Shown: positions 1 to 64,000 of the stretch, piece by piece | Position numbering within the stretch: the first letter of the stretch is position 1 | Layout: the number at the start of each line of letters is the position of its first letter | Origin: Patescibacteria group bacterium | GTDB lineage: Bacteria > Patescibacteriota > Saccharimonadia > Saccharimonadales > 2-12-FULL-41-12 | Assembly: GCA_038064875.1 (NCBI GenBank) | Contig: JBBTSC010000001.1 | Location: forward strand, 251,004 to 315,003 | Reading direction: 5' to 3' | DNA: 64,000 nt | The notes under the pieces: generated by a model | The model's database searches: none | Told to the model about the DNA's origin: nothing | The model's input: the letters and a program-made list of their open reading frames with translations, nothing else | Translations under genes and position numbers: made by a program

Positions 1-3000
1 TGAGAACATCTGTCTTACGATGATTTCAAGGTGTTTATCAGATATGTTCTGACCTTGCGATACAAAGATCTTAAGAATTTCGTTCATGATGTATCGCTGT
101 GTTGGTTCAACACCTTGGAGTCGCATCAAATCATGTAGATTGATCGAACCATTAGTAAGTCTTTGTCCGGCAACTACGGCTTCGCCATCTTTGACCATAA
201 CTTGTTTGTAACCTGGAACTGCGTATTTGATAACGCTTTGCCCGACAGGAACAACTTTGATTTTCTTTTTAGTCAAGTGAACTTTACCAGCAACAGGTGC
301 GATAAGTGGGTTTTCTCCAGCTTCTCCAGTTGCGAGTACATCACCAACTGCGACCACTGTGCCTTCGGCAACATTTACAGTTCGATCACCGATAACAAGT
401 TCCGCAGGTTCAGCCTGGTCATCTGTTACCTGAACGATGTAATTATCACCCTCTTCCCATACATTTACCTTACCTGGGATATCAGACAAGAATGCTTTAC
501 CTTTTGGTATACGAACTTCAAAGATCTCTTCTACACGAGGCAAACCTTGGGTAATATCATCAGCAGCAGCTACACCACCACTGTGGAATGTTCGAAGTGT
601 TAGCTGTGTACCTGGCTCACCGATACTCTGTGCAGCAATAACACCAATTGGGCTATTAAGTGCAACTAATTGGCCAGTTGCAGGATCAAGACCGTAACTC
701 TTTGGATGTACACCATTAAGTGCACTACAGCTAAGCACGCTCATAATTCGTGCGCCGTCAATTGAGCTATCGTCTTCAATTTTTTGAGCTACTTCAGGAG
801 AAATTAATTCACCTTTTTTAACGTAATCACCGATTTTCTCGGCAGCATAACGTCCAGCAAGTCGTGAGCTATAGGCAACACCAATTTCTTCTGCATCAGA
901 TCGATACATAGCGAATCCTGGGTCTTCTGCATTCTCTTCAACAGAGAACACATCCTGAGCAACGTCGACCAAACGACGAGTCAGATAGCCTGAGTCAGCA
1001 GTCTTAAGCGCTGTGTCGATCAAACCTTTACGAGCACCACGAGCAGAGATAAAGTATTCAAGTGGATCAAGTCCGTCACGGTAGTTACTTCGAACCGGAA
1101 GTTCCATAGCCTTACCAGTAGCGTCAGACAATATACCTACAGAACCAATAACCTGCTTCACCTGCACAATAGAACCACGAGCTCCAGAAGTCACAGCAAG
1201 TGACATAGCTGAATTCTCTGTAGCGAATTGTTTAGTTAGAGCTTCTTGAACTGCTTCATCAGCCTGTGTCCAAGTCTCGATGGTTAGACGGTAACGCTCA
1301 TCATCTGTAATAAATCCTTGAGCAAATTGCTCAGAGACTGCGGCAGCTCTATCTTCAGCCTTGCCCAAGATTGTATCCAAGTTCTTAACGTTGATAAAGT
1401 CACTCATACCCATAGAAAGTCCTGAGTTTGTTGCAGACCTAAATCCTAGTTCTTTCAACTTATCAGCTATCTTGGCACTGATGTCCTGGCCGTACTGTGC
1501 GTACGCTTTGGCCATAGTTGCTGATAGCTTTTTCTTAGTCATAGGTTCGTCAACATATGGGAAATCTTCTGGGAAAATTTCGTTGAAGAGGAATCGTCCA
1601 AGTGTACTTGTGATTTTCTCACCACGAAACTCTAGTGAGACAAGGTCTTGTAGTGTTAGATCACCAGCTTCATGAGCCATCATAGCCTCACTAATAGAAG
1701 TGAACGGGCGAACTGACTCGTCAGCATTTGGTGGTCGGTATGTTAGATAGTAACAACCAAGCACAATATCTTGTTCGATGTGTAAGATTGGTGAACCATC
1801 AGCAGGTTTTAGCAAGTTCTTTCCAGCTGCCATAATGTCCCGAGCCTCTGCTTGCGCAAGGTCAGAAAGTGGCAAGTGAACTGCCATTTGGTCACCATCA
1901 AAGTCAGCGTTAAAGCCCTTACAAACAAGTGGGTTCAGCTGTATAGCCTTACCTTCAATAAGTACTGGCTGGAAAGCCTGGATACTCAGACGGTGAAGAC
2001 TCGGTGCACGGTTAAGAAGTACGTATTTTCCTTTAATAACGTGGTCAAGCGCATCCCAAACAGCAATTTCAGATGTTTCAATCATCCGGGTTGCACTACG
2101 AATGTTGTGCGCAAAATCGAGTTCGATCAATCGTCCGATAACAAACGGCTTGAACAGTTCAAGGGCCATCATCTTCGGTAGACCACATTGATCCATAGTC
2201 AGCTCAGGACCAGCAACAATCACAGAACGGCCTGAGTAGTCAACACGCTTACCAAGTAAGTTCTGACGGAATCGTCCTTGCTTACCTTTTAACATGTCGC
2301 TAAGTGATTTTAGTCGTCGCTTTTGAGAAGTTGCAGCCACAGCCTTACCGGTACGTGAACTTCCGTTATCAATAAGCGCATCCACGGCTTCTTGAAGCAT
2401 ACGTTGTTCGTTTCTCTGGATAACTTCTGGGGCATTTAGATCGATTAATTTCTTTAGACGATTATTTCGGTTGATTACACGTCGATAAAGATCATTTAGG
2501 TCAGATGTTGCAAAACGTCCACCGGTCAACTGCACCATTGGGCGAAGATCTGGAGGAATCACAGGAAGTACTGTTATACACATACTTGAAGGTTTAATAC
2601 TTGATTTTTCCATGCTTTCAAGCAATCGAAGGCGTTTTAGGATCTTTTTCTTACGTTGTCCTTTTACTTCTTCTGCTTCTTTTGACAATTCATCAATAAG
2701 TTTTGCTAGATCTATTTCTACAAGCAAGTCTTTTATAGCCTTACCACCCATGCCAACTTTAACAACTTTTTGTAGGTTGTCAGGAAGTTCTCGGTAGTCG
2801 TTCTCACTGATAAGTCCGTATTTATTTAGGGTTGTGATCTGATCTTTTAGAGTTATGAAATCACTTTCTAGCTCTTCGAGTTCTTCAGTTTGTCTCTTGG
2901 CAAGTTCTTTTACGTCTGCACCTTCAGCTTTAGCTTCTTCTTCGTATCGAAGTTTTATAGCTTGCGTGGCAGCTTCAAATTCAGCTTCTTTCTCAGTCAA

Positions 3001-3459
3001 AATCTGATCACGCTTTTCTTCGTCAACAGATTTAACTACGTAGCTTGCGAAGTAGGCAATTCGCTCTAAGTTCTTAACTGTCATACCTAGAACTAGACCA
3101 ATAGCTGACGGTGTGCCACGAAGGAACCAAATGTGCGCTACAGGTACTGCAAGAGCAATGTGTGCCATTCTCTCACGTCGAACGATTGACCGTGTGACAA
3201 GCTCACCGTTCTTATCAACAGCTGCTTCGCGAGAACGTATTCCTTTATATTTAGCGTCGTGTGGATTGATGTCTTTCACTGGACCGAAAATTCGCTCACA
3301 GAACAGACCATCTCTCTCTGGTTTTTGTGTTCGATAGTTGATAGTCTCTGGCTTAGTAACCTCACCATGACTCCAGTCTTTAATGTCTTCAGGACTAGCA
3401 ATAGCAAGTTGGACTGCATCAAAGTCAGCAATGTTTATTCCGCTTGAATATCGTCTCAT
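1..3459 (-). CDS. rpoC: DNA-directed RNA polymerase subunit beta-prime, 3' end outside the window
   Basis: Reverse translation from ATG 3459-3457 gives [60 protein letters not shown]..., the conserved RpoC N-terminus. The frame stays open to base 1 (...[13 protein letters not shown]). GGAGG lies 8 nt upstream, inside rpoB. It is missing from the ORF track because no stop codon falls in the window. Confidence 0.97.
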
Positions 3460-6400
3460 CTATTTGTCCTCCGTATCTTTAGTGCTTGTTTCAAAATTCT
3501 CTTCTGGATCTGGCGTCGCGTCTTCATCATCACTGGCTGGTTGAGCAGAGCTCAGGCCATCTTCAAAGTCCATATCTTTAAATTCATCAGCAATAGACTC
3601 TTCTGTGATGTCTATATTATTGATCTCTGCACTCGGTACCTCGACAGTCGCAGGGGCGTTAGCCTCTTCAACAATAGTCTCAGCTAGTACTGTCTCTGCA
3701 TCAATAGTTTCTTGATTAGTAATCAAATCAACTTTTAGCCCAAGACCTTGTAGTTCTTTAACAAGAACGTTGAAGCTCTCTGGAACGCGTGGTCCGACAA
3801 TTTCAGTTTGTTTGATAATAGACTCGTAGGCTTTACTTCGTCCATACACATCATCTGACTTGATAGTTAACATTTCCTGAAGAGTATTTGCAGCGCCATA
3901 AGCCTCAAGCGCCCATACTTCCATCTCTCCAAATCGCTGACCACCATTTTGCGCCTTACCACCAAGAGGTTGTTGAGTAACCATAGTGTAAGGACCAGTG
4001 GAACGAGCGTGGATCTTGTCGTTGACCATGTGTGTTAGCTTGAGCATATACATGTTACCAACTACAGTTCGTTCGCTAAACGGTTCACCTGTTCGACCGT
4101 CAAATAGCTGTCGTTTACCATCTTCTGGAAGCTTGGCTTCTTTGAGCATTTCTTTAATCTTCTCTACTGGCATTCCACCAAATGAGGGGGTTGATACCTT
4201 GATACCAAGAGCTCTTGCAGCCATACCGAGGTGAGTCTCGAACAACTGGCCTAAGTTCATACGACTTGGCACACCCATCGGGTTGAGCACGATATCTACA
4301 GGAGTTCCATCTTCTAGGTACGGCATGTCTTCTATTGGAAGTACTTTGGCAATAACACCTTTGTTACCGTGACGTCCAGCTAGCTTATCACCAACTTGGA
4401 CTTTTCGCATTTGCGCCACAAAGACCTGGATTTGCATAATCACACCGGCTTTTAGTTCGTGACCTTTAGCTCGTGAGAATACTTTAACTCCTACAACTTT
4501 ACCGTGTTTTCCGTTACTCATTCGTTGTGATGTATCACGCACTTCTTTAGCTTTTTCGCCAAAGATAGCACGAAGTAGTCTTTCCTCACTTGAAAGCTCT
4601 TGCTCTCCCTTTGGAGTAATCTTACCAACTAATATGTCACCTGGATGAACTTCTGCACCAACACGAACAATTCCTTCTTCGTCTAAGTGTCTAAGAGCAT
4701 CTTCAGAAACATTCGGGATATCACCTGTAACAACTTCAGGTCCAAGCTTCGTCTCACGCACTTCTGTCATGTAATCAACAATATGTACGCTGGTCAGCGT
4801 GTCATCTTCAACAAGTTTACGAGAAATGACCATTGCATCTTCGAAGTTATAACCGTTCCAAGGCATAAATGCCACAACAAGATCTCTTCCAAGTGCAAGC
4901 TCACCGCCGTCAATTGACATTCCTTCAATCAACACGTCACCTTTTTTAACCTTTTCGCCAGTTGAGACAACAGCCTTTTGGTTAATAGATGTTCCTTCGT
5001 TACTTCGCATGAAGTGGCTGAGTTTGTAAGTAGATTTTTTACCTTTATATGACACGACAACTTGCTCGGCAGTCGAACTAACAATTTCACCATCAGCCTC
5101 AGCTACAACGAGCTGTCCACTGTTTTTAGCAATATCTGCCTCAACACCAGTACCTACAATAGGTGACTGCGGATTGATAAGCGGAACTGCTTGTTTTTGT
5201 TGGTTAGATCCCACAAGAGCACGGTCGACACGGTCACGCTCTACAAAAGGCACAAGCCCCGCAAGTGCTCCAACAATTTGATTATTGGCAGCGTCCATGT
5301 GCGTTACTTCATTTGAGTCGTTTTCACCAACTTGCAGACGGGTTCTAGCACTAACACGAGATTCCTTGAAATATCCGTCTTTGCCAACCACGTTACCAGC
5401 ACCAGCAATCACAGCTTTTTCTTCGTCATAAGCGTTCAAATAAATAATTTCATCTGTTACTTTGGCTTTTACTGGCCATGTCTTTTGGGTTGTTACTTTA
5501 GCAAGCTTTTCTGCATCGGCTTTAGTGATATCTTTACCTGCCTTAACGATTGTCTTGCCTTTAGCATCTTCTAGATTAACGCTCGCAATGTGGCCAACAG
5601 CATTTTTAGCTGTAACCGCGTTTGTAACCTTAAGATAAGGTGTTTCGATAAATCCATAGTCGTTAATACGTGCATAATTAGCAAGGTTAAGTACAAGTCC
5701 GATGTTTGCACCTTCCGGTGTTTCTACTGCACAAATACGTCCATAGTGAGTGGCATGTGCATCACGGACTTCAAATCCAGCACGTTCACGAGATAGTCCA
5801 CCAGGACCCATAGAACTCAGACGTCGCTTGTGAGCAAGTTCGCTCACTGGATTAATCTGATCCATAAACTGTGACAATTGTGAACTAGCAAAGAATTCAC
5901 GTACTGCAGCCACAACCGGACGTGCGTTGACTAGCTGGGCAGGCGTAACTGTTTCGATCTCGCTCATACTCATACGATCTTTTGTATTTCGCTCCATTCG
6001 AAGCAGTCCAATCCTAAATTGTCTTTGGATAAGCTCACCAACCAACTTAACGCGTCGGTTTGCAAGACTATCGATGTCATCAGCAGGATCACCTGTGATA
6101 TTAAGGCGGATAAGTTCTGCAATGATTGCTTTAAGGTCTTCAAGTCGCAAAATGCGGTTTTCTGAAGTATTTGGGATGTCAATATCAAGACGCTTATTGA
6201 TTTTGTATCGTCCCACGCGTGAGAAATCAAATCGCTTGTAGTTAAAGAACATGTTTTCGATCAAACTCTTTGCGTTATCAACAGTAGCCAAATCTCCTGG
6301 TCGAAGTCGTCGATAAACTTCAATAAGAGCTTCGCTCGTAGTACTAGAAGGGTCTTTGTCGATTGTTGCTTGCAAGAAGCTCTTTGCCCCTTGATCAACA

Positions 6401-7047
6401 TGCGCAAATGATTGTTTCATATCAGCCTCAGACATACCAAGAGCACGGAGAAGAGTTGATGCAGGAAGTTTTCGTTTACGGTCAATCTTGACAAAGATTA
6501 CTCCGGCTGCAGATGTCTCAAATTCGAGCCATGCACCACGTCCTGGAATAACTTTTGCGCCATATAGGTTACGTCCTGTTGCGTTTTCTGCAGTAAAGAA
6601 AACACCAGCTGAACGAATCAACTGGCTTACAACGACACGCTCTGCGCCATTAATCACAAAAGTACCTCGGTCTGTCATCCATGGGAAATCACCAAGATAA
6701 ATTTCTTGCTCCTTAACTTCACCTGTCACTTTGTTGGTGAGCACTACTGTGGCCCGCAGTGGTGCTTCATAACTTACATTGTTCTCATGAGCTTCCAGCT
6801 CAGTAATCTTCGGATCGTCGAACTTATAAGACTTAAAATCTAGTGTTAATTTGTTGCCAGTATAATCGTCAATAGGGGTGATTTCGTGAAAAAGCTCTTC
6901 CAATCCTTCTTCAACAAACCACTGAAATGAACGACTTTGATGATCAATCAAATCTGGTAATTGTATTTTTGTATCTGTGTCTATAAGACTTTTTCTTTTT
7001 GTGTTTTGTACTTTTGCGCTAGTTGCTTTGGCCATAAATTTACGCAT
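3460..7047 (-). CDS. rpoB: DNA-directed RNA polymerase subunit beta with an acidic C-terminal tail
   Basis: 1195-aa ORF with RpoB motifs (GDKLAGRHGNKGV, NPLGVPSRMN-like NPMGVPSRMNLGQ, QRFGEMEVWALEAYGA). AAGGAG lies just upstream of ATG 7047. The TAG stop abuts the rpoC ATG. Confidence 0.98.
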   Translation of the reverse strand: MRKFMAKATSAKVQNTKRKSLIDTDTKIQLPDLIDHQSRSFQWFVEEGLEELFHEITPIDDYTGNKLTLDFKSYKFDDPKITELEAHENNVSYEAPLRATVVLTNKVTGEVKEQEIYLGDFPWMTDRGTFVINGAERVVVSQLIRSAGVFFTAENATGRNLYGAKVIPGRGAWLEFETSAAGVIFVKIDRKRKLPASTLLRALGMSEADMKQSFAHVDQGAKSFLQATIDKDPSSTTSEALIEVYRRLRPGDLATVDNAKSLIENMFFNYKRFDFSRVGRYKINKRLDIDIPNTSENRILRLEDLKAIIAELIRLNITGDPADDIDSLANRRVKLVGELIQRQFRIGLLRMERNTKDRMSMSEIETVTPAQLVNARPVVAAVREFFASSQLSQFMDQINPVSELAHKRRLSSMGPGGLSRERAGFEVRDAHATHYGRICAVETPEGANIGLVLNLANYARINDYGFIETPYLKVTNAVTAKNAVGHIASVNLEDAKGKTIVKAGKDITKADAEKLAKVTTQKTWPVKAKVTDEIIYLNAYDEEKAVIAGAGNVVGKDGYFKESRVSARTRLQVGENDSNEVTHMDAANNQIVGALAGLVPFVERDRVDRALVGSNQQKQAVPLINPQSPIVGTGVEADIAKNSGQLVVAEADGEIVSSTAEQVVVSYKGKKSTYKLSHFMRSNEGTSINQKAVVSTGEKVKKGDVLIEGMSIDGGELALGRDLVVAFMPWNGYNFEDAMVISRKLVEDDTLTSVHIVDYMTEVRETKLGPEVVTGDIPNVSEDALRHLDEEGIVRVGAEVHPGDILVGKITPKGEQELSSEERLLRAIFGEKAKEVRDTSQRMSNGKHGKVVGVKVFSRAKGHELKAGVIMQIQVFVAQMRKVQVGDKLAGRHGNKGVIAKVLPIEDMPYLEDGTPVDIVLNPMGVPSRMNLGQLFETHLGMAARALGIKVSTPSFGGMPVEKIKEMLKEAKLPEDGKRQLFDGRTGEPFSERTVVGNMYMLKLTHMVNDKIHARSTGPYTMVTQQPLGGKAQNGGQRFGEMEVWALEAYGAANTLQEMLTIKSDDVYGRSKAYESIIKQTEIVGPRVPESFNVLVKELQGLGLKVDLITNQETIDAETVLAETIVEEANAPATVEVPSAEINNIDITEESIADEFKDMDFEDGLSSAQPASDDEDATPDPEENFETSTKDTEDK

Positions 7048-7187
7048 ATCTCCTTAAATTATTTTGATAGTACACCTGCATACGCCTCACTTGGATATTT
7101 GAGGCTGGTGTAACACTTTATTAATGGAAGAAAACTGCGACTTTTTTTGACAATAGCAAAAGTATCGCCCACTACTTCTTGTATCTC

Positions 7188-7217
7188 AGTGTACTACATC
7201 TGAAAACTTTCTGTCAA
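7188..7217 (-). promoter_or_regulatory. Candidate sigma70-type promoter for rpoBC (TTGACA-N18-TACACT)
   Basis: On the minus strand, TTGACA is at 7217-7212 and TACACT at 7193-7188, with 18 nt between them. This would give an rpoB leader of about 140 nt. Confidence 0.45.
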
Positions 7218-7237
7218 GAATATTACAGAAATTATAT

Positions 7238-7837
7238 TTATTTAGTTATAACTTGGTCGACTAGACCGTATTTTTTGGACTCTTCGGCTGTCATCCAGAA
7301 GTCTCTCTCCATATCTACATGAATCTTGGCAAGCTTTTGGCCAGTATTCTCTGCCATGATTTGCTCAAGTAGTCTCTTGACTCTGAGTGACTCTTTTAGA
7401 TCAATTTCTTGATCTGTAACTTTGCCTCGCGTACCGCTTGAAGGCTGGTGGATCATGACAGTCGCATGCTTTAGAAGTGATCTCTTGCCTTTAGCCCCAC
7501 TTGATAGTAAAAATGCTGCAGCACTCGCTTGTACACCAATACCAATAGTCTGAACGTCAGGTTTGATGTAATTCATCGTATCGTAGATAGCAAGCGCATC
7601 ATAGACACTCCCACCAGGGCTATTAATATATAGCTTAATATCTTGAGTAGCGTCTTCGTTTGCCAGAAAAAGTAGTTGAGCCACAATCAAGTTGGCACTG
7701 TGTTCATTAACGTCTGTTCCCAAGAAGATAATTCGGTCTTTGAGCAAACGACTGTAAATATCATACGCTCGCTCAATACGCCCCTCTTGTTCAATCACGG
7801 TTGGTATAAGTACTGATTGCGGAGATTTGTTAGTCAT
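7238..7837 (-). CDS. clpP: ATP-dependent Clp protease proteolytic subunit
   Basis: ClpP family with the Ser-His-Asp context retained ([26 protein letters not shown]). The ORF track starts at TTG 7855, but that codon lies upstream of the predicted -10 box, so ATG 7837 (MTNKSPQS...) is preferred. Confidence 0.93.
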
Positions 7838-7844
7838 ATCAACA

Positions 7845-7882
7845 ATTATAGCCAACTAGCACTCGTGAGTCAAGAGTGCTAA
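7845..7882 (-). promoter_or_regulatory. CIRCE inverted repeat fused to the clpP promoter
   Basis: Minus strand reads TTAGCACTC-TTGACTCAC-GAGTGCTAG (7882-7856), matching the CIRCE consensus TTAGCACTC-N9-GAGTGCTAA in 17 of 18 arm positions. TTGACT inside the spacer, then 17 nt, then TATAAT (7850-7845) forms a sigma70-like promoter. Confidence 0.8.
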
Positions 7883-7883
7883 T

Positions 7884-8891
7884 TTAGATATCCTGCTCTT
7901 GTAATTTAGCTATGTTTTCCATGAGCCGAATGCGAACTCCTGTGTAGCAAGTTTCTAGCCGTCCTTCGAAATTTAGATCTGGAATCTGTGGTGACATAGG
8001 TGATTTACAATAACCAATGCTCTTACCTATAGTCTTTCTCATTACTGCTTTTGCAGGCAACGGATTGGGTGCTTCGTCAGAAGAAGCAAACTCGTATGAC
8101 TCTTGGAGTATATTGTCGATAGCCCTTGCCCTACCACCATCTTTAAAAGAAGGAAGTTGCTTTGCTTCCCACATTTGCTTTATAAGACGAGGGGCCCAAT
8201 GGCTAACAACTGATATTGCGCCATCCGCACCTGCACCAAAATGACGCAAGTTAAGAGCATCATCGCCAGAATATACTAGAAAATCTGGGTTTTCTCTCTT
8301 AATCTCAGCTGTCTGGCCAGGATCACCTGATGCAATTTTTATACCTACGATATTATCTACACCACTAGCAAGCTTTAGGATAGTTTCTGTGTCTACTGCT
8401 CTTCCAGTCCGGGCTGGGATATCGTACATTATTACTGGTTTGCCATCCGCAGCATCTGCAACTCTTTCATAGTAGTCAATTATTCCTGCCTGTGGCGGCC
8501 TATTGTAATAAGGTGAAACTACGAGTAATCCACTAAGTTCTTCTATCTTACTAGCTTGTTCTGTAAGCTGAACTGCTTCTTTTGTGGTATTTGCTCCGGT
8601 ACCAGCCAGTACTGGGATATTGACATTATCTACAATATCTCTCACAAGCCTTACCTGATCACCAGAAGATAATGCGGAGCTTTCTCCTGTAGTCCCAGCG
8701 ATAACCAAACCTTCAGACCCAGATTCTTGCAAGAAATTAGCAACTTTCAGGGATTGTAAACGATCCGAGACATCAGCTCTAAAATCAAAAGGTGTGATCA
8801 TAGCAGTTATCACGGTTCCAAAAGGAGACCTTTCTACTATTTCTTGGTCAGTTTTTAATGGCGCAAGTTCCATTCTTGAATCAAAGCTCAT
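7884..8891 (-). CDS. DapA-family class I aldolase (dihydrodipicolinate synthase / N-acetylneuraminate lyase family); substrate not assigned
   Basis: Motifs GTTGES, SPYYNRP, YDIPARTG and the Schiff-base Lys context VGIKIASGD. It carries about 40 extra C-terminal residues compared with typical DapA. Confidence 0.85.
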   Translation of the reverse strand: MSFDSRMELAPLKTDQEIVERSPFGTVITAMITPFDFRADVSDRLQSLKVANFLQESGSEGLVIAGTTGESSALSSGDQVRLVRDIVDNVNIPVLAGTGANTTKEAVQLTEQASKIEELSGLLVVSPYYNRPPQAGIIDYYERVADAADGKPVIMYDIPARTGRAVDTETILKLASGVDNIVGIKIASGDPGQTAEIKRENPDFLVYSGDDALNLRHFGAGADGAISVVSHWAPRLIKQMWEAKQLPSFKDGGRARAIDNILQESYEFASSDEAPNPLPAKAVMRKTIGKSIGYCKSPMSPQIPDLNFEGRLETCYTGVRIRLMENIAKLQEQDI

Positions 8892-8953
8892 AGATACTCC
8901 TAAATTTATTCAATTTAATACAAATTATTGCAAATTGAGTATTTAAAAGCAAC

Positions 8954-10231
8954 TTATTGATATGTTTTGATTTTTTCTAGGGTTTTTTGAGTCAATAGCC
9001 GTGATGCAATATCTCGACGAGCTTCTGGCTGATTGAGCTGTTCCTGCATGGCAGGATCTTGATACTGTGCCTTAAGTTGGGTAATCTGAGCTTCAAGTTC
9101 TGCTGTCTCTAGCTTCACATCTTCATCCTTGGCTATTTCAGAGAGAAGTAAGCTGAATGCGATGTTTTTTTCTGCCTTTGGTGCAATAACTTCCTTTTCG
9201 TATTTTTCCTCTGTTGTGCCTTCCGAGGCAACGAATTCTTGATATGTCTGGCCTCTATATGTAAGATTCTTTTTTAGCTCATCAACTTCAAATGCAACTT
9301 GTTGAGTTATCAGAGCTTCAGGCAATTCGACTTTTGAGGTTGAGTGGATTTTCTCCATCAAATCGCTCTCATACTTGCGCTCTACGCCGGCACTTCGCTC
9401 TTGCTCTAAGTTAATTTTAATGTTCTCTTTGAGCTCTTCTAGTGTCTTAAATGGACCGACCTTCTTAGCAAGTTCATCATCTGCCTTTGGCAAAATAACT
9501 TCTTGAACTTTATTGACTTTGACAGTAAAAGTTACCTTGCGACCCGCAAGAGCCGTTACACCATAGTCTTTTGGAAAAGGTATAGTAAATGTCTTTTCCT
9601 CGCCTGCCTTGAGGCCTTCTACGTTTTCTTCAAATCCTGGGATAAAGGTCTTGCTACCAAGAATAATAGGGTAATCTTTGCCATCTGCGCCGTTAACTGG
9701 CTCACCTTTGGTATCTACGCCTTTGAAGTCAATCCAAACTTGGTCATCATTTTTAGCAACTCTATCAACGTCATTCTTCGTACTTTGCTGAACTTGCAGT
9801 GACTTAACCACCTCATCAACTTCTTTATCTGTGATCTTAACTACATCTTTCTTGACTGCCAGTTTTTTGTACTTACCGAGTTTAACCTCACCAATAATCT
9901 CTACTTGGGCCTCAAATTCAAGAACGTCGTAAGGTACTATCTTTTTGATCTCAATTGTTGGTTGAGCTATAGGGTTTAGATCTTGCCCCTGCAACGCTTC
10001 AACGTATAGCTGATTAATCGCTTCGTTTACGAATTCACTACTGAGAACTGCTGGATCGATATGCTTCTCAGCTACCTGAATAGGTGATTTGCCCTCGCGG
10101 AATCCTGGGATCTTAACATTCTGAGCTAATTTCTCAATAACTTTGTTTTTAATGGGCAACAATTCAACTTCTGTTGCAGTAATGGTTAATGTAACTTTGG
10201 TCTTGCTAACTTGTTTTTTCTCTACATGCAT
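8954..10231 (-). CDS. tig: Trigger factor
   Basis: 425 aa. The N-terminal ribosome-binding region contains GFREGK (GFRxGK motif), followed by a central PPIase-like domain and a C-terminal helical domain. Confidence 0.92.
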   Translation of the reverse strand: MHVEKKQVSKTKVTLTITATEVELLPIKNKVIEKLAQNVKIPGFREGKSPIQVAEKHIDPAVLSSEFVNEAINQLYVEALQGQDLNPIAQPTIEIKKIVPYDVLEFEAQVEIIGEVKLGKYKKLAVKKDVVKITDKEVDEVVKSLQVQQSTKNDVDRVAKNDDQVWIDFKGVDTKGEPVNGADGKDYPIILGSKTFIPGFEENVEGLKAGEEKTFTIPFPKDYGVTALAGRKVTFTVKVNKVQEVILPKADDELAKKVGPFKTLEELKENIKINLEQERSAGVERKYESDLMEKIHSTSKVELPEALITQQVAFEVDELKKNLTYRGQTYQEFVASEGTTEEKYEKEVIAPKAEKNIAFSLLLSEIAKDEDVKLETAELEAQITQLKAQYQDPAMQEQLNQPEARRDIASRLLTQKTLEKIKTYQ

Positions 10232-10257
10232 AAGGTGATATCCTACCAGAAAACTTC

Positions 10258-11487
10258 TTAGCCTGCAAGCTCTACTATTTCGTCAAAAGTCTTGTATTCT
10301 TCGTTTTTTGTAGTCAGATCTCTAACCTTGTACGAATCCTCTGCTAGTTCTTTGTCACCAACAAAGACAATATTCGCTACATTCTTTTTGTATGCTGATT
10401 TTACCTGTTTGTCTTCTTTTTTGCCCGACAGGTCTACTGCTACATTTAGACCCTTAGCTCTCAATTTCTGAGCCAGATCCTGAACTTTATCCGCAATATC
10501 GCCAACAACTATCAGATAAAGATCTGTTTCTGTCTTTAGATCCTGTATAAGGCCGTTCGTTTCCAGAAAGTTCTGGAAAGTTACATCGCCCATACCAAAA
10601 CCTACTGTAGGCACGGGTTCTACGCCGAATTCACCTACAAGCCCGTCGTAGCGTCCACCACCAAACATCGATCTGTTATTCTCAGGATTTTTATCAAATA
10701 CTTCGAAAACTATGTCTGTATAGTAGTCAAATCCTCTTGCGACAGTCGGGACGAATTTGATGTTTTGTACACCAGCCTTTTTAGCTTTCTCGATCAGCGC
10801 ATCACCCTCAGCTGTTCCTCCGTCATTAGTCAAGAATCCAAATAGTTTTTCTGGCTGATCAACTTGATCTTTAAGCTTAGTCTGAAAATCTTCTTTAGCT
10901 AATTTGTCAATATTGTCGATCAGACGAGTGACCTCAGCTACAGAAGTCTTCACCCCAGATTCATTTATTCTTTTATTAAGAAGTTCTCTGGAATTAACAC
11001 GAATCTCGTACATATCTTTAGTTGCGCCAAAAGATTCCATTAGCTTATTTATGATCAGCATCATTTCAAACTCTGCACCTATGCCTTCAATACCGAAGAT
11101 ATCTGCGTTAAGTTGCCAGAATTCGCGCAGGCGTCCACGCTGTTGTCTCTCGTATCTAAAACAGTTCGGTATGCTGTAGAGACGGAGCGGGTAGCCAAGC
11201 TCCTGACGCCTTTTGGCTACCATCCGACTAACCGTTGGTGTCATTTCTGGACGCATGACGACACGCCTACCACCTCTATCAGTGAAGTTGAATGATTGGT
11301 CGTTGACGATCTCCTCAGAAGTTTTGGCAGTGTAGAGATCAAGTGGCTCTAAAATTGGACCATCATATTCCTCGTAGCCAAAGCTCTCCATAACTTCTCG
11401 CCACTTACCGAACATCCACTTCCTCAGACGCATGTCCTCAGGGTAAAAATCTCGCGTACCTTTGTAGTTCTGTGTTGATAAACTCAT
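10258..11487 (-). CDS. hisS: Histidine--tRNA ligase
   Basis: Class II HisRS motifs: KGTRDFYPED, RPEMTPTVSRM, FRYERQQRGRLREFWQLNADIFG, GGGRYDGL. Its start overlaps the upstream gene by 4 bp. Confidence 0.95.
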   Translation of the reverse strand: MSLSTQNYKGTRDFYPEDMRLRKWMFGKWREVMESFGYEEYDGPILEPLDLYTAKTSEEIVNDQSFNFTDRGGRRVVMRPEMTPTVSRMVAKRRQELGYPLRLYSIPNCFRYERQQRGRLREFWQLNADIFGIEGIGAEFEMMLIINKLMESFGATKDMYEIRVNSRELLNKRINESGVKTSVAEVTRLIDNIDKLAKEDFQTKLKDQVDQPEKLFGFLTNDGGTAEGDALIEKAKKAGVQNIKFVPTVARGFDYYTDIVFEVFDKNPENNRSMFGGGRYDGLVGEFGVEPVPTVGFGMGDVTFQNFLETNGLIQDLKTETDLYLIVVGDIADKVQDLAQKLRAKGLNVAVDLSGKKEDKQVKSAYKKNVANIVFVGDKELAEDSYKVRDLTTKNEEYKTFDEIVELAG

Positions 11488-12215
11488 ATTCGCTCCTTAT
11501 TATACATTGATTTTTTTGTTAATAGTCCACCGAAATTATATGGCGTGTATTTATCCGCAATAAATATTGGATATGCTGGGCTTTTAACCCCCAATTCATC
11601 AGCAATCTCTCTGCTAATGGGCTGGAACGCTCTTAAGCCCTTTTCTTTAAGATTGAGTCTTTTACTGTCACCTAAAGATATGCGATAGACAAATTCGTAC
11701 AGACTTATTTGGTTTTCGTCTGCGCTACTAATTTTTTTTGCCTGTGCCAACTCAGTAATTTTATCAACCCACAAATCAACATTCATCATCGCGCTATCCA
11801 GGCTTACCTCCACAGAAATACAGTTTGGCGCATATTTATTTAAGCAATCATAATCAGCTACTATAACCCTATTCAGCCCAAAGAAAGCCGATACATTCTT
11901 TAAATTTTGGTTAGAGGTATCCCCTATAAAAGTGCAGTCATTTTCTGGGCAATGAGTGTTATGAAAATCAATAACAATATCATACTCACTGCAAAGTTTT
12001 ATTATTTGATTAGCTCTATTAAGCTCATAGTCTTTTGATCTTGCATCGCCCGGAAAACTTCTATTGAGATCCTTCCTGATGAACCGCCTTTTTGCTTCTA
12101 CGGCACGCTCATTCGCAATTATACTATCAACTAAACTATTTTTTTCGAGAGCCTTGACTATATCAATACCAAGAGGTTCATTGCCATGCATGCCACCAAT
12201 TACTAGAATTTTCAC
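11484..12215 (-). CDS. Succinylglutamate desuccinylase/aspartoacylase (AstE/AspA) family zinc hydrolase
   Basis: N-terminal VIGGMHGNEPLG, DLNRSFPG and DFHNTHCP resemble the aspartoacylase-family zinc and substrate motifs. It has 4-bp overlaps with both neighbours. Confidence 0.72.
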   Translation of the reverse strand: MKILVIGGMHGNEPLGIDIVKALEKNSLVDSIIANERAVEAKRRFIRKDLNRSFPGDARSKDYELNRANQIIKLCSEYDIVIDFHNTHCPENDCTFIGDTSNQNLKNVSAFFGLNRVIVADYDCLNKYAPNCISVEVSLDSAMMNVDLWVDKITELAQAKKISSADENQISLYEFVYRISLGDSKRLNLKEKGLRAFQPISREIADELGVKSPAYPIFIADKYTPYNFGGLLTKKSMYNKERI

Positions 12216-12877
12216 GACTGTCTCCCCTCTGTAATGATAACAAAATCTCGTCTATCTGGAAGGTCTTTTTCTCTATTAAATATACTAGCATTTGACCCAA
12301 ATCGTTCTGCAACAGACAGCATCTGTGGATTAATTGTCCGATAAGCAAGTCGCGGTACATCAAGCTCCTTCATAAAAGCTCTAGTCATCGCCACAAAGTT
12401 ATCTAGATTCCTGTCTGGCCTTATACGTTTATTTGCAAAGACCTCATCAAGCCATACAACTTCTTTATCAAACGGTAACTGATTTATCAACCAGGCCCTT
12501 ACGGCTGAACTATCACCATACTTTTCATCGATAATTTGTTCAGCGTTTGCACGCCAAGCTAGTCCTGCTAGGGCAACCTTTTCCTCACAAAATTCCAGGT
12601 ACCACCTAGAGGGTCGTGACTCGCCAATCTCGTTAAATCTATCTATTAGATCCGACCCTAAGTAGGCTGGCTCTTTGATGCACAGTTGACATTTTGCACA
12701 GAAATCACCGACCTCTTGATCAGAGAATCCTCCTTCGCATTTTTCCTCATCATCTACACATTTTGAAACTTCATACCAAGGAGGGCCTGCAAAGGCTGTT
12801 TGGTATGCGTTCGCTATTTCATCGTAGTATTTTCTAATTTCTCCTGGGTTTTCCCCAGGATTTATTATCTTATTCAT
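12212..12877 (-). CDS. Hypothetical protein with a Cys-rich, zinc-ribbon-like insert
   Basis: 221-aa ORF with AAAGGAC upstream of the ATG and a cysteine cluster CVDDEEKCEGGFSDQEVGDFCAKCQLC. I recognise no confident family. Its stop overlaps the AstE-like start. Confidence 0.6.
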   Translation of the reverse strand: MNKIINPGENPGEIRKYYDEIANAYQTAFAGPPWYEVSKCVDDEEKCEGGFSDQEVGDFCAKCQLCIKEPAYLGSDLIDRFNEIGESRPSRWYLEFCEEKVALAGLAWRANAEQIIDEKYGDSSAVRAWLINQLPFDKEVVWLDEVFANKRIRPDRNLDNFVAMTRAFMKELDVPRLAYRTINPQMLSVAERFGSNASIFNREKDLPDRRDFVIITEGRQS

Positions 12878-12915
12878 TTCTTTTGTCCTTTAAAATTAAA
12901 TTTTTGAAATTAAAA

Positions 12916-12937
12916 ACGCCGGAACAAAATCCGGCGT
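12916..12937 (-). terminator. Rho-independent terminator (8-bp GC-rich stem plus T-run)
   Basis: Minus strand reads ACGCCGGA-TTTTGT-TCCGGCGT followed by TTTTTAATTT. It lies between the 92-aa ORF and the 221-aa gene. Confidence 0.7.
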
Positions 12938-12962
12938 ATGTATTTTTCAAACAAAAGAATAT

Positions 12963-13019
12963 TTAACCGGCTTGCTCCAGCGATGTATGTGATTGGTGGT
13001 TGTTACAGTAAATATTCAT
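12963..13019 (-). other. Candidate 18-codon leader mini-ORF (MNIYCNNHQSHTSLEQAG)
   Basis: ATG 13019-13017 lies 9 nt downstream of TATAAT (13034-13029, preceded by TGT). The stop TAA at 12965-12963 lies 25 nt before the terminator stem. Two His codons are present. Confidence 0.25.
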
Positions 13020-13040
13020 AACTTGCATATTATAACATAT

Positions 13041-13319
13041 TTATTTATTAACGCGAAGTGCGTCAACACCAGCTCTATGTATGGCTAGGGAGTCAGGAGA
13101 TTCTGGAGCAATGCTTTGCGCTGATGCGCAACTTCCAATACTTCTTAGTCTTTCATTTAATTTACCAAATAACTTTGAAGCGCCTGAAAATATTGACTCG
13201 TGCATTTCTGCTGCTACCATTAGTGGATCTGATGGTATTAGTTTTACGGGAGGTAAATCATCTTGATTATTACCTGTTAGTTCAGGACTTGTTTCAATGG
13301 ATCTTGTGTTTGCGCTCAT
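13041..13319 (-). CDS. Hypothetical small protein (92 aa)
   Basis: An AAGGAAG Shine-Dalgarno sequence lies 4 nt upstream of ATG 13319. The ORF sits 18 nt downstream of the KARI stop and is followed by the terminator at 12916-12937. No recognisable motif. Confidence 0.5.
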   Translation of the reverse strand: MSANTRSIETSPELTGNNQDDLPPVKLIPSDPLMVAAEMHESIFSGASKLFGKLNERLRSIGSCASAQSIAPESPDSLAIHRAGVDALRVNK

Positions 13320-13337
13320 GATACTTCCTTTTTTAAA

Positions 13338-14828
13338 TTATAGTGCTATCGCTACCGGGGGTCGCATCTTTGCTAGTTCACTGAGCACACCATGAACAGG
13401 ATGATTCTCAAAATCATCAAATGCTCCATTATCAGCTCCATCTATATTCGGTAGAACAGCCTGAGCCATAACTGCCTCATATTGTGGTGCCCACTTGCGA
13501 GAACCTCTTCTAGCGGTTACAGAACAATTATCAACCATATGGGCTACACCAGCTTTCTTCATATATGGATTGAGCGAGTCAACAGCTTCGATGATTGATT
13601 CGTTGACAATCTCTGACATGTGATGGCCCTTGCTCATTAACACATCGACTTGTGCCATCATGGCTGCAGCATAAACCCCTGCTACTTTTGTATCAATTTC
13701 AACTTCAGCTACGGTTAATGGATTCATCCTAACTTCGGCTCCTACTTGCCACATCGGGGTGCCTCCAATTTCAAACATCGGGTAATCACGCTCATTGTCT
13801 GCTATAACTTCCGCGATTTCTCGACCACTTGATACATCTGCATATATTTTTTCCGTAAGTTCACGTAACGGACCATAGGCAGACCTGTATGCTTGTCTGA
13901 AAACTGGTTTTTCATCTTCTGGTATGGAATCGTAGAGACCCTTTAAGCCCTTCTCGGAAATCGTTGAAGAGATCGGGCCGACTAATGATTCAACAACGTG
14001 CAAATAGGCCGGTACATCTCTCATAGCTCCAGAGACAGTTAAGTCTTTATACATAGCCTCAACTATTCCGTGGACACCGCCGAGCAAAACAGCTCTTTCG
14101 CCAAATATGTCAGATCTCCATTCGTTTTCTAGAGTTGTCTGGAAAGTGTATGGTGCACCTAACATTCGGGACCATCCAAGAGCTAGATCAGTCTCTCTCT
14201 GCCCACCTTGGCTAACAGCAAAACTGGTATTTATACCGCTATCTTGCTCATAAAGTTTCCTAACAGAAGGGCCCATACCTTTAGGGCACACTCCTATGAT
14301 ACCTACGTCCGGACGGGGAGCCTCTCCCATATTTTCTAGATGCCCTAGCCAGAACCCGTGAGACAGACCGATTACAGAGCCAGATTTTGCAAGACCCACA
14401 AATTCTTGCCCGTGTTTTGCCATCGCGGCATCAGATATCAACATCAGCGAAAGATCCGCATCATCAATCGCTCCTTCTACCGTATCAAGTGTGCCATTTT
14501 TGACATTAAAGCCTGCTTCCTCTGCGCCAGCACGTGATTTACTTCCATCACGCAGACCTACTACTACTTGAGTTTTATCACCAAGTCCAGCTGAATAAAG
14601 AGAGTCCCGAATATTTTGTGCCTGTGCTGGTCCTTGCGAACTCCAGCCTAGTACTGCAATTTTTGCGACTCCGCTTAGAGCTTGTGGCAAACCATCATGC
14701 AAACGGTCACCCTCTTCATTGTAGCCACGCATAACAGTCTCACTTGCACCACCAAGCTCTACCGTCAGTAGGGAGTTAGCAAATATTTCTGACTCAAAAT
14801 TGTTAGACTGGTTCGATTGTGCACTCAT
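13338..14828 (-). CDS. ilvC: Ketol-acid reductoisomerase, long class II, plant-like type
   Basis: Collinear resemblance to plant KARI as I recall it: GWSSQGPAQAQNIRDS, GLSHGFWLGHL, CPKGMGPSVRKLY, SDIFGERAVLLGGVHG, NESIIEAVDSLNPYM, MVDNCSVTARRGSRKWAP. ATG 14828 is preferred because the TTG at 14894 used by the ORF track coincides with a predicted -35 box. Confidence 0.9.
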   Translation of the reverse strand: MSAQSNQSNNFESEIFANSLLTVELGGASETVMRGYNEEGDRLHDGLPQALSGVAKIAVLGWSSQGPAQAQNIRDSLYSAGLGDKTQVVVGLRDGSKSRAGAEEAGFNVKNGTLDTVEGAIDDADLSLMLISDAAMAKHGQEFVGLAKSGSVIGLSHGFWLGHLENMGEAPRPDVGIIGVCPKGMGPSVRKLYEQDSGINTSFAVSQGGQRETDLALGWSRMLGAPYTFQTTLENEWRSDIFGERAVLLGGVHGIVEAMYKDLTVSGAMRDVPAYLHVVESLVGPISSTISEKGLKGLYDSIPEDEKPVFRQAYRSAYGPLRELTEKIYADVSSGREIAEVIADNERDYPMFEIGGTPMWQVGAEVRMNPLTVAEVEIDTKVAGVYAAAMMAQVDVLMSKGHHMSEIVNESIIEAVDSLNPYMKKAGVAHMVDNCSVTARRGSRKWAPQYEAVMAQAVLPNIDGADNGAFDDFENHPVHGVLSELAKMRPPVAIAL

Positions 14829-14865
14829 AGCTAGTAACTCCACATGTTGGTTAAGTATTTTCGGT

Positions 14866-14894
14866 ATTGTATTACCAATATTTTGGGATTGCAA
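14866..14894 (-). promoter_or_regulatory. Candidate promoter for ilvC (TTGCAA-N17-TACAAT)
   Basis: On the minus strand, TTGCAA is at 14894-14889 and TACAAT at 14871-14866, with 17 nt between. It sits directly downstream of the terminator at 14903-14925. Confidence 0.5.
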
Positions 14895-14902
14895 GCATAA
14901 GC

Positions 14903-14925
14903 AAAAAAACGACCATAGAGGTCGC
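14903..14925 (-). terminator. Rho-independent terminator
   Basis: Minus strand reads GCGACC-TCTAT-GGTCGT followed by a run of T (A run 14903-14909 on the plus strand). It lies 10 nt downstream of the CCA end of the tRNA-like fragment. Confidence 0.65.
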
Positions 14926-14935
14926 TAAATAATGT

Positions 14936-15055
14936 TGGTGCGGATGAAAGGACTTGGTCACGTCCCGCGACCCCAGAACTTCACTATTGGCAACGAGTTG
15001 CCATCGGAAGATTCTCTTGCAAAGTGCCGACTGGCACTTCTCACCTTCACGCCTT
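14936..15055 (-). pseudogene. Partial tRNA-Leu 3' copy interrupted at the T-loop by an 87-nt three-hairpin insert
   Basis: Minus-strand block AAGGCGTGAAGGT (15055-15043) and block AAGTCCTTTCATCCGCACCA (14955-14936) are identical to the intact tRNA-Leu. There they are separated by only 2 nt; here by 87 nt (14956-15042). No 5' acceptor strand (GCGGATG) is found. Confidence 0.6.
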
Positions 15056-15089
15056 GGGTTTGGCTCAAATCTGTCTCCCGAACAAACTT

Positions 15090-15110
15090 AAAACCCGACA
15101 CATGGTCGGG
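15090..15110 (-). terminator. Candidate terminator hairpin after tRNA-Leu
   Basis: Minus strand reads CCCGAC-CATGT-GTCGGG followed by TTTT. The hairpin starts 9 nt after the tRNA 3' end. Confidence 0.55.
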
Positions 15111-15119
15111 CTCTAAGTT

Positions 15120-15204
15120 TGGTGCGGATGAAAGGACTTGAACCTTCACGCCTTGCGGCACTAGTTCCTAAGACTAGCGTGTCTACCAATTCCACCACAT
15201 CCGC
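15120..15204 (-). tRNA. tRNA-Leu, anticodon UAG, CCA encoded
   Basis: Folded by hand: acceptor GCGGATG/CATCCGC; 3-bp D stem; anticodon stem CTAGT/ACTAG with loop CT-TAG-GA; long variable arm GCC-GCAA-GGC; T arm GAAGG-TTCAAGT-CCTTT; discriminator A then CCA. Confidence 0.95.
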
Positions 15205-15324
15205 ATGAATAATAAGTGAATTATAGATGTAGATTATATCAAAGTATCAACGAGTAACCAAATTTTGTGCAGGTACGAATATTTCCTGGTATTCCGAAAA
15301 ATCAGCCTTGTCTGGTGAATATAT

Positions 15325-15819
15325 TTACATAACGTGCAGACCCAACTCTCTAGTACGTTCTGTAGGGACAGCATAGGTGTCTAGGAGTTTGAGCTCGCAT
15401 TCTACCTTTCTAATCGTTTCTACCGCATAACCACGTCTTAACTGTTTTTGTTCGACGCTTCTTCTTTTATGTGCATCACTACTTGTTATGACTTTAAATC
15501 CATTTAAGTATATGTCTATCATCACAATTCCGTCACTGCCAAAAGGTGGATAGCTAATACGCGAAAGATCATCGAAAGCTTCCTCTACAACTTCTCTATC
15601 TTGCCTATAATACTCACCTGTGGCTTCTATGTCTTGCTGAACACCTTGGGCCAGATTAACAAATCTATTCCAATTTTCTACAACCTGTCCTTTTGTGCGA
15701 GCTGTAAATTCAGCAACAACATTAGAAGGTAGCGCTTCGTCAACTTGCTTTCCTAGTTCTCGCTCATGATTTCCTGCCATAGTTAGCAGTACTATATAAT
15801 CATGAATATCTACTGTCAA
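15325..15819 (-). CDS. Hypothetical protein (164 aa)
   Basis: The ORF start overlaps the rsmD stop by 4 bp, so it is probably co-translated in the recG-rsmD operon. No recognisable family. Confidence 0.55.
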   Translation of the reverse strand: MTVDIHDYIVLLTMAGNHERELGKQVDEALPSNVVAEFTARTKGQVVENWNRFVNLAQGVQQDIEATGEYYRQDREVVEEAFDDLSRISYPPFGSDGIVMIDIYLNGFKVITSSDAHKRRSVEQKQLRRGYAVETIRKVECELKLLDTYAVPTERTRELGLHVM

Positions 15820-16349
15820 TTGCTCTTATAGAAGATGAGCTGAATATCCCCATATTTTTGAGCTTTTACTGGCTTAAATCCTTGTATGTCAAGTGGCTCT
15901 TCCGAACCCGGGTAGGACAAGACAAATGTACTTGTATCCTTCATATGTCGTGCTAATTGCCGGATCACGTCTGGCCTAATGTCATCGTAAGGAGGGTCGC
16001 AGACGATCACATCAAATTTTCTAGCACTGTTGGTATTTGACCAGACTTTGCAGTTCATCTTCACCACTTGAAATTCCTTCTCATCAACCCCTAAGCCCTC
16101 TGCAGACTCCTTTATAGAACGGTACGCCTTTTTGTCGACATCTATCGCAACGACATTTTTTGCGCCCCGACTGAGCGCCTCAAAAGCAATCGCACCACTG
16201 CCTGCATATGGATCCAAAAAACTTAGATCTTTAATATCGCCTAGTGTGTTGAATATAGCGCCTCGTGCTTTTTCACTCATTGGGTGTGTTCGTTTGCCCC
16301 CTGGGGAACGAAATATTCGACCTTTTAATAGTCCAGAAATTATTCTCAT
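15816..16349 (-). CDS. rsmD: 16S rRNA (guanine966-N2)-methyltransferase family
   Basis: 177 aa with the typical RsmD layout: MRIISG..KGR N-terminus, an SAM-binding LDPYAGSGA segment and the DPPY motif. Confidence 0.87.
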   Translation of the reverse strand: MRIISGLLKGRIFRSPGGKRTHPMSEKARGAIFNTLGDIKDLSFLDPYAGSGAIAFEALSRGAKNVVAIDVDKKAYRSIKESAEGLGVDEKEFQVVKMNCKVWSNTNSARKFDVIVCDPPYDDIRPDVIRQLARHMKDTSTFVLSYPGSEEPLDIQGFKPVKAQKYGDIQLIFYKSN

Positions 16350-16365
16350 GATGCTTATTATACCT

Positions 16366-18399
16366 TTAATTGAGCGTGGTAAATATCTGGAATTCTTTGA
16401 CTCGCTTTTTAAACTCAGGATATTTATTGATATCGAGCGTCTTCACATGTTTTTTGACCAGGCTACTCGTGTACTCTATAAATTTTGCATCTGACATATC
16501 TACCATTCTGAAATCCAGGGCTCCGTGTTGCAAAGATCCATAGACCGCCCCAGGACCACGTAGCTCGAGGTCAAATTGAGCTAGCTTGAATCCGTCATTG
16601 ACATGAGTCATTTTATCTAACCTATATGTATTAGATGTCTTGTCAGTAGGTACTAGATAACAATACCCTTGCCATTTGCCTCGACCAACCCTACCTCTGA
16701 GTTGATGTATTTGTGCTAGACCAAAACGCTCTGCGCTCTCAATGACCATGATGCTCGCATTCGGCATATCTACACCGACTTCTATTACAGTAGTGCTGAC
16801 CAAAATATCTATTTTACCATCTGCAAAATTGTTCATTATTTTGTCTTTTTCATCTTGTTTTATGCGTCCATGAACTACTTCTATCTTTGCAGTTGGTAGA
16901 GCCTTTTCGTATATCTTTACAACCTCTGCGACTGAATTTGCCTTCAAACTACTAGAAGGGTCAATCACTGGACAAACGACGAAAACCTGACGTTTTCCCT
17001 TTATCTCTTTTTCTATGGCGGTAAATACTGTCTTTCTGTCATCCCAGCCGACAAGCTTGGTTGCTATCTCTTTCCTACCTGGGGGCTTATCGTGAATTAT
17101 TGATATATCTAATTCCCCAAATATTGTCAGAGCTAGAGACCGAGGTATTGGTGTGGCTGTCATTGAGAGAAAATGTGGAGCCAGCTTGCCTGTCTTTTGT
17201 AATTCTTTACGCTGATCCACGCCAAACCTATGTTGCTCGTCAATCACCACCAAAGCAAGATCCTTGAAACTTGTTCCTTTGCTTATAAGTGAGTGAGTGC
17301 CTATTAATATGCCAGGATTGCCTTCAGCAAAGTATTTGCGAATTTCTTTTTTTTCTTTGTCTTTTTGACTACCTACTAGTAATTTTACCTGCTGTTCAAG
17401 ACCCAACTTCAACAAATATTGACTAAAAGTCTTGAAATGTTGTTTGGCCAGAATCTCAGTTGGCGACATGATGGCAATTTGTGCATCTTTCTTGAGACAG
17501 AACAAACTAGCGAACAACGCAACCATGGTCTTCCCGGAGCCAACGTCGCCTTCAACGATCCGGTTCATTGGTTGGCTTGATCCTAAATCTTTAATAACTT
17601 GCCACGCTATCTTTCTCTGGTCATCCGTCAAGTCAAATTCTAGACTGTCAGTCAACTTTTTAAGCCCACGAGTATCTTCTTCTGTGTATTCAAATTGTGG
17701 AGCTTTATACAGCTTTAACTCTTGTCTATTGAGCTGGCTGGCGAACATTGCTACAAAAAGCTCGTCAAAAGTTAGTCTTTTCCTCGAACTTTGTATATCA
17801 TCTTTTGACTCTGGTAAATGAATTTTACAGATAGCCTCATATCTACTTATAAGCTCGGTTTCCTTGCTCACTTCTTTCGGTAGCCAGTCAGCGAAGTCTT
17901 TTGAACCAAGTTGTTTGAATACTTCAGCGTAGATTTTGCGAATCTTTGTAGATTTGAGCGTTTTCGTCTCTCTATATATTGGCAGTATCTTCGCCGTGTT
18001 GACAGGGAAATCACTAACAAGCTCAATACTGGGGCTCGTAATAGAAAATTGACTTCTCCTCAGATCGTATACACCACTTATAAAATATTCCTGTCCCGGT
18101 TTTATTGAGTTTTTTCTATACGGCTGGTTGAACCATACTAATTTGACACTTCCGGTGCCGTCAGAAGCTATCGCCTCCGTTATATGCATACCTCTCCTGA
18201 CATATCTGCCAACAATATTGTTGATCCTTGCTCTTGTACTAATCTGACCCATCGATAGATCTTTGATTTTCTCTACCTGCGAATAGTCTTCATAGCGCCT
18301 TGGATAATTCTCCAACAAATCAGATAAATCATGAATCCCAATCTTTTCTAAGTCACTTAGCAGGGATTTTCCAACACCTTTAATTTCATCAAGTTTCAT
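16366..18399 (-). CDS. recG: ATP-dependent DNA helicase RecG
   Basis: 677 aa with an N-terminal wedge/OB region and helicase motifs GDVGSGKT, DEQHRFG, SATPIPR-like MTATPIPRS and QLRGRVGRG. Confidence 0.95.
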   Translation of the reverse strand: MKLDEIKGVGKSLLSDLEKIGIHDLSDLLENYPRRYEDYSQVEKIKDLSMGQISTRARINNIVGRYVRRGMHITEAIASDGTGSVKLVWFNQPYRKNSIKPGQEYFISGVYDLRRSQFSITSPSIELVSDFPVNTAKILPIYRETKTLKSTKIRKIYAEVFKQLGSKDFADWLPKEVSKETELISRYEAICKIHLPESKDDIQSSRKRLTFDELFVAMFASQLNRQELKLYKAPQFEYTEEDTRGLKKLTDSLEFDLTDDQRKIAWQVIKDLGSSQPMNRIVEGDVGSGKTMVALFASLFCLKKDAQIAIMSPTEILAKQHFKTFSQYLLKLGLEQQVKLLVGSQKDKEKKEIRKYFAEGNPGILIGTHSLISKGTSFKDLALVVIDEQHRFGVDQRKELQKTGKLAPHFLSMTATPIPRSLALTIFGELDISIIHDKPPGRKEIATKLVGWDDRKTVFTAIEKEIKGKRQVFVVCPVIDPSSSLKANSVAEVVKIYEKALPTAKIEVVHGRIKQDEKDKIMNNFADGKIDILVSTTVIEVGVDMPNASIMVIESAERFGLAQIHQLRGRVGRGKWQGYCYLVPTDKTSNTYRLDKMTHVNDGFKLAQFDLELRGPGAVYGSLQHGALDFRMVDMSDAKFIEYTSSLVKKHVKTLDINKYPEFKKRVKEFQIFTTLN

Positions 18400-18532
18400 C
18401 TCCTTATAATAGCAAACGACTTTCTTAAGCCTAGCTTAAATTATCCATCAAAATAATTATTGTGCTTTAGCATTTGGTGCTATAATCAGTAGCACGTAAC
18501 CAAAGTATTATAAGAGGTGATTTAGTATATAT

Positions 18533-21520
18533 ATGAACTCAGACAGACGAAAAAGATTACTCAGACACAGCTCAAGCAGAGACAAACATTACGTTACAAA
18601 AAAAGGTAATAAAATTAAGCTCCACAAATCATTGGCCAGCAAAATAAGCGCTAAAAAAGACGAACGCTCACGGCGCCGTGCTGCCTATCTAGCTACCTTG
18701 CCCGATGGTCGCTTACAGAGAATACTGTATCGTCTACACCCAAAGCGCGTCTACAAATACTGGATAAGTCCAGAGGGGCGCATTATGGCCCTCAAGCTCT
18801 TCGGTATTGGAGCACTGGCTGGATTTTTGATCTTGGTAGGTATTTTTGCTTACTTCAGAAAAGATTTGCCTAACCTAAGAGATATCTCTGGCAACAAACT
18901 CGGTGGATCAATCCGATACTATGACAGATCAGGGCAAAAACTTCTTTGGGAAGACTATGACGCCGTAAAAAGAACACCAGTAAAAGATGATGAGATCCCT
19001 CAGATTATGGAAGATGCTACTGTAGCCATAGAAGACAAAGACTTCTTCTCACATGGCGGATTCGACACAAGAGGAATCCTTCGTGCTGGAGTCAACAACA
19101 TCACTGGTAGTAGCGGAAGTACACAAGGTGGATCAACAATCACCCAACAACTTGTTAAGTTAACTCAGAACTGGAGCAAAGACAGAACATATACCCGTAA
19201 GGTTAAAGAGCTGATTCTAGCCGTAGAACTTGAGAGAACATACTCAAAGAAAGAAATCCTCACCGGATACCTAAACACCGCACCATATGGTGATATTACT
19301 TACGGAGTAGAGTCATCTATGCAAGACTACTTCAACAAACCTGCTAAAGATATGACCTTAGATGAGGCTGCATTCCTAGCTTCTATCCCTAAATCGCCGA
19401 CCTACTATTCACCGTATGGATCACGATTTAACCGTGAGGCATTAATCGGAAGGCAACACTATATACTTGATCAAATGGTTGGCCAAGGTAAAATCAAGCC
19501 AGACCAAGCCAAAGAAGCCAAGCAAGTTGATACTCTTGCCAAGATAAAGCCACGTAAACCAAAATATGATGGAATAAGCGCACCATGGTTCGTCCTGGCA
19601 GCCAAAGAACAATTGCAGGCTAAATTCGGTGCAGAAACAGTTCAGCTCGGTGGATGGAAAGTAACAACCACTCTTGATCTTGAAAAACAAAAGATTGCTG
19701 AAGAAGAATTAGGTAAAGGCATGCGTCAAGTTCGAGCCCAAGGCGGTGACACAGCGGCCTTCGTCTCTGAAGATGTCAAAACAGGGCAAGTTGTTGCTCT
19801 GATCGGTGGTACTGACTTTAATGATCCAGACCACGGGCAGAATAACTACGCACGGCTCAAATTACCTCCGGGCTCTAGCTTCAAACCATATGACTATCTG
19901 TCTGTCATAGAAAATACACAAGATTTTGGCGCAGGAAGCGTACTCTACGATGCACAGGAATTTGTTGATGGATACCCATGTACCAACAAAGCCCCGGCCA
20001 AACAAGGCGGAAATTGTCTACATAACTATGACCTTCGCTATGCTGGCCCTATAACACTAAGGTACGCCTTAGGAGGCTCTAGGAACGTCCCAGCCGTAAA
20101 ATCAATGCTCATAGCCGGCATAGACAAAACTATCGAAACTGCAGACAAATTAGGACTTAAAGACCTTGGTGATGAACGTGAAGGCAACGGTTATAAATGC
20201 TACAAGGATGAGCTACAAACCAAAGAGACCCCATGTTATAGCTCCTCAGCCATTGGAGATGGTGCCTACCTGAAACTCGATGAGCACGTACATGCCTATA
20301 GCACAATTTCCCGTAACGGAAATCTGATCCCACAGACATATATCATGAAGATTGAGGATGCAGGCAACAAAAACCTCTACGAGTGGAAAGCAAGTCCAGG
20401 GAAGCAAGTCGTACGCGACGAATCAGCATATATTGTAGCTGACATGATGAGCGATCCTAACGCCAGCTATTTCAGTCGAAAACCTCAAAAATATCTCGGA
20501 CACAAATTTGCCCTTAAGACCGGTACTACCAACGACGCCAAAGATGGTTGGATGATGGGCTTTTCCCCTCAATATTCAACAGGTGTATGGGTCGGTTACC
20601 ACAACAGGCAAAAAGCCATGAGCGGAGCCATGGAGAATATGACAGAACCAATTTGGAGTGGCTATATGAAACGCATCCACAAAGATCTAAAAGCAGAGGA
20701 AAGGCCAAAGCCGAAAGGCCTTCAGACACTCCCAGCCTTTGTTATTAGAAGCCACGTTGGATTTGGATCAGTAGAACCAAGCCCAGCTAACGACCTATTC
20801 CCTTCATGGTACAAGAAAAAGGCTAAGACCAATAGTAACGAAACCATTGACATAGTTTCTAACAAACTCGCTACAGACTGTACACCAGCGCGTGCTAAAA
20901 AGCCGGCAAACAATGCCAACGCCAACCAATTCTCTAGCGACAGATTCCATGGTGGAGGAGGAACGACAGGCACCAGTGAAAAAGATGACGTCCACAAATG
21001 TGAAGACGCCAAACCTGCGGTCAGCATATCTGTAGATCCGAATCCTTGTGTCACAGCGTGTAGAATCACAGTAACCGCCACTGCCGGAACCCACCCAATC
21101 TCTAGCAGTAAATTCCCAGGTACTATAAATGTCCGGGTCGGAGACCAAGTTGTTCAGTCACTCCAGATCAATGACAGCCCAAGCACCGTCAGCTTTGTCT
21201 ACAACGTGGCAGTTACAGGACCTCAAAATGTGTCGGCAGAGGTAGTGGATAGTGTTCTCTACGATGCTTCCGACAGCCGATCTGTAACTATGTCAACCGC
21301 CAGTCCTCTTTCATTGACGGCGAAAATAAGTGGTGGCAATACTAAATTCACCTGGAGCGGTGGAACTGGAACAGTTAGCATATATAAAGGCGCTGTGTTC
21401 CTTTGCAACGGAGGACCTAGCTCAAACTGTCAAGTACCTGTAGCTACAGCTCCAAACGGCACATCAGTCTCAGCAAAAGATAGTAACGGCACACAAAGTA
21501 ACGCTACAGTCGGTCCATAA
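18533..21520 (+). CDS. Class A penicillin-binding protein (glycosyltransferase GT51 plus transpeptidase) with long N- and C-terminal extensions
   Basis: GT51 motifs EDKDFFSHGGFD and GGSTITQQLVK. Transpeptidase motifs SSFKP, SRN and KTGTT. An AGAGGTGA Shine-Dalgarno sequence lies upstream of ATG 18533, with TGCTATAAT further upstream. Confidence 0.93.
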   Translation: MNSDRRKRLLRHSSSRDKHYVTKKGNKIKLHKSLASKISAKKDERSRRRAAYLATLPDGRLQRILYRLHPKRVYKYWISPEGRIMALKLFGIGALAGFLILVGIFAYFRKDLPNLRDISGNKLGGSIRYYDRSGQKLLWEDYDAVKRTPVKDDEIPQIMEDATVAIEDKDFFSHGGFDTRGILRAGVNNITGSSGSTQGGSTITQQLVKLTQNWSKDRTYTRKVKELILAVELERTYSKKEILTGYLNTAPYGDITYGVESSMQDYFNKPAKDMTLDEAAFLASIPKSPTYYSPYGSRFNREALIGRQHYILDQMVGQGKIKPDQAKEAKQVDTLAKIKPRKPKYDGISAPWFVLAAKEQLQAKFGAETVQLGGWKVTTTLDLEKQKIAEEELGKGMRQVRAQGGDTAAFVSEDVKTGQVVALIGGTDFNDPDHGQNNYARLKLPPGSSFKPYDYLSVIENTQDFGAGSVLYDAQEFVDGYPCTNKAPAKQGGNCLHNYDLRYAGPITLRYALGGSRNVPAVKSMLIAGIDKTIETADKLGLKDLGDEREGNGYKCYKDELQTKETPCYSSSAIGDGAYLKLDEHVHAYSTISRNGNLIPQTYIMKIEDAGNKNLYEWKASPGKQVVRDESAYIVADMMSDPNASYFSRKPQKYLGHKFALKTGTTNDAKDGWMMGFSPQYSTGVWVGYHNRQKAMSGAMENMTEPIWSGYMKRIHKDLKAEERPKPKGLQTLPAFVIRSHVGFGSVEPSPANDLFPSWYKKKAKTNSNETIDIVSNKLATDCTPARAKKPANNANANQFSSDRFHGGGGTTGTSEKDDVHKCEDAKPAVSISVDPNPCVTACRITVTATAGTHPISSSKFPGTINVRVGDQVVQSLQINDSPSTVSFVYNVAVTGPQNVSAEVVDSVLYDASDSRSVTMSTASPLSLTAKISGGNTKFTWSGGTGTVSIYKGAVFLCNGGPSSNCQVPVATAPNGTSVSAKDSNGTQSNATVGP

Positions 21521-21525
21521 ATAAA

Positions 21526-22233
21526 TTACTTTTTAGGTGATTGCTTGACTAGACTTGCAAAGATCATCTTGCCTGCTTCTGTCTGCAAATAACGATTAAC
21601 TTCTACTTCTATAGATTTGTTGATCATTTTTGAAGCGTTGTCGACGACTATCATTGTCCCGTCTTCCAAATAGCCAACACCTTGGTCTTTGTTGCTCCCT
21701 TTTTGGACAATAGTAACCCTAGTCTTTTCCCCGGGCAAAATAACCGGACGCAACTTCTGAGAAAGGTCGTTAATATTGAGCGTCTCTACTCCACTGACCT
21801 TGGCAACCTTGATCAAGTTGAAATCAAGTGTTACTAATTTTGCTTTCCGCGCTTTTGTGAAATCAACCAAGAAATCGTCAACTTTCGTGCCTTTAGGTGG
21901 CGTCTCGTCGACAATCTCTAGCTCTACATTATCCAGTTGCTTTATCTCAGCAAGCACATCGAGCCCGTGTCGAGCTCTTGAGCGCTTGTATGAATCACTG
22001 CCGTCCGCCAAAGTTTGTAGTTCTCTAACTACCATATTTGGGACCAGCAGTCTGACACCAGAAAACCCAAGTTTTATTATTTCTAATATTCGTCCGTCTA
22101 TCAGCGTACAAGAGTCGACAACCCAATCTTTAGAGCTGGTCTTATTGATAGGTGAAGGCAAACCTTGTTTTTTTGTTAGTAGCACTATGACTACTAGCAG
22201 TAAGCCTAAATTTATTATTTCTATTATATTCAT
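21526..22233 (-). CDS. PIN/TRAM domain membrane-anchored protein (YacL-like)
   Basis: N-terminal TM helix, a PIN-like core (VVDSCTLIDGRI...) and a C-terminal TRAM-like beta domain (RVTIVQKGSNKDQGVGYLEDGTMIVV). Its position after radA matches the Bacillus radA...yacL neighbourhood. Confidence 0.78.
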   Translation of the reverse strand: MNIIEIINLGLLLVVIVLLTKKQGLPSPINKTSSKDWVVDSCTLIDGRILEIIKLGFSGVRLLVPNMVVRELQTLADGSDSYKRSRARHGLDVLAEIKQLDNVELEIVDETPPKGTKVDDFLVDFTKARKAKLVTLDFNLIKVAKVSGVETLNINDLSQKLRPVILPGEKTRVTIVQKGSNKDQGVGYLEDGTMIVVDNASKMINKSIEVEVNRYLQTEAGKMIFASLVKQSPKK

Positions 22234-22240
22234 ATATTAT

Positions 22241-23611
22241 TTACTTCCTTAAAAATTCGTTTAATGTTGTTTTGATATCTGTTGCTTGATGATACTTACA
22301 ATCTTTTAGATTCTTGAGCGTATCTTTGCTAACTTTAGGTCCAATAATATGTTTGTAACCCAGCTTTGCTGATTCGCTAATTCTCTTTTGGACGATTGCT
22401 ACGTGGCGCACTTCTCCGGAAAGACCAAGTTCACCAAAGACAACTGCATCGCTCTTAAGCGCCATTCCCTTGGCAGCAGAGCCTATCGCCATGGCCACAG
22501 CTAAGTCCGCTGCGGGGTCAGATAATTTTATTCCACCAACTATATTGATATATACATCTTTGCTGGAGAGATTGAGCTTAGTTCTTTTTTCTAGCACAGC
22601 AATTAGCAAGTTCAACCTATTGAGATCAAAGCCACTTGATGCGCGCTTAGGGTAACCAAAATGAGACTCATTGACCAAAGCCTGGACTTCCACAAGAAGT
22701 GGGCGCGATCCTTCTACGGTAGCGAGGATTATTGAGCCATCGGTTATCTGTCGCTCACTCAATAGAGCTTCTGAAGGGTTGGATACTTCTTTTAGCCCAG
22801 AGTCTACCATCTCAAAAATTCCTGCTTCGTTTGTTGAGCCATAGCGGTTTTTTATTGCACGTAGGACCTTGAACCCACCGTAGCGATCACCTTCTAGTTG
22901 CATCACCACGTCAACAATATGCTCAAGTATTTTAGGCCCAGCGATGTTGCCTTCTTTGGTCACATGACCGATCATCACAACTGTTGTGCCTGATTTTTTT
23001 GCCACATTCATAATCAAATTAGTCGAATTAGTTATCTGAGAAACTGATCCTGTTGAAGAGCTCACTTCACTCATCCCAATAGTCTGGATAGAATCAATAA
23101 TTACCAAATCATATTTGGAATTACTTATCTCACCAGCAATGTCATTCGTGCTGTTACTGGCAACGATATGTAGATTGCCTTGTTTTGCACCTAATCTGAC
23201 CGCTCTACCGGCGACTTGAGCTACCGACTCCTCTCCGCTAACGTAAAGGACTTTTCTGCTTTTGGCGACACTAGAAGCAATCTGCATTGTCAAAGTACTC
23301 TTGCCAATACCAGGCTGTCCGACAAGTAGATTAATACTAGCTGGGGCAAAACCACCACCAAGCACCAAGTCTACATCTGACATCTCAGTTTTGATACGTC
23401 CCTTTTGGTCTTTGCTAACTAAATCATTCCATTTGTCACTGATGCTTAGGTTTTTTGCGGATCCAAGAAAATTTGATTCTTTTTTACTGTCCAAAGAGAT
23501 CGATTCTTCAAATGAGTTCCAGGAATCACACGACGGACACTTACCCGCCCAAGTGGCTGAAGCATAGCCACATTGACGGCAGACAAAATTAGATGATTTC
23601 TTCGCCATCAC
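22241..23611 (-). CDS. radA: DNA repair protein RadA/Sms
   Basis: Zinc finger CRQCGYASATWAGKCPSCDSW, Walker A GQPGIGKST, KNRYG motif and a Lon-like C-terminal domain. Confidence 0.95.
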   Translation of the reverse strand: MMAKKSSNFVCRQCGYASATWAGKCPSCDSWNSFEESISLDSKKESNFLGSAKNLSISDKWNDLVSKDQKGRIKTEMSDVDLVLGGGFAPASINLLVGQPGIGKSTLTMQIASSVAKSRKVLYVSGEESVAQVAGRAVRLGAKQGNLHIVASNSTNDIAGEISNSKYDLVIIDSIQTIGMSEVSSSTGSVSQITNSTNLIMNVAKKSGTTVVMIGHVTKEGNIAGPKILEHIVDVVMQLEGDRYGGFKVLRAIKNRYGSTNEAGIFEMVDSGLKEVSNPSEALLSERQITDGSIILATVEGSRPLLVEVQALVNESHFGYPKRASSGFDLNRLNLLIAVLEKRTKLNLSSKDVYINIVGGIKLSDPAADLAVAMAIGSAAKGMALKSDAVVFGELGLSGEVRHVAIVQKRISESAKLGYKHIIGPKVSKDTLKNLKDCKYHQATDIKTTLNEFLRK

Positions 23612-24564
23612 TGTGCACCATCCAGTGGGTTGATGTTGGCATCTATTGCTTGCATTAGACCTTTCTCTTCAGTAACAAGTTCATTCCTCTGGGCAATGAT
23701 ATTATTATATGTCTCGATCTGTTCTTTTGTCTTAGACAGAAGGTTATTGTATTCAGAGACAGAACTATTAAATGCTTCTATCTGTGGATTTAACTCCTCG
23801 CTCTGCCCTCTTGCAATTCCCTGCTCTATACTCTTGCGTCGTCCGAGCAACTCATCGCTCATAGCTTTCAAGTCCTCTTGGTTTTGATCAATAGTAGCTT
23901 TTAGGGATTCAAGTTGCTTGTCGTACGCTGAAACTTGATCCTGAATAGACACAAAGGCCTGTTCATAATCACTAGAGTACTTCACAATCTTTTGGCGATC
24001 GGTGAAATATTTAGCGTAATATTCTTCTAAGACCGGAGAAAGTTCTGCTACTTCCGTACCCATGATCGAATGAAGTTCGTTCGCTACTATTGAGGGATCT
24101 TTGGCTCTATATGCTTCAACGTTCTTACGAACTCTGGGATTCTTGACATTTGGATAGACTCTATCTATTTCTTTATCAATCTTAGACTTTTCCTTGCGCG
24201 GAAGTCTGTCATAGGCAGCGTGGAGCATCTCGTGTGCTGATGTAACCTGCATGACACCTGCAAGCTTAGGCTCATCGACATTAAGTACAAAAATACCCTT
24301 ATGCTCCACATAGCAACCGAGAACAATTGACTGCTCATCTACCGTGCAATCTTCTGTGAAAGCCTTCTTGTCGTCAAATCTTGGTTTATTAACGTAGAAG
24401 ACTTCTCTGGCATGACCTGTCATTGTAGTATCCTGCGCCATTTTCAACACAGAATCAGTCGGCGTATAGCTACGCAGGATCAGCCAGTCAGATAAATTCT
24501 GAAAGTTTGTCGCAATAACAAGTAGTACTAAAAATACTCCAATGAGTGATAATGTTTTTTTCAT
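23608..24564 (-). CDS. Hypothetical membrane-anchored protein with an HExxH motif and a C-terminal coiled coil
   Basis: N-terminal TM/signal segment (LIGVFLVLLVIA), HEMLH at VTSAHEMLHAAY, then a heptad-rich tail of about 120 aa. Its stop overlaps the radA start by 4 bp. Confidence 0.62.
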   Translation of the reverse strand: MKKTLSLIGVFLVLLVIATNFQNLSDWLILRSYTPTDSVLKMAQDTTMTGHAREVFYVNKPRFDDKKAFTEDCTVDEQSIVLGCYVEHKGIFVLNVDEPKLAGVMQVTSAHEMLHAAYDRLPRKEKSKIDKEIDRVYPNVKNPRVRKNVEAYRAKDPSIVANELHSIMGTEVAELSPVLEEYYAKYFTDRQKIVKYSSDYEQAFVSIQDQVSAYDKQLESLKATIDQNQEDLKAMSDELLGRRKSIEQGIARGQSEELNPQIEAFNSSVSEYNNLLSKTKEQIETYNNIIAQRNELVTEEKGLMQAIDANINPLDGAQ

Positions 24565-24590
24565 AAATTGTGATTATTTTACGATGGCAC

Positions 24591-27065
24591 TTAGAGAGTT
24601 TCGTCGTTAACAGAGAATGTCAAACTGCCTCTTTTTGCACCTATATCAATAATAGCACCTTTTGGTAGTTTGCCACTTATAATCTTATCTGAAATGTACT
24701 CTTCGATATGATTTTGGATAACTCTTCTCAGTGGACGAGCTCCATTTTTTGGGTCATATCCTTCTGCAACAAGTATTTTCTTTGCGCTCGGCGAGAGCTT
24801 CACACTAACTCCGTTTTTCACCAGACGTTGGTTTAACTCCTCTACTTGCAGATCGAGGATCTTCAGCATCTCAGTTTTACTCAGAGACCCGAAGACGATC
24901 ACTTTATCTATCCTATTGAGAAGTTCTGGACGCATCATCTTACGCAAACTCTTCATAACTTCAACCTTATTTTTATCGTCCTTCAAATCTTTATATTCTT
25001 TGTCGTCTTTTGACGATACAGAAAAGCCGAATTCGCCATCTTTTTGTAGCTTTTCTGCACCAATATTGCTGGTCATGATCACAAGAGTATTCGTAAAGTC
25101 CACAGTTCTACCTTTGCCATCAGTAAGTCTGCCATCTTCTAAAATCTGAAGTAATATGTTGAAGATTTCTGGATGTGCTTTTTCTATCTCGTCAAATAAT
25201 ATTAGACTATACGGTTGTCTACGAATTTTGTCAGTAAGCTGATTCCCTTCACCATATCCCACATATCCTGCGGGAGCGCCTATCAGTCGAGATATATTGT
25301 GATGTTCACCAAATTCACTCATGTCAATTCTGATTAATGATTGTTCACTTCCAAAGAATTCTCGGGCTAATACTTTGGCCATTTCTGTTTTACCTACACC
25401 TGTTGGGCCTAGGAATACAAATGAACCAATTGGTCGTTTTTCACTTGAAACACCACTTCTGTTACGACGGATTGCCTTGGCCAAAGAAACAACAGCTTCT
25501 TCCTGTCCTATAACGTATTTAGACAATGTCTTTTCCAAGTTCAACAGGTAATTTGCTTCACTTTTAATAACTTTTGTCACAGGAACACCTGTCATTTTAG
25601 AGACAACTTCTGCAACGGTGTCACTATTTATCTCTAGTGCTTTGCCCTTGTTAATCTCAGACTGCATGCTCATCAATTCTTGGCTGAGCTGGCTGACTCG
25701 TGTTTTATATTTAGCGGCTTGCTCATAATCCTCTTGGAGAGCAGAATCTTCTATCTTTACTTGTAGTAGGCGGAGTTCTTTTTGGATATCCCTATATTCT
25801 GGAGGCGTTTTGCCTTGGTTGACACGTACATGTGCCGAGGCTTCGTCCATCAAATCGATGGCTTTGTCTGGCATAAAACGGTCATTAATATAACGATCTG
25901 CATAACGAACAATATCTTCAATCACCTCGTCACTTATTGATACATTATGATAGCTTTCATAGTGTTTTCTAAGCCCTTTTAATATATGAATTGTCTCACT
26001 GGGGGTAGCGGGCGGAACAACAATCGGCTGAAAACGACGCTCAAGCGCAGCATCCTTCTCAATATATTTGCTGTATTCATCGATAGTTGTTGCGCCGATA
26101 AGTTGCATTTTGCCTCGGGCAAGTGCTGGCTTTAAGATATTTCCGGCGTCCATTGATCCTTCTGCGCTACCGGCACCTACTATCAGATGAAGTTCATCTA
26201 CAAAAACTATTGTCTGAGTATCGTTCTCTAGCTCAGCCATAACTTTCTTTAGACGTTCTTCAAATTCACCGCGGTACTTTGTACCGGCTATCATGGCAGC
26301 CAGATCGAGCATAACTATACGTTTGTTCAGCAAGTTATCTGGGACATCTTCACTTACAATTCGAGCAGCCAAACCTTCAACGATAGCTGTTTTGCCCACT
26401 CCCGGCTCTCCTATGAGGACTGGATTATTTTTTGTCCTTCTACTCAATATCGTGATAATTCTTTTTATTTGAACATCTCGACCAATGACAGGATCTAATT
26501 TTCCGCCTCGTGCTTTGTCGGTCAAATCAGTACCAAAGAAATCAAGCGCACTTCTAGCTTGGCCAGAGCGTCTCTGTCTTTTGGCTTCGAGCATACCCTG
26601 ACCGCCCATATTATTACGATTTAGAAATTGTTCAAGTTCTCTTATTAAGACCGCTGGCTTTACTCCCAAGTTGCTCAACAGTTCTGTTGCTCGAGAATTT
26701 TTTTGACTTAATATACTGTAAAGTATATGTTCTGTACCACAGTATTCACTGTTAAATTCACGTGACAACTCAAATGCCATACGAAGAGTTAATTTGGCTA
26801 CTTCGCTCAGTCCTTTGAGTGGCAAATTTGCCATCATGGCATGAGTCACGGTGACTTGCTTTGCACCTTCCATAGTAACGCCACTATCTTTTAGCATTTT
26901 AGCAGCCACTGAATTATCCTGCGCTAACAACCCGAGTAGTAGATGCTCTGTACCAACATAAGGGCTACCTTGTTTTCTAGCAATCATGTCAGAATGCCCA
27001 AGACTAGCAAGCGCATTTTCGCTCAAGTTATTCAGATAATCATGAAAGTCAGATTGTGGTAACAT
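24591..27065 (-). CDS. clpC: ATP-dependent Clp protease ATP-binding subunit ClpC-type (class I AAA+)
   Basis: Two Clp_N repeats; two Walker A sites ([16 protein letters not shown]); a short M-domain with a UVR-like segment; and a possible ClpP-docking G-F tripeptide (EFGFS). The length of 824 aa fits ClpC better than ClpB. Confidence 0.9.
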
Positions 27066-27110
27066 TTGTTTTGCCCCTTTTGCTAGTTTTTTATAACTAA
27101 CCTAACTCCA

Positions 27111-27148
27111 ATTGTAGCGAATTAGCACTCGTCAGTCAAGAGTGCTAA
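27111..27148 (-). promoter_or_regulatory. CIRCE inverted repeat fused to the clpC promoter
   Basis: Minus strand reads TTAGCACTC-TTGACTGAC-GAGTGCTAA (27148-27122), a perfect match to the CIRCE arms. TTGACT in the spacer, then 17 nt, then TACAAT (27116-27111). A leader of about 40 nt with AAAGGGG precedes ATG 27065. Confidence 0.82.
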
Positions 27149-27170
27149 TATACGCATTTTAAGTCTGTTA

Positions 27171-28367
27171 TTACGCCTTGGGTTCTTCTTTTGAATCTTC
27201 TGTTTCTTCGCCGTGTTCTTCAATGGCGCTAAGTAGCCCCGCCTCTAGCTGATCTTTTCGCTTTAGCTTCTGTCCGCCTAGTGGCTTAGATGTTGTCACT
27301 TCTGCATCCTTAGGAACTGTTGGCTCGGCACTGTCAGATACAATATCAATTTCGTAACCCGAAAGCTTGCTGGCTAATCGAACATTTTGCCCACCTTTAC
27401 CAATAGCGATGCTTAGTTGGTCTTCTGCAACACGCACAACTGCTTTTTTGTTCGCTTCGTCGACAATAACGGCAACAGTTTCTGTTGGGCTTAGAGCATT
27501 TTTGATAAATTGCTCTGTACCTTCGTCCCATACAATTATGTCAATCTTCTCGCCATCACCGATCTCACTCATCACAGCGTTGACCCTAGTACCATGTCCA
27601 CCAACAAATGTACCCACTGCATCAACACCAGGAACGCTACTGGTCACCGCAAGCTTAGTACGGATACCGGCTTCTCGTGCGATAGCCTTGATAGACACTG
27701 CTCCGCTTTCCATCTCTGGGACTTCGCCTCTAAATAACCATTCGATAAATTCAGGACATGCCCGTGATACAAGAAGTTGTGGGCCACGTCCACCACGTTC
27801 AATATCTTTGATATAAACTTTAAGTCTTTGACCTGGGTGATATCTTTCACCCTGAATTTGTTCGCTCGGAGGCATAATTGCCTGAGCTTTATCAAGTTCT
27901 ACACGAACCATTCTGCCCTCAACTCGGCCAATGATCGCATTTACTACTGTGCCTATCTTGTCCTGATACTCGTTCATTACGATCTCACGTTCAGCTTCAC
28001 GTAGTCTCTGCATAATGACCTGTTTTGCAGTCTGAGCAGCCACACGCCCAAAGTTCTCTACCTGTCCTGGTATTTCTATTTCGTCACCAACTTTTGCTTT
28101 TGGGTTTGTTTTTTTAGCATCTTCTAAAGTCATTTCTATTGCAGAATCTTCTATTTCCTCCACGACTGTTTTGACAGTGACTACATCCATGTCTCCAGTA
28201 TTTAGGTTAAGAGAGACTCTAACTTCCTGATCTCGTTCTCCAAAGTCACGCCGATAAGCGGCTGCTAAAGCCTGCTCCACAACTTCTTTAACCGCATCTT
28301 CTGATAAATTCTTTTCTGTTGCTATAGAACGTATTACTAGTCCTAGCTGTTTTAAGTCAAGTTCCAT
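27171..28367 (-). CDS. nusA: Transcription termination/antitermination factor NusA
   Basis: N-terminal domain, S1 domain and two KH domains (IGKGGQNVRLASKLSG). It ends in a short acidic C-terminal tail. Confidence 0.95.
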   Translation of the reverse strand: MELDLKQLGLVIRSIATEKNLSEDAVKEVVEQALAAAYRRDFGERDQEVRVSLNLNTGDMDVVTVKTVVEEIEDSAIEMTLEDAKKTNPKAKVGDEIEIPGQVENFGRVAAQTAKQVIMQRLREAEREIVMNEYQDKIGTVVNAIIGRVEGRMVRVELDKAQAIMPPSEQIQGERYHPGQRLKVYIKDIERGGRGPQLLVSRACPEFIEWLFRGEVPEMESGAVSIKAIAREAGIRTKLAVTSSVPGVDAVGTFVGGHGTRVNAVMSEIGDGEKIDIIVWDEGTEQFIKNALSPTETVAVIVDEANKKAVVRVAEDQLSIAIGKGGQNVRLASKLSGYEIDIVSDSAEPTVPKDAEVTTSKPLGGQKLKRKDQLEAGLLSAIEEHGEETEDSKEEPKA

Positions 28368-28455
28368 ATTTCTCCTCGTTTATATTAAAAAATCCGACCT
28401 GCTGGCCGGACAACTTACACATCAATAATAGCACAACTCTACAGACGGAGTCAAT

Positions 28456-28926
28456 TTACTTCAGAACTATGCCTTCACACAACTGCGTTGGGTTGATCAT
28501 TGTTGCGATATAAGCAAATTGTTGTAAATCATTTGGTAAAACCGCCTTTTCGCATGGGACTTCAGCAGGATCCGAGTACACCGCAACAGCAACAGCTAGT
28601 CCACCATAACATAGCAGATTCTCTTCTAGAACTGTACTTTTGGGATTTGGCATAACAACAACTTGTGGCTTTTTCTCTTCACCAAGACTATTAACTATGT
28701 GAAATAAAAACTTACCAGAATAATGTTTTACAAATGCACCAGCTAAACTCCTAGGCACTATTTGTTCTTGAGTTACCCTGGCTGTACTCTCAAAAAACTG
28801 ATCTTTTTCTACCCTAGGTATAGACGGATAAGCGAGTCGTGCGCTCTCAATTTCATCAACGAGTAACTCAAATCCACCTTTTGGTAACTTTCGCCCACTT
28901 ATTCTATCTCGAAAGTTATATGTCAT
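28456..28926 (-). CDS. Hypothetical protein (156 aa) in the position usually held by rimP
   Basis: ORF lies 88 nt upstream of nusA on the same strand. It lacks the RimP signature (no EVSSPG-like motif). Confidence 0.5.
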   Translation of the reverse strand: MTYNFRDRISGRKLPKGGFELLVDEIESARLAYPSIPRVEKDQFFESTARVTQEQIVPRSLAGAFVKHYSGKFLFHIVNSLGEEKKPQVVVMPNPKSTVLEENLLCYGGLAVAVAVYSDPAEVPCEKAVLPNDLQQFAYIATMINPTQLCEGIVLK

Positions 28927-29009
28927 AACGAAAGATTATAATATAACTTTGATAAGCATAAGTCAAGTTTATTTACTTCGTCTTTTGACCTATAATTATA
29001 TGTAAGCAT

Positions 29010-31523
29010 ATGGCAAAAAAAGTAAAAAGGCTGTTTGAACAGTTCTCACCAGATAATTACAATCTTTCTATTGATATCAATGAGGATGATCTTACATTTC
29101 AAGGAAAAGTTGTTATAACAGGCAAAATCAAAGGCAGGCCTAAGAAAAGACTAACGCTCCATCAAAAAGATCTCTCTATATCAAATGCGAGCATATCTCA
29201 TATAGACAAAAAAGGAGCGAAAAAACAGATTGAGATAGATCGAATCAACAAACACGCAAGTTACGACGAAGTTCGCTTGCACACAAAGTCGCTTCTCTAC
29301 TCTGGCAGTGTTGAGATTAACGTCAATTTCTCTGGGAAAATAACAGACCAGATGCATGGCATTTATCCGTGTCACTATAATGAGCACGGACAAAATAAAA
29401 AATTGATTGCTACACAATTTGAGAGCCATCATGCTAGAGAAGTATTCCCATGCATTGATGAACCTGAAGCAAAAGCAACCTTCGACCTAGAGGTCACTGC
29501 GGATGAGAATAGTACTATATTGGGTAATACAAATCCAATAAAATCATCCGTCAATAAAGGTCGACAAAGCGTACTGTTCGGCACAACTCCCCTGATGAGT
29601 ACGTATCTCCTCGCGTGGGTTGTTGGCGAACTTGAGTACATAGAAGCAAAGACTAAAAATAATATTGCCATCAGAACTTATGCGACAAAAGAGCATATTG
29701 ATTCTACAAAATTTGCGCTAGACTTTGCAGTAAAAACGCTTGAATTCTACGAAGATTATTTTGGGATTGCCTACCCTCTTCCAAAATGCGATTTCGTGGC
29801 CTTACCCGACTTTGCAAGTGGCGCCATGGAAAATTGGGGACTTATAACTTTTAGAGAAGAGTGCCTCTACGTTAATGACCAGACTTCACTGCACACCAAA
29901 CAATACGTTGCTATGGTTGTAGCACACGAGTTAGCGCATCAATGGTTCGGCAATCTAGTCACGATGCGTTGGTGGACAGATCTTTGGTTGAATGAAGGAT
30001 TTGCAAGCTGGGTGGAATTTTTGGCAGTCAATAAAATCTTTCCTGAATGGAATATTTGGGATCAATTCCTTAGCGATGAACAACAAAGAGCTCTAAAATT
30101 AGATGCACTTGATAATACACATCCTGTAGAAGTTGAGGTCAATCATCCTGACGAGATTAGAACTATATTTGACACTATCAGTTACAGTAAGGGTGCTAGT
30201 GTCATCCACATGTTAAATAGTTATTTGGGTGATAAGAAATTTCAGAGGGGTCTACAGAACTATTTGAAAAAACATGCCTACGGCAATACCGATACTATTG
30301 ATCTATGGACAGCTCTAGAAGAGACGTCGAAAATGCCGGTTATATCGTTTATGAGTAAGTGGACCAGGAAAAGTGGCTTCCCTGTTGTCATGTCTGACGG
30401 GGATAAGATTTCTCAAGGTCGATTTTTTATTGATCCTGATCACACGAAAGATAACATTACGTGGCCGATACCGCTAGGCATAAACTCAACAATTCTAGAG
30501 ACAAAAGACAGCAAAGCGCACGCAAACGCCATATACAACAAAGACCGAAGCGGTTTTTATAGAACGGTTTATGAAGGCAAAGCCTTGGAGTATGTACTAG
30601 CTCAGTTGAAAGACCTACCTGACATAGCAAGGATGGGGATCATCTCTGACATGGCAGAGTCATCAAAAGCGGGATATGCAAATAGCGTAGATACACTAAA
30701 GATCATTGACTCTCTCAAACAAGAAGAGAGTTACGTGGTATGGGAAGCAATGGTAGGGTTCATATCGAATATGAAGAATGGCATGAAAAGCAAAGAAATT
30801 AATGAACTTATAAAGCCATACAAACTAAAGCTCACTAAAAATAATTATGAGAAGTTAGGCTGGCAACACACTAAAGATGATACTCATCTGCAGAAATTGC
30901 TACGTAGCCTTATCATCGGAGTTAACTGTAGTGCAGACAACCCAGACGCGATAAAAAAATGTCAAGAAGTTTACAGAGATTTTATTGACGGAGAAAAGCC
31001 AATTGACCCAGACATCAGATCTGCAGTGCTTACTACAGTCGCCCGTCATGGAGACCAAGGTACTTTTGATGAGCTCGTAAAAATTCACAATAATTCTACT
31101 TCTAGTGAGGAAAAACACGTTTTGTCTGCAGCACTTACGAACTTTAAGCAAGAGCCCCAGATCACTCAAGCACTGGAAATGATCAGATCGGATCATGTGC
31201 GACTTCAAGACATTGGCCATTGGATAGCTTATGGTTTTGCCAACATCTATGCATTTAAAAGCACTTGGAAATGGGTAAAAGAAAATTGGGATTGGCTAGA
31301 ACAAAACCTAGGTTCGGATATGAGCTTTAGCAGGATGCCAATATACGTGGCAAATCATATTAGCGATAAAAAACTTCTAGAGGACTACTGCAAGTTCTTT
31401 GATGCTAACAATTCAAAGAGCATTGAGAGAGCATATGCCCAAGGGAAGGAGATGATCAACTCCAAAATAGCCTGGCGTGAGCGCGACGAAGTGAAAATCA
31501 AGAACTACTTACAGGAAATTTAG
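29010..31523 (+). CDS. pepN: M1-family aminopeptidase N
   Basis: GAMENWG exopeptidase motif and the zinc site HELAHQWFGNLVTMRWWTDLWLNEGFA (HExxH-18-E). Confidence 0.93.
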   Translation: MAKKVKRLFEQFSPDNYNLSIDINEDDLTFQGKVVITGKIKGRPKKRLTLHQKDLSISNASISHIDKKGAKKQIEIDRINKHASYDEVRLHTKSLLYSGSVEINVNFSGKITDQMHGIYPCHYNEHGQNKKLIATQFESHHAREVFPCIDEPEAKATFDLEVTADENSTILGNTNPIKSSVNKGRQSVLFGTTPLMSTYLLAWVVGELEYIEAKTKNNIAIRTYATKEHIDSTKFALDFAVKTLEFYEDYFGIAYPLPKCDFVALPDFASGAMENWGLITFREECLYVNDQTSLHTKQYVAMVVAHELAHQWFGNLVTMRWWTDLWLNEGFASWVEFLAVNKIFPEWNIWDQFLSDEQQRALKLDALDNTHPVEVEVNHPDEIRTIFDTISYSKGASVIHMLNSYLGDKKFQRGLQNYLKKHAYGNTDTIDLWTALEETSKMPVISFMSKWTRKSGFPVVMSDGDKISQGRFFIDPDHTKDNITWPIPLGINSTILETKDSKAHANAIYNKDRSGFYRTVYEGKALEYVLAQLKDLPDIARMGIISDMAESSKAGYANSVDTLKIIDSLKQEESYVVWEAMVGFISNMKNGMKSKEINELIKPYKLKLTKNNYEKLGWQHTKDDTHLQKLLRSLIIGVNCSADNPDAIKKCQEVYRDFIDGEKPIDPDIRSAVLTTVARHGDQGTFDELVKIHNNSTSSEEKHVLSAALTNFKQEPQITQALEMIRSDHVRLQDIGHWIAYGFANIYAFKSTWKWVKENWDWLEQNLGSDMSFSRMPIYVANHISDKKLLEDYCKFFDANNSKSIERAYAQGKEMINSKIAWRERDEVKIKNYLQEI

Positions 31524-31867
31524 CTATATACGTCTTCGATGAAGTTGATTATATAGTCTTCACCAGAGACTTCTGCAACTGATAGCGTGTACTGCCCATC
31601 CCACTGATTTTGGGCAACCCAAGCTCCAGCTGATCGCTCCATTTGCTTCAACTTAGTATGGCCAACTACTTCAAAACCTCCACCTTGCTGGTTAGTAGCC
31701 CGATACTTAACTTCAACAAAAAATATTGTTTTAAGTTTTTGAGCAATAATATCTATCTCACAGAATTTAGTTTTCCAGTTTTGTTTTAAAATTTTATAGC
31801 CATTTTTAGATAAATAGCTACAGACCCTATCTTCAGCCTCTGCTCCTACTAAATTATGCTTTGCCAC
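31520..31867 (-). CDS. YraN-family (UPF0102) endonuclease-like protein
   Basis: 115 aa with GAEAEDRVCSYLSKNGYKIL...EIDIIA...FVEVKYR, a typical PD-(D/E)xK YraN layout. Confidence 0.85.
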   Translation of the reverse strand: MAKHNLVGAEAEDRVCSYLSKNGYKILKQNWKTKFCEIDIIAQKLKTIFFVEVKYRATNQQGGGFEVVGHTKLKQMERSAGAWVAQNQWDGQYTLSVAEVSGEDYIINFIEDVYS

Positions 31868-31879
31868 CTAGTTTGAAAA

Positions 31880-32422
31880 TTATTTTCCTGTTTTTTCTTC
31901 TGTATCTTTAGATTCAGTAGACTGCTCTTCAGCTTTATCTGTCTTTTCTTCGATTTTGTCTTCTACTTCTTCTGGCTTTTGAGATTCTTTTTGTTCTTCT
32001 TGGGCTTCCTCGGGCTTTGCTTCTTCTTTTTTATCTTCTTTAACTTCTGGAATAGCATTTACGCCAGCTCGGTCAAAGTCAACACCTGATAGTCGAGCAG
32101 ACTTACCGCTTCGAGCTCTAATGTAACTAAGATAATTTCTACGAACTTTGCTACGCTTTGTAACTTCTAACTTCACAACCAGTGGGCTATGAACTAGATA
32201 TGTCTTCTCTACGCCAACACCACTCGCTACTTTTCTCACAGTTATTGAGCTCGTATGGCTTTTTGTCCGTGAAGTACGAATAACAAGACCTTCAAATACC
32301 TGAATACGCTCTTTATTGCCTTCTTTAATCTTTTGGTGAACACGAACAGTATCGCCACTTTTAACGTCAACCACATGTGGTTTCTTATATTTCGCATTGA
32401 TCTTGTCAATAACTGACTGCAT
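31880..32422 (-). CDS. rplS: 50S ribosomal protein L19 with a Lys/Glu-rich C-terminal extension
   Basis: L19 core (GDTVRVHQKIKEGNKERIQVFEGLVI) followed by a charged tail of about 60 aa. A TTGATA-N17-TACAAT promoter and a GAGG Shine-Dalgarno sequence lie upstream. Confidence 0.95.
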   Translation of the reverse strand: MQSVIDKINAKYKKPHVVDVKSGDTVRVHQKIKEGNKERIQVFEGLVIRTSRTKSHTSSITVRKVASGVGVEKTYLVHSPLVVKLEVTKRSKVRRNYLSYIRARSGKSARLSGVDFDRAGVNAIPEVKEDKKEEAKPEEAQEEQKESQKPEEVEDKIEEKTDKAEEQSTESKDTEEKTGK

Positions 32423-32490
32423 AAATTTGACTGCCTCAAACTTTAATTTATAAAATCTTTAGTTAATTGTATCAAAAACCTCTGATAATA

Positions 32491-34089
32491 TCAACCCACT
32501 ACTCGGAAAACTTCCTCAAGCGTAGTGTGCCCAGCTAGTACTTTGAGTATTCCGTCGTGCATCATGGTGCGCATGCCTTCTGAAACTGCTTGCTCCTCAA
32601 GCATCGTTGAAGTCAGAGTATTTGGTGGCTGTCGAAGCAACTTCTGAACACCTGGTGTCATTTGAAGTTGCTCGCGAATCGCAATCTGCCCGGTGAACCC
32701 AAATGGGTTTTCAACTGATTTGCCTGCTTTATAAAGCTTGATATTACTAAGGTCTGGCTTGGCCAAGTCTGGCGGAAAAGTATCGATTATACTCTGGAGT
32801 TGCGCTTTTAGTGCTTCATCCGGCACATATTCTACCTTTGTGCTGTCATCTAATCTTCTAACCAAACGTTGCGCCATAATCAGGTGCATAGCACTCGCAA
32901 ACAGAGGATTTATACCGATAGCATCCAGCATCCTCATCAAAGCAGCTGAAGTAGAAGATGCGTGGAATGTGCTAAGAACTAAATGTCCAGTCAAAGCTGC
33001 CTGGAGCGCAGTCCGAGCTGTGTCTTGATCACGAATCTCACCTATCATAACCACGTCAGGGTCGAGACGAAGAACAGCTCTAAGCTTCTCTGCAAAACCC
33101 TCCTTATTGGTGTCTCCATGCACTGGAATCTGCACTACACCTGGTAAAAAGTATTCGACAGGATCTTCCAAAGTGATAATTTTCCTTTCAGGAGAATTTA
33201 GTGTATTTATTAGAGAATACAGTGTTGTCGTCTTACCCGATCCAGTTGGGCCCACCACCATAACCATGCCAGAAGGATGCGCGATGACATCGTCAACTGT
33301 TTTTCGCTCAAAGTCGCTCAAGCCCAGTTTATCAAGTGATAAAAATTCTAACTTCAAGTTGAATAGTCTCATAACCACATCCTGACCATAGATAGTCGGT
33401 ACCGTTTCTACACGCAAGTTTACGGTGACTTCTTCTCCTGTGGCAAGCTTGTAGGTCTTGTTAATATGGCCTGTCTGCGTATCACCACTAGCGCTACTGA
33501 CATTTGCAGCAATTGCGATAGAAGATAGTACTTGGCGATATTTTTCGTGGGAAAGCTCTGCGACTGGGTGCAAAACTCCGTCTACACGAAGTCTAACCCT
33601 CACTGCTTTTTCTTGATTTTCAAGGTGTATATCAGAGCTTTTAAGCTTGTAGGCTTGCTTTACTAAATAAGCTAGGACATCGTCAGCTAATACTTGCGTC
33701 AACGTTGCAGTAACCTGCGCAAACAGATCATCTTGCGATTCATTTGATAGTTTCACGTCCTGATACACTACCTGTTTTGGTGGGTCATATAGCCTAATAT
33801 ACTCAGCAAACCCACTATCTGATATTAGCGAAAAGGTAACCCTATGATCCAGAAACCTATTCTTCAGTTGATTCATCGTCTGATGAGATGTCGTATTTGT
33901 TACCCCAAAAAGTGCGTGATGTGTATCAACGTTGATTGGGATCGCTTTGTATTTCTTTAGCTCATCTGCTGTTAGAAAATCTTTGAACAACGGTTTCTCG
34001 CTGTTATAAGTATTTAGATAGGACATGCCAAGAATCTGGGCCCTGCGCTGGACTGCTTGTTCTTCAATAGCTCTACCGTCTTGACTCAT
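32491..34089 (-). CDS. Type II/IV secretion or type IV pilus assembly ATPase (GspE/PilB family)
   Basis: 532 aa with Walker A GPTGSGKTT, the Asp box, Walker B (VVMIGEIRD) and the His box region. AAAGGTGGG Shine-Dalgarno sequence upstream. Confidence 0.9.
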   Translation of the reverse strand: MSQDGRAIEEQAVQRRAQILGMSYLNTYNSEKPLFKDFLTADELKKYKAIPINVDTHHALFGVTNTTSHQTMNQLKNRFLDHRVTFSLISDSGFAEYIRLYDPPKQVVYQDVKLSNESQDDLFAQVTATLTQVLADDVLAYLVKQAYKLKSSDIHLENQEKAVRVRLRVDGVLHPVAELSHEKYRQVLSSIAIAANVSSASGDTQTGHINKTYKLATGEEVTVNLRVETVPTIYGQDVVMRLFNLKLEFLSLDKLGLSDFERKTVDDVIAHPSGMVMVVGPTGSGKTTTLYSLINTLNSPERKIITLEDPVEYFLPGVVQIPVHGDTNKEGFAEKLRAVLRLDPDVVMIGEIRDQDTARTALQAALTGHLVLSTFHASSTSAALMRMLDAIGINPLFASAMHLIMAQRLVRRLDDSTKVEYVPDEALKAQLQSIIDTFPPDLAKPDLSNIKLYKAGKSVENPFGFTGQIAIREQLQMTPGVQKLLRQPPNTLTSTMLEEQAVSEGMRTMMHDGILKVLAGHTTLEEVFRVVG

Positions 34090-34184
34090 TTCCCACCTTT
34101 TCTCGCAGTTTTTTGTATATTATTCACTGTATATTTAACCATAACCGAAGCATTTATCCAAGATGTAATATACTATATCCTAAG

Positions 34185-34679
34185 ATGATAGATTTAATCT
34201 TAGTTGCGCACAATATTCGTAGTATTCATAACGTTGGCTCACTACTCCGCACGGCTGAGTGCTTGGGCGTCAAAACTGTCTATTTAACTGGCTATACTCC
34301 CTACCCAAAAATTAAAAATGATCCACGTTTGCCACACCTTGCAAAAAAGATTGATTCTCAAATGGCAAAAACATCTTTAGAAGCTGAGAAATTTCTAAAT
34401 ATCGTACCAAATCTCACTTTAGAAGAGTGCTTGGATGAACTCACCAAGCAGGGTTACTCAGTAGTTGGCTTGGAGCAGACAAATAGCTCCCTTAATCTGA
34501 AAGATTATCGGGCGTCCAGCAAAACTGCACTGATAGTTGGCAATGAAAGATACGGCTTGGACGAAGAAGCATTGCAACTTTGTAAACAAACAATAGAAAT
34601 ACCTATTAGAGGTAAAAAAGAATCCCTAAACGTAGTCCAGGCAACAGCAATAGCTATCTACAAATTGAGCTATTTATAA
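34185..34679 (+). CDS. SpoU/TrmH-family RNA 2'-O-methyltransferase
   Basis: SPOUT motifs (NIRSIHNVGSLLRTAECLGV, LIVGNERYGL, IPIRGKKESLNVVQATAIAIY). ATG 34185 is preferred over the track start at 34113 because homology begins at MIDLILVAHN. Confidence 0.85.
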   Translation: MIDLILVAHNIRSIHNVGSLLRTAECLGVKTVYLTGYTPYPKIKNDPRLPHLAKKIDSQMAKTSLEAEKFLNIVPNLTLEECLDELTKQGYSVVGLEQTNSSLNLKDYRASSKTALIVGNERYGLDEEALQLCKQTIEIPIRGKKESLNVVQATAIAIYKLSYL

Positions 34680-37600
34680 ACCACATTATCAAGTCCAAAT
34701 AGAGCTTGAGACTCTTTGATCAGATTTTCTTCTGGTTCTACTTTATTTGGTAGTTTTATAATCTGTCTGTCTTGACCATCGCCAACCACCAACACAACTT
34801 CCGTCTGCCCAGGCACTTGGTCAATATTCTTCTTTAGTTTAGCCAAAGCATCAATATCTGAAGTATCTTTCATCTTTATATAGATTCTTTGGTCAGGCTG
34901 TTTTTCCGGAACGCTGGTTTGTGATTTTGCTGGTTTTTTTATCTTTGAGCCAACTTTTGGCACACGGAGTGTCTTGCCCGTAGGCTGATAGTTAACTGCT
35001 TGAGTATGTGTAACTTCTCTAACGTCATCAACAATTATCTTCAGATCTGTCTCTTGGTCATTCTGATCATAGCCACTTACTTTGCCGTCCACTAGAACCA
35101 CTTTATCTTTTTCCCAAATCCCGAGAGTCTTCTGATACGCACCAGGGAAAACTATCAGCTCAATACTGGAACCAACGTCACCTAGTTCGATAAATACCAT
35201 TTTCTGGCCCTTCTTCGTGGTAATTTCCTTAAAACTATCAATACTCCCACCTATCCGAACGGATTTGTTGTTATGATCATGTGTGAGCTGGTCAAGTGAT
35301 ATTGTTTGCTCAGCTAGAAAGTCTTTATAGTCATCGAGTGGGTGACTACTCAAGAAAATACCCAGCAATTCACGTTCCCAGATTAGTTGCTCTCTGGTAC
35401 TCGGCTTTTGCTTTGATTCATCAAGCGTTATAGTGTGAACACTTGCCACCCCAGAGGGGTTATCTAGGCCGAATAATCCAATCTGTCCAGATTCTTTGTC
35501 CTTTTGTGCTTTTTGACTGAAAGCAACTATTGTATCAACATTGTTGTAAAGGGTCGCTCTATCACCGAATTGGTCTAGAGCACCTGCTTTGATCAGACTC
35601 TCTATGGCTTTTTTGTTGACGAATCTCGAGCTAACACGCGTTAGAAAATCTTCTAGACTAGAGAATTTAGCTTCTGTTCTTGCTCTAACAATCTCTTCTG
35701 AAGCAGATTGGCCGACATTTTTAACTGCGTTAAGGCCAAATCGTATCGCTTCTTTGCCGCCACTCTCCACAACTCCAAATTCAGCAAAAGATTCATTAAC
35801 GTCAGGTGACAGAACTTCAATCCCATGGCTCCTAGCATCTGCTATATCAATAGCTAGCTTATCAGCATCATCATAATTGCTTGTCATAAGCGACGCCATA
35901 AAGGCAGCTGGATAATGTGCTTTTAGGTACGCAGTCCAGTAAGATATTAGTCCGTAACTAGCGGCATGGGATTTGTTAAAACAGTAATCAGCAAAGCCGA
36001 GCAAATCTTGCCAGAATTTTTCGATAACTTTTCTATCAATACCTGATGTAGTAATCGCACCCTCGATGAATTCTTTTTCCATCTTTACCATAACGCTTTT
36101 AATCTTCTTACCTATAGCTTTTCGGAGCGTGTCGGCCTGACCGCCCGTAAAACCACAGAGATCTTTTGAGATCTGCATAACCTGCTCTTGATAGACCAGT
36201 ACTCCATATGTCGATTTCAGAGATTCTTTCATCTTTTCATGCACAAAACTAATTTTTTCAACACCGGTTTTTCTCTTTATGTAGCTGTCCGTCAGTCCAG
36301 CCCCCAAAGGACCAGGTCGATACAATGCAACCATCGCAATGATGTCATCAAATACTGTCGGCTTCAGCTCTTTTAAATACCGACGCATACCAGCGGATTC
36401 TAGCTGGAAAACTCCAGTAGTTTCTCCCCTCTGCAACAACTCATAAGTCTTTTTGTCATCCATAGGTATTTTGCCAATATCAACATCTGTGTCATACACT
36501 TTTTTAACAATCCTCAGAGTATTTTTGATTATAGTTAAGTTAGAAAGCCCCAGAAAATCCATCTTGAGTAGCCCTATTTCCTCTATGGGTCCCATGGAAT
36601 ACTGAGTAGCAACGACTCCTTTTTGAGCCATTTCAAGTGGAGTGTATTTAACGATATCCTCTGGTGCTATCACAACTCCGGCTGCATGAACACCATGTGA
36701 CCGAATAGTGCCTTCTAGCTTAATCGCTAGATCAAAAACTACTTTTGTCTGGTCGTTTGACTCATATTCACGCTTGAGTTCTGCATCATCCACTAGTGAT
36801 TTTTCCAAGGGGATATGACGACCTTGCACAGGAGGTGGAATCATTTTGGCAAGGCGATCAGATTCGGCGTATGGAACCTCCAAGACTCTGGCAACATCAC
36901 GGACGGCATTACGAGCAGCCATACGGCCAAACGTCACGATATTAGCAACGCGCTCTTCGCCATATTTGTTAACACAATACTGAATCACCTCATCTCTTCG
37001 GCTATCTTGAATATCAATATCAATATCAGGCATGCTAATACGATCTGGATTCAAAAACCTCTCAAACAGCAACCCATATTCAAGCGGGTTGATATCAGTT
37101 ATTTTAAGAGCGTATGAAATTATAGAACCAGCTGCACTACCACGACCAGGCCCAAATACAATTCCCTGGTCTTTACCCCAGTTTACAAAATCTGCGATGA
37201 TCAACATGTAGCCAGAAAAGCCCATTTTTTCAATTACACCCAGTTCAAATTCTGTCCTAGATAGAACTTCTTCTGACAAAAGTTTCTTTGCTTCTGAATT
37301 GGATAATTTCTTCGCTTTTGATTCTTCAACTGCACCAAATCGCCATGCAAGTCCACCGTATACTAATTTTTCCAAATAACTTTTTTCTGTCTGACCTTGT
37401 GGCACGGGAAATTTTGGAATCAAGATTTTTCCAAGCTCAATACTAACATCACATCTATCAGCAATTTCTTTAGTATTTAGGATAGACTCTGGATGCTCAT
37501 CACCCCACCTATCAATTACTTCAGATGGCTCAGCTACATGTAGATGAAAATCTTTGAGACTCATCCTATTTGTATCTGACAAAAAGCTAGCAGTTTGTAC

Positions 37601-38308
37601 GCACAACAATATTTCGTGCGCTTCTTGATCCTCGTGATTTAGATAATGTGCATCGCCTGTTATCACAGTCTTTATTTTTAGCTTTTCAGCAATCTCAAAC
37701 GCCTGTTTATTGACAGCAACTTGGTCTTGCCATGCACTTGGGTGATCTGGGTGTCCGTGGTCTTGGATCTCAATATAATATCTGTCGCCAAAAACTTTTT
37801 GATACCACTTTGCAATCTCTGTTGCTTGAGTTTTATTGCCGTTATTGAGTGCGCTAGCAAATTCACCACTTATACAACCAGACAGCACAATAAGCCCTTC
37901 GTTGTACTTTTCTAAAAGTTCACGGTCTATTCTTGGCTTGTAATAAAATCCTTCCAAATTTGCGATAGTGGAAAGTCGCATAAGATTCTTGTAGCCCTGA
38001 TTGTTCATCGCTAGGATTATCAAGTGAAAATACTCTTTGTCATGCGTCGCTTCTTTATCTTTATGAGTACGAGAAGCCATATAAGCCTCAATACCAATGA
38101 TTGGTTTTATACCTTCAGCTTTTGCCTCTTTATAAAACTCAATAGCACCTGATAGAGTGCCATGGTCAGTCATTGCGACTGCCTCCATGCCAGTATCCTT
38201 GACCTTTTGTATCAATGCAGGGACCTTAGTCAACCCATCAAGCAGACTGTACTGAGTATGATTGTGCAAGTGCACAAAATCTGAATTTTTTAGTTTTCCC
38301 TTAGCCAA
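34670..38308 (-). CDS. dnaE: DNA polymerase III subunit alpha
   Basis: 1212 aa with an N-terminal PHP domain (FVHLHNHTQYSLLDG), palm/fingers motifs and a C-terminal OB fold. TTG start with a GAGGG Shine-Dalgarno sequence 7 nt upstream. Confidence 0.97.
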   Translation of the reverse strand: MAKGKLKNSDFVHLHNHTQYSLLDGLTKVPALIQKVKDTGMEAVAMTDHGTLSGAIEFYKEAKAEGIKPIIGIEAYMASRTHKDKEATHDKEYFHLIILAMNNQGYKNLMRLSTIANLEGFYYKPRIDRELLEKYNEGLIVLSGCISGEFASALNNGNKTQATEIAKWYQKVFGDRYYIEIQDHGHPDHPSAWQDQVAVNKQAFEIAEKLKIKTVITGDAHYLNHEDQEAHEILLCVQTASFLSDTNRMSLKDFHLHVAEPSEVIDRWGDEHPESILNTKEIADRCDVSIELGKILIPKFPVPQGQTEKSYLEKLVYGGLAWRFGAVEESKAKKLSNSEAKKLLSEEVLSRTEFELGVIEKMGFSGYMLIIADFVNWGKDQGIVFGPGRGSAAGSIISYALKITDINPLEYGLLFERFLNPDRISMPDIDIDIQDSRRDEVIQYCVNKYGEERVANIVTFGRMAARNAVRDVARVLEVPYAESDRLAKMIPPPVQGRHIPLEKSLVDDAELKREYESNDQTKVVFDLAIKLEGTIRSHGVHAAGVVIAPEDIVKYTPLEMAQKGVVATQYSMGPIEEIGLLKMDFLGLSNLTIIKNTLRIVKKVYDTDVDIGKIPMDDKKTYELLQRGETTGVFQLESAGMRRYLKELKPTVFDDIIAMVALYRPGPLGAGLTDSYIKRKTGVEKISFVHEKMKESLKSTYGVLVYQEQVMQISKDLCGFTGGQADTLRKAIGKKIKSVMVKMEKEFIEGAITTSGIDRKVIEKFWQDLLGFADYCFNKSHAASYGLISYWTAYLKAHYPAAFMASLMTSNYDDADKLAIDIADARSHGIEVLSPDVNESFAEFGVVESGGKEAIRFGLNAVKNVGQSASEEIVRARTEAKFSSLEDFLTRVSSRFVNKKAIESLIKAGALDQFGDRATLYNNVDTIVAFSQKAQKDKESGQIGLFGLDNPSGVASVHTITLDESKQKPSTREQLIWERELLGIFLSSHPLDDYKDFLAEQTISLDQLTHDHNNKSVRIGGSIDSFKEITTKKGQKMVFIELGDVGSSIELIVFPGAYQKTLGIWEKDKVVLVDGKVSGYDQNDQETDLKIIVDDVREVTHTQAVNYQPTGKTLRVPKVGSKIKKPAKSQTSVPEKQPDQRIYIKMKDTSDIDALAKLKKNIDQVPGQTEVVLVVGDGQDRQIIKLPNKVEPEENLIKESQALFGLDNVVYK

Positions 38309-38388
38309 ATTGTACCCTCTAGTTTACTGATTACAGTATATACCAAAGGTACAGTCAATGTCTGTAGTAAAAATTAGAATAAACAATT

Positions 38389-38784
38389 CTATGATTTAAT
38401 AAATTTTGCTAGATTATCTTTAGCTTTTTTGAGATCAGCAACTGCTTTTTTGAGATCTGGATCTTTTACTTCTTTAGACTTGATAGATTTGATAACTTCA
38501 TCCGCCTTAGCTTTAGCCTTCTTTGAATTTGCAATCAATTTCTCTTTTTCTGCGCCAGATTTTACCTTCAATACATCGGCCTTACTCTCAGCTTTGTCTA
38601 TAAGTTTTGATAGCTCCTGTTGCAAATTCTTAAGTTCTTGCTCTGTTGCAACTTTTGCTTTACCTGCATTGGTTTTAATGTCTGCACGAGTTTCTTTTCC
38701 TGATTTCGGTGCAGTGAGAATACCTGCAATATATCCACCCACTCCAATTCCAACTGCTAATATTCCTGCTTTTAATTTTTTCAT
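38389..38784 (-). CDS. YtxH-like membrane-anchored protein
   Basis: N-terminal TM followed by APKSGKETR (YtxH signature), then a Lys/Ala-rich helical region. Confidence 0.68.
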   Translation of the reverse strand: MKKLKAGILAVGIGVGGYIAGILTAPKSGKETRADIKTNAGKAKVATEQELKNLQQELSKLIDKAESKADVLKVKSGAEKEKLIANSKKAKAKADEVIKSIKSKEVKDPDLKKAVADLKKAKDNLAKFIKS

Positions 38785-39026
38785 TTTTGTTTTTCCTTCC
38801 TGAGATTAAATAAAAATTTTACAAATGCTAGTGGTGCTGCAGATTTGGCAAAGTTAGTTGCAAGCTTTTCTGCCTGTTCTGCAACATTTGTTGTTTGTTC
38901 TATTAGCCTTTTAGCTTCTTTTGATATTTTGTATATCAATATTCCAGTTGCAATACCTACGATCAAAAAGATCGCCAGCATTACTGAAAGTATGACTACT
39001 AGTATTTCGAACCATATACTATCCAT
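38781..39026 (-). CDS. Small membrane protein, DUF948-like
   Basis: 81 aa with one N-terminal TM plus a helical tail. It overlaps the YtxH-like gene by 4 bp, a pairing seen in Gram-positive genomes. Confidence 0.5.
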   Translation of the reverse strand: MDSIWFEILVVILSVMLAIFLIVGIATGILIYKISKEAKRLIEQTTNVAEQAEKLATNFAKSAAPLAFVKFLFNLRKEKQK

Positions 39027-39065
39027 TACTTTATTTAAGCATAAATTGTATGATATGCCAAGATG

Positions 39066-40529
39066 CTAAAGAGCTTCAATCTGTTGTTTTATAAGCTTTT
39101 GCGCAAGCGCAGGATTAGCCTGACCCTTTGACTGCTTCATAACTTGACCCACTAAAAAGCCTATAGCTTTCATCTCGCCATTTTTAATATCTTCAACTGC
39201 TTGGTTGTTTGCTTCCAATACGTCAGCCACAATCTTTGATATTGCACCCTCGTCAGAAACTTGGATATATCCTTTTTCTTTAGCATAGTCTTCGATGTTT
39301 TTAGGTAGATCATCCGATTGAATCAGTTCTTCAAATAGCGCTTTTGCGTTCGTTGAACTTAATTTATTTTGCTTTGTTAAGTCATAGATGCTTGACTCGA
39401 GTACTAGATGTTGGTCCTTGCCTAACTTTAACTTATTCTCCCTAACTAATGGCAAGAAAATATTCACATTCCAATTAGCTAGAAATTTTGCTAGGTCTTT
39501 ATCCGATAAATTCTCCTCAATGATTGGCAAAATAGATATCTTATCCCTAAGCTCAAGTTCGGACTGTAACAGGATCTCTATCTGCTGACCATTAAGACCA
39601 AGATCATGAAGCTTATGACGCCAATCATCAGGCATCATCTTTGGCATTTCGGACTGAGCTTTTTTGACAAACTCGTTCGTGAGTTCTAGTGGCGGGATAT
39701 CTGGGTCTGGCATATAGCGATAGTCATGTGCATCTTCCTTGGAACGTTGTGTGGTTGTCTTTTGCTTGGCATCATCCCAGCCTCGTGTTTCTTGAACTAC
39801 TTCCTTGCCCTTTTCTAGCAACTCAGTTTGTCGTTTGATTTCATATTCTACTGCTTTTTCTACCGACTTAAAGCTATTGAGGTTTTTGGTTTCGGTTCTG
39901 TTGCCAAGTTTTTTAGGATCACTACTGATACTGACGTTGACGTCAAAGCGCATATTGCCATGGTACAGGTCACCTTCAGTTACATCTGCATACTTCATCA
40001 ATAGATATAGCTCAGTCGCATATGCCTTTGCTTCTTCAGGAGTATGCATCTCTGGCTCACTAACGATCTCTAGCAGAGGTGTGCCTGCTCGATTAAGATC
40101 GACCAAGCTATAGCTACTACCTTCTGGGTGAGTATTTTTTCCGGCATCTTCCTCTAAGTGCGCCCGGGTAATCTTAATCTTTTTTGACTTACCATCTGCT
40201 TTTATATTCACTTCTCCGCCTAAAATTATCGGGTGATAAAGCTGAGATATTTGATAGCCCTTTGGCAAATCAGGATAAAAATAATGTTTACGATCAAATT
40301 TGCTGAATTTTTGTGGCTCTACATTGAGAGCAAAGGCAGCCCTGCAGGCAAGGTCTATGGCTTGTTCGTTAAGATACGGCAAAGCCCCCGGCATGCCTAG
40401 ACAAATGTGACTAATCAACGTATTTGGCTCTGCCCCGCGCGCATCGTTACCCACACTGGCAAAAAGTTTTGTCTTTGTCTTCAGCTGAACATGACATTCA
40501 ATACCAATAGTTGGTATGTATTTGGTCAT
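39066..40529 (-). CDS. gatB: Asp/Glu-tRNA amidotransferase subunit B
   Basis: IGIECHVQL N-terminus, conserved cradle domain and YqeY-like tail. Confidence 0.96.
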   Translation of the reverse strand: MTKYIPTIGIECHVQLKTKTKLFASVGNDARGAEPNTLISHICLGMPGALPYLNEQAIDLACRAAFALNVEPQKFSKFDRKHYFYPDLPKGYQISQLYHPIILGGEVNIKADGKSKKIKITRAHLEEDAGKNTHPEGSSYSLVDLNRAGTPLLEIVSEPEMHTPEEAKAYATELYLLMKYADVTEGDLYHGNMRFDVNVSISSDPKKLGNRTETKNLNSFKSVEKAVEYEIKRQTELLEKGKEVVQETRGWDDAKQKTTTQRSKEDAHDYRYMPDPDIPPLELTNEFVKKAQSEMPKMMPDDWRHKLHDLGLNGQQIEILLQSELELRDKISILPIIEENLSDKDLAKFLANWNVNIFLPLVRENKLKLGKDQHLVLESSIYDLTKQNKLSSTNAKALFEELIQSDDLPKNIEDYAKEKGYIQVSDEGAISKIVADVLEANNQAVEDIKNGEMKAIGFLVGQVMKQSKGQANPALAQKLIKQQIEAL

Positions 40530-40958
40530 TTACTCTAGCTCTCCTAAATCCTTTAGTGCCTTTTTCAAGGAGATGATCGCCTTTCTGGCTTGCTCAGGTT
40601 TCAGCTTTAACTCAGGATTCTCTCGTACTTTCTGAGAAAGTTTGTGGGCGAACCACAACGATTCGTTGTCACCAAATTTTGCTTGCATATCTACAAGATT
40701 CTCTCCAGTTTTTTTACTAGCTGATCCATGTTTCTGGCAAGCAAGCCCTAGTATCTCATCTGCGACAATTATCGCTTCGTTCCACTTGGTCTTGTCTTTT
40801 ACCATTTTCTCGACCTCTCGCCACTTGTCGGATATGGTTGAAGTGTGCGTCTTTTTTCTAAATAAAAACTTCTTTACCAAAAAAGCTATTACTATCGACA
40901 AGACTAGACAACCGACTACCAACCCCGCAATTAACTCAAATGACAAATTAAATATCAT
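40530..40958 (-). CDS. Hypothetical single-pass membrane protein embedded in the gatCAB operon
   Basis: 142 aa with an N-terminal TM (LIAGLVVGCLVLSIVIAFLV) and a helical cytoplasmic part. Its start overlaps the gatA stop by 4 bp and its stop abuts the gatB ATG. Confidence 0.6.
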   Translation of the reverse strand: MIFNLSFELIAGLVVGCLVLSIVIAFLVKKFLFRKKTHTSTISDKWREVEKMVKDKTKWNEAIIVADEILGLACQKHGSASKKTGENLVDMQAKFGDNESLWFAHKLSQKVRENPELKLKPEQARKAIISLKKALKDLGELE

Positions 40959-42379
40959 ATTATGTCCTCTACTTTCTGTGCTATTGATAGCAAAAATTTA
41001 TCTTTGTTCTGTGGCGCCATCAATTGTACCCCACTTGGCAGGTTATCTACTAGCCCTGCAGGTATAGTAATAGCTGGAATACCCGCCAAATTAGCAGATA
41101 CTGTCATAATATCTGTCAAATACATCTTCAGTGGATCATCGATATTTTCGCCAATCTTAAAAGCATTCATGGGCGCAGTTGGACCAATCAAAATATCAAA
41201 TCTATCAAAAGCATCCTCAAATTCCTGAATTATCTTTGTTCTAACCAGCTGAGCCTTTTGATAATATGCGTCATAGTAGCCACTACTCAGCACATAGGTA
41301 CCGACCATAATTCGTCTTTTTGCTTCACTACCAAAGCCTTTACCTCGACTTTTTGTGTACGACTCATCCAGATCATTTGCTTCTTTGTTGCTGTAGCCGT
41401 ATCTTTGGCCATCGTATCGGCTTAGATTGCTACTAACCTCGGCTGGACACAATACGTAATAGACAGCGAGGCCGGTCTTTGAAGAAGGCAAGCTAACCTC
41501 TTCGATTGTAGCTCCTGATTTTTTTATTTGGCCAATAACTCTCTCTATGTTTTTCCGAATAGCTGGGTCTAAGCCTTCGTCAAAATACTCTTTAACAACT
41601 CCTACTCTCAAACCTTTTAAATCTACAGAATCTAAATGGTCATAGTTTTTTTCAGCTCTATCTATTAGGGTAGAGTCTAGCCCGTCTTTACCGGAAATTA
41701 CCTCAAGTACAATACCTGCATCTTCTACCGTCTGAGTTAAAGGGCCAATCACGTCGAGACTACTCCCCATAGCAACGACTCCACTACGTGAGACTATTCC
41801 ATACGTTGGTTTGTATCCAACAACACCACAAAAACTAGCCGGAAGCCTAATAGACCCTCCCGTGTCAGTGCCTAGCGCAAAAGGCGCGAGTTGGAGCGCA
41901 ACAGCAGCTGCAGATCCCCCAGAACTTCCTCCCGGAACACGAGACTTATCTACAGGGTTAATTGTCGTGAAAAAGTCACTGTTCTCTGTGCTTGAACCAT
42001 GAGCAAAGGCATCTAGGTTAGCCTTGGCCACGCATATTGCCCCCGCCTCTTCTAGCTTCTTTATAGCGGTTGCTTGATACGGCGCGTCAAATCCTTTCAA
42101 GATATTACTCGCTGCAGTTGTGTCAGCGCCAAAAACCAAAAAGTTATCTTTAGCTACAAAAGGTACTCCCGCTAGTTCACCAACAGATTCTCCTTTGGCT
42201 ATTTTCTGATCAATTTCCTTGGCCCTTTTTAAGGCCCTCTCACTTGTCGTGGCTATAATTGCTTTAAATTCTTCGTGCTCAGAGATTAACTTGAGAGATT
42301 TTTCTACATTAGATAAAGCCGTGGTTTTTCCTGAGACCACGTCTGAAGCTTCTTGCTTGATTGATTTCCATGCACCCAT
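40955..42379 (-). CDS. gatA: Asp/Glu-tRNA amidotransferase subunit A
   Basis: Amidase signature GGSSGGSAAAV with the Ser-cisSer-Lys context. Confidence 0.96.
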   Translation of the reverse strand: MGAWKSIKQEASDVVSGKTTALSNVEKSLKLISEHEEFKAIIATTSERALKRAKEIDQKIAKGESVGELAGVPFVAKDNFLVFGADTTAASNILKGFDAPYQATAIKKLEEAGAICVAKANLDAFAHGSSTENSDFFTTINPVDKSRVPGGSSGGSAAAVALQLAPFALGTDTGGSIRLPASFCGVVGYKPTYGIVSRSGVVAMGSSLDVIGPLTQTVEDAGIVLEVISGKDGLDSTLIDRAEKNYDHLDSVDLKGLRVGVVKEYFDEGLDPAIRKNIERVIGQIKKSGATIEEVSLPSSKTGLAVYYVLCPAEVSSNLSRYDGQRYGYSNKEANDLDESYTKSRGKGFGSEAKRRIMVGTYVLSSGYYDAYYQKAQLVRTKIIQEFEDAFDRFDILIGPTAPMNAFKIGENIDDPLKMYLTDIMTVSANLAGIPAITIPAGLVDNLPSGVQLMAPQNKDKFLLSIAQKVEDII

Positions 42380-42380
42380 T

Positions 42381-42671
42381 TTAGAGAACCCTCTTAACCT
42401 TTATCTGATTTTTCTCTTGGGCTGGAGCATTTCTAAGCAAGTCTTTAGGGGTAACGCCGTAGTCTACTTCTTCGTCAGGTCTCATAATATTTTTAAGTCC
42501 AGTAACTTGCTGTGTAGGCTCAAGACCTGCTACATCTACATCACCAAGCATCTCTACATAACCAATAATTTCTTCCAGCTCATGGACAAAAGTGTCGATC
42601 TGGCTCTCGTCAATATATATGTTCGATAGCTTCGCGAGCCGAAGCACATCATCCTTAGAAATCTTACTCAT
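42381..42671 (-). CDS. gatC: Asp/Glu-tRNA amidotransferase subunit C
   Basis: 96 aa with the typical GatC pattern (V..LA.L..I...E......L..I..YV..L) directly upstream of gatA. Confidence 0.9.
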   Translation of the reverse strand: MSKISKDDVLRLAKLSNIYIDESQIDTFVHELEEIIGYVEMLGDVDVAGLEPTQQVTGLKNIMRPDEEVDYGVTPKDLLRNAPAQEKNQIKVKRVL

Positions 42672-42710
42672 CTGACATTATTATATCTGAATTTTTGCAC
42701 AAAGAATAGA

Positions 42711-44681
42711 TTACTTGCTAATTAATTTTTTGATTTCCTGGATCTGATCACGAAGCTCGGCTGCTTTTTCGAACTCTAGATTAGCACTAGCCAAATCCAT
42801 CTGGCGCGACAAATCACGAACTAAGTGTTTGTATTCATCTTTTGGAATTTTCTTCAGATCAAGCTTTGACTTTTGAGAATCTGGATAATCTGGGCGCATG
42901 CCTTTTTCGATAGCTTTAGCGATGGTGGCTGGAGTGACATTGTGTTTTTTGTTATAAGCCTCTTGGACTGCTCGTCGTCTATTTGTCTCGTCAATCGCAC
43001 GAGTCATGCTACCAGTCATATTGTCAGCATACATAATTACTCGGCCATCTTGATGTCTGGCTGCTCGTCCGATGGTTTGTATCAGTGCTGTATCACTCCG
43101 AAGGAACCCTTCTTTATCAGCATCCAAGATTGCCACTAAATTAACTTCTGGTAGATCAAGCCCCTCTCTAAGCAAGTTAATCCCGACCAAAACGTCGTAA
43201 ACTCCCATCCTCAGATCTCGTAGTATATCGCTTCGGTCAAGTGTATCGACATCGCTATGGAGATAAGCTACTTTAATACCGATCTCTTCTAGATGTTCGC
43301 TTAAATCCTCGGCCATTCTTTTTGTTAGGGTAGTTACCAAAACTCGATGGCCTCCTTCTATAGTAATTCTAATCTCAGATATGAGATCTTCCACTTGTTT
43401 GCCAACTGGGCGCACTTCTATAGCTGGGTCAAGGAGACCTGTTGGCCGGATAATTTGCTGGACTGGCTCTGGGGAACGTTCAAGCTCATAGTCAGCCGGT
43501 GTTGCACTGACATACACAACATTATTGATATGTTTTTCAAACTCTTCAAATTTCAAAGGCCTATTATCAAGAGCGCTTGGTAATCGAAATCCATGTTCTA
43601 CTAGGGTCTCTTTGCGTGCTCGATCGCCGTTATACATACCACGGACCTGGGGCAAGCTCATATGAGATTCGTCGACAAACATTAAGTAATCATCGGGATA
43701 ATAGTCGAGTAATGTGGCGGGCTGATCTCCCTCTTCGCGATCTGTAAGATATCTACTATAATTCTCAATTCCTTTGACGAACCCTGTTTGTTCCATCATC
43801 TCAATATCAAAGTTTGTTCGTTGCTCGATCCTTTGAGCTTCAAGAAGCTTTTGATGCTTATTGAAATACTTAAGTCTTCCGTCAAGCTCGTCCTTTATCT
43901 TCTTGATAGCTACCTTGAGCTTTTCATTTGGTGTGACGTAGTGACTCCCAGGAAAAATCTTTATCACCTTCTCGTTGGACAGAATTTCTCCTGTCAGTGG
44001 ATCAATCTTAGTAATACGATCTACTTCATCACCAAAAAACTCAACGCGGTAGGCTATCTCTTCACTTGCTGGAAAAATATCCACGACGTCCCCCCGTGCC
44101 CGGAATGTTGCACGGTGGAAATCAATATCATTTCGCTGATACTGAATATCGGTTAAATGACGAAGTAGCTTATCTCTTTTTCTCTGCTCGCCCACTTTTA
44201 TGGTAACCGATAGGTCCCCATAATCCTGGACTGAACCAATTCCATAAATACAGCTAACGCTAGCGACGATCAACACATCTTTTCTCGATAACAATGATGC
44301 TGTAGCAGAGTGACGCAGACGATCAATCTCTTCATTTATCTGACTGTCTTTTTCAATGTATGTATCACTCCTAGCGATGTAAGCTTCCGGCTGGTAGTAA
44401 TCAAAATAACTAACGAAATAATGAACCGCGTTGTCAGGGAAAAAATTCTTAAATTCATTATATAGTTGGGCTGCCAGGGTTTTGTTGTGTACGAGCACAA
44501 GTGTTGGTTTTTGGATTTGCTCGACAACATTAGCCATAGTAAAAGTTTTACCAGTACCAGTAGCTCCTAGAAGTGTCTGTTGGCTTACGCCGTTTTTAAT
44601 ATTCTTTACCAGATCAGCAATAGCCTGTGGCTGGTCGCCACCGGGCTTAAAATCACTTTTGAGAACAAATTTAGCCATCAT
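42711..44681 (-). CDS. uvrB: Excinuclease ABC subunit B
   Basis: Walker [11 protein letters not shown], helicase motifs, beta-hairpin region and C-terminal UVR domain ([11 protein letters not shown]). Tandem ATGs at 44681 and 44678. Confidence 0.97.
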
Positions 44682-44788
44682 TTAATTGTATCATTATGTA
44701 AGATAATAGGTCGTTGGGATTAATTACTTGATCATTAATTCTAGCAAACATTGGAAAGGGAGGATCACGAGTCCGTAAGTGCGAGTCT

Positions 44789-44824
44789 AAGGAGGTGAAA
44801 AACCTTTCTGGGTTTTCCCTCCTT
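44789..44824 (-). terminator. Strong hairpin 4 nt after the LOG-like gene stop (possible terminator, no clear T-run)
   Basis: Minus strand reads AAGGAGG-GAAAACC-CAGAAA-GGTTTTT-CA-CCTCCTT, about 14 bp with one bulge. It is followed by AGACTCG rather than a U tract. Confidence 0.4.
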
Positions 44825-44828
44825 AAGT

Positions 44829-45404
44829 TTATGTATAAATTTTTAAATATTTTTTGTTGCGCTTGTCGAGTATAGCTATCAGTTGGACAATCAAATCAGC
44901 TGGATCTTCACTAAAGACAACATTGTCTGCCTTTGACTCGCCAGCGACCCGCAGTAAATCCATGATCTCATTACTAATCCCTCCTGCGCCTTGTAGGAAG
45001 CCAATTGGCGTATCTGTCTCCATCGCTATAGTGAATTCATGAAGTGTACCTAGCCTGCCACCAATACTGACAACCGCATCACTCGAGTTGATCAAAAGAG
45101 AGTCGCGACCAACATAGTGAAGGCCAGTATACAAAATAGTGTCATAACTTTGGGTAGGCAGTCTGTACTTAACAACATGTTCAATCTTACTGGCTGCAGG
45201 GCTGATACCCACGCTCATTTTCCCACCATGTTTTTTGTAGCCTTCAGCTGCAAAATTTGGCAGACCAATCGTGGCACCTGTCATCAAGACTTGATTAGCC
45301 TTCGCCAGAGCTGTTCCGGCCTGAATTGCTAAATGTCTGCCCTCTTCCACACTGGCGCCTTTTGCTGCTCCTGATATACATATCTGATAGATCGAAGTAT
45401 TCAC
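44829..45404 (-). CDS. LOG/TIGR00725-like Rossmann-fold protein (lysine-decarboxylase-like family)
   Basis: 191 aa with an N-terminal ICISGAAKG nucleotide-binding-like loop and IGGRLGTLHEF, which resembles the LOG PGGxGTxxE motif. Confidence 0.72.
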   Translation of the reverse strand: MNTSIYQICISGAAKGASVEEGRHLAIQAGTALAKANQVLMTGATIGLPNFAAEGYKKHGGKMSVGISPAASKIEHVVKYRLPTQSYDTILYTGLHYVGRDSLLINSSDAVVSIGGRLGTLHEFTIAMETDTPIGFLQGAGGISNEIMDLLRVAGESKADNVVFSEDPADLIVQLIAILDKRNKKYLKIYT

Positions 45405-46543
45405 AAACGCACCCCACCCTTCAGGTATTCATATGACAATCTATCCCAGATTTCTTGCTGTGCAGTATGTATGTACCTCTGTGCAAATTCAAAATTGTTG
45501 CTGGAATTCGTTACAACATCAAGTAGATTTAGAGAAACTAATTCTTTGTCGCCAAATACCACTTGATCAAATTTATGCCAAGGTACATTAAATTCAAAAT
45601 ACTCTTTTAAGATGTCAGCGGGTCTATCTATTTTCTCGTCGATTATCAATGGGTCATCAATACTTGTTTTTGCCATCTCGCGGTAAATAGATGGCCACTG
45701 CATAGATAATTCGTCTGTGGTACCATCTCTGATACCAGAAAACACAGCTCTTGAAAATTTTTTGCCAAAATCTTTACCAAAACTCAAATAATTAAAATAG
45801 CTACCGCACAAACGGAGTTGATATACTCCATCTAAGATCGCAGTTAAGTAAGTGATAGAGTCGTTTTTAAATCGCCTCTTAGCAGGAATAAGGGACAAAT
45901 CCCCTACTTCTGAAGTTTGTCTAACTAGATAACTACCTTCAATCTTTGCATGCTTCATCCTCTCTCTAGATTTTAGGGGTACAAGTGATATGTGAATATC
46001 CTGAATATGGAAATCGCTACCGACTAGATTGGAGCAAAACCTGGCGTATTCTTTTTGCCATTCTGTACTTTCTAACTCTTTAGCAACCGAGATGATAAGC
46101 CCATCAGATTCACGTTTCAAAAGTGAATCGACTGATCTATATCCTAGAATTTTCATAATTTTTTTTGGCGGTTGCTTTTTTATATACCCTTTAATCTTTG
46201 CCGGCTTCATGAAATAGCTTTCCCCAACTACTCGTTTGGTCTTTAGGAAAGATAATATTTTTCTTATTACTTCATCTGGAGTGGATTCACTACTAACTCC
46301 AAGAGACTTTTCGATGATAGTATTTTCTTTATCTAAAAGATGATTAAGAGCGTGATAAACTTCCTTCGAAGACGCGTCTTCTGCAAGACCTAAGTAAGCC
46401 AATATTTCTTTAGAGCTGTTTTTAATTTGGTGTGTTAAGCGTATATCAATAGATTTCCTACCCGACTTAACTTCCCAATCATTTATATGGTGACGGAAGT
46501 CTACCTCAGGTGCCTCAAAAAGTTGTATGAGAAATTTGGTCAT
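45401..46543 (-). CDS. Hypothetical protein (380 aa)
   Basis: Long ORF whose stop overlaps the LOG-like start by 4 bp. It lies 25 nt downstream of the PfkB kinase. No motif I can assign. Confidence 0.6.
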   Translation of the reverse strand: MTKFLIQLFEAPEVDFRHHINDWEVKSGRKSIDIRLTHQIKNSSKEILAYLGLAEDASSKEVYHALNHLLDKENTIIEKSLGVSSESTPDEVIRKILSFLKTKRVVGESYFMKPAKIKGYIKKQPPKKIMKILGYRSVDSLLKRESDGLIISVAKELESTEWQKEYARFCSNLVGSDFHIQDIHISLVPLKSRERMKHAKIEGSYLVRQTSEVGDLSLIPAKRRFKNDSITYLTAILDGVYQLRLCGSYFNYLSFGKDFGKKFSRAVFSGIRDGTTDELSMQWPSIYREMAKTSIDDPLIIDEKIDRPADILKEYFEFNVPWHKFDQVVFGDKELVSLNLLDVVTNSSNNFEFAQRYIHTAQQEIWDRLSYEYLKGGVRL

Positions 46544-46568
46544 TAATTTTCATTTCTTCTTTAGTAAC

Positions 46569-47573
46569 TTATATTTTTGTTGGGTGGTAGGATGATGGAG
46601 CTTTTTTGAGTAGTTCTGCGAGCTCGTGCTCTGTTAGCAAGCCTTCTTGAGCACCTACGTGCTGAACTACATTCATAGAACTTATTGGTGCCCACTGCAG
46701 AGCGCCATCAATAGTATTGCCTCTGATTATTGAAGCAACGAAAGTAGAGGTGAAAGCATCACCTGCCCCTGTTCTCTCAACTGGCGGGGCTGGGTCTGGG
46801 TAGAGAGGCATGCTGTATCTATTGGTGCCATCACTGGCATAGCTACCGTTTGGCCCATCGCTAATAACAACAATCTTGGGCCCGAGAGCATGGAGTCTAT
46901 CAAATAAATCGTTGAGATTATCATAGCTACCACCTGTAACAAAAACTGCCTCCTCACGGTTAAGAGCAACTAGTTCTGCTCGTGCATACACACGTTTCAT
47001 CCGCTCAACACCCACTTCCATCTGAAAAGTACCTGGCTGAAAAGCCAATTTAATCTCTGGGTGTCTCTCCAACGACTCAATCATTTCATCATGATATTCA
47101 AGCGCGTGCTTTGAGATAGAACTAAAGTATATCCACTTTGGCATTTCATGTTTTCGAAGGTGTGGCCAGTGATAATCATAATCTTCATGCTTGATTAAGA
47201 TAGTCCTCTCGTCTTTGTACCACAGCACGTAATGATAATTACTCTTCTTGCCTGGATTTAGTGTTACAAACCTAGTGTCTACGCCTTCTTTTTTTAGATG
47301 GCTAATGATCCCCCGGCCTTCTCTGTCATCACCAACATTTGATACTAGGCCTACATTAAAGCCAAGTCGAGCAAAGTTCACAGCAGCGTTCGGAGCATTA
47401 CCTACAGCCTCTAGCACCTCGACATGATCGTAAGGTATCTTTGTGCCAAAATCCATTGCCAGCTTCTTGCCACTACCTTCTTGATCTAGAACTTCGGCAC
47501 GATCATCCAACAACTTTATAAAAGCATCTGTGACAACATCTCCGACACATAGCACCTCAATCTGTTGACTCAA
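46569..47573 (-). CDS. PfkB-family carbohydrate/nucleoside kinase
   Basis: N-terminal GDVVTD and C-terminal TGAGDAF anion-hole motif. The AGGAGG at 47585-47580 favours TTG 47573 over the track GTG 47579. Confidence 0.85.
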   Translation of the reverse strand: MSQQIEVLCVGDVVTDAFIKLLDDRAEVLDQEGSGKKLAMDFGTKIPYDHVEVLEAVGNAPNAAVNFARLGFNVGLVSNVGDDREGRGIISHLKKEGVDTRFVTLNPGKKSNYHYVLWYKDERTILIKHEDYDYHWPHLRKHEMPKWIYFSSISKHALEYHDEMIESLERHPEIKLAFQPGTFQMEVGVERMKRVYARAELVALNREEAVFVTGGSYDNLNDLFDRLHALGPKIVVISDGPNGSYASDGTNRYSMPLYPDPAPPVERTGAGDAFTSTFVASIIRGNTIDGALQWAPISSMNVVQHVGAQEGLLTEHELAELLKKAPSSYHPTKI

Positions 47574-47705
47574 TCCCACCTCCTAGTTGTTTACTGTTTG
47601 ATATATTGTGACATACAGCAACACATTTTATCAAGTACCTCCGGGACTTTTTTATTATAGTTTTGGTATAATAGACGTATTATTTAATAGAACTGCGAGG
47701 GAATT

Positions 47706-48719
47706 GTGAGCGATCTATCTACAAAACTGCAAAATGTCGGACTAAATACAAAAATAATTGCGGCCTTGGATGAGAGCCCAGGAACTATTGCCAACAGACT
47801 TACTTCTGTCGGACTCACGCCAAGTGTGGAGTTAGCAGAGAAATATCGTGACGATTTAATTACGGCCGAAGGTATTGAAAATTATGTAGGTGGCATTATC
47901 CTGCATCCTTCAACTGCCAACCAAACAATAGATGGTCAAAACGCTGTTGCTCTGCTTAACTCAAAGGGCGTTGGCACCTTTGTAAAAGTAGACCAAGGAG
48001 TAGAAACAGACCCATCAAACGGATATAACGTGACTAAAGGATTTGATACTTTGGAGCAACAACTAAATGAGGCCAAAGCACTCGGGGCTGTAGGTGCAAA
48101 ATGGAGAAGTTTTATAGCTGTTGCCGACCCAGCTGACCCACTATATCAAGAAAATGTCAAAGCTAACGCTGATGGTTTAGCAAAGTATGCAAAAGCTAAC
48201 CAAGTTTTAGAGCTCATTCCGATTGTTGAGCCAGAAATATCTTTTGCAAAAATGAACCCTGCGCACGCCGGCGGAGTGCACACCATCGAAGAATCTGAGG
48301 CATCAGCACGGTATGTTCTAGCTGAGACTGTGAGTGCTATGCAAAATGAAGGCGTAGACCTATCAGCAATCATTCTAAAGATTGGATTTGTCTTGCCAGG
48401 CAAAGACACAGTCAGTGAAACAACTCCTCTTAACTATGAAGATATTGCAACAAGGACTCTTAGCGTGATCAGAGATGTACTGCCAAAAGATCTTAAAACC
48501 ATCGTTTTCCTCTCTGGAGGTCTCAATATACCAGACGCAACAGGATGTCTAAGGGCAATTAACGAAATTGCAAACGCTGACGACCCAATACTAAGCGCAA
48601 GTTACGGACGTGGCGTCCAAGCTGAGGCGCTTAAAAAGTTTGCTGTAGACGACCACGCAGGCACTCAAAGTGAATTCCTAAGCGCGTCTCAGGCCAATGC
48701 TTCAGTCCTCCGCAAATAA
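47706..48719 (+). CDS. Class I (Schiff-base) fructose-bisphosphate aldolase-like protein
   Basis: IIAALDESPGTIANRL, YRDDLITAEGIENYVGGIILHPST and FVKVDQG parallel the class I FBA motifs (AADESxGTxxKRL, YRxxL, IKVDKG). GTG start with a GAGGG Shine-Dalgarno sequence and TGGTATAAT upstream. Confidence 0.78.
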   Translation: MSDLSTKLQNVGLNTKIIAALDESPGTIANRLTSVGLTPSVELAEKYRDDLITAEGIENYVGGIILHPSTANQTIDGQNAVALLNSKGVGTFVKVDQGVETDPSNGYNVTKGFDTLEQQLNEAKALGAVGAKWRSFIAVADPADPLYQENVKANADGLAKYAKANQVLELIPIVEPEISFAKMNPAHAGGVHTIEESEASARYVLAETVSAMQNEGVDLSAIILKIGFVLPGKDTVSETTPLNYEDIATRTLSVIRDVLPKDLKTIVFLSGGLNIPDATGCLRAINEIANADDPILSASYGRGVQAEALKKFAVDDHAGTQSEFLSASQANASVLRK

Positions 48720-48727
48720 CTAGCTAT

Positions 48728-49633
48728 TTAAGACTTGGCCTTATTAGCTGAGCCGAACATATCTATCTTGTCCTCTACAACTTCTTGTACCGCGCCGATA
48801 ACTTCGTCCATTAGCTTTACAACAGCAAATTCTTTGGGATGCTCTTTTAGAACTTTTTCGAGTGTCTTTCTGTAGGCAATCCTCATATCGGAATTAATAT
48901 TTATCTTGGTTACGCCTATGATGGCAGCGTTTTTGAAATAATGTCCTGGGGTACCGCTACCGCCATGAAGGCTAATATTGCACCCAATAGATGCTCTTAC
49001 CCGGCTCAGGAGCTCAAGGTCTAATATTTTGGGTACTGGATATGAGCCATGCAAATTACCAATAGCAACCGCGAAGGTATCAATACCCGTAGCATCAACA
49101 AATGCTTTCGCTCCTTCGGGTGTAGAGAAAGTATTCTTTATCTCCTCGTAGTCAATTGTTTCTTCATGCACATTAGAACTACCGCCAAAATAATGTGGCT
49201 CACTCTCAACAATGGCGCCAGTTTTTTTAGCATACTCGACTACTTCTTTAGTCTTGGCAATTATCTCTTCTTCTGTGGCCTTTTTGTCCGCTTGAGAAAT
49301 ATCAATATGGATGAATTCATAACCTGCATCTATGGCTTCCTTGCAGGACTCTACGGATGGGCTGTGGTCTAAATTAATATACATTTCAAGCCCAAGCTCT
49401 TGACGATAATTATCAACCATATCTCTAACATTTTCTATGCCAATAGCATCGACTTCACCTTGGCTGACTTCAACTAGTACCGGAGAATTTTTTGCAACGG
49501 CTGCTCTTGCCACTGCTTTTAGGGTGTCTTGGTTATCCAGATTAAACGCTCCTACTGCAAAATGCTCCTTGCGCGCTCTGGCCATAAGGTCTCGTGCCTT
49601 GGCTGTATTCTTTTTTATTTCTTCTATCCCCAC
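48728..49633 (-). CDS. Class II (metal-dependent) fructose/tagatose-bisphosphate aldolase
   Basis: FAVGAFN, NLDHS and LHGGSG motifs of the class II FBA/TBP aldolase family. Confidence 0.88.
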   Translation of the reverse strand: MGIEEIKKNTAKARDLMARARKEHFAVGAFNLDNQDTLKAVARAAVAKNSPVLVEVSQGEVDAIGIENVRDMVDNYRQELGLEMYINLDHSPSVESCKEAIDAGYEFIHIDISQADKKATEEEIIAKTKEVVEYAKKTGAIVESEPHYFGGSSNVHEETIDYEEIKNTFSTPEGAKAFVDATGIDTFAVAIGNLHGSYPVPKILDLELLSRVRASIGCNISLHGGSGTPGHYFKNAAIIGVTKININSDMRIAYRKTLEKVLKEHPKEFAVVKLMDEVIGAVQEVVEDKIDMFGSANKAKS

Positions 49634-49647
49634 CCTTTTATCCTCAG

Positions 49648-50613
49648 CTAATCTACTATCTTATGAACCGATAATTTTATGTGATGAGACGTAAGACCAA
49701 AGTCTTCTAATAATTCTTGAGGTGTGCCAGACTCACCAAACCTATCATGCACCCCCAGTCTTGTTATAGGTGTTGGGTGATTTTCTGCCAACAGCTCTGC
49801 AACAGCACCTCCGAGGCCTCCGGCAACCTGGCCTTCTTCTACAGTTATAACCTTTTTTGTCTTTTTAACACTTTTTAGGATTGTTTCATTGTCGAGCGGT
49901 TTTATAGTCGGCACATGAACAACTTCGACCTCGATACCCTGCTTGAACAACTGTTCGCTAGCTATCAAAGCCTGAGCAGTCATAGTCCCTGTAGATATAA
50001 TAGTCACGTCAGAACCTTCGGAATATACATAGGCTTTACCAATTTCAAATGGTGTTTTGTCTGTTGTAATAATCGGACTGGCTTCACGGGCAAGTCGCAG
50101 ATATGAAGGTCGTCCGTCTTTGGCAAGAGCCATGGTAGCTCTCTCAGCTTCAGGACCATCACAAGGCGCTATCACAACCATGTTTGGCAAAACTCTCATC
50201 AATGCTATGTCCTCTAGCATCTGGTGAGTCGCACCATCTGGTCCGACAGAGATACCAGCGTGTGACCCAACGACATTCACTGGCTGGTTGTTCAGGCATA
50301 TTGTTGTTCGTATTTGCTCCCAGTTACGACCTGGGCTAAACGCTGCATAACTACTGACAAAAGGTATCTTGCCCTGAGCTGCTAGACCAGACCCAACTGT
50401 GACTAAGTTCTGCTCTGCCACACCAATTTCTACAAACCTCTCTGGGAATTCTTTGGCAAACAAGTGCATTTGGGTAGATTCTGTCAGATCGGCACAAGCT
50501 GCCACAACATCATCATCAATCTGTCCGGCTTTTAGAAGTCCACGCCCAAAACCTTTTCTGGTTGGTTCTTTATCAAGTTCTTTAGAGATATCAGCTAAAT
50601 TTAGGTCGCTCAT
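49648..50613 (-). CDS. Transketolase, C-terminal (pyrimidine-binding) subunit
   Basis: 321 aa. Homology to the Pyr and C-terminal transketolase domains (GVAEQNLV, FSPGRNWEQIR). Confidence 0.92.
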   Translation of the reverse strand: MSDLNLADISKELDKEPTRKGFGRGLLKAGQIDDDVVAACADLTESTQMHLFAKEFPERFVEIGVAEQNLVTVGSGLAAQGKIPFVSSYAAFSPGRNWEQIRTTICLNNQPVNVVGSHAGISVGPDGATHQMLEDIALMRVLPNMVVIAPCDGPEAERATMALAKDGRPSYLRLAREASPIITTDKTPFEIGKAYVYSEGSDVTIISTGTMTAQALIASEQLFKQGIEVEVVHVPTIKPLDNETILKSVKKTKKVITVEEGQVAGGLGGAVAELLAENHPTPITRLGVHDRFGESGTPQELLEDFGLTSHHIKLSVHKIVD

Positions 50614-51458
50614 TATTTGTCCGCCTCCTTGAGAGAATCAAGCGCTTTTTCTGCCTCTTCTTTATTTGGCGGTTTACCGTGCCAAGTGTAGTCGCCTTCC
50701 ATGAAATCAACGCCTTTGCCCGGAACAGTATGAGCAATTAACACAGTTGGACGTTCTTTAGATGTCTTGGCGAGGTTAATAGCATCAAGCACTGCTTCCA
50801 TATTATTGCCGTCTATATCTACTGCGTTCCAGCCGAATGCGTCCCACTTTTTCTTCAAATCACCGAGTGGCATCACGTCTTCTGTATTTCCATCTATTTG
50901 GATATTGTTGCGATCAACGATTCCTATAATATTATTCAGGTTATATTTAGGTGCCAACATCGCTGCTTCCCAAATATTACCCTCATTTAGTTCCCCGTCA
51001 CCCATGACAACATAAATATATCGATTTTTCTCTTTGTTCATCCGCATAGCTAGCGCCATCCCACAGGCTTGCGATAAGCCACAACCAAGCGGACCACTTG
51101 TATTTTCAAGTCCTGGCAAAGTATGTCTCTCTGGGTGACCCTGCAGTCTAGACTTATGTTTGCGCAGCGTCATCAGCTCCTTACGATCAAAAAATCCTGC
51201 GTGAGCCATAGTTGCATACTGTACAGGTACACAGTGACCATTACTCAGTAGCAATATGTCTCTGTCGGCAAGTTGGGGGTTTTTCGGGTCATAGTGCATG
51301 ATATCAAAATAAAGAGCGGTGAATATGTCTGATAAGCCAAGTGGCCCTGCACTGTGACCTGATTTAGCTTCTTCAAGCATCTTAATAATATCAACGCGAA
51401 TTTCGTTCGCCTTTTTTTCCAATTGCTCAATAGTAAGTGTTTTTGTTTGCCCTGTCAT
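50613..51458 (-). CDS. Transketolase, N-terminal (TPP-binding) subunit
   Basis: 281 aa with GHSAGPLG and GDGELNEGNIWEA TPP-binding motifs. It overlaps the C-terminal subunit gene by 1 bp. Confidence 0.92.
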   Translation of the reverse strand: MTGQTKTLTIEQLEKKANEIRVDIIKMLEEAKSGHSAGPLGLSDIFTALYFDIMHYDPKNPQLADRDILLLSNGHCVPVQYATMAHAGFFDRKELMTLRKHKSRLQGHPERHTLPGLENTSGPLGCGLSQACGMALAMRMNKEKNRYIYVVMGDGELNEGNIWEAAMLAPKYNLNNIIGIVDRNNIQIDGNTEDVMPLGDLKKKWDAFGWNAVDIDGNNMEAVLDAINLAKTSKERPTVLIAHTVPGKGVDFMEGDYTWHGKPPNKEEAEKALDSLKEADK

Positions 51459-51496
51459 ACTTAATTCAATTATACCAAATAATTATCTACTAATCT

Positions 51497-52144
51497 TTAA
51501 AATTGCAGAGTTTTAACTGCCTTCTCAACTATTTCTGAATTATCTGGATCTCCTTGTAACATGGAGTAGTTAACGATGTACGACTTTCCGTTTTTTTTGA
51601 ATTCATACTTTGTAGTCTTTATTAGGCCTGTACCATTTAGCGTGTCCTCTTGAGAACCCACCGCCTTTTCGCCTTTTTGCCCATTTGATAGAACAAACTC
51701 AGATACAGCGCTTCCAGGAATAGTGTAACTACTGGCCATCTCAAATACTCCTACTGTAAGCCTATGGGGGGCATCACTACCCGGGACTTTATCTGTAGTT
51801 ATCACTGGTGGTTGGCCCTTTTTGTACGTAATATCAACAGGGTCCAATGAGCTTATGAAGCGATCTTGCTCAGGATCATTATTGAGTTTCCAACCATCAG
51901 GAACTCTCATTTTTAATGCTTTTTTCGAAGATATTATTTCTTTCCAACCAAGAGACTCGTCTTTTGGATGTTCTTCCTTCTTGATTGTTTCTTTTTTTGT
52001 TGGTTCTGATGACTGCGACGAATCATTATTTGTGTTTTTGTTAGCATTGTAAACATAAAAACCAGTGAAGCCTATCAGTGTCATGGCTATCACAACGAGC
52101 AAACCCTCAATTATCGTAAAACCATTTTGATTATTATCTTTCAT
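51497..52144 (-). CDS. Type IV pilin / pseudopilin-like protein
   Basis: Prepilin N-terminal cleavage/methylation motif G-FTIIE followed by a hydrophobic helix (GLLVVIAMTLIGF). Confidence 0.75.
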   Translation of the reverse strand: MKDNNQNGFTIIEGLLVVIAMTLIGFTGFYVYNANKNTNNDSSQSSEPTKKETIKKEEHPKDESLGWKEIISSKKALKMRVPDGWKLNNDPEQDRFISSLDPVDITYKKGQPPVITTDKVPGSDAPHRLTVGVFEMASSYTIPGSAVSEFVLSNGQKGEKAVGSQEDTLNGTGLIKTTKYEFKKNGKSYIVNYSMLQGDPDNSEIVEKAVKTLQF

Positions 52145-52174
52145 ACTACCCCACTTTGTAAATTATGCTTATGA

Positions 52175-52816
52175 TTATACCTGTGACTTGTCAATTAAGT
52201 CCATTATTTTGTCGTAGTTGGCCTGTGGATTATCAGCCTTCTGTATGTATCCACCAGCATTTAAGACATCTATCCCGCCGTCTGCCAGTTGTTTTGCGTT
52301 CTGATCGCTTACACCGCCATCCCAACCAATTTCAACTTCAGGATGATGTTCTTTTATCTCTTTAACTTTACTAAGAAGCCCAAGATCTGGCTGACCTCCA
52401 AAGTATCCCAACTTTCCGCCAAACACCAAAATATGATCAAAGCTATGGATAATCTGCTCAACGGAATCAACGGTTGTGTCTGCGAGTATAGCGAGTCCTG
52501 CCTTGATATCAGCCTTGTGAAGCTCGGCTGCAAAATGCATATGATGCACATCTGCCTCCGCATGAATAATTACCATATGGGGTTTTAGCTTAATAAGTTG
52601 CTGTATGTAATCGTGTGGCTTTTGGTACATTAAATGTACGTCTGCCAATATGTCGGCTGGCCACCATACTTTATCTATATCAACTGATTTGCTCGGTGCA
52701 AAAACACCATCCATGAGATCAACTTGGATTCTCTTTGTTACTGAAGTTGCAATTTTGAGCTGAGAATTATATTCCTCTTCTGTGCTTGCCAATACCGTCG
52801 GACATAGTACTGCCAC
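52175..52816 (-). CDS. rpe: Ribulose-phosphate 3-epimerase family protein (divergent)
   Basis: IQVDLMDGVFAP and DVHLM match the RPE metal/substrate motifs (HxDxMDGxFVPN, DxHLM). GTG start with GAGG upstream. Confidence 0.72.
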   Translation of the reverse strand: MAVLCPTVLASTEEEYNSQLKIATSVTKRIQVDLMDGVFAPSKSVDIDKVWWPADILADVHLMYQKPHDYIQQLIKLKPHMVIIHAEADVHHMHFAAELHKADIKAGLAILADTTVDSVEQIIHSFDHILVFGGKLGYFGGQPDLGLLSKVKEIKEHHPEVEIGWDGGVSDQNAKQLADGGIDVLNAGGYIQKADNPQANYDKIMDLIDKSQV

Positions 52817-52819
52817 GAA

Positions 52820-53293
52820 CTAAACCTCATCAATTTTATTAATTCGTCGTTGATGTCTTTCGTCTTCGCTGAAAGGCGTCTCTAGCCAAATCCTAACAGC
52901 CTCTTTGATTTCATCAAATTTTACAAACCTAGCACCTATACTTAGCATATTTGCATTATTGTGTTGGCGGTTAAGCCGTAAAATCTCATATGGGTCTTCT
53001 GATTGATCACTGTGTGCTGTTTGTTTTCCGTAATAAAGGCCACAGCGCACTCCCTTGACACGGTTGGCAACCATCGCTTCACCTTGCCCACTCATGCCAA
53101 AAATAATACCTACTTCGCACTCACCGCTGGCCACTGCTTCAGCACAAGGACGAATAAAATCTGGATAATCATCTGTTGCCACGTACTCTTTGGGACCATA
53201 ATCTACAACTTCGTGCCCTATCTCCTCCAAGAAGGAGACTAGTTGTTTAACTGCTTCGAAACCTGCATGGTCGGTACTAACGGCTATTTTCAT
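52820..53293 (-). CDS. rpiB: Ribose-5-phosphate isomerase B
   Basis: MKIAVSTDHAGFE N-terminus and the RpiB/LacAB fold length. It overlaps the gap stop by 4 bp. Confidence 0.9.
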   Translation of the reverse strand: MKIAVSTDHAGFEAVKQLVSFLEEIGHEVVDYGPKEYVATDDYPDFIRPCAEAVASGECEVGIIFGMSGQGEAMVANRVKGVRCGLYYGKQTAHSDQSEDPYEILRLNRQHNNANMLSIGARFVKFDEIKEAVRIWLETPFSEDERHQRRINKIDEV

Positions 53294-54330
53294 GCTGGTG
53301 ACTCGCCTCGGCCACCCTCTTGTATTAATTTTCCAACATCTGCTACCTGCTCAACAAGCCGGTTACTATAACCCCATTCATTGTCGTACCAGACGACTAC
53401 CTTGCCCAGGTTGCCAGCAACCACGTTTGTCAAAAGCAAATCAACAATGCCTGAATGACTATTGCCGATGTAGTCTCCACTCACCAGTGGCACATCGCTC
53501 GTATCTATAATCCCCTGATAGAAAGGCTCCGAAGCTGCCTTCTTCAAAATCGCGTTTATCTCGTCTTTGTCAGTGTCTCTTTTGAAAACAATTGTCACAT
53601 CGCTGAGTGACACAACAGGGGTTGGTACACGCACACTCATGCCATCAAATTTGCCTTGAAGCTGAGGAACAGTTTTCGCAACCGCGATGGCTGCACCAGT
53701 TGTGGTCGGCACAATATTCTCGGCTGCATTTCGCCCTTCACGTAGGTCTTTCAACGGCGCATCTTGCAAAGCTTGTGAGGCAGTATAGCTGTGAACTGTA
53801 GTAAGCATAGCTTTTTCAATTCCGATTGCTTGGTCAAGGATAGACATAACAGCTGCCACAGAATTTGTAGTACAGCTCGCATTGCTAATAACAGGTGTAG
53901 AAGTCTTTAGTTTTTCTTCATTTGCTCCGTAAACAATGGTGTCAACGCCTTCGCTCTTGCTCGGACCAGAGATAACAACTCGTTTTGCCCCAGCTTTGAT
54001 ATGAAGCTCTGCGTCCTCTTGCTTGGTAAATCGACCAGTACATTCGATTACCACATCGACACCTAGCTGACCCCATGGCAAAGCACTTGGATCTTTCTCT
54101 GCAAGCACCTGGATCTTTTGGCCCTGAACAATTATGTTGCCTTCATCTGATTGAACATCACGTGGATATGTTCCGTAGTTACTGTCATATTTGAGTAAAT
54201 GTGCCAATGTTTTTGTGTCTGTTAAATCATTTATTGCTACAATCTCAAGATCAGTTCTATCAAATGCTATCTTAAAAGCACTTCGCCCAATTCTACCAAA
54301 ACCATTTATTGCAACCTTTGTTTTCGCCAT
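53290..54330 (-). CDS. gap: Glyceraldehyde-3-phosphate dehydrogenase
   Basis: INGFGRIGR, SNASCTTN and WYDNEWGYS. ATG 54330 has an AAGGGTG Shine-Dalgarno sequence at good spacing; the track start is GTG 54336. Confidence 0.96.
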   Translation of the reverse strand: MAKTKVAINGFGRIGRSAFKIAFDRTDLEIVAINDLTDTKTLAHLLKYDSNYGTYPRDVQSDEGNIIVQGQKIQVLAEKDPSALPWGQLGVDVVIECTGRFTKQEDAELHIKAGAKRVVISGPSKSEGVDTIVYGANEEKLKTSTPVISNASCTTNSVAAVMSILDQAIGIEKAMLTTVHSYTASQALQDAPLKDLREGRNAAENIVPTTTGAAIAVAKTVPQLQGKFDGMSVRVPTPVVSLSDVTIVFKRDTDKDEINAILKKAASEPFYQGIIDTSDVPLVSGDYIGNSHSGIVDLLLTNVVAGNLGKVVVWYDNEWGYSNRLVEQVADVGKLIQEGGRGESPA

Positions 54331-54365
54331 GTTCACACCCTTTTGTTAGTTAACTATTAGTGACA

Positions 54366-54932
54366 TTATAAACTATCGTATTCAGGTAGGGCAACTAGCT
54401 CTTCTAAAGAGTTGACCCGGTCAAATACTGGTTTTGCAAACCTAACATACTCGTTTTCATCATCACAAAGTTTTTTCACCTCATCAAAATCCTTGAGTAT
54501 AACTTCTATCTTCTCACCTGGATCTGGCTTCTGCTCTCCACGAGAAGTCAAATTCTGTGCTAGATAATACAGATTGGAATACTCCATACGAGGGATATTG
54601 TTCTGAACATAAATCAGCTTCCAGTCCGCAAAAGCCATTCCTGTCTCTTCCAGTAGCTCCCTTTTTGCGCCAGTCAACCAATCCTCCCCAGGCTCAACTT
54701 TGCCACTAGGAAAAGTAAGGGTCATACCACGATGAGGCTGTTCATCCTTCAAAATAACAATCTTGTTATCAACTATAGCTATAGTCCCAGCTGTATCTTG
54801 ACGTTTGAGCATTTCAAAAGTAGCGGACGACCCATCATAAAGCTCTTGCTCCCATTGATACACATCAAACATCTCACCTTTAAATACTAATTTAGCATTT
54901 TCAGGAATTATATTTTTGTTAGTATTCTTCAT
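54366..54932 (-). CDS. NUDIX hydrolase
   Basis: Nudix box GKVEPGEDWLTGAKRELLEETG. Confidence 0.85.
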   Translation of the reverse strand: MKNTNKNIIPENAKLVFKGEMFDVYQWEQELYDGSSATFEMLKRQDTAGTIAIVDNKIVILKDEQPHRGMTLTFPSGKVEPGEDWLTGAKRELLEETGMAFADWKLIYVQNNIPRMEYSNLYYLAQNLTSRGEQKPDPGEKIEVILKDFDEVKKLCDDENEYVRFAKPVFDRVNSLEELVALPEYDSL

Positions 54933-55679
54933 TTATAAATTATCCGCCAGTGAATTTAATTGATCATGTATAGTTGGTGCACTAGCAACTATACTTCTAT
55001 CTCTCCAGTCATACGTATCTTTACCAAAATTCGTAACCACTCCTCCAGCTTCTCTGATGATTACAGCCCTAGGAACATAGTCCCAAACCTCTCCCATCTC
55101 ACCGTTTGTTATATATCCATCAACCGCTCCTCTGGCAACATCAACTACGAATCCTGACAAATGAACCCTAAACACGCCTTGATCCATTAGCAAGTTAATC
55201 AACTTTCTATTAACGTGGGTTCTTACATACGCTTTTTTTATCGGGCGATCCGATACATGTATGACTTTTCCATCACAATATGCTCCTTTACCGTCTATTG
55301 CAAAATAAAAATTATCTAACGCAAAATTATATACAACGCCAAGCACTGGTTTATCATCAACTATCAGACTTATCATTGTTGAGCAGTAAGGTAGGCCTCT
55401 GATAAAGGCCTGAGTGTCATCTATCGGGTCTACAGTCCAGAAAGTTCCACCTGGCTCGCCACCGTACTCTTCCCCAACTATTTTAATAGATGGGTCTATG
55501 CCCTCAAGCAGATCTCTAATTTCTCGCTCTAACTTTTTATCCATTTCTGTGACAACATCATTATGATGTGACTTTGTCTCATGTGGGATATTTCCATAAA
55601 GGCCCATAACCTCTGTTCTTTTACTACGCAGAAACTTTTCGAGCTTGTCGATTGCTTCTTTATAAAATTTGTCAGACAC
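54933..55679 (-). CDS. Inositol monophosphatase / FBPase-family phosphatase
   Basis: DVVTEMD, VGEE and WTVDPIDDTQAFIRG (a variant of WxxDPIDGT). GTG start overlaps the ppa stop by 1 nt, and its stop abuts the NUDIX start. Confidence 0.83.
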   Translation of the reverse strand: MSDKFYKEAIDKLEKFLRSKRTEVMGLYGNIPHETKSHHNDVVTEMDKKLEREIRDLLEGIDPSIKIVGEEYGGEPGGTFWTVDPIDDTQAFIRGLPYCSTMISLIVDDKPVLGVVYNFALDNFYFAIDGKGAYCDGKVIHVSDRPIKKAYVRTHVNRKLINLLMDQGVFRVHLSGFVVDVARGAVDGYITNGEMGEVWDYVPRAVIIREAGGVVTNFGKDTYDWRDRSIVASAPTIHDQLNSLADNL

Positions 55680-56200
55680 TATTTACTCCAGGCTTGGATG
55701 CATTCTTCTATGATTTTGTGAGCTTCTGTGGCGTCACCCCAACCTTTAGAAATAGTTGAGCCAGGTTTTTTAAGATCCTTGTAGTGAGTGAAGTGATGTT
55801 CTATTTTCTTGAGCAAAGTTGGTGACACATCCGGCAAATCATTTATCTCATTTGCGATGTTGCGATCATCTTCTGGTACGCATAAGATTTTGTGGTCCAT
55901 CTCGCCATCATCTTCAAATTTCATGACACCAATTACCTTGGCTTTTAGATATACGCCCATAGGTATCGCTTCTTCTGCAAGTACTAATGTATCAAGCGCA
56001 TCGCCGTCTTCGTCCAACGTGTTCGGAATAAACCCGTAGTTGCCAGGCTTGGCAAAAATACTTGGTTCAACCCGATCCAAAAAGAAAGCTTTATTTTCTC
56101 TATCATATTCAATCTTTGCTGTTGAGCCTTTGGTAATTTCAATAACAGTGTTGATGATTTTACCTTCTGCGTATGGTTGTAGAAATGCATCGTAGTCCAA
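55679..56200 (-). CDS. ppa: Inorganic pyrophosphatase, family I
   Basis: 173 aa with DGDALDTLVL and the conserved acidic active-site pattern. Confidence 0.93.
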   Translation of the reverse strand: MDYDAFLQPYAEGKIINTVIEITKGSTAKIEYDRENKAFFLDRVEPSIFAKPGNYGFIPNTLDEDGDALDTLVLAEEAIPMGVYLKAKVIGVMKFEDDGEMDHKILCVPEDDRNIANEINDLPDVSPTLLKKIEHHFTHYKDLKKPGSTISKGWGDATEAHKIIEECIQAWSK

Positions 56201-56239
56201 AATATATCCTTTTCGTATTATTTCTTTTGCTTAATTATA

Positions 56240-56800
56240 TCACTTTTCTAGATTGGGAAGAACAAGCCCAAGCAGTACGCCAACACTTCGCCATTCATGC
56301 ATTTCGCCTCGCTCAATTGCCTCTTTAAGTTCTTTGACGCCCATCCAAGTCACTTCTACATCCTCGCCGTGCTCCAATTGTTGCCCTTCAGGGTGCTCCT
56401 CATAATCTTTGACTTCAAAATAATACAAATCCCACTCTACAGTCGCACCAGCTTTTGCCACAGTCAGGAGCTTTAAATCCTTAACGACTAGCCCTGTTTC
56501 CTCAACCGCCTCTTTTTTAGCACCTTTGATAGCTTCTTCTACCATATCGGCGTTCTTATCCAACAATTCATGAAGTTCTGGCAAACTATCAACAACCTTG
56601 CCTCCTGGCAATCGCAAGTCAACCTTACCATTTTCTTGTCTGAATTCACGGGTAATGAGTATTTTTTTATCAGGTGAAATGATTATGAGTCGTGTTCCAG
56701 GTGGCCTACGATATCTTTCAAAAACACGTCCGTCAGGTTGCTTTGTATGCACAACCTCCCCAATTTTTCCATGAAATACTGATTCTTCGTTATTTGCCAT
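56240..56800 (-). CDS. NUDIX hydrolase with an insertion in the Nudix box
   Basis: GGKV...(insert)...AKKEAVEETG. The Nudix box is recognisable but carries an insertion of about 18 aa between the G and the REx2EE part. Confidence 0.78.
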   Translation of the reverse strand: MANNEESVFHGKIGEVVHTKQPDGRVFERYRRPPGTRLIIISPDKKILITREFRQENGKVDLRLPGGKVVDSLPELHELLDKNADMVEEAIKGAKKEAVEETGLVVKDLKLLTVAKAGATVEWDLYYFEVKDYEEHPEGQQLEHGEDVEVTWMGVKELKEAIERGEMHEWRSVGVLLGLVLPNLEK

Positions 56801-56848
56801 GTCTTAAATCAATTATAGAATCAAGCCGTGTCTAATACAAATGTTTGA

Positions 56849-57568
56849 TTAGTTAGCTTTTTCTATGTAGTCTAGCTCTTGATCAAAAGTCTGAGTCATG
56901 TCTAGCGCAACCGCATACGCAGCATCTTCTTGGGGTATGTCTTCTGCCCTTGTACCGACATAAGATGATTCACATTCATTCAGTGAAATATAACTACTAA
57001 ATGCACGTCTATTATTCTCTGAGTCAAAATGATAATCAGATTCCGCTGAATATGAGCGACGACATACGTTTTCATCCTGACCAGACAAATCAACTTCTAT
57101 TCTAGCACTGGTTTGATCACCTTCGACGAGTGGGTTCTTTATGTCTCTATTTACACTTACTAGTACCTTCTCTACATCACCTGAACGAATTCGTCTGTCA
57201 CTCTTTCGAGGATCAAATCCCGGTGCAAATGTCACTTCCAATAACGACCCAAGACTACTCCCCGTAATGCTAAGCTCTTTACGCCCATCTGATTTACCCC
57301 AAAATGAATTATAATTATCATCTGTTTGAGCAAACTTTACAGCATCTCTACCAACTCTAGCCATAGAAGGGTTCAGTATCTTTTTGACATTCTTTTCTAT
57401 CTTTGCAGGACTAGGTTTTATGACAGTCTTATCTTCGCTACCAACAATCCCACAACCTGATAGAGCCATGGCAAAGCCAACCAAACCAAGTCTTAAGAGC
57501 TTCTTTGGTAGATTTCCATATGACCTATTTGCTGATCCGTCAACAACACGATCCTTTATCCTATTCAT
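56849..57568 (-). CDS. Hypothetical lipoprotein
   Basis: Lipobox LSGC after a hydrophobic segment (LGLVGFAMALSGCG). ATG 57568 is preferred because the track start at 57652 would overlap the divergent gdpD promoter and start. Confidence 0.6.
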   Translation of the reverse strand: MNRIKDRVVDGSANRSYGNLPKKLLRLGLVGFAMALSGCGIVGSEDKTVIKPSPAKIEKNVKKILNPSMARVGRDAVKFAQTDDNYNSFWGKSDGRKELSITGSSLGSLLEVTFAPGFDPRKSDRRIRSGDVEKVLVSVNRDIKNPLVEGDQTSARIEVDLSGQDENVCRRSYSAESDYHFDSENNRRAFSSYISLNECESSYVGTRAEDIPQEDAAYAVALDMTQTFDQELDYIEKAN

Positions 57569-57631
57569 TGCGATATACTGTACAACTTTAAGTTTAATGT
57601 TGCAAGTACCGACCATGTTATTATAGTTTTT

Positions 57632-58300
57632 ATGATGCATATAATTGGTCACCGCGGCGCCGCCGGACTCGCCCCAGAAAATACACTTAAGTCAATTAAA
57701 CTGGCTCGAAAGTTTTCTGTCCAGGCTATTGAATTTGATATTCGTATTACCAAAGACTATAAATTAGTTGTTTGTCACGACAAAGACCTTGAGCGCATTG
57801 CAAATAAAAAATCATTAATTAGCAAATTAACACTCGTAGAAATATTGGCAGTAAAAACAATCTCAGGAGAGCCAATACCGACTTTGGCGCAAGCTATCAA
57901 AGAGGCTGGAGACACAGCTCTGCTTATCGAAGGGAAAGATAGCCGTTGGGCAGAAAGCCTAGCAAAGACTCTCAAGTCTACAGCTTTTAGCAACCCGCCC
58001 AAGGTATTGTCCTTTAATCACAAGGAGCTCCTGAAATTCAAAAAGCTCAGTCCTCAAACCTTTCTAGTAGCATCAGAGCAGCATAATCCTTTCAAGACAA
58101 TTTACTTTGCAAAAGAGAATAATATACCAGCAGTCTGCATGAAGTTCTGGATTTATCATCCGATAATGTATTGGCTGGCTCAGAAAAACAACTTAGAAAT
58201 GTACGCCTATACCATCAATAACCGCCTAGTTGCCAGGATATTTCACTTGCTTTATCCAAAGGTGATGATCATCACCAATTACCCGAACAAATTTAACTAG
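57632..58300 (+). CDS. Glycerophosphodiester phosphodiesterase family protein
   Basis: IIGHRGAAGLAPENT N-terminal catalytic motif and E..D/H pattern. TTGCAA-N16-TATAGT lies immediately upstream. Tandem ATGs at 57632 and 57635. Confidence 0.85.
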   Translation: MMHIIGHRGAAGLAPENTLKSIKLARKFSVQAIEFDIRITKDYKLVVCHDKDLERIANKKSLISKLTLVEILAVKTISGEPIPTLAQAIKEAGDTALLIEGKDSRWAESLAKTLKSTAFSNPPKVLSFNHKELLKFKKLSPQTFLVASEQHNPFKTIYFAKENNIPAVCMKFWIYHPIMYWLAQKNNLEMYAYTINNRLVARIFHLLYPKVMIITNYPNKFN

Positions 58301-61300
58301 CTTTTTGGGTGGCCCAGTCGTAAGCGTTGGTGAAAAGTTTGAACCATGGACTGTATTTTGAGTCGTATGGGTTATGTGAATTTTGAATACTTAGGAAAGC
58401 CCTCTCAGGGTGAGGCATTAGGATTGTGGCACGACCATCTTCTGACGTAACAGATGTAATTCCACTTTTTGTACCATTAGGATTCCATGGATAAACTTCA
58501 GTGTTTTGGCCTTTGCTGTCAACAAATTTTGCACTGATATTCTGTGGATTGCCGTCAAAGACCATTCGTCCTTCGCCGTGTGCAACTGGCACTGGCAATA
58601 CTGAGCCAGCCATTCCACCTAGCAACACTGAAGGTGAATCTTCTATTTCTACGCTAGCAACTCTTGCCTCAAATTGTTCGCTGATATTTTGTTGCAAACT
58701 TGGCCAAGCTTCAGCTCCAGGGATGATTGATTTTAGGTGAGACAGCATCTGGCAACCATTACACACGCCTAGAGTAAGAGTATCTGGTCGTTCAAAGAAT
58801 TGCTTGAACTGTTCTTTTAGATCTTTGTTATTAAGTATCGTCTTAGCCCAGCCTGCTCCTGCTCCTAGAACATCTCCGTAAGAGAACCCACCACAAACAG
58901 CTAGCACGCTGTAATCATCTAGCTTCTTTTTGCCACTGATCAAATCACTCATGTGTATGTCATGAGCTTCAAATCCAGCGTGGGTGAAAGCAGCCGCCAT
59001 TTCGACTTGGCCATTAACTCCTTGCTCTCGCAATATTGCCACTTTTGGTTTCCCACTACTAGATTTTGGTGCAGTTGGAATTTCAAAAGTTACTTTGTCC
59101 GGCAGTCCTGCGTTGCTATCATCAGCAATTACTTTTTCTTCTGAATCTACTGATTCTGGATTTTCTCTAAGTCGCCTAATCGCATTGCTGTTAGCCTCCC
59201 ATAATGATTCAAGATCACTCCTTTCAGCCGAGTAATTGAAGTCTTTATCTGTTATTTGTATTATCTGTTCTTTAGTTACTTCGCCGATTTCAAAGACATT
59301 GCCAGTAACTTTGGCTTTAATTTCGTCAATTATATCACCAGACTGATTAGATTTGACCTGGATTACGGCTCCAATTTCTTCAGAAAATAGTTTATTTTTT
59401 ATATCGCCAGATTGATATTCTAGATTGACATTCACACCCTTGCGACCTGCGAACATCATCTCTGCCAGCGTGGCGAATAATCCACCGTCAGACCTGTCAT
59501 GGTAAGCCAAGATTTTGCCTTCAGAATTTAAGCTCTGTATAACTTCAAAATAATTCTTTAGTTGTTCTGGGTCAATATCTGGACAATCACTGTCTGTTAG
59601 TCCATATACCTGAGCAAGTGCGGATCCACCGAGTCGATTTTTGCCTTGACCTAGGTCTATCAAAATCAGCTTCGTGTCACCAGATTTTAGCTCTGGAGTT
59701 AACACATTATTCACGTCATTTACCGGTGCAAATCCTGTAATTACTAGAGAAACTGGGGAAGTTACTGCGGTGTCATCCCAGATAGTTTTCATGCTCAGAG
59801 AATCTTTGCCCACAGGGATTGTCACGCCAATGTTCTGGCAAAACTTACTAACAGCACTGACGGCGTCATGCAGTGCTTCTTTCTGACCTTCATGTTGAGT
59901 CGCTGCCATCCAGTTAGCTGACAAAGTCACTTTACTTAAAGATTCAATTGGTGCTGACGCTATGTTGGTCACCGCCTCTGCCACAGCCATCCGCACAGAC
60001 GCAGGAGAATCATAAATAGCTATCGGTGTTCGCTCGCCCACAGCCATCGCCTCACCTGTTTTGCTACCAAATGTACTTGCAGTTACTGCAACATCTGCAA
60101 CTGGGACTTGCCACGGACCAACCATTTGATCTCTAACTGTTAGTCCGCCAACAGATCTGTCGCCAATAGTTATTAGGAATTTCTTGCTCGCAACTGACGG
60201 TAAGCTTATTACTCTTTTTATTGAATCTTCTACTGATAATTTTGAATAATCTGCTTTGTGGTTTGATCTCTCTGTGCGATCAAACTCTAGCAACTGCCGG
60301 CGGTTGTTGTTGAACAGCGCGCCCATCGGCAGATCAACTGGCTTGTTGTTGAACTGACTGTCACTAACTACTAATTTCTGCTCTTTGCTAGCCTTTCCAA
60401 CTATCGAATACGTACATCGCTCTCTGGCACAGATCTCTTTGAACCGCTCTAAATCTTTTTCTTTGATAGCCATCACATATCGCTCTTGGGCTTCGTTGCA
60501 CCAGATTTCTAGTGGCGACATATCAGGTTCTGCATTTAACACGTCTCTCAACTCAAATTCTGCTCCAACTCCTGCATCGTGGACAAGTTCTGGCAAGGCG
60601 TTAGATAAACCACCCGCCCCAACGTCGTGGATAGATACGATCGGATTAGTTTCACCCATATTGGCACAGGTTGTGATGACCTCTTGAGCTCGTCGTTCTA
60701 GCTCTGCATTTGCACGTTGAACAGATGCAAAATCTAGTTCTGAGTCTGACTGTCCAGAGTTAACACTAGAAGCAGCTCCGCCACCCAGACCAATCAACAT
60801 TGCTGGACCACCCAGGACTATTATGTAATCACCTGGCTCAATTTGCTTCTTATGTGTGTTTGCACCCTTAACATTTCCGAGTCCACCAGCCAACATAATT
60901 GGCTTGTGATAACCCCAATTTACTCCGTCAATTTTCTGTTCAAATGTTCGGAAATATCCAGCCAAATTAATTCGGCCAAATTCATTGCCATAGTGTGCAC
61001 CACCTAGTGGAGCTTCTATCATAATCCCTAGAGAATTTACTATTCTGTCTGGATAATTTGGCTCTGTTTCCCATGGTTGTTTGAGCTCTGGAATATTGAG
61101 GTTGGATACGGTGAATCCTGTTAGTCCCATCTTTGGCCTTGCACCGATTCCTGTCGCTCCTTCGTCTCGTATCTCACCGCCGATTCCTGTACCTGCTCCA
61201 GGGTCTGGAGATATAGCAGTAGGGTGGTTGTGTGTTTCTACTTTTGTGACCAAATGCACTGGTTCGTCTGTGGATTCATAAACTCCATCTTTTGGTGCAA

Positions 61301-62093
61301 AGACTGCACTGTCGTATCCTCTGGTTATGGCTGCATTGTCAGAATAGGCAGAAATAATATCCTTATTAGACTTATCGTATGTATCTTTGATCTTGCTGAA
61401 CAGACTTGCGTCCGCTGGCAAGCCGTTGATATTCCATTTTGCGTTAAAAATTTTGTGGCGACAATGTTCACTGTTGATCTGTGCGTACATCATGATTTCT
61501 ACGTCTGTCGGATCGTGATTGATCTTGGTAAATTCTTCTGTCAGGTAATCCAAATCATCGTCTGATAATCCTGTACTGAGTTCTTTATTCGCTTCAACAA
61601 GTGCCTGCTTGCCCTGCTCGTTCACACTGTAGGTTTTGAGAGGTTTTGGCTCTCCGACATTAAACATATCTGATAGCTGATCAACACCGCTCACGATGAT
61701 CTCACTCATCCTGTCAGAAAATATATCTGTAAGTTTTTTAAGATCAATCTCCGCTTCGCTCTGGATAAAGTAGATTATTCCTCGTTCGACTCGGCCGACG
61801 CTTGCACCGCTGTTTTTGATAATATCGCTAGCTTTTGATGACCATGGTGATATCGTGCCTAGCCGTGGCAATACTACAAATTGTTGATTATGTGTGGTTT
61901 CTTGAAATGGCTCTGAATAATCAAACAGGTTACCTATAATTTCTTTGTCTTTGTCTGACAGTTTATCGCTATTAACAAAATGAACATACTGTGCAGATAT
62001 ATCAGATACTTTAGCTCCAGAACTTTTAAGGTCGGCAAGCAGAGATTTCTTGTTAGTTGCAGAAAGTGCCTGACCACCTTCTAGGATTATCAC
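58293..62093 (-). CDS. purL: Phosphoribosylformylglycinamidine synthase, single-chain large type
   Basis: 1266 aa with AIR-synthase-like repeats and a C-terminal glutaminase carrying GVCNGCQ and HPE. Confidence 0.96.
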   Translation of the reverse strand: MIILEGGQALSATNKKSLLADLKSSGAKVSDISAQYVHFVNSDKLSDKDKEIIGNLFDYSEPFQETTHNQQFVVLPRLGTISPWSSKASDIIKNSGASVGRVERGIIYFIQSEAEIDLKKLTDIFSDRMSEIIVSGVDQLSDMFNVGEPKPLKTYSVNEQGKQALVEANKELSTGLSDDDLDYLTEEFTKINHDPTDVEIMMYAQINSEHCRHKIFNAKWNINGLPADASLFSKIKDTYDKSNKDIISAYSDNAAITRGYDSAVFAPKDGVYESTDEPVHLVTKVETHNHPTAISPDPGAGTGIGGEIRDEGATGIGARPKMGLTGFTVSNLNIPELKQPWETEPNYPDRIVNSLGIMIEAPLGGAHYGNEFGRINLAGYFRTFEQKIDGVNWGYHKPIMLAGGLGNVKGANTHKKQIEPGDYIIVLGGPAMLIGLGGGAASSVNSGQSDSELDFASVQRANAELERRAQEVITTCANMGETNPIVSIHDVGAGGLSNALPELVHDAGVGAEFELRDVLNAEPDMSPLEIWCNEAQERYVMAIKEKDLERFKEICARERCTYSIVGKASKEQKLVVSDSQFNNKPVDLPMGALFNNNRRQLLEFDRTERSNHKADYSKLSVEDSIKRVISLPSVASKKFLITIGDRSVGGLTVRDQMVGPWQVPVADVAVTASTFGSKTGEAMAVGERTPIAIYDSPASVRMAVAEAVTNIASAPIESLSKVTLSANWMAATQHEGQKEALHDAVSAVSKFCQNIGVTIPVGKDSLSMKTIWDDTAVTSPVSLVITGFAPVNDVNNVLTPELKSGDTKLILIDLGQGKNRLGGSALAQVYGLTDSDCPDIDPEQLKNYFEVIQSLNSEGKILAYHDRSDGGLFATLAEMMFAGRKGVNVNLEYQSGDIKNKLFSEEIGAVIQVKSNQSGDIIDEIKAKVTGNVFEIGEVTKEQIIQITDKDFNYSAERSDLESLWEANSNAIRRLRENPESVDSEEKVIADDSNAGLPDKVTFEIPTAPKSSSGKPKVAILREQGVNGQVEMAAAFTHAGFEAHDIHMSDLISGKKKLDDYSVLAVCGGFSYGDVLGAGAGWAKTILNNKDLKEQFKQFFERPDTLTLGVCNGCQMLSHLKSIIPGAEAWPSLQQNISEQFEARVASVEIEDSPSVLLGGMAGSVLPVPVAHGEGRMVFDGNPQNISAKFVDSKGQNTEVYPWNPNGTKSGITSVTSEDGRATILMPHPERAFLSIQNSHNPYDSKYSPWFKLFTNAYDWATQKAS

Positions 62094-63211
62094 CCACGTA
62101 CTCCCAAGCTGTCAGATTTAAATTCAATATCTAGAGGTTTGATCCTCACTGCCTTCTCGTCAGCTACAACATGTCCTGCGTCCCAAGCTTTCAAATTCAC
62201 AGAACTAGCTATCTCAACCACTTGCTCTGCGTACTTTTCTGGCACGTAGATAGCAAAGCCTACTCCCATATTGAAGTTTCCGTACATTTCCTCGACAGAG
62301 GCATTTGCCTTTTCTTTGATAAATTCAAATTCCGCTGGGTATTCAGGGACTTGCTCGATTATATAGGCTAGATCATCTCTGTTAGCACGCATAAGCTTTC
62401 GCCAGCCATGACCTGTGACATTCACCATATAATGCAGTTCAATTTTTGCTTCTTGTAGAGCCCTAACTAGGTCAACATATATGTGAGTCGGAGATAGTAA
62501 TGCTTCGCCGTAGGTTCGACCATCAGCGATTTTAGTGCCGTAGCCTTCTGTTAGTCCTTCTGCGATTTTGCGAGCCATAGTTAGACCATTCGCGTGTATC
62601 CCACTGCTCTCTACCAAAATGATCCGATCACCTTCCGCTAATTTGTCGCCCAGCACAAGGTTAGATTTGTCGGCGATACTACCAACTGCAGAACCTGCAA
62701 GATCGATTGTGCTTGGCTCGATAATTCCTTTTAGTGCTGGCGTCTCGCCACCACCCCAGCTTGCTCCTGCCAACTGACATGCTTTAGCCCAGCCAGATAT
62801 TAGATCGTTGGCTCGTTCTTTATCTTCCATCCATGCACTGTCGCCTATAGCGAAATATGCGTTGACTACATTTGGCAGAGCTCCGACAACTATCAGGTCG
62901 TTTACGATCATAGCGATTGTGTCTTGAGCTATTTGGTCATAATAACTTTTGCCACCGATTCCTCGCATTTCGTCCGCGACCAAGTTCTTTGTGCCCAAAC
63001 CTTCTACCACAAGTGCACGGTACATATTGTCTTCTTCCCAGACATAGGCTGACTCGCCACGGCTGAGTGGGAGCTCTTTCATTCCGAATTTTTCTAAGTT
63101 GCTAGATGTCGTTTTAGCCATATCCTGCGACAATACTTTTGCAGGGTCTATTGATCCGTAATTCACTCCGGAATCTGAATAAGTAAGCTGGGATTCGTCG
63201 GATCCTGTCAT
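62090..63211 (-). CDS. purM: PurM-family protein (AIR synthase-like, divergent)
   Basis: GTKNLVA, VNDLIVVGA, GGETPAL, SSGIHANGL, VTGHGW and FNMGVGF are collinear with the PurM motifs. It overlaps purL by 4 bp. Confidence 0.82.
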   Translation of the reverse strand: MTGSDESQLTYSDSGVNYGSIDPAKVLSQDMAKTTSSNLEKFGMKELPLSRGESAYVWEEDNMYRALVVEGLGTKNLVADEMRGIGGKSYYDQIAQDTIAMIVNDLIVVGALPNVVNAYFAIGDSAWMEDKERANDLISGWAKACQLAGASWGGGETPALKGIIEPSTIDLAGSAVGSIADKSNLVLGDKLAEGDRIILVESSGIHANGLTMARKIAEGLTEGYGTKIADGRTYGEALLSPTHIYVDLVRALQEAKIELHYMVNVTGHGWRKLMRANRDDLAYIIEQVPEYPAEFEFIKEKANASVEEMYGNFNMGVGFAIYVPEKYAEQVVEIASSVNLKAWDAGHVVADEKAVRIKPLDIEFKSDSLGVRG

Positions 63212-63247
63212 TTACTATATTCTACCACAAAGATATTAGCGTGTTAT

Positions 63248-63733
63248 CTAATTTTGGAGGCTGGCGTCGTCTTCTAGGACTTTGGCGGATTGTTTTGCGC
63301 GAAATTCGTCGTATTTTTTGGCAATTTCTGGGTCGCTAAGGGCTAGGATCTCAACTGCTAGCAAGGCAGCGTTTTTATGGCCGTTTTCTGGCATAGTCGC
63401 TACTGGGACCCCTGGAGGAAGTGCTATGTTAGACCACAAAGCCTCATGACCATGGTTGTCTCTTTTTACAGGAATAGAGATTACTGGCAATGTAGTGTGT
63501 GCGGTGACAACTCCCGCAAGGTGAGCTGAGCCACCTGCACCAGCAACAATAATTTTCATACCGTTTGCTTTGGCATTTTCTGCATATGCACAGGCTTCTT
63601 TGGGTGTGCGGTGCGCAGACAGAACTCGTAGTTCGCTGGTGATGCCGAATTCATCAAGTACTTTTTTAACACCTTCCATAATGTCAAGATCTGACTTGGA
63701 ACCCATCATAATACCGACTTGTATATTGCTCAT
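63248..63733 (-). CDS. purE: N5-CAIR mutase / AIR carboxylase catalytic subunit
   Basis: GSKSD, HRTP and AGGSAHLAGV motifs. ATG 63733 is preferred because ATG 63742 lies inside the predicted -10 box. Confidence 0.92.
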   Translation of the reverse strand: MSNIQVGIMMGSKSDLDIMEGVKKVLDEFGITSELRVLSAHRTPKEACAYAENAKANGMKIIVAGAGGSAHLAGVVTAHTTLPVISIPVKRDNHGHEALWSNIALPPGVPVATMPENGHKNAALLAVEILALSDPEIAKKYDEFRAKQSAKVLEDDASLQN

Positions 63734-63802
63734 TACACCCATTGTAATACAAATTACATTTTTTTTGAAAACTCTTCAAGATTTTTTGATATAATATAGG
63801 CA

Positions 63803-64000
63803 ATGAACATTGCGACCACAGATTTTTCATTTAAGGGTCAAACAAATCTCTACCACGGAAAAGTCAGAGATGTGTATTATATCGGCGACAAAGTTGCCAT
63901 GATAGCCACTGACAGAATCTCTGCGTTTGATTACAAATTCCCAGAGCTTATCCCGCACAAAGGCCAAGTCCTTAACCAAATCGCAACATATTTCTTAGAA
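63803..64000 (+). CDS. purC: SAICAR synthase, 5' part only
   Basis: [43 protein letters not shown] matches the PurC N-terminus (GKxRDxY, TDRxSAFD). The ORF runs off the window. Confidence 0.9.

Follow-up and report, generated by a model that had tools for sequence, protein, structure and literature searches.

The 48 bp ahead of clpP in the 64-kb window (the whole stretch of DNA analysed here) are, as read from the sequence, a fused operator, promoter and start codon, in which the -35 hexamer of a sigma-70-type promoter lies inside the spacer of a CIRCE operator. We consider it probable, at roughly 80%, that HrcA represses a leaderless clpP transcript at this site by promoter occlusion, and that it does so as part of an HrcA regulon that spans the clade and takes in the Clp machinery. 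The same cassette stands ahead of a ClpC-type ATPase gene elsewhere in the window and recurs upstream of chaperone, protease and hrcA genes across Saccharibacteria.

clpP is encoded on the minus strand (7238..7837), and its 199-aa product matches PF00574 with an E-value of 1.7e-74 and NF001368 at 288 bits, above the cut-off. Ahead of it on the same strand lies CIRCE operator 1 (TTAGCACTC-N9-GAGTGCTAG, 7856..7882), which agrees with the consensus at 17/18 arm positions and comprises a left arm TTAGCACTC (7882-7874), a spacer TTGACTCAC (7873-7865) and a right arm GAGTGCTAG (7864-7856), the one mismatch being a change of the last A to G. The first six spacer bases form the -35 hexamer TTGACT (7868..7873, minus strand), and the -10 hexamer TATAAT (7845..7850, minus strand) follows 17 nt past the -35 and 5 nt past the CIRCE. 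Downstream of the operator the minus strand reads TTGGC, TATAAT (7850-7845), the 7 nt TGTTGAT and then the ATG of clpP (7835..7837, minus strand), which has no SD. In a promoter scan, TTGACT-17-TATAAT matched at 11/12 positions, and its spacing falls within the 16-18 nt expected of sigma-70-type promoters. With the A of the ATG taken as +1, the -10 lies at -13 to -8, the -35 at -36 to -31 and operator 1 at about -45 to -19.

The gene upstream belongs to the dapA family (7884..8891, minus strand; TIGR00674 at 213.8 bits against an equivalog cut-off of 206.15). Its TAA stop occupies 7886-7884, operator 1 starts 1 nt later, and 46 nt separate the stop from the clpP ATG. An earlier note on this DNA had proposed CIRCE arms matching at 17/18 positions upstream of clpP, a TTGACT in the 9-nt spacer placed 17 nt from TATAAT, and an ATG 7 nt after the -10, and each of these was borne out, so that the -35 does lie within the operator. 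The same note gave the dapA-clpP gap as 28 bp, which is correct as the distance to a TTG codon at 7855; the real gap, to the ATG, is the 46 nt given above.

To gauge how readily such elements arise by chance, we compared the window with random expectation. CIRCE elements with three or fewer mismatches are expected at 0.05 per window and two were observed, a number not reached in any of 100 window shuffles (0/100). Both sites have exactly 9 nt between the arms, and no further CIRCE with up to four mismatches was found in the 64-kb window. By all sequence criteria tested, namely arms, 9-nt gap, promoter position and conservation, the element is a CIRCE.

The second CIRCE, which the earlier note did not report, precedes the ClpC-type ATPase gene. 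This operator 2 (TTAGCACTC-TTGACTGAC-GAGTGCTAA, 27122..27148, minus strand) is a perfect 18/18 match situated 22 nt past the nusA stop. Its spacer likewise starts with a -35 hexamer TTGACT (27134..27139, minus strand), and a -10 hexamer TACAAT (27111..27116, minus strand) lies 17 nt past the -35, with TTCGC between the CIRCE and the -10. From this -10 to the ATG at 27065 there are 45 nt, carrying an SD GGGG at 27077-27074. The gene itself (24591..27065, minus strand) encodes an 824-aa Hsp100 ATPase of ClpC type with Clp_N, two AAA modules and a short middle domain, in which an FGF loop at residues 679-681 is a putative ClpP-docking loop. As operator 2 precedes clpC and operator 1 precedes clpP, both halves of the Clp protease bear the element.

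The rest of the clpC operon (22241..24564, minus strand) consists of a gene for a conserved 318-aa membrane and coiled-coil protein (23608-24564, minus strand) and radA (22241-23611, minus strand), and the synteny of the operon is kept in about 15 Saccharimonadales loci. Upstream of clpC the window has a rimP-like gene and nusA, and no ctsR-mcsA-mcsB; the window and 14 related loci agree in having nusA as the immediate upstream neighbour of clpC. One relative, L113, carries hrcA between nusA and clpC, flanked by two cassettes. We considered whether hrcA had been lost from between nusA and clpC by inter-cassette recombination and rejected this as a general account, given that 13 of the 14 loci with this synteny show nusA-cassette-clpC without hrcA and that hrcA usually lies near dnaK.

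Conservation of the clpP promoter was evaluated in 80 ClpP relatives taken from metagenome contigs and chosen blind to DNA motifs. Nineteen of these exceed 65% identity and 18 were judged, two of them (L127 and L128) being near-duplicates; the nineteenth (L144), with 13 nt of upstream DNA only, was left out. All 18 (65-81% identity) carry a CIRCE with 0-2 mismatches and a 9-nt spacer directly upstream of clpP, all 18 have a TTG-type hexamer inside that spacer with TAnnnT 17-18 nt on, and all 18 share a tig-clpP-rpoB neighbourhood. Among the 61 relatives at or below 65% identity, no CIRCE was found upstream of clpP (0/61), the best candidate having seven mismatches, which is background. The inverted repeat, whose lack of conservation in related genomes the earlier note would have taken as a refutation, is thus kept at every orthologous clpP promoter judged and is missing from the more distant ones.

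The variation among these promoters is informative as to what reads each part. The -35 begins at one of four spacer positions, 1 (the window's case), 2, 3 or 5, corresponding to offsets 9, 10, 11 and 13; across the clpP orthologues the -10 and the ATG shift together with it. This concerted sliding indicates that the hexamer is read by polymerase and not by HrcA, and that the -35 is housed in the spacer because the operator leaves that stretch unconstrained in sequence. Arm substitutions among the orthologues are few and are uncompensated on the other arm, which fits protein recognition and not RNA pairing.

As to start codon placement, 16 of the 18 relatives have an in-frame ATG 6-9 nt past the -10, at exactly 6 nt in 11 of them, supporting a leaderless transcript. 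The two exceptions (L140 and L143) place the ATG 23-26 nt past the -10, and the intervening stretch has AGGAG or AAGGAG as its SD. No SD was found within 18 nt of the clpP ATG in the window, and most other window genes have one. From this geometry we predict a clpP TSS at or next to 7837 and a leaderless mRNA; since the gap between the -10 and the ATG is 7 nt here and the modal value is 6 nt, a 1-nt leader is equally possible.

Leaderless mRNAs are common in Actinobacteria, Deinococcus-Thermus and Archaea. The clpP arrangement resembles known examples in having a -10 placed 6-7 nt before the ATG or TSS and no SD, and differs from them in that it is predicted from geometry and conservation, in a genome that mixes SD-led and apparently leaderless genes. 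Several other window genes have a -10-like hexamer 6-7 nt ahead of the ATG, pointing to leaderless starts that may be frequent in this genome. In a scan of about 185,000 species genomes (described below), leaderless-compatible starts were present, among the matches listed, at 9 of 26 clpC, 9 of 19 hrcA and 2 of 9 clpP sites, and at no dnaK or hsp20 site.

That scan, for TTAGCACTC-TTGAC-N4-GAGTGCTA, placed the cassette at 120 or more loci. About three quarters of the matches listed come from Saccharibacteria, Saccharimonadales, Nanosyncoccus or Nanosynbacter, and the others listed from other Patescibacteria, some Chloroflexi, Streptococcus mitis/oralis and cyanobacteria. The cassette is followed first by dnaK at a minimum of 31 sites, so that the earlier note's question of whether dnaK carries the same module is answered positively in relatives. 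A clpC-like gene follows at 27 or more sites, hrcA at no fewer than 26 (at least 19 of them in Patescibacteria), clpP at nine or more, hsp20 at seven or more, groEL at two or more, and groES and dnaJ at one or more each. The cassette and hrcA thus co-occur in the clade, and with both hrcA and dnaK bearing the site the system appears to be autoregulated, as in the class I heat-shock control of Bacillus subtilis.

The coupling of operator and promoter differs sharply between phyla. Among the matches listed, TAnnnT stands 16-18 nt from the spacer TTGAC at 96% of 96 Patescibacteria sites, compared with 16% of 25 sites in other phyla and a background of about 4% per position, which suggests that the spacer TTGAC is a working -35 specifically in this lineage. 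The dnaK promoters in the scan mostly have a second, weaker CIRCE just past the -10. The groES-groEL promoter of one Saccharibacteria metagenome-assembled genome (L044) has the classical order of promoter, CIRCE, SD and ATG. Taken together, the best explanation of these patterns is that the cassette is the standard heat-shock promoter of dnaK, clpC, clpP, hsp20 and hrcA in Saccharibacteria within Patescibacteria.

The repressor that would act on these sites can be described from relatives. ORFs behind the cassette are HrcA, matching PF01628, PF03444 and TIGR00331, and their wHTH aligns to Thermotoga maritima HrcA (PDB 1STZ, E 2e-17), which fits recognition of canonical arms. The HrcA of this clade has 225-249 residues (about 235) compared with 338-344 for characterised HrcA; what is missing is the start of the Pfam C-terminal domain, over its first 80-100 positions. 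Some 18 Saccharibacteria loci have hrcA no more than 8 kb from dnaK. A Pfam search of some 47 substantial ORFs together with tblastn found no hrcA, dnaK, groEL, groES, hsp20 or dnaJ in the 64-kb window, and we infer the cognate HrcA for this genome's operators from the relatives. The CtsR box RGTCAAANANRGTCAAA was not found at up to three mismatches in 7838-7900 or 27066-27170, and there is no ctsR among the genes of the 64-kb window. HrcA, as opposed to CtsR, is the best explanation for what governs the Clp protease here.

In the mechanism that we propose, the sigma-70-type promoter would be nested in the CIRCE so that its -35 occupies the 9-nt spacer, which HrcA would not read, and the stretch between the -35 and the -10 would be largely filled by the operator's right arm. 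In unstressed cells an HrcA dimer on both arms would cover about -45 to -19, keeping sigma region 4 and RNA polymerase off the -35. Promoter occlusion is the simplest model, as the -35 and the greater part of the spacer would lie beneath such a dimer. Accumulation of unfolded proteins would then abolish the DNA-binding activity of HrcA, and polymerase would initiate at the A of the ATG or at an adjoining base, giving a clpP mRNA with neither leader nor SD. The same cassette would control the ClpC-type ATPase at 27.1 kb, there with an SD-carrying 45-nt stretch. HrcA binding, the mode of repression, the TSS and heat inducibility are inferred throughout this scheme, which agrees with the reported behaviour of HrcA, a protein that binds CIRCE at normal temperature and releases it under stress (PMC8762339). 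In TM7x transcriptomes, 'clpB' and clpP increase together (bioRxiv 10.1101/2022.03.25.485537). Part of clpP expression could also come from upstream of the dapA/clpP gap, and because the CIRCE begins 1 nt past the dapA stop, any read-through RNA from dapA would include it as a hairpin.

This last feature raises the alternative that the repeat acts mainly or additionally as RNA, forming a hairpin that terminates dapA and nusA or stabilises their 3' ends, a reading that we regard as improbable. The closeness of the repeats to the two stop codons (1 nt past dapA, 22 nt past nusA) would suit such a role, as would a predicted fold of -18.4 kcal/mol (z = -2.6) and, among the matches listed, the position of about 31 of 97 Patescibacteria cassettes within 30 nt past a co-directional ORF and the presence of five or more T in the 8 nt after the repeat at 42 of 97. 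At both window sites, however, only three T occur in the 8 nt after the stem, and the hairpin loop would be 9 nt. Moreover, the arms are kept as sequence, identical to the cross-phylum CIRCE consensus and with their changes uncompensated, and the repeat stands in fixed register with the -10 and the start codon, a constraint that would serve no purpose in a terminator. The strain variant L125 also retains an unchanged cassette despite having no dapA. A terminator scan made no call at the repeat, a negative without weight, as its 8-nt loop limit excludes a 9-nt loop by construction. The other observations favour the operator as the main function of the repeat, beside which a secondary terminator role is possible.

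Two further readings accept less of the proposed regulation. If hrcA had been lost from this genome, the CIRCE would be an unbound relic and the cassette a strong constitutive promoter; hrcA was indeed not found within the 64-kb window, and L113 has hrcA at the very place where the window shows nusA-cassette-clpC. That layout without hrcA is nevertheless the common one (13 of 14 loci), hrcA usually lying near dnaK, outside the window. Operators with 0 and 1 mismatches in 18 would not persist unselected, and the arms are retained in 18/18 orthologous clpP promoters; two near-perfect sites thus make a relic very unlikely. Still harder to credit is that clpP is translated from the TTG at 7855, where its longest ORF opens, or is made only as a dapA-clpP co-transcript, with the hexamers incidental and the CIRCE at most a roadblock. 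While dapA and clpP are co-directional and only 46 nt apart, the TTG has no SD and sits inside the -35/-10 spacer, ClpP homologues start at the ATG-equivalent position, and public gene calls take the ATG. The -10/ATG spacing is furthermore kept in 16/18 relatives, in which tig instead of dapA lies upstream. Repression by HrcA of a promoter that starts at the clpP ATG is the reading that we retain.

The cassette is genuine and conserved; it belongs to a known kind of element and does not amount to a new mechanism. It shares with B. subtilis class I (groESL, hrcA-grpE-dnaK-dnaJ) the operator consensus TTAGCACTC-N9-GAGTGCTAA and, in relatives, the repressor family (PF01628/PF03444, TIGR00331). 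In the classical layout, however, the operator is found beyond the -10, either in the leader or at the TSS itself, whereas here it encloses the -35; the predicted targets also differ in including clpP and clpC, the clpP transcript is predicted to be leaderless, and HrcA is about 235 aa long as opposed to about 340. What appears notable here is the clade-wide operator-in-promoter design together with the frequency of leaderless-type starts.

The closest functional parallel is provided by Mollicutes. In Mycoplasma gallisepticum and Spiroplasma melliferum, HrcA controls clpB, lon, dnaK and dnaJ, and CIRCE lies upstream of the core promoter, with two copies at some promoters (PMC5138195, PMC4245973). 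Both cases combine a reduced genome with control of AAA+ machines by HrcA, probable in the present one, and in Mollicutes HrcA is the single proteostasis regulator; unlike Mollicutes, which have no ClpP and whose promoters largely lack a -35, the present system has a strong -35 in the spacer and clpP itself as a predicted target. Among Firmicutes, Streptococcus salivarius clpP is reported to be under dual CtsR and HrcA control (Chastanet and Msadek 2003, ref 22 of PMC3842655), and Lactobacillus gasseri clpL to be under HrcA (PMC3192767). In these species too a clp gene reportedly lies downstream of CIRCE, but there HrcA is added to the Firmicutes CtsR system, whereas here we found no CtsR box and no ctsR-mcsA-mcsB in the clpC operon.

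The Firmicutes CtsR regulon (clpP, clpC, clpE) has the same targets, and the clpC...radA order recalls ctsR-mcsA-mcsB-clpC-radA; the CtsR operator, however, is a heptad direct repeat, which was not found at the clp promoters of the window. In delta-proteobacteria HrcA has groESL as its sole constant target, and sigma-32 governs the proteases (PMC545781). The suggestion in the earlier note of a rewired heat-shock regulon consequently holds as regards a CIRCE and no CtsR box at clpP and clpC, and is less unprecedented than it had seemed, considering Mollicutes and S. salivarius. In a literature search with most subscription journals outside its scope, we found no paper linking HrcA/CIRCE to Saccharibacteria or Patescibacteria, no description of a -35 hexamer inside the CIRCE spacer, and, for leaderless mRNAs in Saccharibacteria, no paper beyond a software citation.

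Saccharibacteria and other Patescibacteria make up a large, mostly uncultured part of bacterial diversity in which gene regulation is almost unexplored. The present data offer a concrete, testable regulon for reduced genomes, in which chaperones and the Clp protease appear to answer alike to a single repressor and a single compact cassette. For heat-shock biology the advance is incremental: after Mollicutes, it adds another reduced genome with proteases under HrcA, in an unusually tidy design. The interest is greater for Patescibacteria regulation and genetic tools than for heat-shock specialists, as the 45-bp cassette could be put to use as an SD-free expression element that is probably inducible by stress; genetic work on Saccharibacteria began only recently (PMC10633639).

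A broader and distinctly tentative extension, which we think has less chance of being right than wrong, is that throughout Saccharibacteria and the other Patescibacteria the shortened, ~235-aa HrcA alone acts as master regulator of all the proteostasis genes (dnaK, clpC, clpP, hsp20, hrcA and groESL). Its means would be a portable cassette of ~45 bp that fuses operator, -35, -10 and often the start codon, and that may also terminate the preceding gene. Repeated copies of the cassette may in addition drive local rearrangements, for which L113, with its hrcA between two cassettes, and L125, with a half-cassette remnant, would offer candidate traces. No half-CIRCE of the L125 type was found in the tig-dapA spacer of the window.

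At the clpP locus, the dapA-family gene occurs in this species only and is missing from the strain variant L125, in which the clpP cassette is unchanged. The 199-aa, ATG-start clpP product corresponds to the public gene call and is found exactly on eight public contigs, and assembly GCA_964349495.1 has an identical clpP with its cassette, as do metagenome assemblies from groundwater and elsewhere. Gene content and sequence matches of the window indicate a Saccharibacterium of Saccharimonadales type. In named genomes the closest ClpP is 82-84% identical and the closest ClpC about 64%. The GC content of the window's Saccharibacteria-type genome is about 41-43%.

A second, perfect CIRCE lies with its promoter 5' of the ClpC-type ATPase gene (window 27111-27148, minus strand) and carries TTGACT in its spacer with the same 17-nt geometry as the other CIRCE of the window. 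Here the -10 box stands 45 nt from the ATG, and a Shine-Dalgarno sequence falls within that stretch. When comparing related loci, we observed this arrangement of nusA, cassette (CIRCE with an embedded -35 hexamer) and clpC in the window and 12 other loci. One relative carries hrcA between nusA and clpC with a cassette on each side, both in direct orientation (L113:439-5607), and recombination between cassettes could have inserted or excised hrcA at this position.

The HrcA proteins of Saccharibacteria and other Patescibacteria are 225-249 aa long (L113:1638-2424; also L034, L040, L050, L068, L075, L087, L101 and L109), whereas characterised HrcA has about 340 aa. These short proteins retain an intact winged helix, match the Pfam C-terminal domain without its first 80-100 positions, and score under the TIGR00331 cut-off.

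Closer inspection of the chaperone genes revealed that dnaK promoters in Saccharibacteria usually have two operators (L009, L012, L025, L065, L086, L105 and other dnaK loci), the one being the -35-embedded CIRCE and the other a more degenerate CIRCE immediately 3' of the -10 box, followed by a long leader. The groES-groEL promoter of one Saccharibacteria MAG (L044:6320-6480, minus strand) has the classical layout instead, reading TTGACG-17-TATACT, a CIRCE 5 nt further on, and then a Shine-Dalgarno sequence and the ATG; two operator positions are therefore in use in this lineage. Among the 120 pattern matches listed from the species-genome scan, none places a -35-embedded CIRCE at a Patescibacteria groES.

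In the strain represented by L125, clpP is identical to that of the window and dapA is absent (L125:880-1175); the tig stop is followed by a half cassette (TTAGCACTCTTGACCGAGCC...), about 200 nt, and then a complete cassette. Because relatives have the order tig-cassette-clpP-rpoB, the presence of dapA between tig and clpP is specific to the species of the window.

Conserved synteny also marks a 318-aa protein gene between clpC and radA (window 23608-24564, minus strand), which is kept there in about 15 Saccharimonadales loci and is followed by clpP in some gut or oral-type loci. Its product belongs to no Pfam or NCBIfam family and combines a long coiled coil with a hydrophobic N-terminal segment and an HEMLH motif.

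Further genes of the window, all on the minus strand, have a TAnnnT hexamer 6-7 nt ahead of the ATG: 15816-16349 (TATAAT-7-ATG), 16366-18399 (TATTAT-6-ATG) and 62090-63211 (TAGAAT-7-ATG). Judged from these spacings, mRNAs that start without a leader, or nearly so, may be frequent here, next to genes led by Shine-Dalgarno sequences.

Elsewhere in the window, class I and class II fructose-bisphosphate aldolase genes are adjacent and convergent (47706-48719, plus strand; 48728-49633, minus strand), beside a block of pentose-phosphate and glycolysis genes. The gene at 13338-14894 (minus strand) encodes a ketol-acid reductoisomerase of 518 aa whose C-terminal domain is duplicated, in a type of genome that usually has little amino-acid biosynthesis.

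Follow-up and report, generated by a model that had tools for sequence, protein, structure and literature searches.

A CPR-subclade long ketol-acid reductoisomerase in a two-gene unit beside tRNA-Leu of a groundwater Saccharimonadales bacterium

In a groundwater ultra-small Saccharimonadales (CPR/Patescibacteria) bacterium with a 766-kb genome (contig of 765,891 bp), we found that a ketol-acid reductoisomerase (KARI) gene and an ORF of 92 aa (orf92) make up a two-gene cassette by a tRNA-Leu gene, with a promoter on its 5′ side and terminators at both ends. Positions refer to the window, the whole 64-kb stretch of DNA that was analyzed. Taken together, the data suggest that the cassette is a two-gene operon whose enzyme is a long KARI of a CPR subclade with the canonical role, and that it is an old insertion at tRNA-Leu that arose within CPR; we give this joint reading a probability of roughly 0.55.

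Results

Layout and expression signals of the cassette

The enzyme in the window is already annotated by NCBI as KARI. The first-pass annotation had drawn the unit from 13041 to 14894, and the KARI gene that it placed there holds, but the TTG at its upstream edge is not the start codon. Homologs are 489–499 aa long, and a protein identical to the 496-aa product has the accession MEK7626018.1; the start is therefore the ATG at 14828, and what begins at 14894 is the –35 hexamer. As we read the operon, its order would be promoter, Shine-Dalgarno sequence, the 496-aa KARI, an 18-nt spacer with a second Shine-Dalgarno sequence, the 92-aa orphan and a bidirectional terminator (Table 1). Beyond this terminator, the cassette is adjoined by an operon of orf221, an AstE-like gene and HisRS.

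Table 1. Features of the KARI cassette and its tRNA-Leu flank (window positions).
Feature	Position	Strand	Basis
KARI, 496 aa, long "plant-type" class II, CPR-specific subclade	13338..14828	-	Pfam, plant structure matches, tree
TTG-started ORF call containing KARI	13338..14894	-	ORF list
92-aa lineage-restricted small protein (orf92)	13041..13319	-	ORF list; AAGGAAG Shine-Dalgarno
Sigma-70-like promoter TTGCAA-N17-TACAAT	14866..14894	-	9/12 positions match
Shine-Dalgarno GGAG, 9 nt 5′ of KARI ATG	14838..14841	-	read from sequence; kept in L001
Intrinsic terminator-like hairpin with T-run (tRNA-Leu terminator)	14908..14926	-	kept in L001
Shine-Dalgarno AAGGAAG of orf92, inside 18-nt spacer past KARI stop	13324..13330	-	read from sequence
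Bidirectional intrinsic terminator closing the cassette	12916..12937	.	kept in L001
tRNA-Leu, anticodon TAG, directly upstream of cassette	15120..15204	-	ARAGORN; Rfam RF00005, 59.8 bits
184-bp insertion 3′ of tRNA, outside KARI unit	14936..15119	-	repeats D2, D7; absent from L001

A match to the promoter pattern is by itself weak evidence, with 13 matches found as compared to 8.2 expected. The signals of the cassette are made credible by their conservation in L001, an 89%-identical relative: both promoter hexamers are identical, with three changes in the spacer between them, and L001 also keeps both terminators and the Shine-Dalgarno sequence GGAG. At the hairpin that terminates tRNA-Leu, the differences in L001 preserve the stem, and a second relative, L176, has a hairpin equivalent to the closing one 5′ of orf216. 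The proposal that the gene is transcriptionally self-contained was borne out by these signals (promoter, Shine-Dalgarno sequence and two terminators, all kept in L001), and we also confirmed that the 92-aa ORF has a good Shine-Dalgarno sequence and is followed by a terminator hairpin.

The orf92 product has a disordered N-terminus, two predicted helices and the conserved C-terminal motif SCASAQSIAPESPDSLA; the AlphaFold2 model, of low confidence (pLDDT 63), places the helices at residues 32–67 and 75–90. We found no match to it in Pfam, NCBIfam or PHROGs, and its dN/dS against L001 is 0.23. Homologs fall into three clusters only, every one of them downstream of a KARI of the window type, and orf92 shows no relation to the small ORFs that lie 3′ of KARI elsewhere in CPR. 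When we asked whether the two genes co-occur, orf92 proved confined to a narrow lineage and not a conserved partner of KARI; from its sequence it appears to be a lineage-restricted orphan.

The enzyme belongs to a long KARI family found in many bacteria

In the KARI polypeptide, Pfam places KARI_N at residues 78–247, followed by KARI_C in two stretches of the same chain. Residues 28–517 of the query align with residues 12–509 of the spinach chain 1qmg (E = 2.1e-127), and rice 3fr7 matches at E = 7.4e-127, so that the collinearity with the long plant enzyme noticed at first sight is upheld as an end-to-end match with both plants (E about 1e-127). In contrast, the class II enzyme of E. coli (1yrl) matches over the N-domain only (E = 6.5e-13). 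The window enzyme stays below the NCBIfam cut-offs of TIGR00465 (195.8 against 226.15), PRK05479 (128.5 against 336), PRK13403 (80.7 against 406) and PRK05225 (65 against 713), models that were derived from class I enzymes and from the class II enzymes of enterobacteria.

Compared with the chloroplast KARIs (spinach 1QMG/1YVE and rice 3FR7/3FR8), the window enzyme has about 490 collinear residues in the same domain order, shares the ligands of Mg2+, substrate and the NADPH 2′-phosphate, and likewise has KARI_C duplicated within one chain. It differs in having neither a transit peptide nor the plant linker FYEKEGLPAF, in reading GWSSQG where plants have GWGSQ(A/G), in a five-residue loop deletion (GKEVNGA region), and in 12 fixed CPR-subclade substitutions such as Leu523Arg. 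E. coli IlvC (1YRL; PRK05225) is also a long form with a duplicated C-domain and a homologous N-terminal Rossmann domain; however, the N-domain is all that can be aligned, and the window enzyme scores 65 bits on PRK05225, where 713 are required. The two are separate lineages of long KARI. The short class I enzymes (4TSK, 1NP3; TIGR00465) share the chemistry and the catalytic motifs and align with the N-domain and the first KARI_C repeat, but they have about 330–340 aa with a single C-domain repeat and complete the knot by dimerising, whereas the window chain has both repeats.

To see how widely the family is distributed, we searched genome contigs with a profile of the CPR alignment; the matches listed, which we used for phyletic breadth, are almost only non-CPR long KARIs. 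Among them, long KARIs are also found in Chloroflexota, Proteobacteria, Spirochaetes, Actinomycetota and others. "Plant-type" is a misnomer for what is, judging by these sequences, a mainly bacterial family. Metagenome contigs searched with a C-terminal, CPR-specific alignment gave mostly the universal MVDNCS pattern, and the CPR type only at five loci (L091–L095). The KARIs of Chloroflexota, Alpha- and Gammaproteobacteria, Spirochaetes and Desulfobulbaceae are of one family with the window enzyme (48–52% identity), and those of Chloroflexi and Proteobacteria share GWSSQG with it; in contrast to the window enzyme, this broader group reads ARLG and EY(K/R)SD and retains a seven-residue loop.

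The CPR KARIs form a monophyletic subclade (100/100 bootstraps) with the window enzyme inside it. Its nearest relatives are all from CPR, at 57–60% identity, as compared to about 50% or less for plants and other phyla. At 7–9 Chloroflexi loci among the matches listed, the gene is part of an ilvB-ilvN-KARI-leuA operon, unlike the window KARI, which is stand-alone and in a separate, 100%-supported clade. Most of the outcomes that the first-pass annotation had named as refuting its reading were observed: the phylogeny shows a widespread bacterial family that acts as the canonical ilvC in Chloroflexi operons, and the composition is like that of the flanks (see below). A literature search for KARI or ilvC in Saccharibacteria, Patescibacteria, CPR or Saccharimonads, and for the evolution of class II KARI, returned nothing relevant.

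Active site, subclade changes and selection

We read the conservation of catalytic and cofactor residues from alignments of 31 and 61 sequences with calibrated spinach numbering. All ligands of Mg2+ and substrate are kept: spinach His226, Lys252, Glu311, Asp315, Glu319, Glu492, Glu496 and Ser518 correspond to H157, K183, E236, D240, E244, E410, E414 and S436 of the window enzyme, and these are invariant in both alignments (A1 and A2). The ligands of the NADPH 2′-phosphate (spinach Arg162, Ser165 and Ser167) are kept as well, in the loop GLRDGSKS, of which R93 and S96 do not vary. The dinucleotide fingerprint GxGxxG reads GWSSQG, with Ser at the second Gly. This had been flagged as an oddity; the motif is indeed present, but Ser is the majority state among the bacterial members examined, and GWSSQG is the norm in those from Alphaproteobacteria, Gammaproteobacteria, Chloroflexi and CPR.

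What sets the CPR subclade apart from all other long KARIs are 12 fixed differences and the five-residue loop deletion. Leu523Arg sits five residues past Ser518 (spinach numbering); other fixed changes are Tyr209Gly and Tyr486Trp, and motifs of the subclade are ARRG for ARLG and EW for EY. As far as can be read from sequence, these changes could alter substrate preference or assembly.

The KARI gene is under strong purifying selection, with a dN/dS of 0.063 that is like those of HisRS (0.050) and RecG (0.046). The idea that it is a decaying, non-functional remnant of a lost pathway draws on the lack of pathway partners nearby; however, we consider it extremely improbable, given this dN/dS, an intact frame, catalytic residues that show no variation among about 66 members of the clade, and a conserved promoter and Shine-Dalgarno sequence. 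Purifying selection rules out a pseudogene.

Insertion history at the tRNA-Leu flank

In two syntenic relatives, L175 and L176, the gene order is RecG-RsmD-tRNA-Leu-orf216-AstE-HisRS, with neither KARI nor orf92, and the tRNA-Leu sequence is identical in L001, L175 and L176. Between the window and these two relatives, the tRNA-Leu 3′ flank is thus polymorphic for the presence of the cassette, and for the polarity of this indel (a gain in the window lineage, or a loss in L175 and L176) there is one outgroup lineage to go by. The CPR type of KARI occurs in eight CPR lineages in eight different neighbourhoods, with an ilv gene adjacent in none, and clustering of the neighbours gave no recurrent partner across lineages. 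From its absence in L175 and L176 and these eight neighbourhoods in eight lineages, we infer a relocatable stand-alone unit within CPR.

The tRNA-Leu flank carries further insertions. An exact 20-nt copy of the tRNA-Leu 3′ end (15120–15139) lies at 14936..14955, the end of a 184-bp insert, which also holds a 14-nt copy of a variable-arm/T-stem segment at 15043..15056; two such exact tRNA-derived repeats were found in the flank as compared to none expected. The insert has an RNA fold z-score of –3.9, and its 157-nt core matches no Rfam family and nothing among phage records. In L175, a related element of 283 bp is present at the same tRNA-Leu site. In this Saccharimonadales lineage, DNA has been inserted repeatedly on the 3′ side of tRNA-Leu. 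The att-like scar that had been described here is real as a repeat in proximity to KARI, but it does not bracket the gene: the direct repeats (15120–15139 and 14936–14955) enclose 184 bp only and leave KARI outside, and the gene is present in L001, which lacks the repeat. None of the roughly 50 ORFs of the window has an integrase or recombinase domain, including Phage_integrase, by Pfam.

A recent horizontal acquisition from outside CPR, with a plant, an alga or an unrelated bacterium as donor and KARI carried in by an integrative element at tRNA-Leu, would be in keeping with a gene that adjoins a tRNA, with the att-like direct repeat of the tRNA 3′ end and with the missing cassette in L175 and L176. 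However, the closest relatives are all from CPR (57–60% identity, in a 100%-supported clade), the repeat flanks only 184 bp of non-coding DNA, which L001 lacks while having KARI, and no integrase is found among the roughly 50 ORFs. The composition is typical of the window in GC3 (z = –0.2), synonymous-codon usage (divergence rank 8 of 25) and tetranucleotide content (distance at the 86th percentile); GC3 and codon usage could not be told from those of the flanks, which argues against a recent foreign import. The cassette is also common to at least three diverged genomes, and between the window and L089 the divergence of KARI (58.6%) is in line with that of PurL (52%). Such an acquisition is very unlikely and is largely refuted by the CPR clade, the host-like composition and a repeat that does not bracket the gene. 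We favor an old insertion from within CPR, in which the whole cassette would have come to the tRNA-Leu 3′ flank in one piece, by insertion or relocation, in the ancestor of this lineage; its source would be the CPR gene pool, and the event would be old enough for its composition to have equilibrated.

Pathway context and role of the enzyme

By Pfam, none of the roughly 50 ORFs of the window is an ilvB, ilvH, ilvD, ilvE, leu or pan gene, in agreement with the early observation that other branched-chain amino-acid genes are missing from the 64 kb. No ilvB/N, ilvD, ilvE or leu gene was found in the 10 kb past the window end or, at the CPR loci examined, up to roughly 10 kb away from KARI, and a tblastn search of altogether about 255 kb gave no match for AHAS or LeuA. 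Among the relatives, L002 has a gene for an IlvA-like threonine ammonia-lyase at a distance of 8 kb from KARI, L089 has thrC two genes upstream of KARI, and the neighbours include oxidoreductases (2-Hacid_dh, HIBADH-like and Ahr-like in L002; Ldh_2 in L021). Threonine dehydratase KOs are present in 4 of 11 Saccharimonadia MAGs (PMC12577380, Table S6). The genes of these relatives hint at a threonine-to-isoleucine context for KARI. Patescibacteria MAGs from Hainich groundwater have been reported to lack most amino-acid pathways (PMC8672522).

In the canonical role that we favor, the enzyme would catalyze the NADPH- and Mg2+-dependent alkyl migration and reduction of 2-acetolactate and 2-aceto-2-hydroxybutyrate, as its sequence predicts. 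It would probably serve a valine/isoleucine route, the other steps of which would have their genes in other parts of the 766-kb genome or be contributed by partner organisms. Against this reading speak the ilv and leu genes missing around KARI, the reported lack of amino-acid pathways in Hainich MAGs, the fixed changes of the subclade and the NCBIfam scores below cut-off. A possible, though less probable, alternative is that KARI is a repurposed orphan in a genome with no other branched-chain step, where it would act as a lone NADPH-dependent reductase or reductoisomerase in salvage, detoxification or redox balance. Its substrates would be scavenged or host-derived alpha-keto or alpha-ketol acids (acetolactate, 2-ketoisovalerate, ketopantoate, hydroxypyruvate), and KARIs are able to reduce several 2-keto acids. 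For such a role speak ilv genes that are never adjacent in eight independent CPR contexts, the subclade changes Leu523Arg, Tyr209Gly and Tyr486Trp together with the loop deletion, the other 2-hydroxyacid or aldehyde oxidoreductases that are often neighbours of KARI in relatives (L002, L021), and a small genome (766 kb) in a group that generally lacks amino-acid pathways (PMC8672522; PMC9166423). However, all isomerisation residues are retained, which a simple reductase would not need, and no neighbour recurs across lineages. Outside CPR, too, KARI is mostly unlinked, with ilvBN adjacent at only about 9 of 80 loci among the matches listed, and in two relatives a threonine dehydratase gene or thrC is close to KARI.

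Discussion

The preferred reading, a canonical enzyme in an old cassette, leaves the enzyme itself ordinary and of modest value, as long KARI is mainly bacterial and GWSSQG is normal there; the KARI findings alone open no long-standing question. The recurrent insertion site at the tRNA-Leu 3′ flank is likewise a point of modest value. More tentatively still than the repurposed orphan, we suggest that the CPR-subclade KARI may be a stand-alone enzyme, off de novo branched-chain synthesis, that balances NADPH or converts alpha-ketol or alpha-keto acids which are scavenged or come from the host, and that it may spread between ultra-small episymbionts in a self-contained cassette, complete from promoter to terminator, with hot spots like the tRNA-Leu flank as landing sites. 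In this CPR-only subclade, the residues for catalysis are fully conserved, yet the gene is unlinked from ilv in organisms thought to be without amino-acid synthesis. The subclade makes it possible to test, in episymbionts, for a distributed pathway with cross-feeding as opposed to an enzyme that has been repurposed.

The window KARI belongs to a CPR-specific branch of a widespread enzyme family

Pfam scans found KARI_N and two stretches of KARI_C in the large ORF, and its residues 28-517 align with the ketol-acid reductoisomerases (KARIs) of spinach (1qmg, E = 2e-127) and rice (3fr7, E = 7e-127), which confirms that the window protein is collinear with the long plant enzyme. With class I enzymes the match covers only about 300 residues, and with E. 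coli class II KARI (1yrl) the N-domain only (E = 6.5e-13). Homologs are 489-499 aa long, covering 94-96% of the 518-aa ORF, and MEK7626018.1, recorded on a 765,891-bp contig, is exactly the 496-aa product that starts at ATG 14828. Because both fit this ATG, the gene starts at ATG 14828, and the TTG at 14894 is the -35 hexamer and no start codon.

Among the matches listed from a scan of GTDB species genomes, many groups have the long form (48-52% identity), including Chloroflexota, Alpha-/Gammaproteobacteria, Desulfobulbaceae, Spirochaetes, Actinomycetota, Verrucomicrobia, Myxococcales and Latescibacterota. Judging from this distribution, the long KARI family is not plant-specific. The GWSSQG loop is no anomaly either: among the sequences examined it is found in Alpha-/Gammaproteobacteria, most Chloroflexi and most CPR members, whereas GWGSQG is found in plants, Spirochaetes, Desulfobulbaceae and Actinomycetota.

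The 66 sequences nearest to the window KARI are 50-60% identical to it, except for two close relatives (89% and 99%), and the named ones are Saccharimonadales, Saccharibacteria or Patescibacteria. This clade was recovered in 100/100 neighbour-joining bootstraps. It is marked by ARRG replacing ARLG after Cys517-Ser518, EW(R)SD replacing EY/F(K/R)SD and a 5-residue deletion after YxQ, and at 12 positions its fixed residue differs from that of every one of the 135 other long KARIs (187E, 209G, 241R, 271S, 357V, 401K, 410R, 414E, 418D, 436V, 486W and 523R in spinach numbering). In the alignment, no catalytic or cofactor ligand varies. Against L001, a relative's locus with KARI (GCA_040959485.1; KARI 89-90% identical), dN/dS is 0.063, near the values for HisRS (0.050) and RecG (0.046). 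The window KARI looks active and is under constraint; it is a new member, in a CPR-specific branch, of a known enzyme family.

Two contigs labelled Candidatus Saccharibacteria (L013 and L083) carry a non-CPR type long KARI that clusters with other phyla in the tree. The L013 protein has ARLG and a 7-residue loop; the L083 protein has the loop and EYRSD, and its ARxG motif was not found. This suggests mis-binning or independent acquisition.

KARI and a lineage-specific 92-aa ORF form a self-contained unit

L001 keeps both promoter hexamers, the Shine-Dalgarno sequence and both terminators, which bears out the description of KARI as a self-contained unit. Promoter-like matches are not unusual in the region (13 found vs 8.2 expected).

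Features of the KARI cassette and its tRNA-Leu flank (window positions)
Feature	Position	Strand	Basis or remark
tRNA-Leu	15204..15120	minus	first element, read 5' to 3'
184-bp insert after tRNA-Leu	14936-15119	minus	repeat search and locus comparison
Hairpin and T-run	14926..14908	minus	sequence reading
Promoter TTGCAA-N17-TACAAT	14894..14866	minus	sequence reading
KARI ORF from TTG	13338..14894	minus	518 aa, ORF listing
Shine-Dalgarno GGAG	14841..14838	minus	sequence reading
KARI from ATG at 14828, TAA at 13338	13338..14828	minus	496 aa
AAGGAAG ahead of 92-aa ORF	13330..13324	minus	sequence reading
92-aa ORF (orf92), ATG 13319 to stop 13041	13041..13319	minus	ORF listing
Bidirectional terminator	12937..12916	minus order, after orf92 stop	sequence reading

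We found no family match for orf92 in Pfam, NCBIfam or PHROGs, and homologs in only two clusters among 5.8 billion proteins (97% and 74% identity). An exhaustive profile search added one further homolog, P0151 (E = 1.5e-30), which lies between a KARI whose C-terminus is 95% identical to the window's and an orf221 homolog. Because its dN/dS against L001 is 0.23, orf92 is probably a real gene; it is fast-evolving and confined to this lineage. AlphaFold2 gave a two-helix model of low confidence. We rejected orf92 as a conserved partner of the enzyme, since its homologs are restricted to a narrow lineage and the small ORFs after KARI in other CPR genomes are unrelated to it.

At window 10258-12877 (minus), an operon whose genes overlap by 4 nt at start and stop contains orf221, an AstE/aspartoacylase-like gene (243 aa) and HisRS. 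The orf221 product (221 aa, Cys-rich, without family match) is conserved at 36% identity, with invariant cysteines, in L176, a syntenic relative's locus. L002, another KARI locus, also has an AstE_AspA gene 5 kb from KARI.

The cassette is an indel at the tRNA-Leu flank

In the syntenic Saccharimonadales relatives L175 (GCA_964521095.1) and L176 (GCA_947085495.1), identity to the window is 81% for RpoB and about 48-50% for RecG/Tig, and the gene order is RecG-RsmD-tRNA-Leu-(orf216-AstE-like)-HisRS-Tig-...-ClpP-RpoB-RpoC. Neither KARI nor orf92 is present in this syntenic stretch. The two count as one outgroup because they are closely related (RpoB 90% identical to each other). Eight CPR lineages have eight unrelated KARI neighbourhoods. 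The stand-alone KARI cassette is an indel at the tRNA-Leu flank, and gain in the window lineage is favoured over loss.

The relatives without the cassette and the eight neighbourhoods support mobility within the CPR. Evidence against recent foreign origin comes from GC3 (0.344, z = -0.2, with overall KARI GC at 0.458, z = 1.6), from synonymous-usage divergence (rank 8/25 among genes ≥300 aa), from tetranucleotide distance (86th percentile) and from KARI divergence: the KARI of L089, another CPR locus, is 58.6% identical to the window's and PurL of those two genomes 52%, so KARI divergence fits organismal divergence.

The 184-bp insert directly follows tRNA-Leu, and its final stretch repeats the last 20 nt of the tRNA exactly. 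It also contains 14 nt copied from the variable-arm/T-stem segment and looks like a tRNA 3' half broken in the T-loop. It folds stably (z = -3.9), is unmatched in Rfam and phage records, and is missing from L176. The att-like scar noted beside KARI is no cassette boundary, because the repeat brackets this non-coding insert only and L001 lacks the insert yet has KARI. At the same site, L175 (3679-3966) has a 283-bp insert whose 3' boundary is identical (GTGACCAAGTCCTTTCATCCGCACCA), and the two inserts have in common the module AGGCGTGAAGGTGAGAA(C/G)TGCCAGT. In this Saccharimonadales lineage, insertions appear to recur at the tRNA-Leu 3' end.

Between RsmD and tRNA-Leu, a 164-aa ORF (window 15325-15819, minus) overlaps the RsmD stop by 4 nt and is unmatched in Pfam, NCBIfam and PHROGs. 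Identity to the 180-aa L001 counterpart is only 32%, with flanking genes at 88-91%, and the ORF is absent in L175/L176, where RsmD abuts the tRNA; the gene in this slot is hypervariable or has been replaced.

Genomic context and role of KARI in the cell

The best RpoB hits that bear a name belong to Candidatus Saccharimonadales. By Pfam, the ~50 window ORFs scanned include housekeeping and central metabolism genes, among them rpoB, ClpP, DapA, trigger factor, HisRS, RecG, RadA, ClpC, NusA, DnaE, GatAB, UvrB, non-oxidative pentose-phosphate genes, GAPDH and purL/M/E. These scans found no integrase and no ilvB/H/D/E, leu or pan gene, in agreement with the first-pass annotation that the 64 kb hold no other branched-chain amino-acid gene. 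The 10 kb past the window end contain further purine genes and no ilv gene, and neither AHAS nor LeuA nor any further ilv gene appeared in the CPR sequence surrounding KARI (about 255 kb).

Several neighbouring genes were also noted. A DapA equivalog (window 7884-8891, minus; 213.8 bits vs a cut-off of 206) lies between ClpP and trigger factor, a slot with other genes in L175/L176 (unknown ORFs, a NUDIX gene). Tail to tail at window 47706-49633 are genes for a class I fructose-bisphosphate aldolase (plus) and a class II aldolase (minus), adjoining split transketolase, Rpe, RpiB and GAPDH. Past window base 64000, L172 (1811-3936) has two tandem DUF1246/DUF1297 genes, presumably archaeal-type PurP-like ATP-grasp enzymes, beside purA, guaA, purB and purC.

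Among the matches listed, neighbour clustering gave the order ilvB(599 aa)-ilvN(190 aa)-KARI-leuA(589 aa) in 7-9 Chloroflexi loci, and because of this setting the long KARI of those Chloroflexi is the canonical ilvC. At most other long-KARI loci listed, the gene is unlinked from ilv. Since most other loci are likewise unlinked, the isolation of the window gene is by itself weak evidence of an unusual role. A repurposed orphan reductase is the rival reading, which we consider less likely than the canonical role set out below. The initial observations stood, and their interpretation did so in part.

A groundwater sample from Hainich is the source of one carrier contig, and Hainich Patescibacteria MAGs were reported to be without most amino-acid pathways (PMC8672522; cf. 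PMC9166423). Saccharimonadia were reported to be enriched in amino-acid functions (PMC12577380), with threonine dehydratase KOs in 4/11 Saccharimonadia MAGs (PMC12577380, Table S6). In L002, an IlvA-like threonine ammonia-lyase lies 8 kb from KARI, and in L089 thrC is two genes upstream of KARI. Our preferred reading, at a probability of roughly 0.55, is that the window protein would act as a canonical reductoisomerase in the valine/isoleucine route; the other steps may be encoded elsewhere in the 766-kb genome, or partner organisms may provide them.

Follow-up and report, generated by a model that had tools for sequence, protein, structure and literature searches.

A family of structured ~87-nt modules in tRNA-derived sequences of Saccharibacteria, possibly small mobile elements

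A split copy of the tRNA-Leu(UAG) 3′ part

The window, i.e., the whole stretch of DNA that was analyzed, has a length of 64,000 nt. At the locus under study ARAGORN and Rfam agreed in calling one single tRNA, an intact tRNA-Leu(UAG) with encoded CCA (Table 1). A second, partial copy of this tRNA, comprising its 3′ part, was found downstream of the intact gene on the same (minus) strand, at a distance of 62 nt. BLAST and the repeat finder linked the fragment to the tRNA by two blocks of exact repeats. The first has a length of 14 nt (15043–15056 is identical to 15142–15155) and comprises the 3′ side of the variable arm, the 5′ strand of the T-stem, and T54. The second has a length of 22 nt (14935–14956 is identical to 15119–15140) and comprises C56–T60 of the T-loop, the 3′ strands of the T-stem and the acceptor stem, the discriminator A, the CCA (14936–14938), and one more A. 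In the intact gene, the two blocks are separated by 1 nt (T55), in the fragment by 86 nt (14957–15042). ARAGORN, Rfam, BLAST, and the repeat finder thus confirmed the initial annotation, which had described a partial 3′ copy with a structured insert. The lengths that it gave, 13, 20, 87, and 2 nt, were slightly off and are 14, 22, 86, and 1 nt. The fragment was not recognized by ARAGORN or by the Rfam models for tRNA and tmRNA.

Table 1. Features of the tRNA-Leu(UAG) locus
Feature	Position in the window	Strand	Evidence
Intact tRNA-Leu(UAG) gene with encoded CCA	15120–15204	−	ARAGORN; Rfam RF00005, 59.8 bits
T1, terminator-like hairpin after tRNA-Leu	15081–15119	−	Sequence, inverted repeat I1, fold
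Spacer between T1 and the tRNA-like fragment	15057–15080	−	Alignment A1; inverted-copy statistics
14-nt block CAAGGCGTGAAGGT, identical to tRNA-Leu; 5′ strand of the closing helix P1	15043–15056	−	BLAST, repeats
Module, 86-nt insert (14957–15042) plus the flanks T54 and C56	14956–15043	−	Covariance model R2, pair map
Module, H1	15021–15040	−	
Module, GCAAG junction	15016–15020	−	
Module, H2	14975–15015	−	
Module, H3	14956–14972	−	
22-nt block CAAGTCCTTTCATCCGCACCAA, identical to tRNA-Leu	14935–14956	−	BLAST and repeat finder
T2, intrinsic-terminator-like hairpin (7 pairs) and T-run directly after the fragment	14901–14926	−	Terminator scan
Block of variable genes after the unit and before hisS (context, outside the element)	11484–14894	−	ORFs, Pfam

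Two terminators had been proposed to flank the element. T2 was found by the terminator scan, with a stem at 14908–14926. T1 is terminator-like in its sequence and as the inverted repeat I1, yet it was not called by the scan, which applies a strict T-run rule. Its core stem pairs 15094–15099 with 15105–15110, the extended stem reaches the ACCAA of the tRNA, and TTTTAAGTTTGTT follows. A hairpin with a T-run is present at the equivalent position in the loci L005, L006, L007, L010, and L012. The spacer between T1 and the fragment holds AGATTTGAG (15064–15072), a remnant of an inverted T-arm copy that has the consensus AGATTTGAACCTTCAC in relatives; in the window, the 3′ half of this copy is replaced by a variable-arm-like sequence. 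A candidate promoter between T1 and the unit was rejected upon inspection, as its TTGAAC motif is the inverted T-arm copy and lacks a consistent −10 spacing.

The gene block downstream of the unit encodes a KARI-like protein of 518 aa, an AstE/AspA-like protein of 243 aa, and two proteins of 92 aa and 221 aa without a Pfam family. In L005 and L010, the interval from the unit to hisS is instead occupied by one unrelated ORF. The contigs encoding the RsmD and 164-aa ORFs of the window all end within the tRNA or just past it, and contigs encoding the KARI-like ORF are not on record, probably owing to a different start-codon call. In agreement with the initial annotation, no integrase was found in the window: none is among the 10 unassigned ORFs analyzed with Pfam, and the other ORFs are housekeeping-like by their N-termini.

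The insert belongs to a large family of structured modules

The 86-nt insert is one intact copy of a large family of structured modules of about 87 nt in Saccharibacteria (Saccharimonadales). The family has apparently not been described before, and a full-text literature search retrieved no description of the module. Its hallmarks are the fixed ends 5′-TGAGAA and GTGAY-3′, the three hairpins H1, H2, and H3, conserved junction strands, and an invariant GCAAG. A covariance model, R2, was built from 110 distinct members; R1 is another model of the family. The window copy matched R2 with 96.4 bits (E = 2e-20) over model positions 1–87 of 87. It begins with TGAGAA, ends with GTGAC, contains the GCAAG, and is embedded in tRNA sequence in the orientation of the tRNA. 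The three consecutive hairpins are present as had been proposed by eye, and all 29 consensus pairs of the family model form, the last pair of H3 using C56. Within the 64-kb window, the match at 14956–15043 was the only one to R2, and BLAST also revealed no further copies. The fold of the 186-nt element has a predicted free energy of −69.8 kcal/mol (z = −3.83), and none of 200 shuffled sequences folded as well; the z value for the insert alone is −2.38. This architecture was found again in more than 100 independent loci, which puts the element far beyond chance.

The order of whole tRNA, T1, module, CCA, and T2 was common to 5 of the 8 matches in GTDB genomes. A pattern scan of metagenomes yielded at least 120 matches with lengths clustering at 93–99 nt, and the module-only model R2 found 169 copies at E ≤ 0.01 in the fetched genome and metagenome loci of Saccharimonadales. 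No R2 match was obtained in 20 control viral loci, the H1-plus-junction pattern retrieved nothing from viral contigs, and a BLAST search of the unit against the INPHARED phages was also negative. Two further patterns were applied to viral contigs. The one with a degenerate right flank gave matches by chance only, and the pattern GGGSYCGCNNNNNGTGRSCAAGTCC was dropped, as all of its 15 matches were protein-coding, about six of them being Walker A codons of P-loop proteins (GPPGVGKS). Rfam 15 at the gathering threshold retrieved only tRNA from the whole window, and at E ≤ 10 the region 14850–15260 gave again the tRNA and no match to an intron or a ribozyme. The same was true at the gathering score for 15 module-bearing loci, which yielded tRNA only.

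The structure is supported by covariation across homologous loci, one of the checks that had been proposed. Among the 110 distinct sequences, 97.4% of the cells are paired, compared to 75.9% after shuffling and 25–45% with slid partners, and the number of double-change cells is 612, compared to 127 in shuffles. Compensatory changes were found in 25 of the 29 pairs. The covariation score is 0.579 versus 0.163, and none of 500 shuffles reached 0.579. Pairing and covariation of P1 were likewise observed across tRNA species. In H1, H2, and P1, G-U exceeds A-C about 4:1, and therefore the fold is on the tRNA-sense strand. The search patterns demanded GGTGARR, GGGnnCGC, GTG, and CAAGTCC, so that the conservation at these positions, as well as the dominance of the T-loop as a site, is partly due to the way in which the copies were found; the GCAAG was not imposed by the patterns. 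A GNRA mini-hairpin around the GCAAG was considered and discarded, since the bases on either side of it covary within H1 and H2.

Not all copies are intact. Several loci contain diverged or decaying copies, up to three in one locus (e.g., L006, L063, L066, and L083). Mosaic copies also exist: the window module and L059/L133 are alike in H1 and H3 and unlike in H2.

Insertion sites of the modules

All module copies that were observed sit at tRNA loci. They always lie within tRNA-derived sequence, have the orientation of the tRNA, and replace two nucleotides, with a G as the left neighbor and a C (rarely an A) as the right neighbor. Of 148 copies, 138 have AGG or GGG as their left flank, and the module ends are constant to the single nucleotide amid unrelated host sequences. 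The main site is the T-loop, and the hosts represent about 20 tRNA isoacceptors for 11 amino acids, namely copies of tRNAs for Leu (5 anticodons), Lys, Ile, His, Pro, Trp, Gln, Ala, Val, Met, and Arg. Further sites are T-loops of the CGAAT type, the D-loop, and position 25/26. Two modules within one tRNA copy were found in L050 and L066. That the insert is one of many, present in many tRNA species and at several positions of the tRNA sequence, goes beyond the initial annotation.

An intact copy of the same tRNA nearly always adjoins the module-bearing copy, and two arrangements were found. In the upstream arrangement, tRNA positions 1–54, the module, and a short stub precede the intact tRNA by 36–42 nt. 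In the downstream arrangement, the T-stem 5′ strand, the module, and positions 56–76 with CCA follow the terminator of the tRNA, mostly at 70–90 nt from the intact gene. The window copy has the downstream arrangement and lies less than 100 nt from the intact tRNA. An inverted T-arm copy, scored at 11 or more of 14 positions, accompanies 43 of 117 units (about 37%), compared to 1 of 117 shuffled controls. It fits the T-stem of its own unit better than those of other units, with means of 9.68 versus 8.54 of 14 positions; the copy in the window scores only 8 of 14.

Nesting was seen once. In L076, a module lies inside another module, and after the inner module was removed and the GT restored in silico, the outer one gave its best match, with 34 bits (E = 1.4e-10), over model positions 19–87, its 5′ end being missing. 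Furthermore, an occupied and an empty allele of one tRNA-Leu gene were found. L139, with the module, and L010, without it, have identical tRNA-Leu exons and the same start of the 3′ flank, and they stem from different species-level genomes. Between close strains, no occupied/empty polymorphism was seen.

A small mobile element is the favored explanation

The explanation that we favor, at slightly less than even confidence, is that the module is a mobile element, small, non-autonomous, and site-specific, whose survival is restricted to redundant tRNA copies. The covarying family, the constant ends in unrelated hosts, the nesting, the alleles of L139 and L010, and the decaying and mosaic copies all argue for mobility. 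The preferred target would be the T-loop, with the sequence GG|TT|CAAG or GG|TT|CGAA, and lesser targets would be the D-loop, position 25/26, and the T-loop-like 5′ strand of H3 of the module itself. A putative enzyme encoded elsewhere in the genome would probably recognize the folded single-stranded form; the fold is on the tRNA-sense strand, and both RNA and DNA could serve. Insertion into the sole working tRNA gene would be lethal, and therefore copies would persist only in full or partial duplicates beside a working gene. We infer that the modules are still mobile; the single-stranded intermediate and the mobilizing enzyme are putative, and any account of how the partial tRNA duplications arise would likewise be conjectural.

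Several observations do not sit easily with mobility. The tight conservation of the junction nucleotides and of the structure is more typical of a functional RNA, the 64-kb window holds a single copy, and all copies are at tRNA loci. The regular spacing to the intact tRNA and the inverted T-arm copy look designed, so that insertion alone does not explain them. The module has neither terminal inverted repeats nor a target-site duplication and, therefore, fits no known transposition chemistry. No mobilizing enzyme is linked to it: the clustered ORFs of at least 120 aa in the module loci belong to housekeeping families only, those recurring near modules being RsmD, HisS, RecG, and trigger factor.

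Alternative explanations

A rather unlikely alternative is that the module is a functional RNA domain of a leader or trailer transcript shared with the neighboring tRNA. It would form a four-way junction closed by a T-stem mimic, with a tRNA-like 3′ strand ending in CCA, and would bind a protein or an RNA, for instance a factor for tRNA processing, modification, or aminoacylation, or the cognate tRNA via the inverted T-arm copy; alternatively, it might be processed to a stable small RNA or a mimic of a 3′ tRNA fragment. The very strong covariation, the invariant GCAAG junction outside the search pattern, the G-U bias of the sense strand, and the constant co-orientation with the tRNA at fixed distances are in agreement with such a role, and terminator-like hairpins bound the unit both in relatives and in the window. 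U-N-N-R-A, the consensus of T-loop motifs, would accommodate the invariant 5′ UGAGA. Moreover, the unit of L010 retains CATCCGCAACA despite the different acceptor stem of the adjacent tRNA, and therefore the tail is not maintained by gene conversion only. However, the downstream form sits behind a terminator-like hairpin, and inspection revealed no convincing promoter between T1 and the unit. A working RNA gene would not be expected to have nested, truncated, and decaying copies, or as many as three copies per locus. The module occurs in the T-loop, in the D-loop, and at position 25/26 of the tRNA frame, and therefore no constant overall RNA architecture exists. A relative is not found in Rfam. 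The proposal that the element is an unrecognized tRNA-like structured RNA ending in CCA was thus borne out with regard to the structure, which covaries and is absent from Rfam, while its role as an RNA is a candidate one.

We regard it as improbable that the whole unit, made up of the T-stem 5′ strand, the module, and C56 through CCA, serves as a structured site of recombination or attachment, at which small gene cassettes would be inserted and exchanged beside tRNA genes. By analogy, such a site would resemble an integron attC or the folded single-stranded attP of CTXphi, and, by folding back on the sequences on either side of the module, the inverted T-arm copy would mimic a double-stranded T-arm target. 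The gene contents of several loci would fit. In L047, two units that differ by 1 nt flank a block of 1.8 kb with an aminoglycoside-phosphotransferase-like ORF, assigned by reading of the sequence, and a P-loop kinase-like ORF, and a tRNA 3′ remnant and T1 precede the second unit. A glyoxalase gene lies between two units in L012. A cassette end TAGTTGCAATAGCGTCTACG(A/G)TGGCCCTCCA is shared by L047, L061, and L063 and is diverged in L116. The genes right after the unit differ among the window, L005, L010, and L006; all four retain RsmD upstream, and the window, L005, and L010 also retain hisS/tig downstream. The frequency of inverted T-arm copies, far above that in shuffled controls, and their better fit to their own T-stems would also be in accord with this function. 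However, the units have no linked recombinase gene, recombinase families are not enriched near modules, and the integrases documented at tRNA-Leu(UAG) cross over in the anticodon loop. Repeats around cargo could equally be the product of ordinary homologous recombination among dispersed copies. In the window, the cargo is not followed by a second unit and a good inverted copy is absent, and the modules in D-loops, at position 25/26, and inside other modules are left unexplained.

It is very improbable that the module is a tRNA intron at a non-canonical position, self-spliced or spliced by an enzyme, and thus a bacterial counterpart of the archaeal introns in T- and D-loops. The placement in tRNA loops, sometimes twice per gene, is intron-like, L139 resembles an otherwise intact tRNA-Leu gene carrying a module, and Patescibacteria are rich in tRNA introns (PMC13011429). 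However, once the module is removed, the T-loop lacks one or two nucleotides, namely T55 or both T54 and T55. Most host copies lack half of the tRNA, and only about 9 of 128 gave a tRNA call by ARAGORN after removal of the module; in the window fragment, the 5′ half is absent, and the so-called exons cannot rejoin to a complete tRNA. In nearly all cases, an uninterrupted copy of the tRNA in question lies next to the module-bearing one, and the Rfam models of group I introns, group II introns, and ribozymes did not match. A bulge-helix-bulge intron was rejected, as the boundaries lie at the bases of the separate hairpins H1 and H3 and not at 3-nt bulges separated by a 4-bp helix.

An ordinary scar, i.e., a decayed second tRNA-Leu or an integrase att remnant with chance-acquired sequence and without conserved structure or function, is hardly credible. 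In its favor, what precedes the fragment on the 5′ side looks like the decayed 5′ part of a tRNA in some relatives, integration into tRNA-Leu(UAG) is documented for the clade, and L008 has a plain tandem 3′ fragment without insert. The covariation results contradict this reading: more than 100 loci and many tRNA species have the insert in conserved form, with compensatory changes, and its ends are constant to the nucleotide. A decayed second tRNA without a conserved insert, named at the outset as the finding that would speak against the element, was not what the relatives showed, as they keep the insert.

Returning to the favored small mobile element, a bolder version of it appears possible, though we advance it with more reserve. 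The modules would represent a new class of site-specific mobile elements that recognize the tRNA elbow: an RNA-like four-way junction of about 87 nt that would enter T- and D-loops in ultra-small Saccharibacteria and be moved via a folded single-stranded intermediate, by a putative enzyme or its own catalysis, as a bacterial counterpart of the "transposing" archaeal tRNA introns. If the family is what it seems to be, bacterial genomes would gain a novel type of small structured element that is bound to the best-conserved tRNA loops and abundant in a phylum with tiny genomes, in which non-coding DNA is scarce. It would offer a tractable system for the analysis of how short intervening sequences move between tRNA genes, might lead to a new enzyme or ribozyme with T-loop specificity, and would account for assembly breaks at tRNA genes and for stray tRNA fragments in annotations. 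Under the rival readings, too, the modules would be a new RNA family, and with 25 of 29 pairs in 110 distinct sequences its covariation support would place it among the better candidates.

Comparison with known systems

The non-canonical tRNA introns of archaea (Thermoproteales), which have a bulge-helix-bulge, have been reviewed (PMC4090602, PMC4033280). As with the modules, short intervening sequences that are related to one another interrupt many different tRNA genes in D-loops, T-loops, and elsewhere, several can be present per gene, and the pattern implies transposition between tRNA genes. The archaeal introns are cut out by the splicing endonuclease at the bulge-helix-bulge, and the exons restore the full tRNA. 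In contrast, the modules have a bacterial host, two nucleotides are missing, the interrupted copies are mostly truncated pseudogenes beside an intact gene, and no bulge-helix-bulge is present.

With the att remnants of integrases, the module-bearing repeat has in common that the tRNA 3′ end is copied exactly downstream of the gene and that variable genes come next; in the window, this direct repeat has 22 nt including the CCA. The repeat is not contiguous from a crossover, but split at the T-loop by a conserved structure of 86 nt between T54 and C56, and no integrase or island is nearby, only a gap of 62 nt to the tRNA and no integrase among the window ORFs tested. The proposed scar of a tyrosine integrase with a crossover in the T-loop is, therefore, unsupported in its simple form, as the gap is 62 nt and the insert lies exactly at the would-be crossover. 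The integrases documented at tRNA-Leu(UAG) use the anticodon loop, and the integrative elements documented at this gene in relatives carry or leave a contiguous piece from the anticodon loop to CCA without an insert. Phage contigs (L028–L032) contain a tyrosine integrase and such a contiguous piece. In L147, a large serine recombinase gene has a contiguous tRNA fragment beside it, followed by T1 and a module-bearing unit, which we read as belonging to the resident chromosome and not to the recombinase element. In addition, modules occur in the upstream form, with the 5′ part of the tRNA.

Integron attC sites and the attP of CTXphi are similar in that structure is conserved above sequence and the fold is strand-specific. 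The units sometimes flank cassettes that look promoter-less, and the inverted copy could mimic a double-stranded target. However, an attC consists of a single imperfect hairpin that carries R and L boxes (R″/L″-L′/R′) and has intI and attI nearby, whereas the module has three hairpins and a conserved junction, is embedded in a tRNA, and has no integrase nearby.

MITEs, Rickettsia palindromic elements, and palindrome-associated elements derived from IS200/IS605 resemble the modules in being about 90 nt long, non-coding, and hairpin-rich, in having many copies across genomes, sometimes inside RNA genes, and in nesting. They differ from the modules, which have no terminal inverted repeats or target-site duplications, end hairpins unlike each other, and strictly tRNA-derived targets in which two nucleotides are replaced. 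As regards MITEs, TGAGAA and GTGAC are not inverted repeats, and the two target nucleotides are lost and not duplicated. As regards IS200/IS605-type features, H1 and H3 are dissimilar, target bases are lost, and the left flank is consistently RGG.

The group I introns of Patescibacteria tRNA genes (PMC13011429) are ribozymes of at least 200 nt that reside in the anticodon loop and are spliced precisely. They occur in the same phylum, also interrupt tRNA genes, and also cause annotation tools to miss or mis-call the tRNA, but the module has 87 nt, lies in the T-loop or the D-loop, and has no group I core.

A second, interrupted copy of the tRNA-Leu 3′ part

The only tRNA gene of the 64-kb window is followed on the same strand by a second copy of its 3′ part, as the initial annotation had claimed. 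Two blocks that are exact repeats of the tRNA, and that are one base (T55) apart in the intact gene, are separated by a unique insert. The sizes proposed for the blocks (13 and 20 nt), the insert (87 nt), and the normal gap (2 nt) were nearly correct, but have to be replaced by 14, 22, 86, and 1 nt; the corrections are small, and the observation holds. The computed fold agrees with the three hairpins (H1, H2, and H3) drawn by eye, and the 186-nt element folds far better than shuffled sequences (z = -3.83). ARAGORN and Rfam called only tRNA-Leu(UAG), and the element had no Rfam match even at E <= 10. In the following, the insert is termed the module, and the module with its flanking tRNA-derived sequence the unit.

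Features of the tRNA-Leu locus in the window and selected features of the fetched loci (L numbers: genome, metagenome, and viral contigs)
Feature	Position	Strand	Remark
tRNA-Leu(UAG)	15120-15204	minus	ARAGORN and Rfam
T1, long hairpin with T-rich tail	core stem 15094-15099 with 15105-15110	minus	3′ of tRNA-Leu
Spacer, about 24 nt	between T1 and the 14-nt block	minus	
14-nt block CAAGGCGTGAAGGT	15043-15056	minus	exact tRNA-Leu copy
Module start UGAGA	15039-15043	minus	
Insert, 86 nt	14957-15042	minus	unique
22-nt block CAAGTCCTTTCATCCGCACCAA	14935-14956	minus	exact tRNA-Leu copy
T2, terminator-like hairpin with T-run	stem 14908-14926	minus	terminator scan
Parts nearly identical to L059/L133	15021-15043 and 14956-14980		
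KARI-like ORF, 518 aa	13338-14894	minus	both KARI domains present
Two ORFs without Pfam family, AstE/AspA-like ORF	11484-13319		same variable block as KARI-like ORF
Plain tandem tRNA-Leu 3′ end	L008:6787-6947		no module
tRNA-Leu copy with three interruptions	L010:2357-2700		
Insert unrelated to the module, 79 nt	L011:876-970		T54/C56 of tRNA-Leu 3′ fragment
Two units with enclosed block	L047, 4400-6626		
Transposase-like ORF	L116:3-710	opposite to unit	
Integrase and tRNA-Leu copy (example)	L032:1500-2819		
Large serine recombinase	L147, 335-2610	reverse	

The gene order at the locus is RecG, RsmD, a 164-aa ORF, tRNA-Leu, the element, four ORFs, HisS, and trigger factor. Relatives have retained RsmD, tRNA-Leu, the element, hisS, and tig, and the genes between the element and hisS vary. 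In the window these are the four ORFs from the KARI-like to the AstE/AspA-like one; a branched-chain amino-acid enzyme (ketol-acid reductoisomerase-like) would not be expected in a Saccharibacterium. Groundwater metagenomes, including the Hainich aquifer, are the source of contigs with the same or almost the same sequence as the window, and the nearest genome matches are metagenome-assembled Saccharimonadales (Saccharibacteria). Short near-identical contigs stop within or just past the tRNA, at window positions 15125 (L001) and 15061 (L003). These ends, from independent assemblies of the same organism, fit a break of the assembly graph at the 22-nt repeat; such breaks may be common at module loci.

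Family size and host tRNAs

One genome per species was scanned for the two T-arm flanks with any 71-101 nt between them. Five of the eight loci found (L005, L006, L007, L010, and L012) share the complete layout of the window, i.e., tRNA-Leu(UAG), T1, about 40 nt, GTGAAGGT, an insert of similar length, CAAGTCC...CCA, and T2. The insert sequences have strongly diverged and the hairpins are retained; RNAalifold, with six sequences only, predicted 43 pairs with compensatory changes in 25. The L010 unit has CATCCGCAACA despite the different acceptor stem of the neighbouring tRNA, showing that its tail was not simply copied from this neighbour. The plain tandem 3′ end in L008 (GGGTTCAAGTCC...CCA) lies about 60 nt past the gene and could represent the state before insertion or a precise loss.

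Metagenome contigs were searched with a pattern that left T-stem and acceptor free (GGTGARR, a 45-75 nt gap, GGGnnCGCnnnnnGTGnnCAAGTCC), which yielded at least 120 matches with lengths clustering at 93-99 nt. A looser pattern was dropped because its 15 matches in viral contigs all lay in protein-coding sequence, about six at Walker A codons. The 128 matches listed comprise 122 distinct modules of 83-98 nt, one being a chance match. Among the matches listed, nearly all modules adjoin an intact tRNA of the same orientation: they lie either downstream, 50-100 nt (mostly 70-90 nt) from the tRNA 3′ end, or upstream, 36-42 nt from the tRNA 5′ end. The adjoining tRNAs are those for Leu (UAG, CAG, CAA, UAA, GAG), Lys (CUU, UUU), Ile, His, Pro (three anticodons), Trp, Gln, Ala, Val, Met, and Arg.

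For the module alone, a covariance model (R2) was built on 110 distinct sequences. It detected 169 copies in the fetched loci at E <= 0.01, exactly one copy in the window (96.4 bits, 29 of 29 consensus pairs formed), and none in 20 unrelated viral control loci. Rfam returned only tRNAs for 15 module-bearing loci, and no copies were found in IMG/VR and INPHARED. A description of the element was not found in the open-access literature, to which the search was confined, and may exist elsewhere.

Conservation of the structure

In the 110 sequences, standard pairs were present in 97.4% of the cells, compared to 75.9% after shuffling and 25-45% with slid partners. Both sides had changed in 612 cells versus 127 in shuffles, and compensatory changes occurred at 25 of the 29 pairs. 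The covariation score was 0.579 versus 0.163, and none of 500 shuffles scored as high. Four pairs that never vary, as well as GGTGARR, GGG, and CAAGTCC, are imposed by the search pattern; the junction strand GCAAG, more than 90% conserved, is free of this constraint. When the flanks are included, a four-way junction results; it is closed by the T-stem strands, which covary between tRNA species. G-U pairs exceed A-C combinations about 4:1 (30:8 in H1, 23:6 in H2, and 74:18 in P1, the closing T-stem helix); the fold is therefore that of the tRNA-sense strand, as RNA or single-stranded DNA.

The consensus of the T-loop structural motif is U-N-N-R-A. The first five module bases, UGAGA, are invariant across the family and match it; judged from the sequence, the interrupted T-stem may regain a T-loop-like turn from the module.

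H1, the junction, and H3 of the window module are almost identical to those of L059/L133, whereas H2 is entirely different, which suggests domain swapping between module subfamilies. The L133 module has the upstream arrangement, unlike the downstream form of the window.

Insertion positions and arrangements

Both ends of the module are constant, with TGAGAA at the 5′ side and GTGAY at the 3′ side. Of 148 full-length copies, 138 have AGG or GGG at the end of the left flank; the right flank begins with C. CAAGT-type T-loops are not the only sites: modules also lie in CGAAT-type T-loops (L062, L083), in D-loops (L006, L012, L043), and at position 25/26 (L050, L066; in both, the tRNA copy holds a T-loop module as well). 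One module is nested in the H3 5′ strand of another, in T-arm-like sequence at GGG|GT|CGC; when it was deleted and GT restored, the outer remainder, which lacks its 5′ end, gave its best match (34 bits). Two host nucleotides are replaced in every insertion context. In L139, a module interrupts a tRNA-Leu gene; the remainder of this gene is identical to the uninterrupted one in L010, and so are, bar one mismatch, the 15 nt that directly follow in the 3′ flank; by sequence, the two are an occupied and an empty allele.

In the upstream arrangement, tRNA positions 1-54 are followed by the module, C56 to about 62-67, about 10 nt, and CTTGAACC. In the downstream arrangement, that of the window, T1 and a spacer are often followed by TTGAACCTTCAC; then come a short loop, the 5′ strand of the T-stem, the module, and tRNA positions 56-76 including CCA. 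The uninterrupted T-arm has CTTGAACCTTCAC as its reverse complement; this sequence could, from its complementarity, pair with both module flanks. An inverted T-arm copy matching in at least 11 of 14 positions was present in 43 of 117 units, compared to 1 of 117 shuffled controls, and the mean match was 9.68 of 14 positions to the T-stem of the same unit versus 8.54 to those of other units. It is not universal, and the window retains only AGATTTGAG (8 of 14).

The tRNA-Leu copy in L010 is interrupted three times: its D-loop holds a 29-nt hairpin, its T-loop a module, and the 3′ strand of its T-stem about 145 nt. This last stretch contains a complete second tRNA-Leu gene whose acceptor stem differs (GCCGCGG), with the inverted repeats CAAGTACATTG and CAATGTACTTC on either side. 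In L011, the unrelated insert (fold z = -2.69) occupies exactly the T54/C56 site used by the module, and the tRNA terminator is duplicated before and after it; it may represent a second family of T-loop inserts.

Possible nature of the module

The feature set is best, if tentatively, explained by a small, non-autonomous, site-specific mobile element. This reading is based on the constant ends in unrelated host sequence, the several tRNA positions and many tRNA species, the nesting, the occupied and empty alleles, decaying copies in arrays, and mosaic copies (window and L059/L133, with shared H1/H3 and not H2). The folded sense strand would be the substrate for mobilisation, and modules would survive only in redundant tRNA copies. 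However, a mobilising enzyme was not found, inverted repeats and target duplication are lacking, and insertion alone does not account for the regular spacing to the tRNA and the inverted T-arm copy. Furthermore, the structure is conserved at a level typical of working RNAs; that the module is a functional tRNA-linked RNA domain is less likely than a mobile element.

Still less probable is a structured cassette recombination site; both alternatives are compatible with mobility. In L047, two units that differ by 1 nt flank 1.8 kb with an aminoglycoside-phosphotransferase-like ORF (read by eye) and a P-loop kinase-like ORF, and the second unit is preceded by a tRNA 3′ remnant and T1. In L012, a glyoxalase gene lies between two units. 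A cassette end, TAGTTGCAATAGCGTCTACG(A/G)TGGCCCTCCA, is common to L047, L061, and L063 and diverged in L116. No recombinase was linked to the units, the recurrent neighbours being RsmD, HisS, RecG, and trigger factor, and no integrase was detected among ten unassigned window ORFs. A transposase-like gene near a module was seen only in L116, about 600 nt upstream of the unit; it has an N-terminal helix-turn-helix and appears IS30-like by eye.

An intron is excluded by the two nucleotides missing at the insertion, by the truncation of most host copies (a tRNA was called after module removal in only about 9 of 128), and by the nearly always adjoining intact gene. A decayed tRNA or a random scar is ruled out by the covariation of the insert structure across the family; the simple integrase scar considered in the initial annotation is not supported.

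Integrase-bearing elements do occur at this tRNA. In the IMG/VR phage contigs L028-L032, a 314-aa tyrosine integrase adjoins a partial tRNA-Leu(UAG) copy that extends from the anticodon loop to CCA and looks, by sequence, like an attP site; L028 and L031 have, in addition, an entire tRNA-Leu 1.8 kb away on the other strand. In L147, the recombinase (with Resolvase, Recombinase, and zinc-ribbon domains) is encoded immediately upstream of a 3′ fragment of tRNA-Leu that starts at the anticodon loop and is followed by T1 and a unit. These integrative elements at tRNA-Leu(UAG) are devoid of the module and have their crossover in the anticodon loop.

Follow-up and report, generated by a model that had tools for sequence, protein, structure and literature searches.

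A protein family found almost only in Saccharibacteria is paired with LOG-superfamily proteins beside a sugar-phosphate gene block

A 380-amino-acid (aa) protein of a Saccharibacteria genome, called X in this report, belongs to a large family for which there is no Pfam model and for which no structural relatives were found in the PDB or BFVD. Its gene lies in the 64,000-nucleotide stretch of contig JBBTSC010000001.1 that was analyzed (the window), between the gene for a PfkB-family kinase and that for a SLOG cluster 4/TIGR00725-like protein, called SLOG4. Judged by gene architecture across many loci, the functional unit is X together with a LOG-superfamily protein, not the triad that includes the kinase. 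X may be an accessory module of a LOG-type nucleoside monophosphate (NMP) hydrolase that feeds ribose-5-phosphate to the adjacent pentose phosphate and glycolysis genes, a proposal that we regard as equally likely to be right or wrong. Saccharibacteria are obligate episymbionts without nucleotide synthesis, and their energy sources are debated. If the proposal is true, a hydrolase releasing ribose-5-phosphate at the end of a block leading from pentose to triose phosphates would offer a concrete, testable path by which host nucleotides could yield ATP.

Organization of the locus

The initial annotation of this DNA described three open reading frames (ORFs) separated by a 25-nt gap and a 4-bp overlap. 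All of these were confirmed, on the minus strand, and the features of the region are as follows.

53290-54336, minus strand: gapdh, sugar-phosphate block
52820-53293, minus strand: rpiB, sugar-phosphate block
52175-52816, minus strand: rpe, sugar-phosphate block
51497-52144, minus strand: pilin-like gene within the sugar-phosphate block
50613-51458, minus strand: tktN, sugar-phosphate block
49648-50613, minus strand: tktC, sugar-phosphate block
48728-49633, minus strand: fbaII, class II fructose-bisphosphate aldolase (FBA), sugar-phosphate block
47706-48719, plus strand: class I FBA, divergent from PfkB
47605-47634, minus strand: promoter-like site (TTGATA, an 18-nt spacer with TG, CACAAT), a consensus match only
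46569-47579, minus strand: PfkB-family carbohydrate kinase, 336 aa (ORF and PF00294), GTG start with AGGAGG ahead
45401-46543, minus strand: X, 380 aa (ORF, no family match), of a family nearly confined to Saccharibacteria contigs
46109-46171, minus strand: most conserved stretch of X, PPKKIMKILGYRSVDSLLKRE (residues 125 to 145), with 10 of the 17 invariant columns of X alignment A1
44829-45404, minus strand: SLOG4, Rossmann protein, 191 aa (ORF and PF18306), GTG start
45036-45107, minus strand: LOG-type catalytic region of SLOG4, R100 (YVGRD) and GGRLGTLHE (residues 115 to 123, with E123), from alignment with canonical LOG
44787-44826, minus strand: hairpin directly 3' of the SLOG4 stop codon, no T-run (-19 kcal/mol, z = -4.4)
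42711-44681, minus strand: uvrB, directly downstream of SLOG4 and followed by gatC, gatA, a 142-aa gene, and gatB

The gap separates PfkB from X, and the overlap (GTGA) joins the stop codon of X to the GTG start of SLOG4, with a Shine-Dalgarno-like stretch, AGGGTGGGG, lying within the 3' end of X ahead of SLOG4. PfkB and the divergent class I FBA gene are 126 nt apart, and the promoter-like site sits in this spacer. At the other end, the energy of the hairpin after SLOG4 was matched by 0 of 200 shuffles, and this hairpin is probably a transcript end or a transcript stabilizer; an Rfam search of the region gave no RNA family. On consensus matches only, PfkB, X, and SLOG4 look like a transcription unit of their own.

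The genes gapdh, rpiB, rpe, tktN, tktC, and fbaII lie upstream on the same strand, and class I FBA, on the plus strand, stands between them and PfkB. The three genes were initially placed at the head of this sugar-phosphate cluster; in the direction of transcription, they are instead its last element, at the 3' end. By its gene content, the block as a whole leads from pentose phosphates to triose phosphates, and it is syntenic across 85 Saccharibacteria loci. In these 85 loci, uvrB and gatCAB are neighbors as constant as the block genes, yet they are functionally unrelated, which implies that background synteny is very strong here. Because of this background, a metabolic reading drawn from gene context is weak on its own.

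X is a large family with a small, constant set of residues

X matched nothing in Pfam, NCBIfam, PADLOC, or PHROGs, nor, with phmmer and profile hmmsearch, any of the PDB sequences. When X singly and 88 X members one by one were compared with Pfam, neither a family nor a consistent weak family emerged. An AF2 model of X (pLDDT of 87.9, pTM of 0.88) is mainly helical with a small beta-sheet, and Foldseek comparison of this model with the PDB and BFVD gave nothing at an E value of ≤0.001 (best E values of 1.6 and 0.1, with TM scores of ≤0.19). Scattered Foldseek rows pointing to a terpene-synthase-like fold were rejected as noise. The initial annotation had been unable to place this protein, and neither the family searches nor Foldseek against the PDB and BFVD placed it.

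The X family comprises 930 clusters at 50% identity (E value of ≤1e-3 in a search of 1.84 billion representatives), nearly all from Saccharibacteria contigs. Twelve residues (E24, D33, E61, K113, P126, E158, W162, D177, W283, W322, D342, and Y373) are invariant or nearly so, in standalone and fused forms alike. The window X is a member of a divergent subfamily of 378 to 382 aa (P0002 to P0007), and it has both features that define the family, namely, full-length homology and the 12 conserved residues from E24 to Y373.

A second set of residues behaves differently in standalone and fused proteins: R136, S137, S140, and K143 are 95 to 98% conserved in 160 standalone X proteins versus about 30 to 37% in 30 fused ones. 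Because this patch is conserved only in separate X and is relaxed once X is tethered to LOG, it is a candidate docking site for the LOG partner. Mean pairwise identity is 42% for X, 58% for SLOG4, 66% for PfkB, and 81% for UvrB, making X the fastest-evolving gene of the block.

The LOG-like protein of the window

By its profile matches, SLOG4 belongs to the SLOG4 group as a divergent member: it matches PF18306 in Pfam with 97 bits (1.1e-27; cutoff, 26.3) and TIGR00725 in NCBIfam with 77.4 bits, under the cutoff of 106.9. It also falls under the cutoffs for canonical LOG proteins, with 27.9 of 96.35 bits for TIGR00730 (1.7e-6), 15.9 of 27 for PF03641, and 18.6 of 300 for the LOG equivalog NF058542. 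Matches in the PDB included 1rcu (1.6e-10) and the MoCo carrier protein 2iz5 (5e-4). A search for homologues gave 2,339 proteins; the matches listed were all close relatives from Saccharibacteria.

The GGxxGTLxE-type motif noted initially corresponds to GGRLGTLHE. When SLOG4 is aligned with canonical LOG (FFGRK...PGGFGTLDE), R100, G116, G119, and E123 are invariant, and R100 and E123 are also invariant among 16 SLOG4 proteins, whose alignment is strongly conserved, with 45 invariant columns. SLOG4 departs from canonical LOG in reading IGGRLGTLHE, where Ile takes the place of the Pro of PGGxGTxxE, and in having TGATIGLPNFA in place of the N-terminal nucleotide-binding motif GGGxxGxMG. SLOG4 keeps the catalytic Arg and Glu of LOG, and an enzymatic activity is predicted on this basis. 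Certain relatives of the SLOG4 fold, such as the MoCo carrier protein (2iz5), bind a ligand instead of catalyzing a reaction. A literature search found no paper on TIGR00725, nor on TIGR00730 in Saccharibacteria, so that the TIGR00725 family supplies no mechanism here.

X is paired with LOG-superfamily proteins across Saccharibacteria

Of 85 X loci, 70 have SLOG4 next after X in the same orientation, with gaps typically of -4, -1, or 0 nt. In an independent sample of 80 metagenome loci centered on SLOG, X was found upstream in all 73 that had room to show it. Where an X locus had no SLOG4 match (11 loci), a canonical LOG gene (PGGFGT[LMF]DE) stood directly after X in 8; seven of these eight LOG genes are convergent with X and are therefore not cotranscribed with it. 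X had no LOG neighbor in three loci (L014, L055, and L083).

In addition, X and LOG occur as one polypeptide. Fusions of 643 to 684 aa make up P0033 and at least 119 further clusters at 90% identity, including proteins of TM7i, Saccharimonadaceae, and Microsaccharimonas. They fill the same slot, from PfkB/FBA to UvrB, and the LOG part, joined to the C terminus of X, is a TIGR00730 protein. Database entries of 645 to 685 aa under the name "TIGR00730 family Rossman fold protein" have an unrecognized N-terminal domain of 400 aa, and their annotation can be corrected. An AF2 model of a natural fusion has a pTM of 0.61 and a disordered linker of about 50 residues, and for these reasons it shows no confident fixed interface between X and LOG in the fusion monomer. 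Since the fusions anchor the function of X to its LOG partner, X becomes tractable for biochemistry and structural work.

A mirror-tree analysis (partial Mantel, controlled with UvrB) showed no excess coevolution of X with SLOG (partial r of 0.12, versus 0.15 for X and PfkB). Because the signal for X and SLOG is no better than that for X and PfkB, this analysis does not discriminate. In Southlakia epibionticum, PfkB is followed directly by SLOG4, there is no X, and SLOG4 is dispensable in Tn-seq (PMC10633639 supplement).

Regarding the co-occurrence and gene order that the initial annotation proposed to examine, the genes proved to be co-conserved across Saccharibacteria, and X matched no known unrelated family. 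X and the LOG-like protein are much more strongly linked than was proposed, given the translational coupling, the exchange of LOG types in the slot, and the widespread fusions.

The PfkB kinase is more loosely associated

PfkB matches PF00294 in Pfam with 116.2 bits (cutoff, 25.8; 2.4e-33) over residues 58 to 314 and has both the anion-hole motif TGAGDAF (in VERTGAGDAFTSTF) and the NxxE motif NREE (in LVALNREEAVF). Its best NCBIfam matches are iolC and ribokinase, all far under their cutoffs; against curated cutoffs, it scores 81.7 of 299.65 bits for ribokinase (TIGR02152), 39.3 of 216.4 for TIGR03168, and 37.5 of 292 for TIGR03828. The nearest PDB entry is YdjH (3h49; 2e-13). In homology, PfkB is nearer to ribokinase, IolC, and ribose-1-phosphate kinase than to the Pfk-2/1-PFK group.

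PfkB adjoins FBA nearly everywhere in the 85 loci and precedes X in 72 of the 74 that show the upstream neighbor. The spacing between PfkB and X ranges from -148 to 1,593 nt, and class II FBA lies between them in three loci. Inserts in 14 loci were considered as a possible fourth component, which was rejected: they are heterogeneous (HAD-like, glycosyltransferase-like, and others) and often on the opposite strand. Regardless of LOG type, the slot is shared by two PfkB subfamilies of about 30% identity. The window kinase shares about 30% identity with the class 2 type, which follows FBA in 27 loci; the kinase beside a Saccharimonadaceae fusion (L086) has a class 2-like NCBIfam profile. No fusions involving PfkB were seen.

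The orthologous kinase of TM7x (TM7x_02415), which is next to an aldolase and is induced by glucose, has been predicted to be a pfkB-type phosphofructokinase (PFK) acting on fructose-6-phosphate (PMC12815258). In Southlakia Tn-seq, PfkB and FBA share similar late growth defects (PMC10633639 supplement). The tight three-gene unit with the kinase that was initially envisaged is at odds with the loose spacing, the 14 insertions, the intervening class II FBA, and the two subfamilies; PfkB is probably the sugar-phosphate kinase of the block, with a looser link to X.

Proposed role of the pair and alternatives

Saccharibacteria lack de novo nucleotide and phosphoribosyl pyrophosphate synthesis and rely on external nucleotides (PMC6031116). 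Set against this background, the conservation of X with LOG and the position in a sugar-phosphate locus suggest a possible route from scavenged nucleotides to energy metabolism. X, so far nearly restricted to Saccharibacteria, would serve a LOG-superfamily enzyme as its dedicated partner, whether as an accessory subunit or as an accessory domain; that enzyme would be the translationally coupled SLOG4 in the window and, in other lineages, a canonical TIGR00730 LOG that is adjacent or fused at the C terminus. Most likely, the LOG partner would split scavenged NMPs into free base and ribose-5-phosphate, which RpiB, Rpe, the split transketolase, aldolase, the PfkB kinase, and GAPDH could move to lower glycolysis. 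X would most likely control or target the hydrolase, through regulation, substrate selection, or assembly, in the manner of the flanking domains of Escherichia coli PpnN. PfkB would act with the adjacent aldolase on fructose-6-phosphate, and possibly sedoheptulose-7-phosphate, and would not be a dedicated third subunit. The gene architecture, the co-conservation, the fusions, the retained motifs, and the lack of known homologues are observations; in this scheme we infer which substrate is used, which way flux runs, and that X is regulatory. The salvage route of the initial annotation remains the most coherent reading, as SLOG4 keeps the catalytic Arg and Glu, and it survives without the kinase as a tight member of the unit.

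A fuller version of the scheme, which we offer as tentative and on balance doubtful, would have new-fold X gate or target a LOG-type N-ribohydrolase that serves as the entry point for ribose from host nucleotides. This ribose would pass through a transaldolase-free pentose phosphate pathway, with PfkB and aldolase as a sedoheptulose-bisphosphate bypass, to yield glycolytic ATP, a lineage-specific solution unlike the RuBisCO salvage of other CPR bacteria and archaea.

Among the alternatives, it is unlikely that the pair is a sensor and effector, in which the SLOG/LOG domain binds a nucleotide-derived ligand with no or slow turnover and X acts as the output, tuning metabolism or some other process. 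In its favor are the known role of SLOG domains as ligand sensors (e.g., ThsA of Thoeris), the binding function of the related MoCo carrier protein fold, the rapid evolution and new fold of X, the likeness of two tethered modules with a flexible linker to sensor-effector proteins, and the nonessential SLOG4 of Southlakia (PMC10633639 supplement). However, the catalytic Arg and Glu are strictly kept in SLOG4 and canonical LOG partners alike, X has no recognizable effector domain (nuclease, transmembrane, helix-turn-helix, or NADase), PADLOC has no match for PfkB, X, or SLOG4 and PHROGs none either, and the pair occupies a fixed housekeeping locus group-wide and not a variable island. Antiphage defense with an SLOG sensor such as Thoeris ThsA was considered separately and rejected: none of the three proteins belongs to a PADLOC family, and the core-metabolism locus is fixed in >150 loci. 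A three-enzyme salvage unit appears distinctly unlikely. Here, PfkB would be a nucleoside or ribose kinase making NMP or ribose-5-phosphate, the LOG-like protein would cleave NMP, and X would catalyze a third step on the base, nucleotide, or pentose phosphate. The near-constant place of PfkB upstream of X (72 of 74 loci), its likeness to ribokinase, ribose-1-phosphate kinase, and nucleoside kinase and not to Pfk-2, and a potential active site in X (invariant E24, D33, E61, E158, D177, D342, W162, W283, W322, and Y373) are weighed against the loose spacing, interrupted by unrelated genes in 14 loci and by class II FBA in three, the two kinase subfamilies that fill the slot whatever the LOG type, the lack of any PfkB fusion, the 42% mean identity of X, which is unusual for a core catalytic step, and a literature that leans to a PFK role for the kinase (PMC12815258).

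That X is a mere neighbor in syntenic, streamlined genomes, unrelated to the LOG-like protein or to sugar-phosphate metabolism, would fit the equally constant uvrB and gatCAB, the retention of SLOG4 without X in Southlakia, and the lack of a specific coevolution signal. Such a reading is nevertheless very unlikely: the in-frame fusions (at least 120 clusters), the loci in which another LOG paralogue stands where SLOG4 would be, the prevalent stop-start overlaps, and the specific patch of X that is relaxed in fused forms all count against it, because background synteny predicts none of them. Least credible is a cytokinin role, in which the LOG-like protein would be a means of manipulating plants through activation of cytokinin ribotides, an idea put forward for a rhizosphere Saccharibacterium. 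Such activation is the founding activity of the LOG ("Lonely Guy") family, and a Saccharibacteria LOG has been annotated as a cytokinin-activating enzyme (PMC6031116), but the pair is kept at a core-metabolism locus in activated sludge and many other metagenomes, in Saccharimonadaceae, and in TM7i-type lineages, and the protein of the window belongs to the SLOG4 type, its NF058542 score lying far below the cutoff. The interpretation of Saccharibacteria LOGs as "Lonely Guy" cytokinin enzymes is probably mistaken.

Comparison with known systems

SLOG4 resembles the LOG proteins (TIGR00730, PF03641) in its Rossmann-like SLOG fold, its GGxGTxxE motif, and its upstream catalytic Arg, and elsewhere in Saccharibacteria X pairs with a bona fide TIGR00730 protein. 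SLOG4 itself differs from them in lacking GGGxGxMG, in having Ile for the Pro of PGG, and in falling under the TIGR00730 and LOG equivalog cutoffs. The TIGR00725/SLOG cluster 4 group (PF18306; Thermotoga maritima 1RCU) is its best family match, although SLOG4 lies under the TIGR00725 cutoff and an X-like partner is not described for that group. Nanosynbacter lyticus TM7x (TM7x_02415/TM7x_02420) likewise has its PfkB kinase at this conserved position of the syntenic block, next to class II FBA, with a PFK role that comes from prediction and qPCR only (PMC12815258). The window kinase belongs to the other PfkB subfamily and leans to ribokinase and IolC.

PpnN (YgdH) of E. coli converts NMPs to base and ribose-5-phosphate and is under allosteric control via its flanking domains. 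Like the X-LOG fusions, it has a LOG-fold catalytic core with extra noncatalytic domains, and the LOG domain of a fusion aligns with the PpnN core (E value of 4e-6). X, of about 380 to 420 aa, differs in being N-terminal only, in its disordered linker, and in often being a separate polypeptide, and its partner in the window is an SLOG cluster 4 protein and not a TIGR00730 LOG. A relationship of X to the accessory domains of PpnN was examined and rejected (hhalign probability of 0.4%; no match to DUF4478 or DUF3412 in Pfam).

Archaea and CPR bacteria are known to salvage nucleotides with AMP phosphorylase, ribose-1,5-bisphosphate isomerase, and form II-III RuBisCO, all of which are absent from the sugar-phosphate block described here. 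In both that pathway and the proposed one, organisms unable to make nucleotides would channel the ribose of those they scavenge into central carbon metabolism. The two have neither chemistry nor proteins in common: in the route proposed here, unlike the AMP phosphorylase pathway, hydrolytic cleavage of the N-glycoside would yield ribose-5-phosphate, which would enter the nonoxidative pentose phosphate pathway.

Organization of the PfkB-X-SLOG4 genes

The initial annotation had proposed a three-gene unit consisting of a PfkB-family kinase, a 380-aa protein with no placeable motif (here X), and a LOG-like Rossmann protein (here SLOG4). All three ORFs proved to be real and to lie on the minus strand:

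46569-47579, minus strand: PfkB-family kinase, 336 aa (Pfam PfkB, 2.4e-33)
45401-46543, minus strand: X, 380 aa
44829-45404, minus strand: SLOG/LOG-like protein (SLOG4), 191 aa (Pfam SLOG cluster4 PF18306, 1.1e-27)

The 25-nt spacer between PfkB and X was confirmed, as was the 4-bp overlap (GTGA) in which the stop codon of X lies over the GTG start of SLOG4; a Shine-Dalgarno-like AGGGTGGGG is found shortly 5' of that start. The GGxxGTLxE-type motif ascribed to the LOG-like protein is present as GGRLGTLHE. TIGR00725 is its closest NCBIfam model, with a score under the cut-off, and the canonical LOG model TIGR00730 is far off. A promoter-like sequence lies ahead of PfkB, which also has a strong RBS, and a hairpin (-19 kcal/mol, z = -4.4) follows the SLOG4 stop codon; by these consensus matches, the three genes look like a single transcription unit. 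No RNA families were detected in the region with Rfam. The unit was said to stand at the head of the sugar-phosphate cluster, but the order is the reverse: gapdh, rpiB, rpe, a split transketolase, and a class II aldolase lie upstream on the coding strand, a divergent class I aldolase gene separates the class II gene from PfkB-X-SLOG4, and uvrB-gatCAB lies downstream. Features neighboring the unit are as follows:

40530-40958, minus strand: unknown 142-aa ORF between gatA and gatB; hydrophobic helix at the N terminus, Pfam match absent
47706-48719, plus strand: class I fructose-bisphosphate aldolase (FBA), back to back with class II
48728-49633, minus strand: class II FBA, back to back with class I
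49648-50613, minus strand: C-terminal transketolase gene (tktC)
50613-51458, minus strand: N-terminal transketolase gene (tktN), overlapping tktC by one base
51497-52144, minus strand: pilin-like gene between tktN and rpe, N-terminus ...GFTIIEGLLVVIAMTLIGF, no Pfam match
54366-56800, minus strand: Nudix hydrolase, IMPase-family phosphatase (possibly an FBPase), inorganic pyrophosphatase, and second Nudix hydrolase, immediately 5' of gapdh and co-directional with it

The 142-aa ORF seems to be a conserved uncharacterized gene inside the gatCAB operon of Saccharibacteria; four related loci (L002, L005, L086, and L087) carry a 135- to 141-aa gene without a Pfam match in the equivalent place. A class I FBA match was obtained for 13 of the compared related loci, often standing in for class II in the same slot, and transketolase is likewise split in all related loci. 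ORFs similar to the prepilin-like gene occur between X/LOG and uvrB in L014, L019, and L068. The Nudix, IMPase, and pyrophosphatase genes would fit a theme of converting nucleotide derivatives to sugar phosphates; they are not conserved in L086 and L087, which instead have a divergent RelA/SpoT gene ahead of gapdh.

X is a large family nearly confined to Saccharibacteria

Neither the single sequence of X nor its profile matched any entry in Pfam, NCBIfam, PADLOC, PHROGs, or PDB sequences, and no recurrent weak Pfam family emerged when 88 members of the X family were scanned one by one. A confident AlphaFold2 (AF2) model built from 18 homologues (pLDDT, 87.9; pTM, 0.88) is mainly helical apart from a small sheet, and Foldseek comparison of this model to PDB and BFVD gave no hit at an E value of ≤0.001 (top TM-score, ∼0.19). 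The initial description of X as a protein without a placeable motif holds for both sequence and fold searches. A word-indexed search retrieved only 18 relatives; an exhaustive profile search gave 930 clusters (50% identity), 480 with E values under 1e-30. Scanning of GTDB species representatives yielded 88 confirmed loci, and 80 of these were retained, almost all of them labeled Saccharibacteria or Saccharimonadales. The few loci with other labels are probably binning errors, as their contigs carry the same syntenic block. X therefore constitutes a large family almost confined to Saccharibacteria contigs, absent from Pfam and lacking a recognizable fold, and no description of it was found in the searchable literature.

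The protein identical to X in NCBI is a "hypothetical protein" from a Patescibacteria MAG. X of the window belongs to a divergent short subfamily (378 to 382 aa) that is 23 to 30% identical to the typical 410- to 420-aa form. Among the homologues, a repeat of part of its N-terminal region precedes the X protein in P0020 (582 aa), and P0141 (535 aa) ends in a low-complexity C-terminal tail, apparently a frameshift artifact.

X is linked to LOG-superfamily genes

Across 85 loci, the recurrent order is GAPDH-RpiB-Rpe-TktN-TktC-FBA-PfkB-X-SLOG-UvrB-GatCAB. Since uvrB and gatCAB are found next to it just as regularly, mere adjacency carries little weight in these genomes. Gene order across genomes, the check suggested in the initial annotation, nevertheless bears out the pairing of X with a LOG-like protein above this background synteny. 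A SLOG4 gene on the same strand comes after X in 70 of the 85 loci, and most of the gaps are -4, -1, or 0 nt. In an independent SLOG-centered sample of 80 metagenome loci, X lies upstream of SLOG in all 73 with room for it. Where no SLOG4 match exists, a canonical LOG gene (GGGxGIMEA...PGGFGT[LMF]DE) stands directly 3' of X in 8 of 11 loci, one co-directional and seven convergent. Finally, X is fused to a C-terminal canonical LOG domain in P0033 and in no fewer than 119 other clusters at 90% identity (643 to 684 aa) from TM7i, Saccharimonadaceae, and Microsaccharimonas, among others. These fusions are named "TIGR00730 family Rossman fold protein" by NCBI, and the two checked occupy the identical slot before uvrB. 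In the AF2 model of one fusion (pTM, 0.61), both modules are well folded and a disordered stretch of some 50 residues connects them; there is no sign of a rigid intramolecular X-LOG interface. A mirror-tree test of X and SLOG did not discriminate. The conclusion with the best support is that X is very probably the dedicated partner of a LOG-superfamily enzyme. X and this fusion-backed tie are what is new here, PfkB and SLOG being known superfamilies.

X evolves fastest in the block, with a mean pairwise identity over 34 loci of 42%, compared to 58% for SLOG4, 66% for PfkB, and 81% for UvrB. The most constrained element of standalone X is PPKKxMKxLGYRSVDSLLKRE. Within it, R136, S137, S140, and K143 are conserved at 95 to 98% in 160 standalone sequences versus about 30 to 37% in 30 fused ones, where varied residues stand in for them. 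This relaxation upon fusion makes the patch, which is basic and rich in Ser, a candidate docking surface for a separate LOG partner. Twelve positions are invariant or nearly so in both forms (E24, D33, E61, K113, P126, E158, W162, D177, W283, W322, D342, and Y373) and, judged by this pattern, may represent the functional site of X itself. Phylogenetic nonindependence of the sequences qualifies both readings.

In alignment with canonical LOGs, SLOG4 has invariant R100 and E123, the counterparts of the catalytic Arg and of the Glu of PGGxGTxxE in LOG enzymes, and TGATIGLP in place of the N-terminal GGGxGxMG motif. The protein is highly conserved (45 invariant columns in 16 sequences with identity down to 42%), and its closest solved relatives are the uncharacterized Thermotoga maritima 1RCU and the Chlamydomonas MoCo carrier protein. 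Catalysis by SLOG4 is therefore plausible but not certain.

The kinase is a looser neighbor

The pairing of X with the LOG-like protein thus stands, but PfkB is not a tight member of the proposed unit. PfkB-X spacing ranges from -148 to 1,593 nt, unrelated genes are inserted in 14 loci, and class II FBA intervenes in L079, L082, and L087. Two subfamilies, ∼30% identical, fill the slot regardless of LOG type (45 loci with the window type and 27 with the other); both are ribokinase-like and score under every equivalog cut-off. In TM7x, the PfkB gene beside the aldolase is a predicted pfkB-type phosphofructokinase and is glucose induced (PMC12815258).

The cultured Saccharibacterium Southlakia epibionticum lacks X: FBA and PfkB are followed by a 200-aa SLOG4 "LOG family protein," then by five small hypothetical genes, and finally by UvrB (PMC10633639 supplement); hence, X is not indispensable for SLOG4 in every lineage. 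The five hypothetical genes (within SEML1_0541-0548) encode 78 to 216 aa. Tn-seq in this organism gave late growth defects for both PfkB and FBA, so the kinase behaves like the aldolase, and the SLOG4 gene was nonessential at all three time points (PMC10633639 supplement).

Possible functions and comparison to known systems

Saccharibacteria have no de novo nucleotide or PRPP synthesis (PMC6031116). In the most coherent account, which we hold tentatively at an even chance or somewhat less, the LOG partner would hydrolyze scavenged nucleoside monophosphates to base and ribose-5-P, which the enzymes encoded upstream would convert to triose phosphates. The fructose-6-P step would fall to PfkB and FBA, as might a sedoheptulose-7-P step if transaldolase is really missing; no transaldolase was found in the searchable annotation text of S. 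epibionticum (PMC10633639 supplement). X would regulate or target the hydrolase.

It is unlikely that SLOG instead senses a ligand with X as the output. Slightly less likely still is a genuine salvage unit of three enzymes in which X is itself catalytic: the candidate functional site would suit it, and the loose PfkB-X junction would not. Pure synteny, suggested by the equally constant uvrB and gatCAB, is improbable in view of the LOG displacement and fusions. Saccharibacteria have been described as being without PFK, and their LOG has been interpreted as the "Lonely Guy" enzyme of cytokinin activation (PMC6031116); cytokinin activation is the least probable function here.

X shares no homology with the E. 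coli PpnN accessory domains (hhalign probability, 0.4%). Under the preferred account of a nucleotide hydrolase controlled by X, the arrangement would therefore be analogous to PpnN, not homologous.
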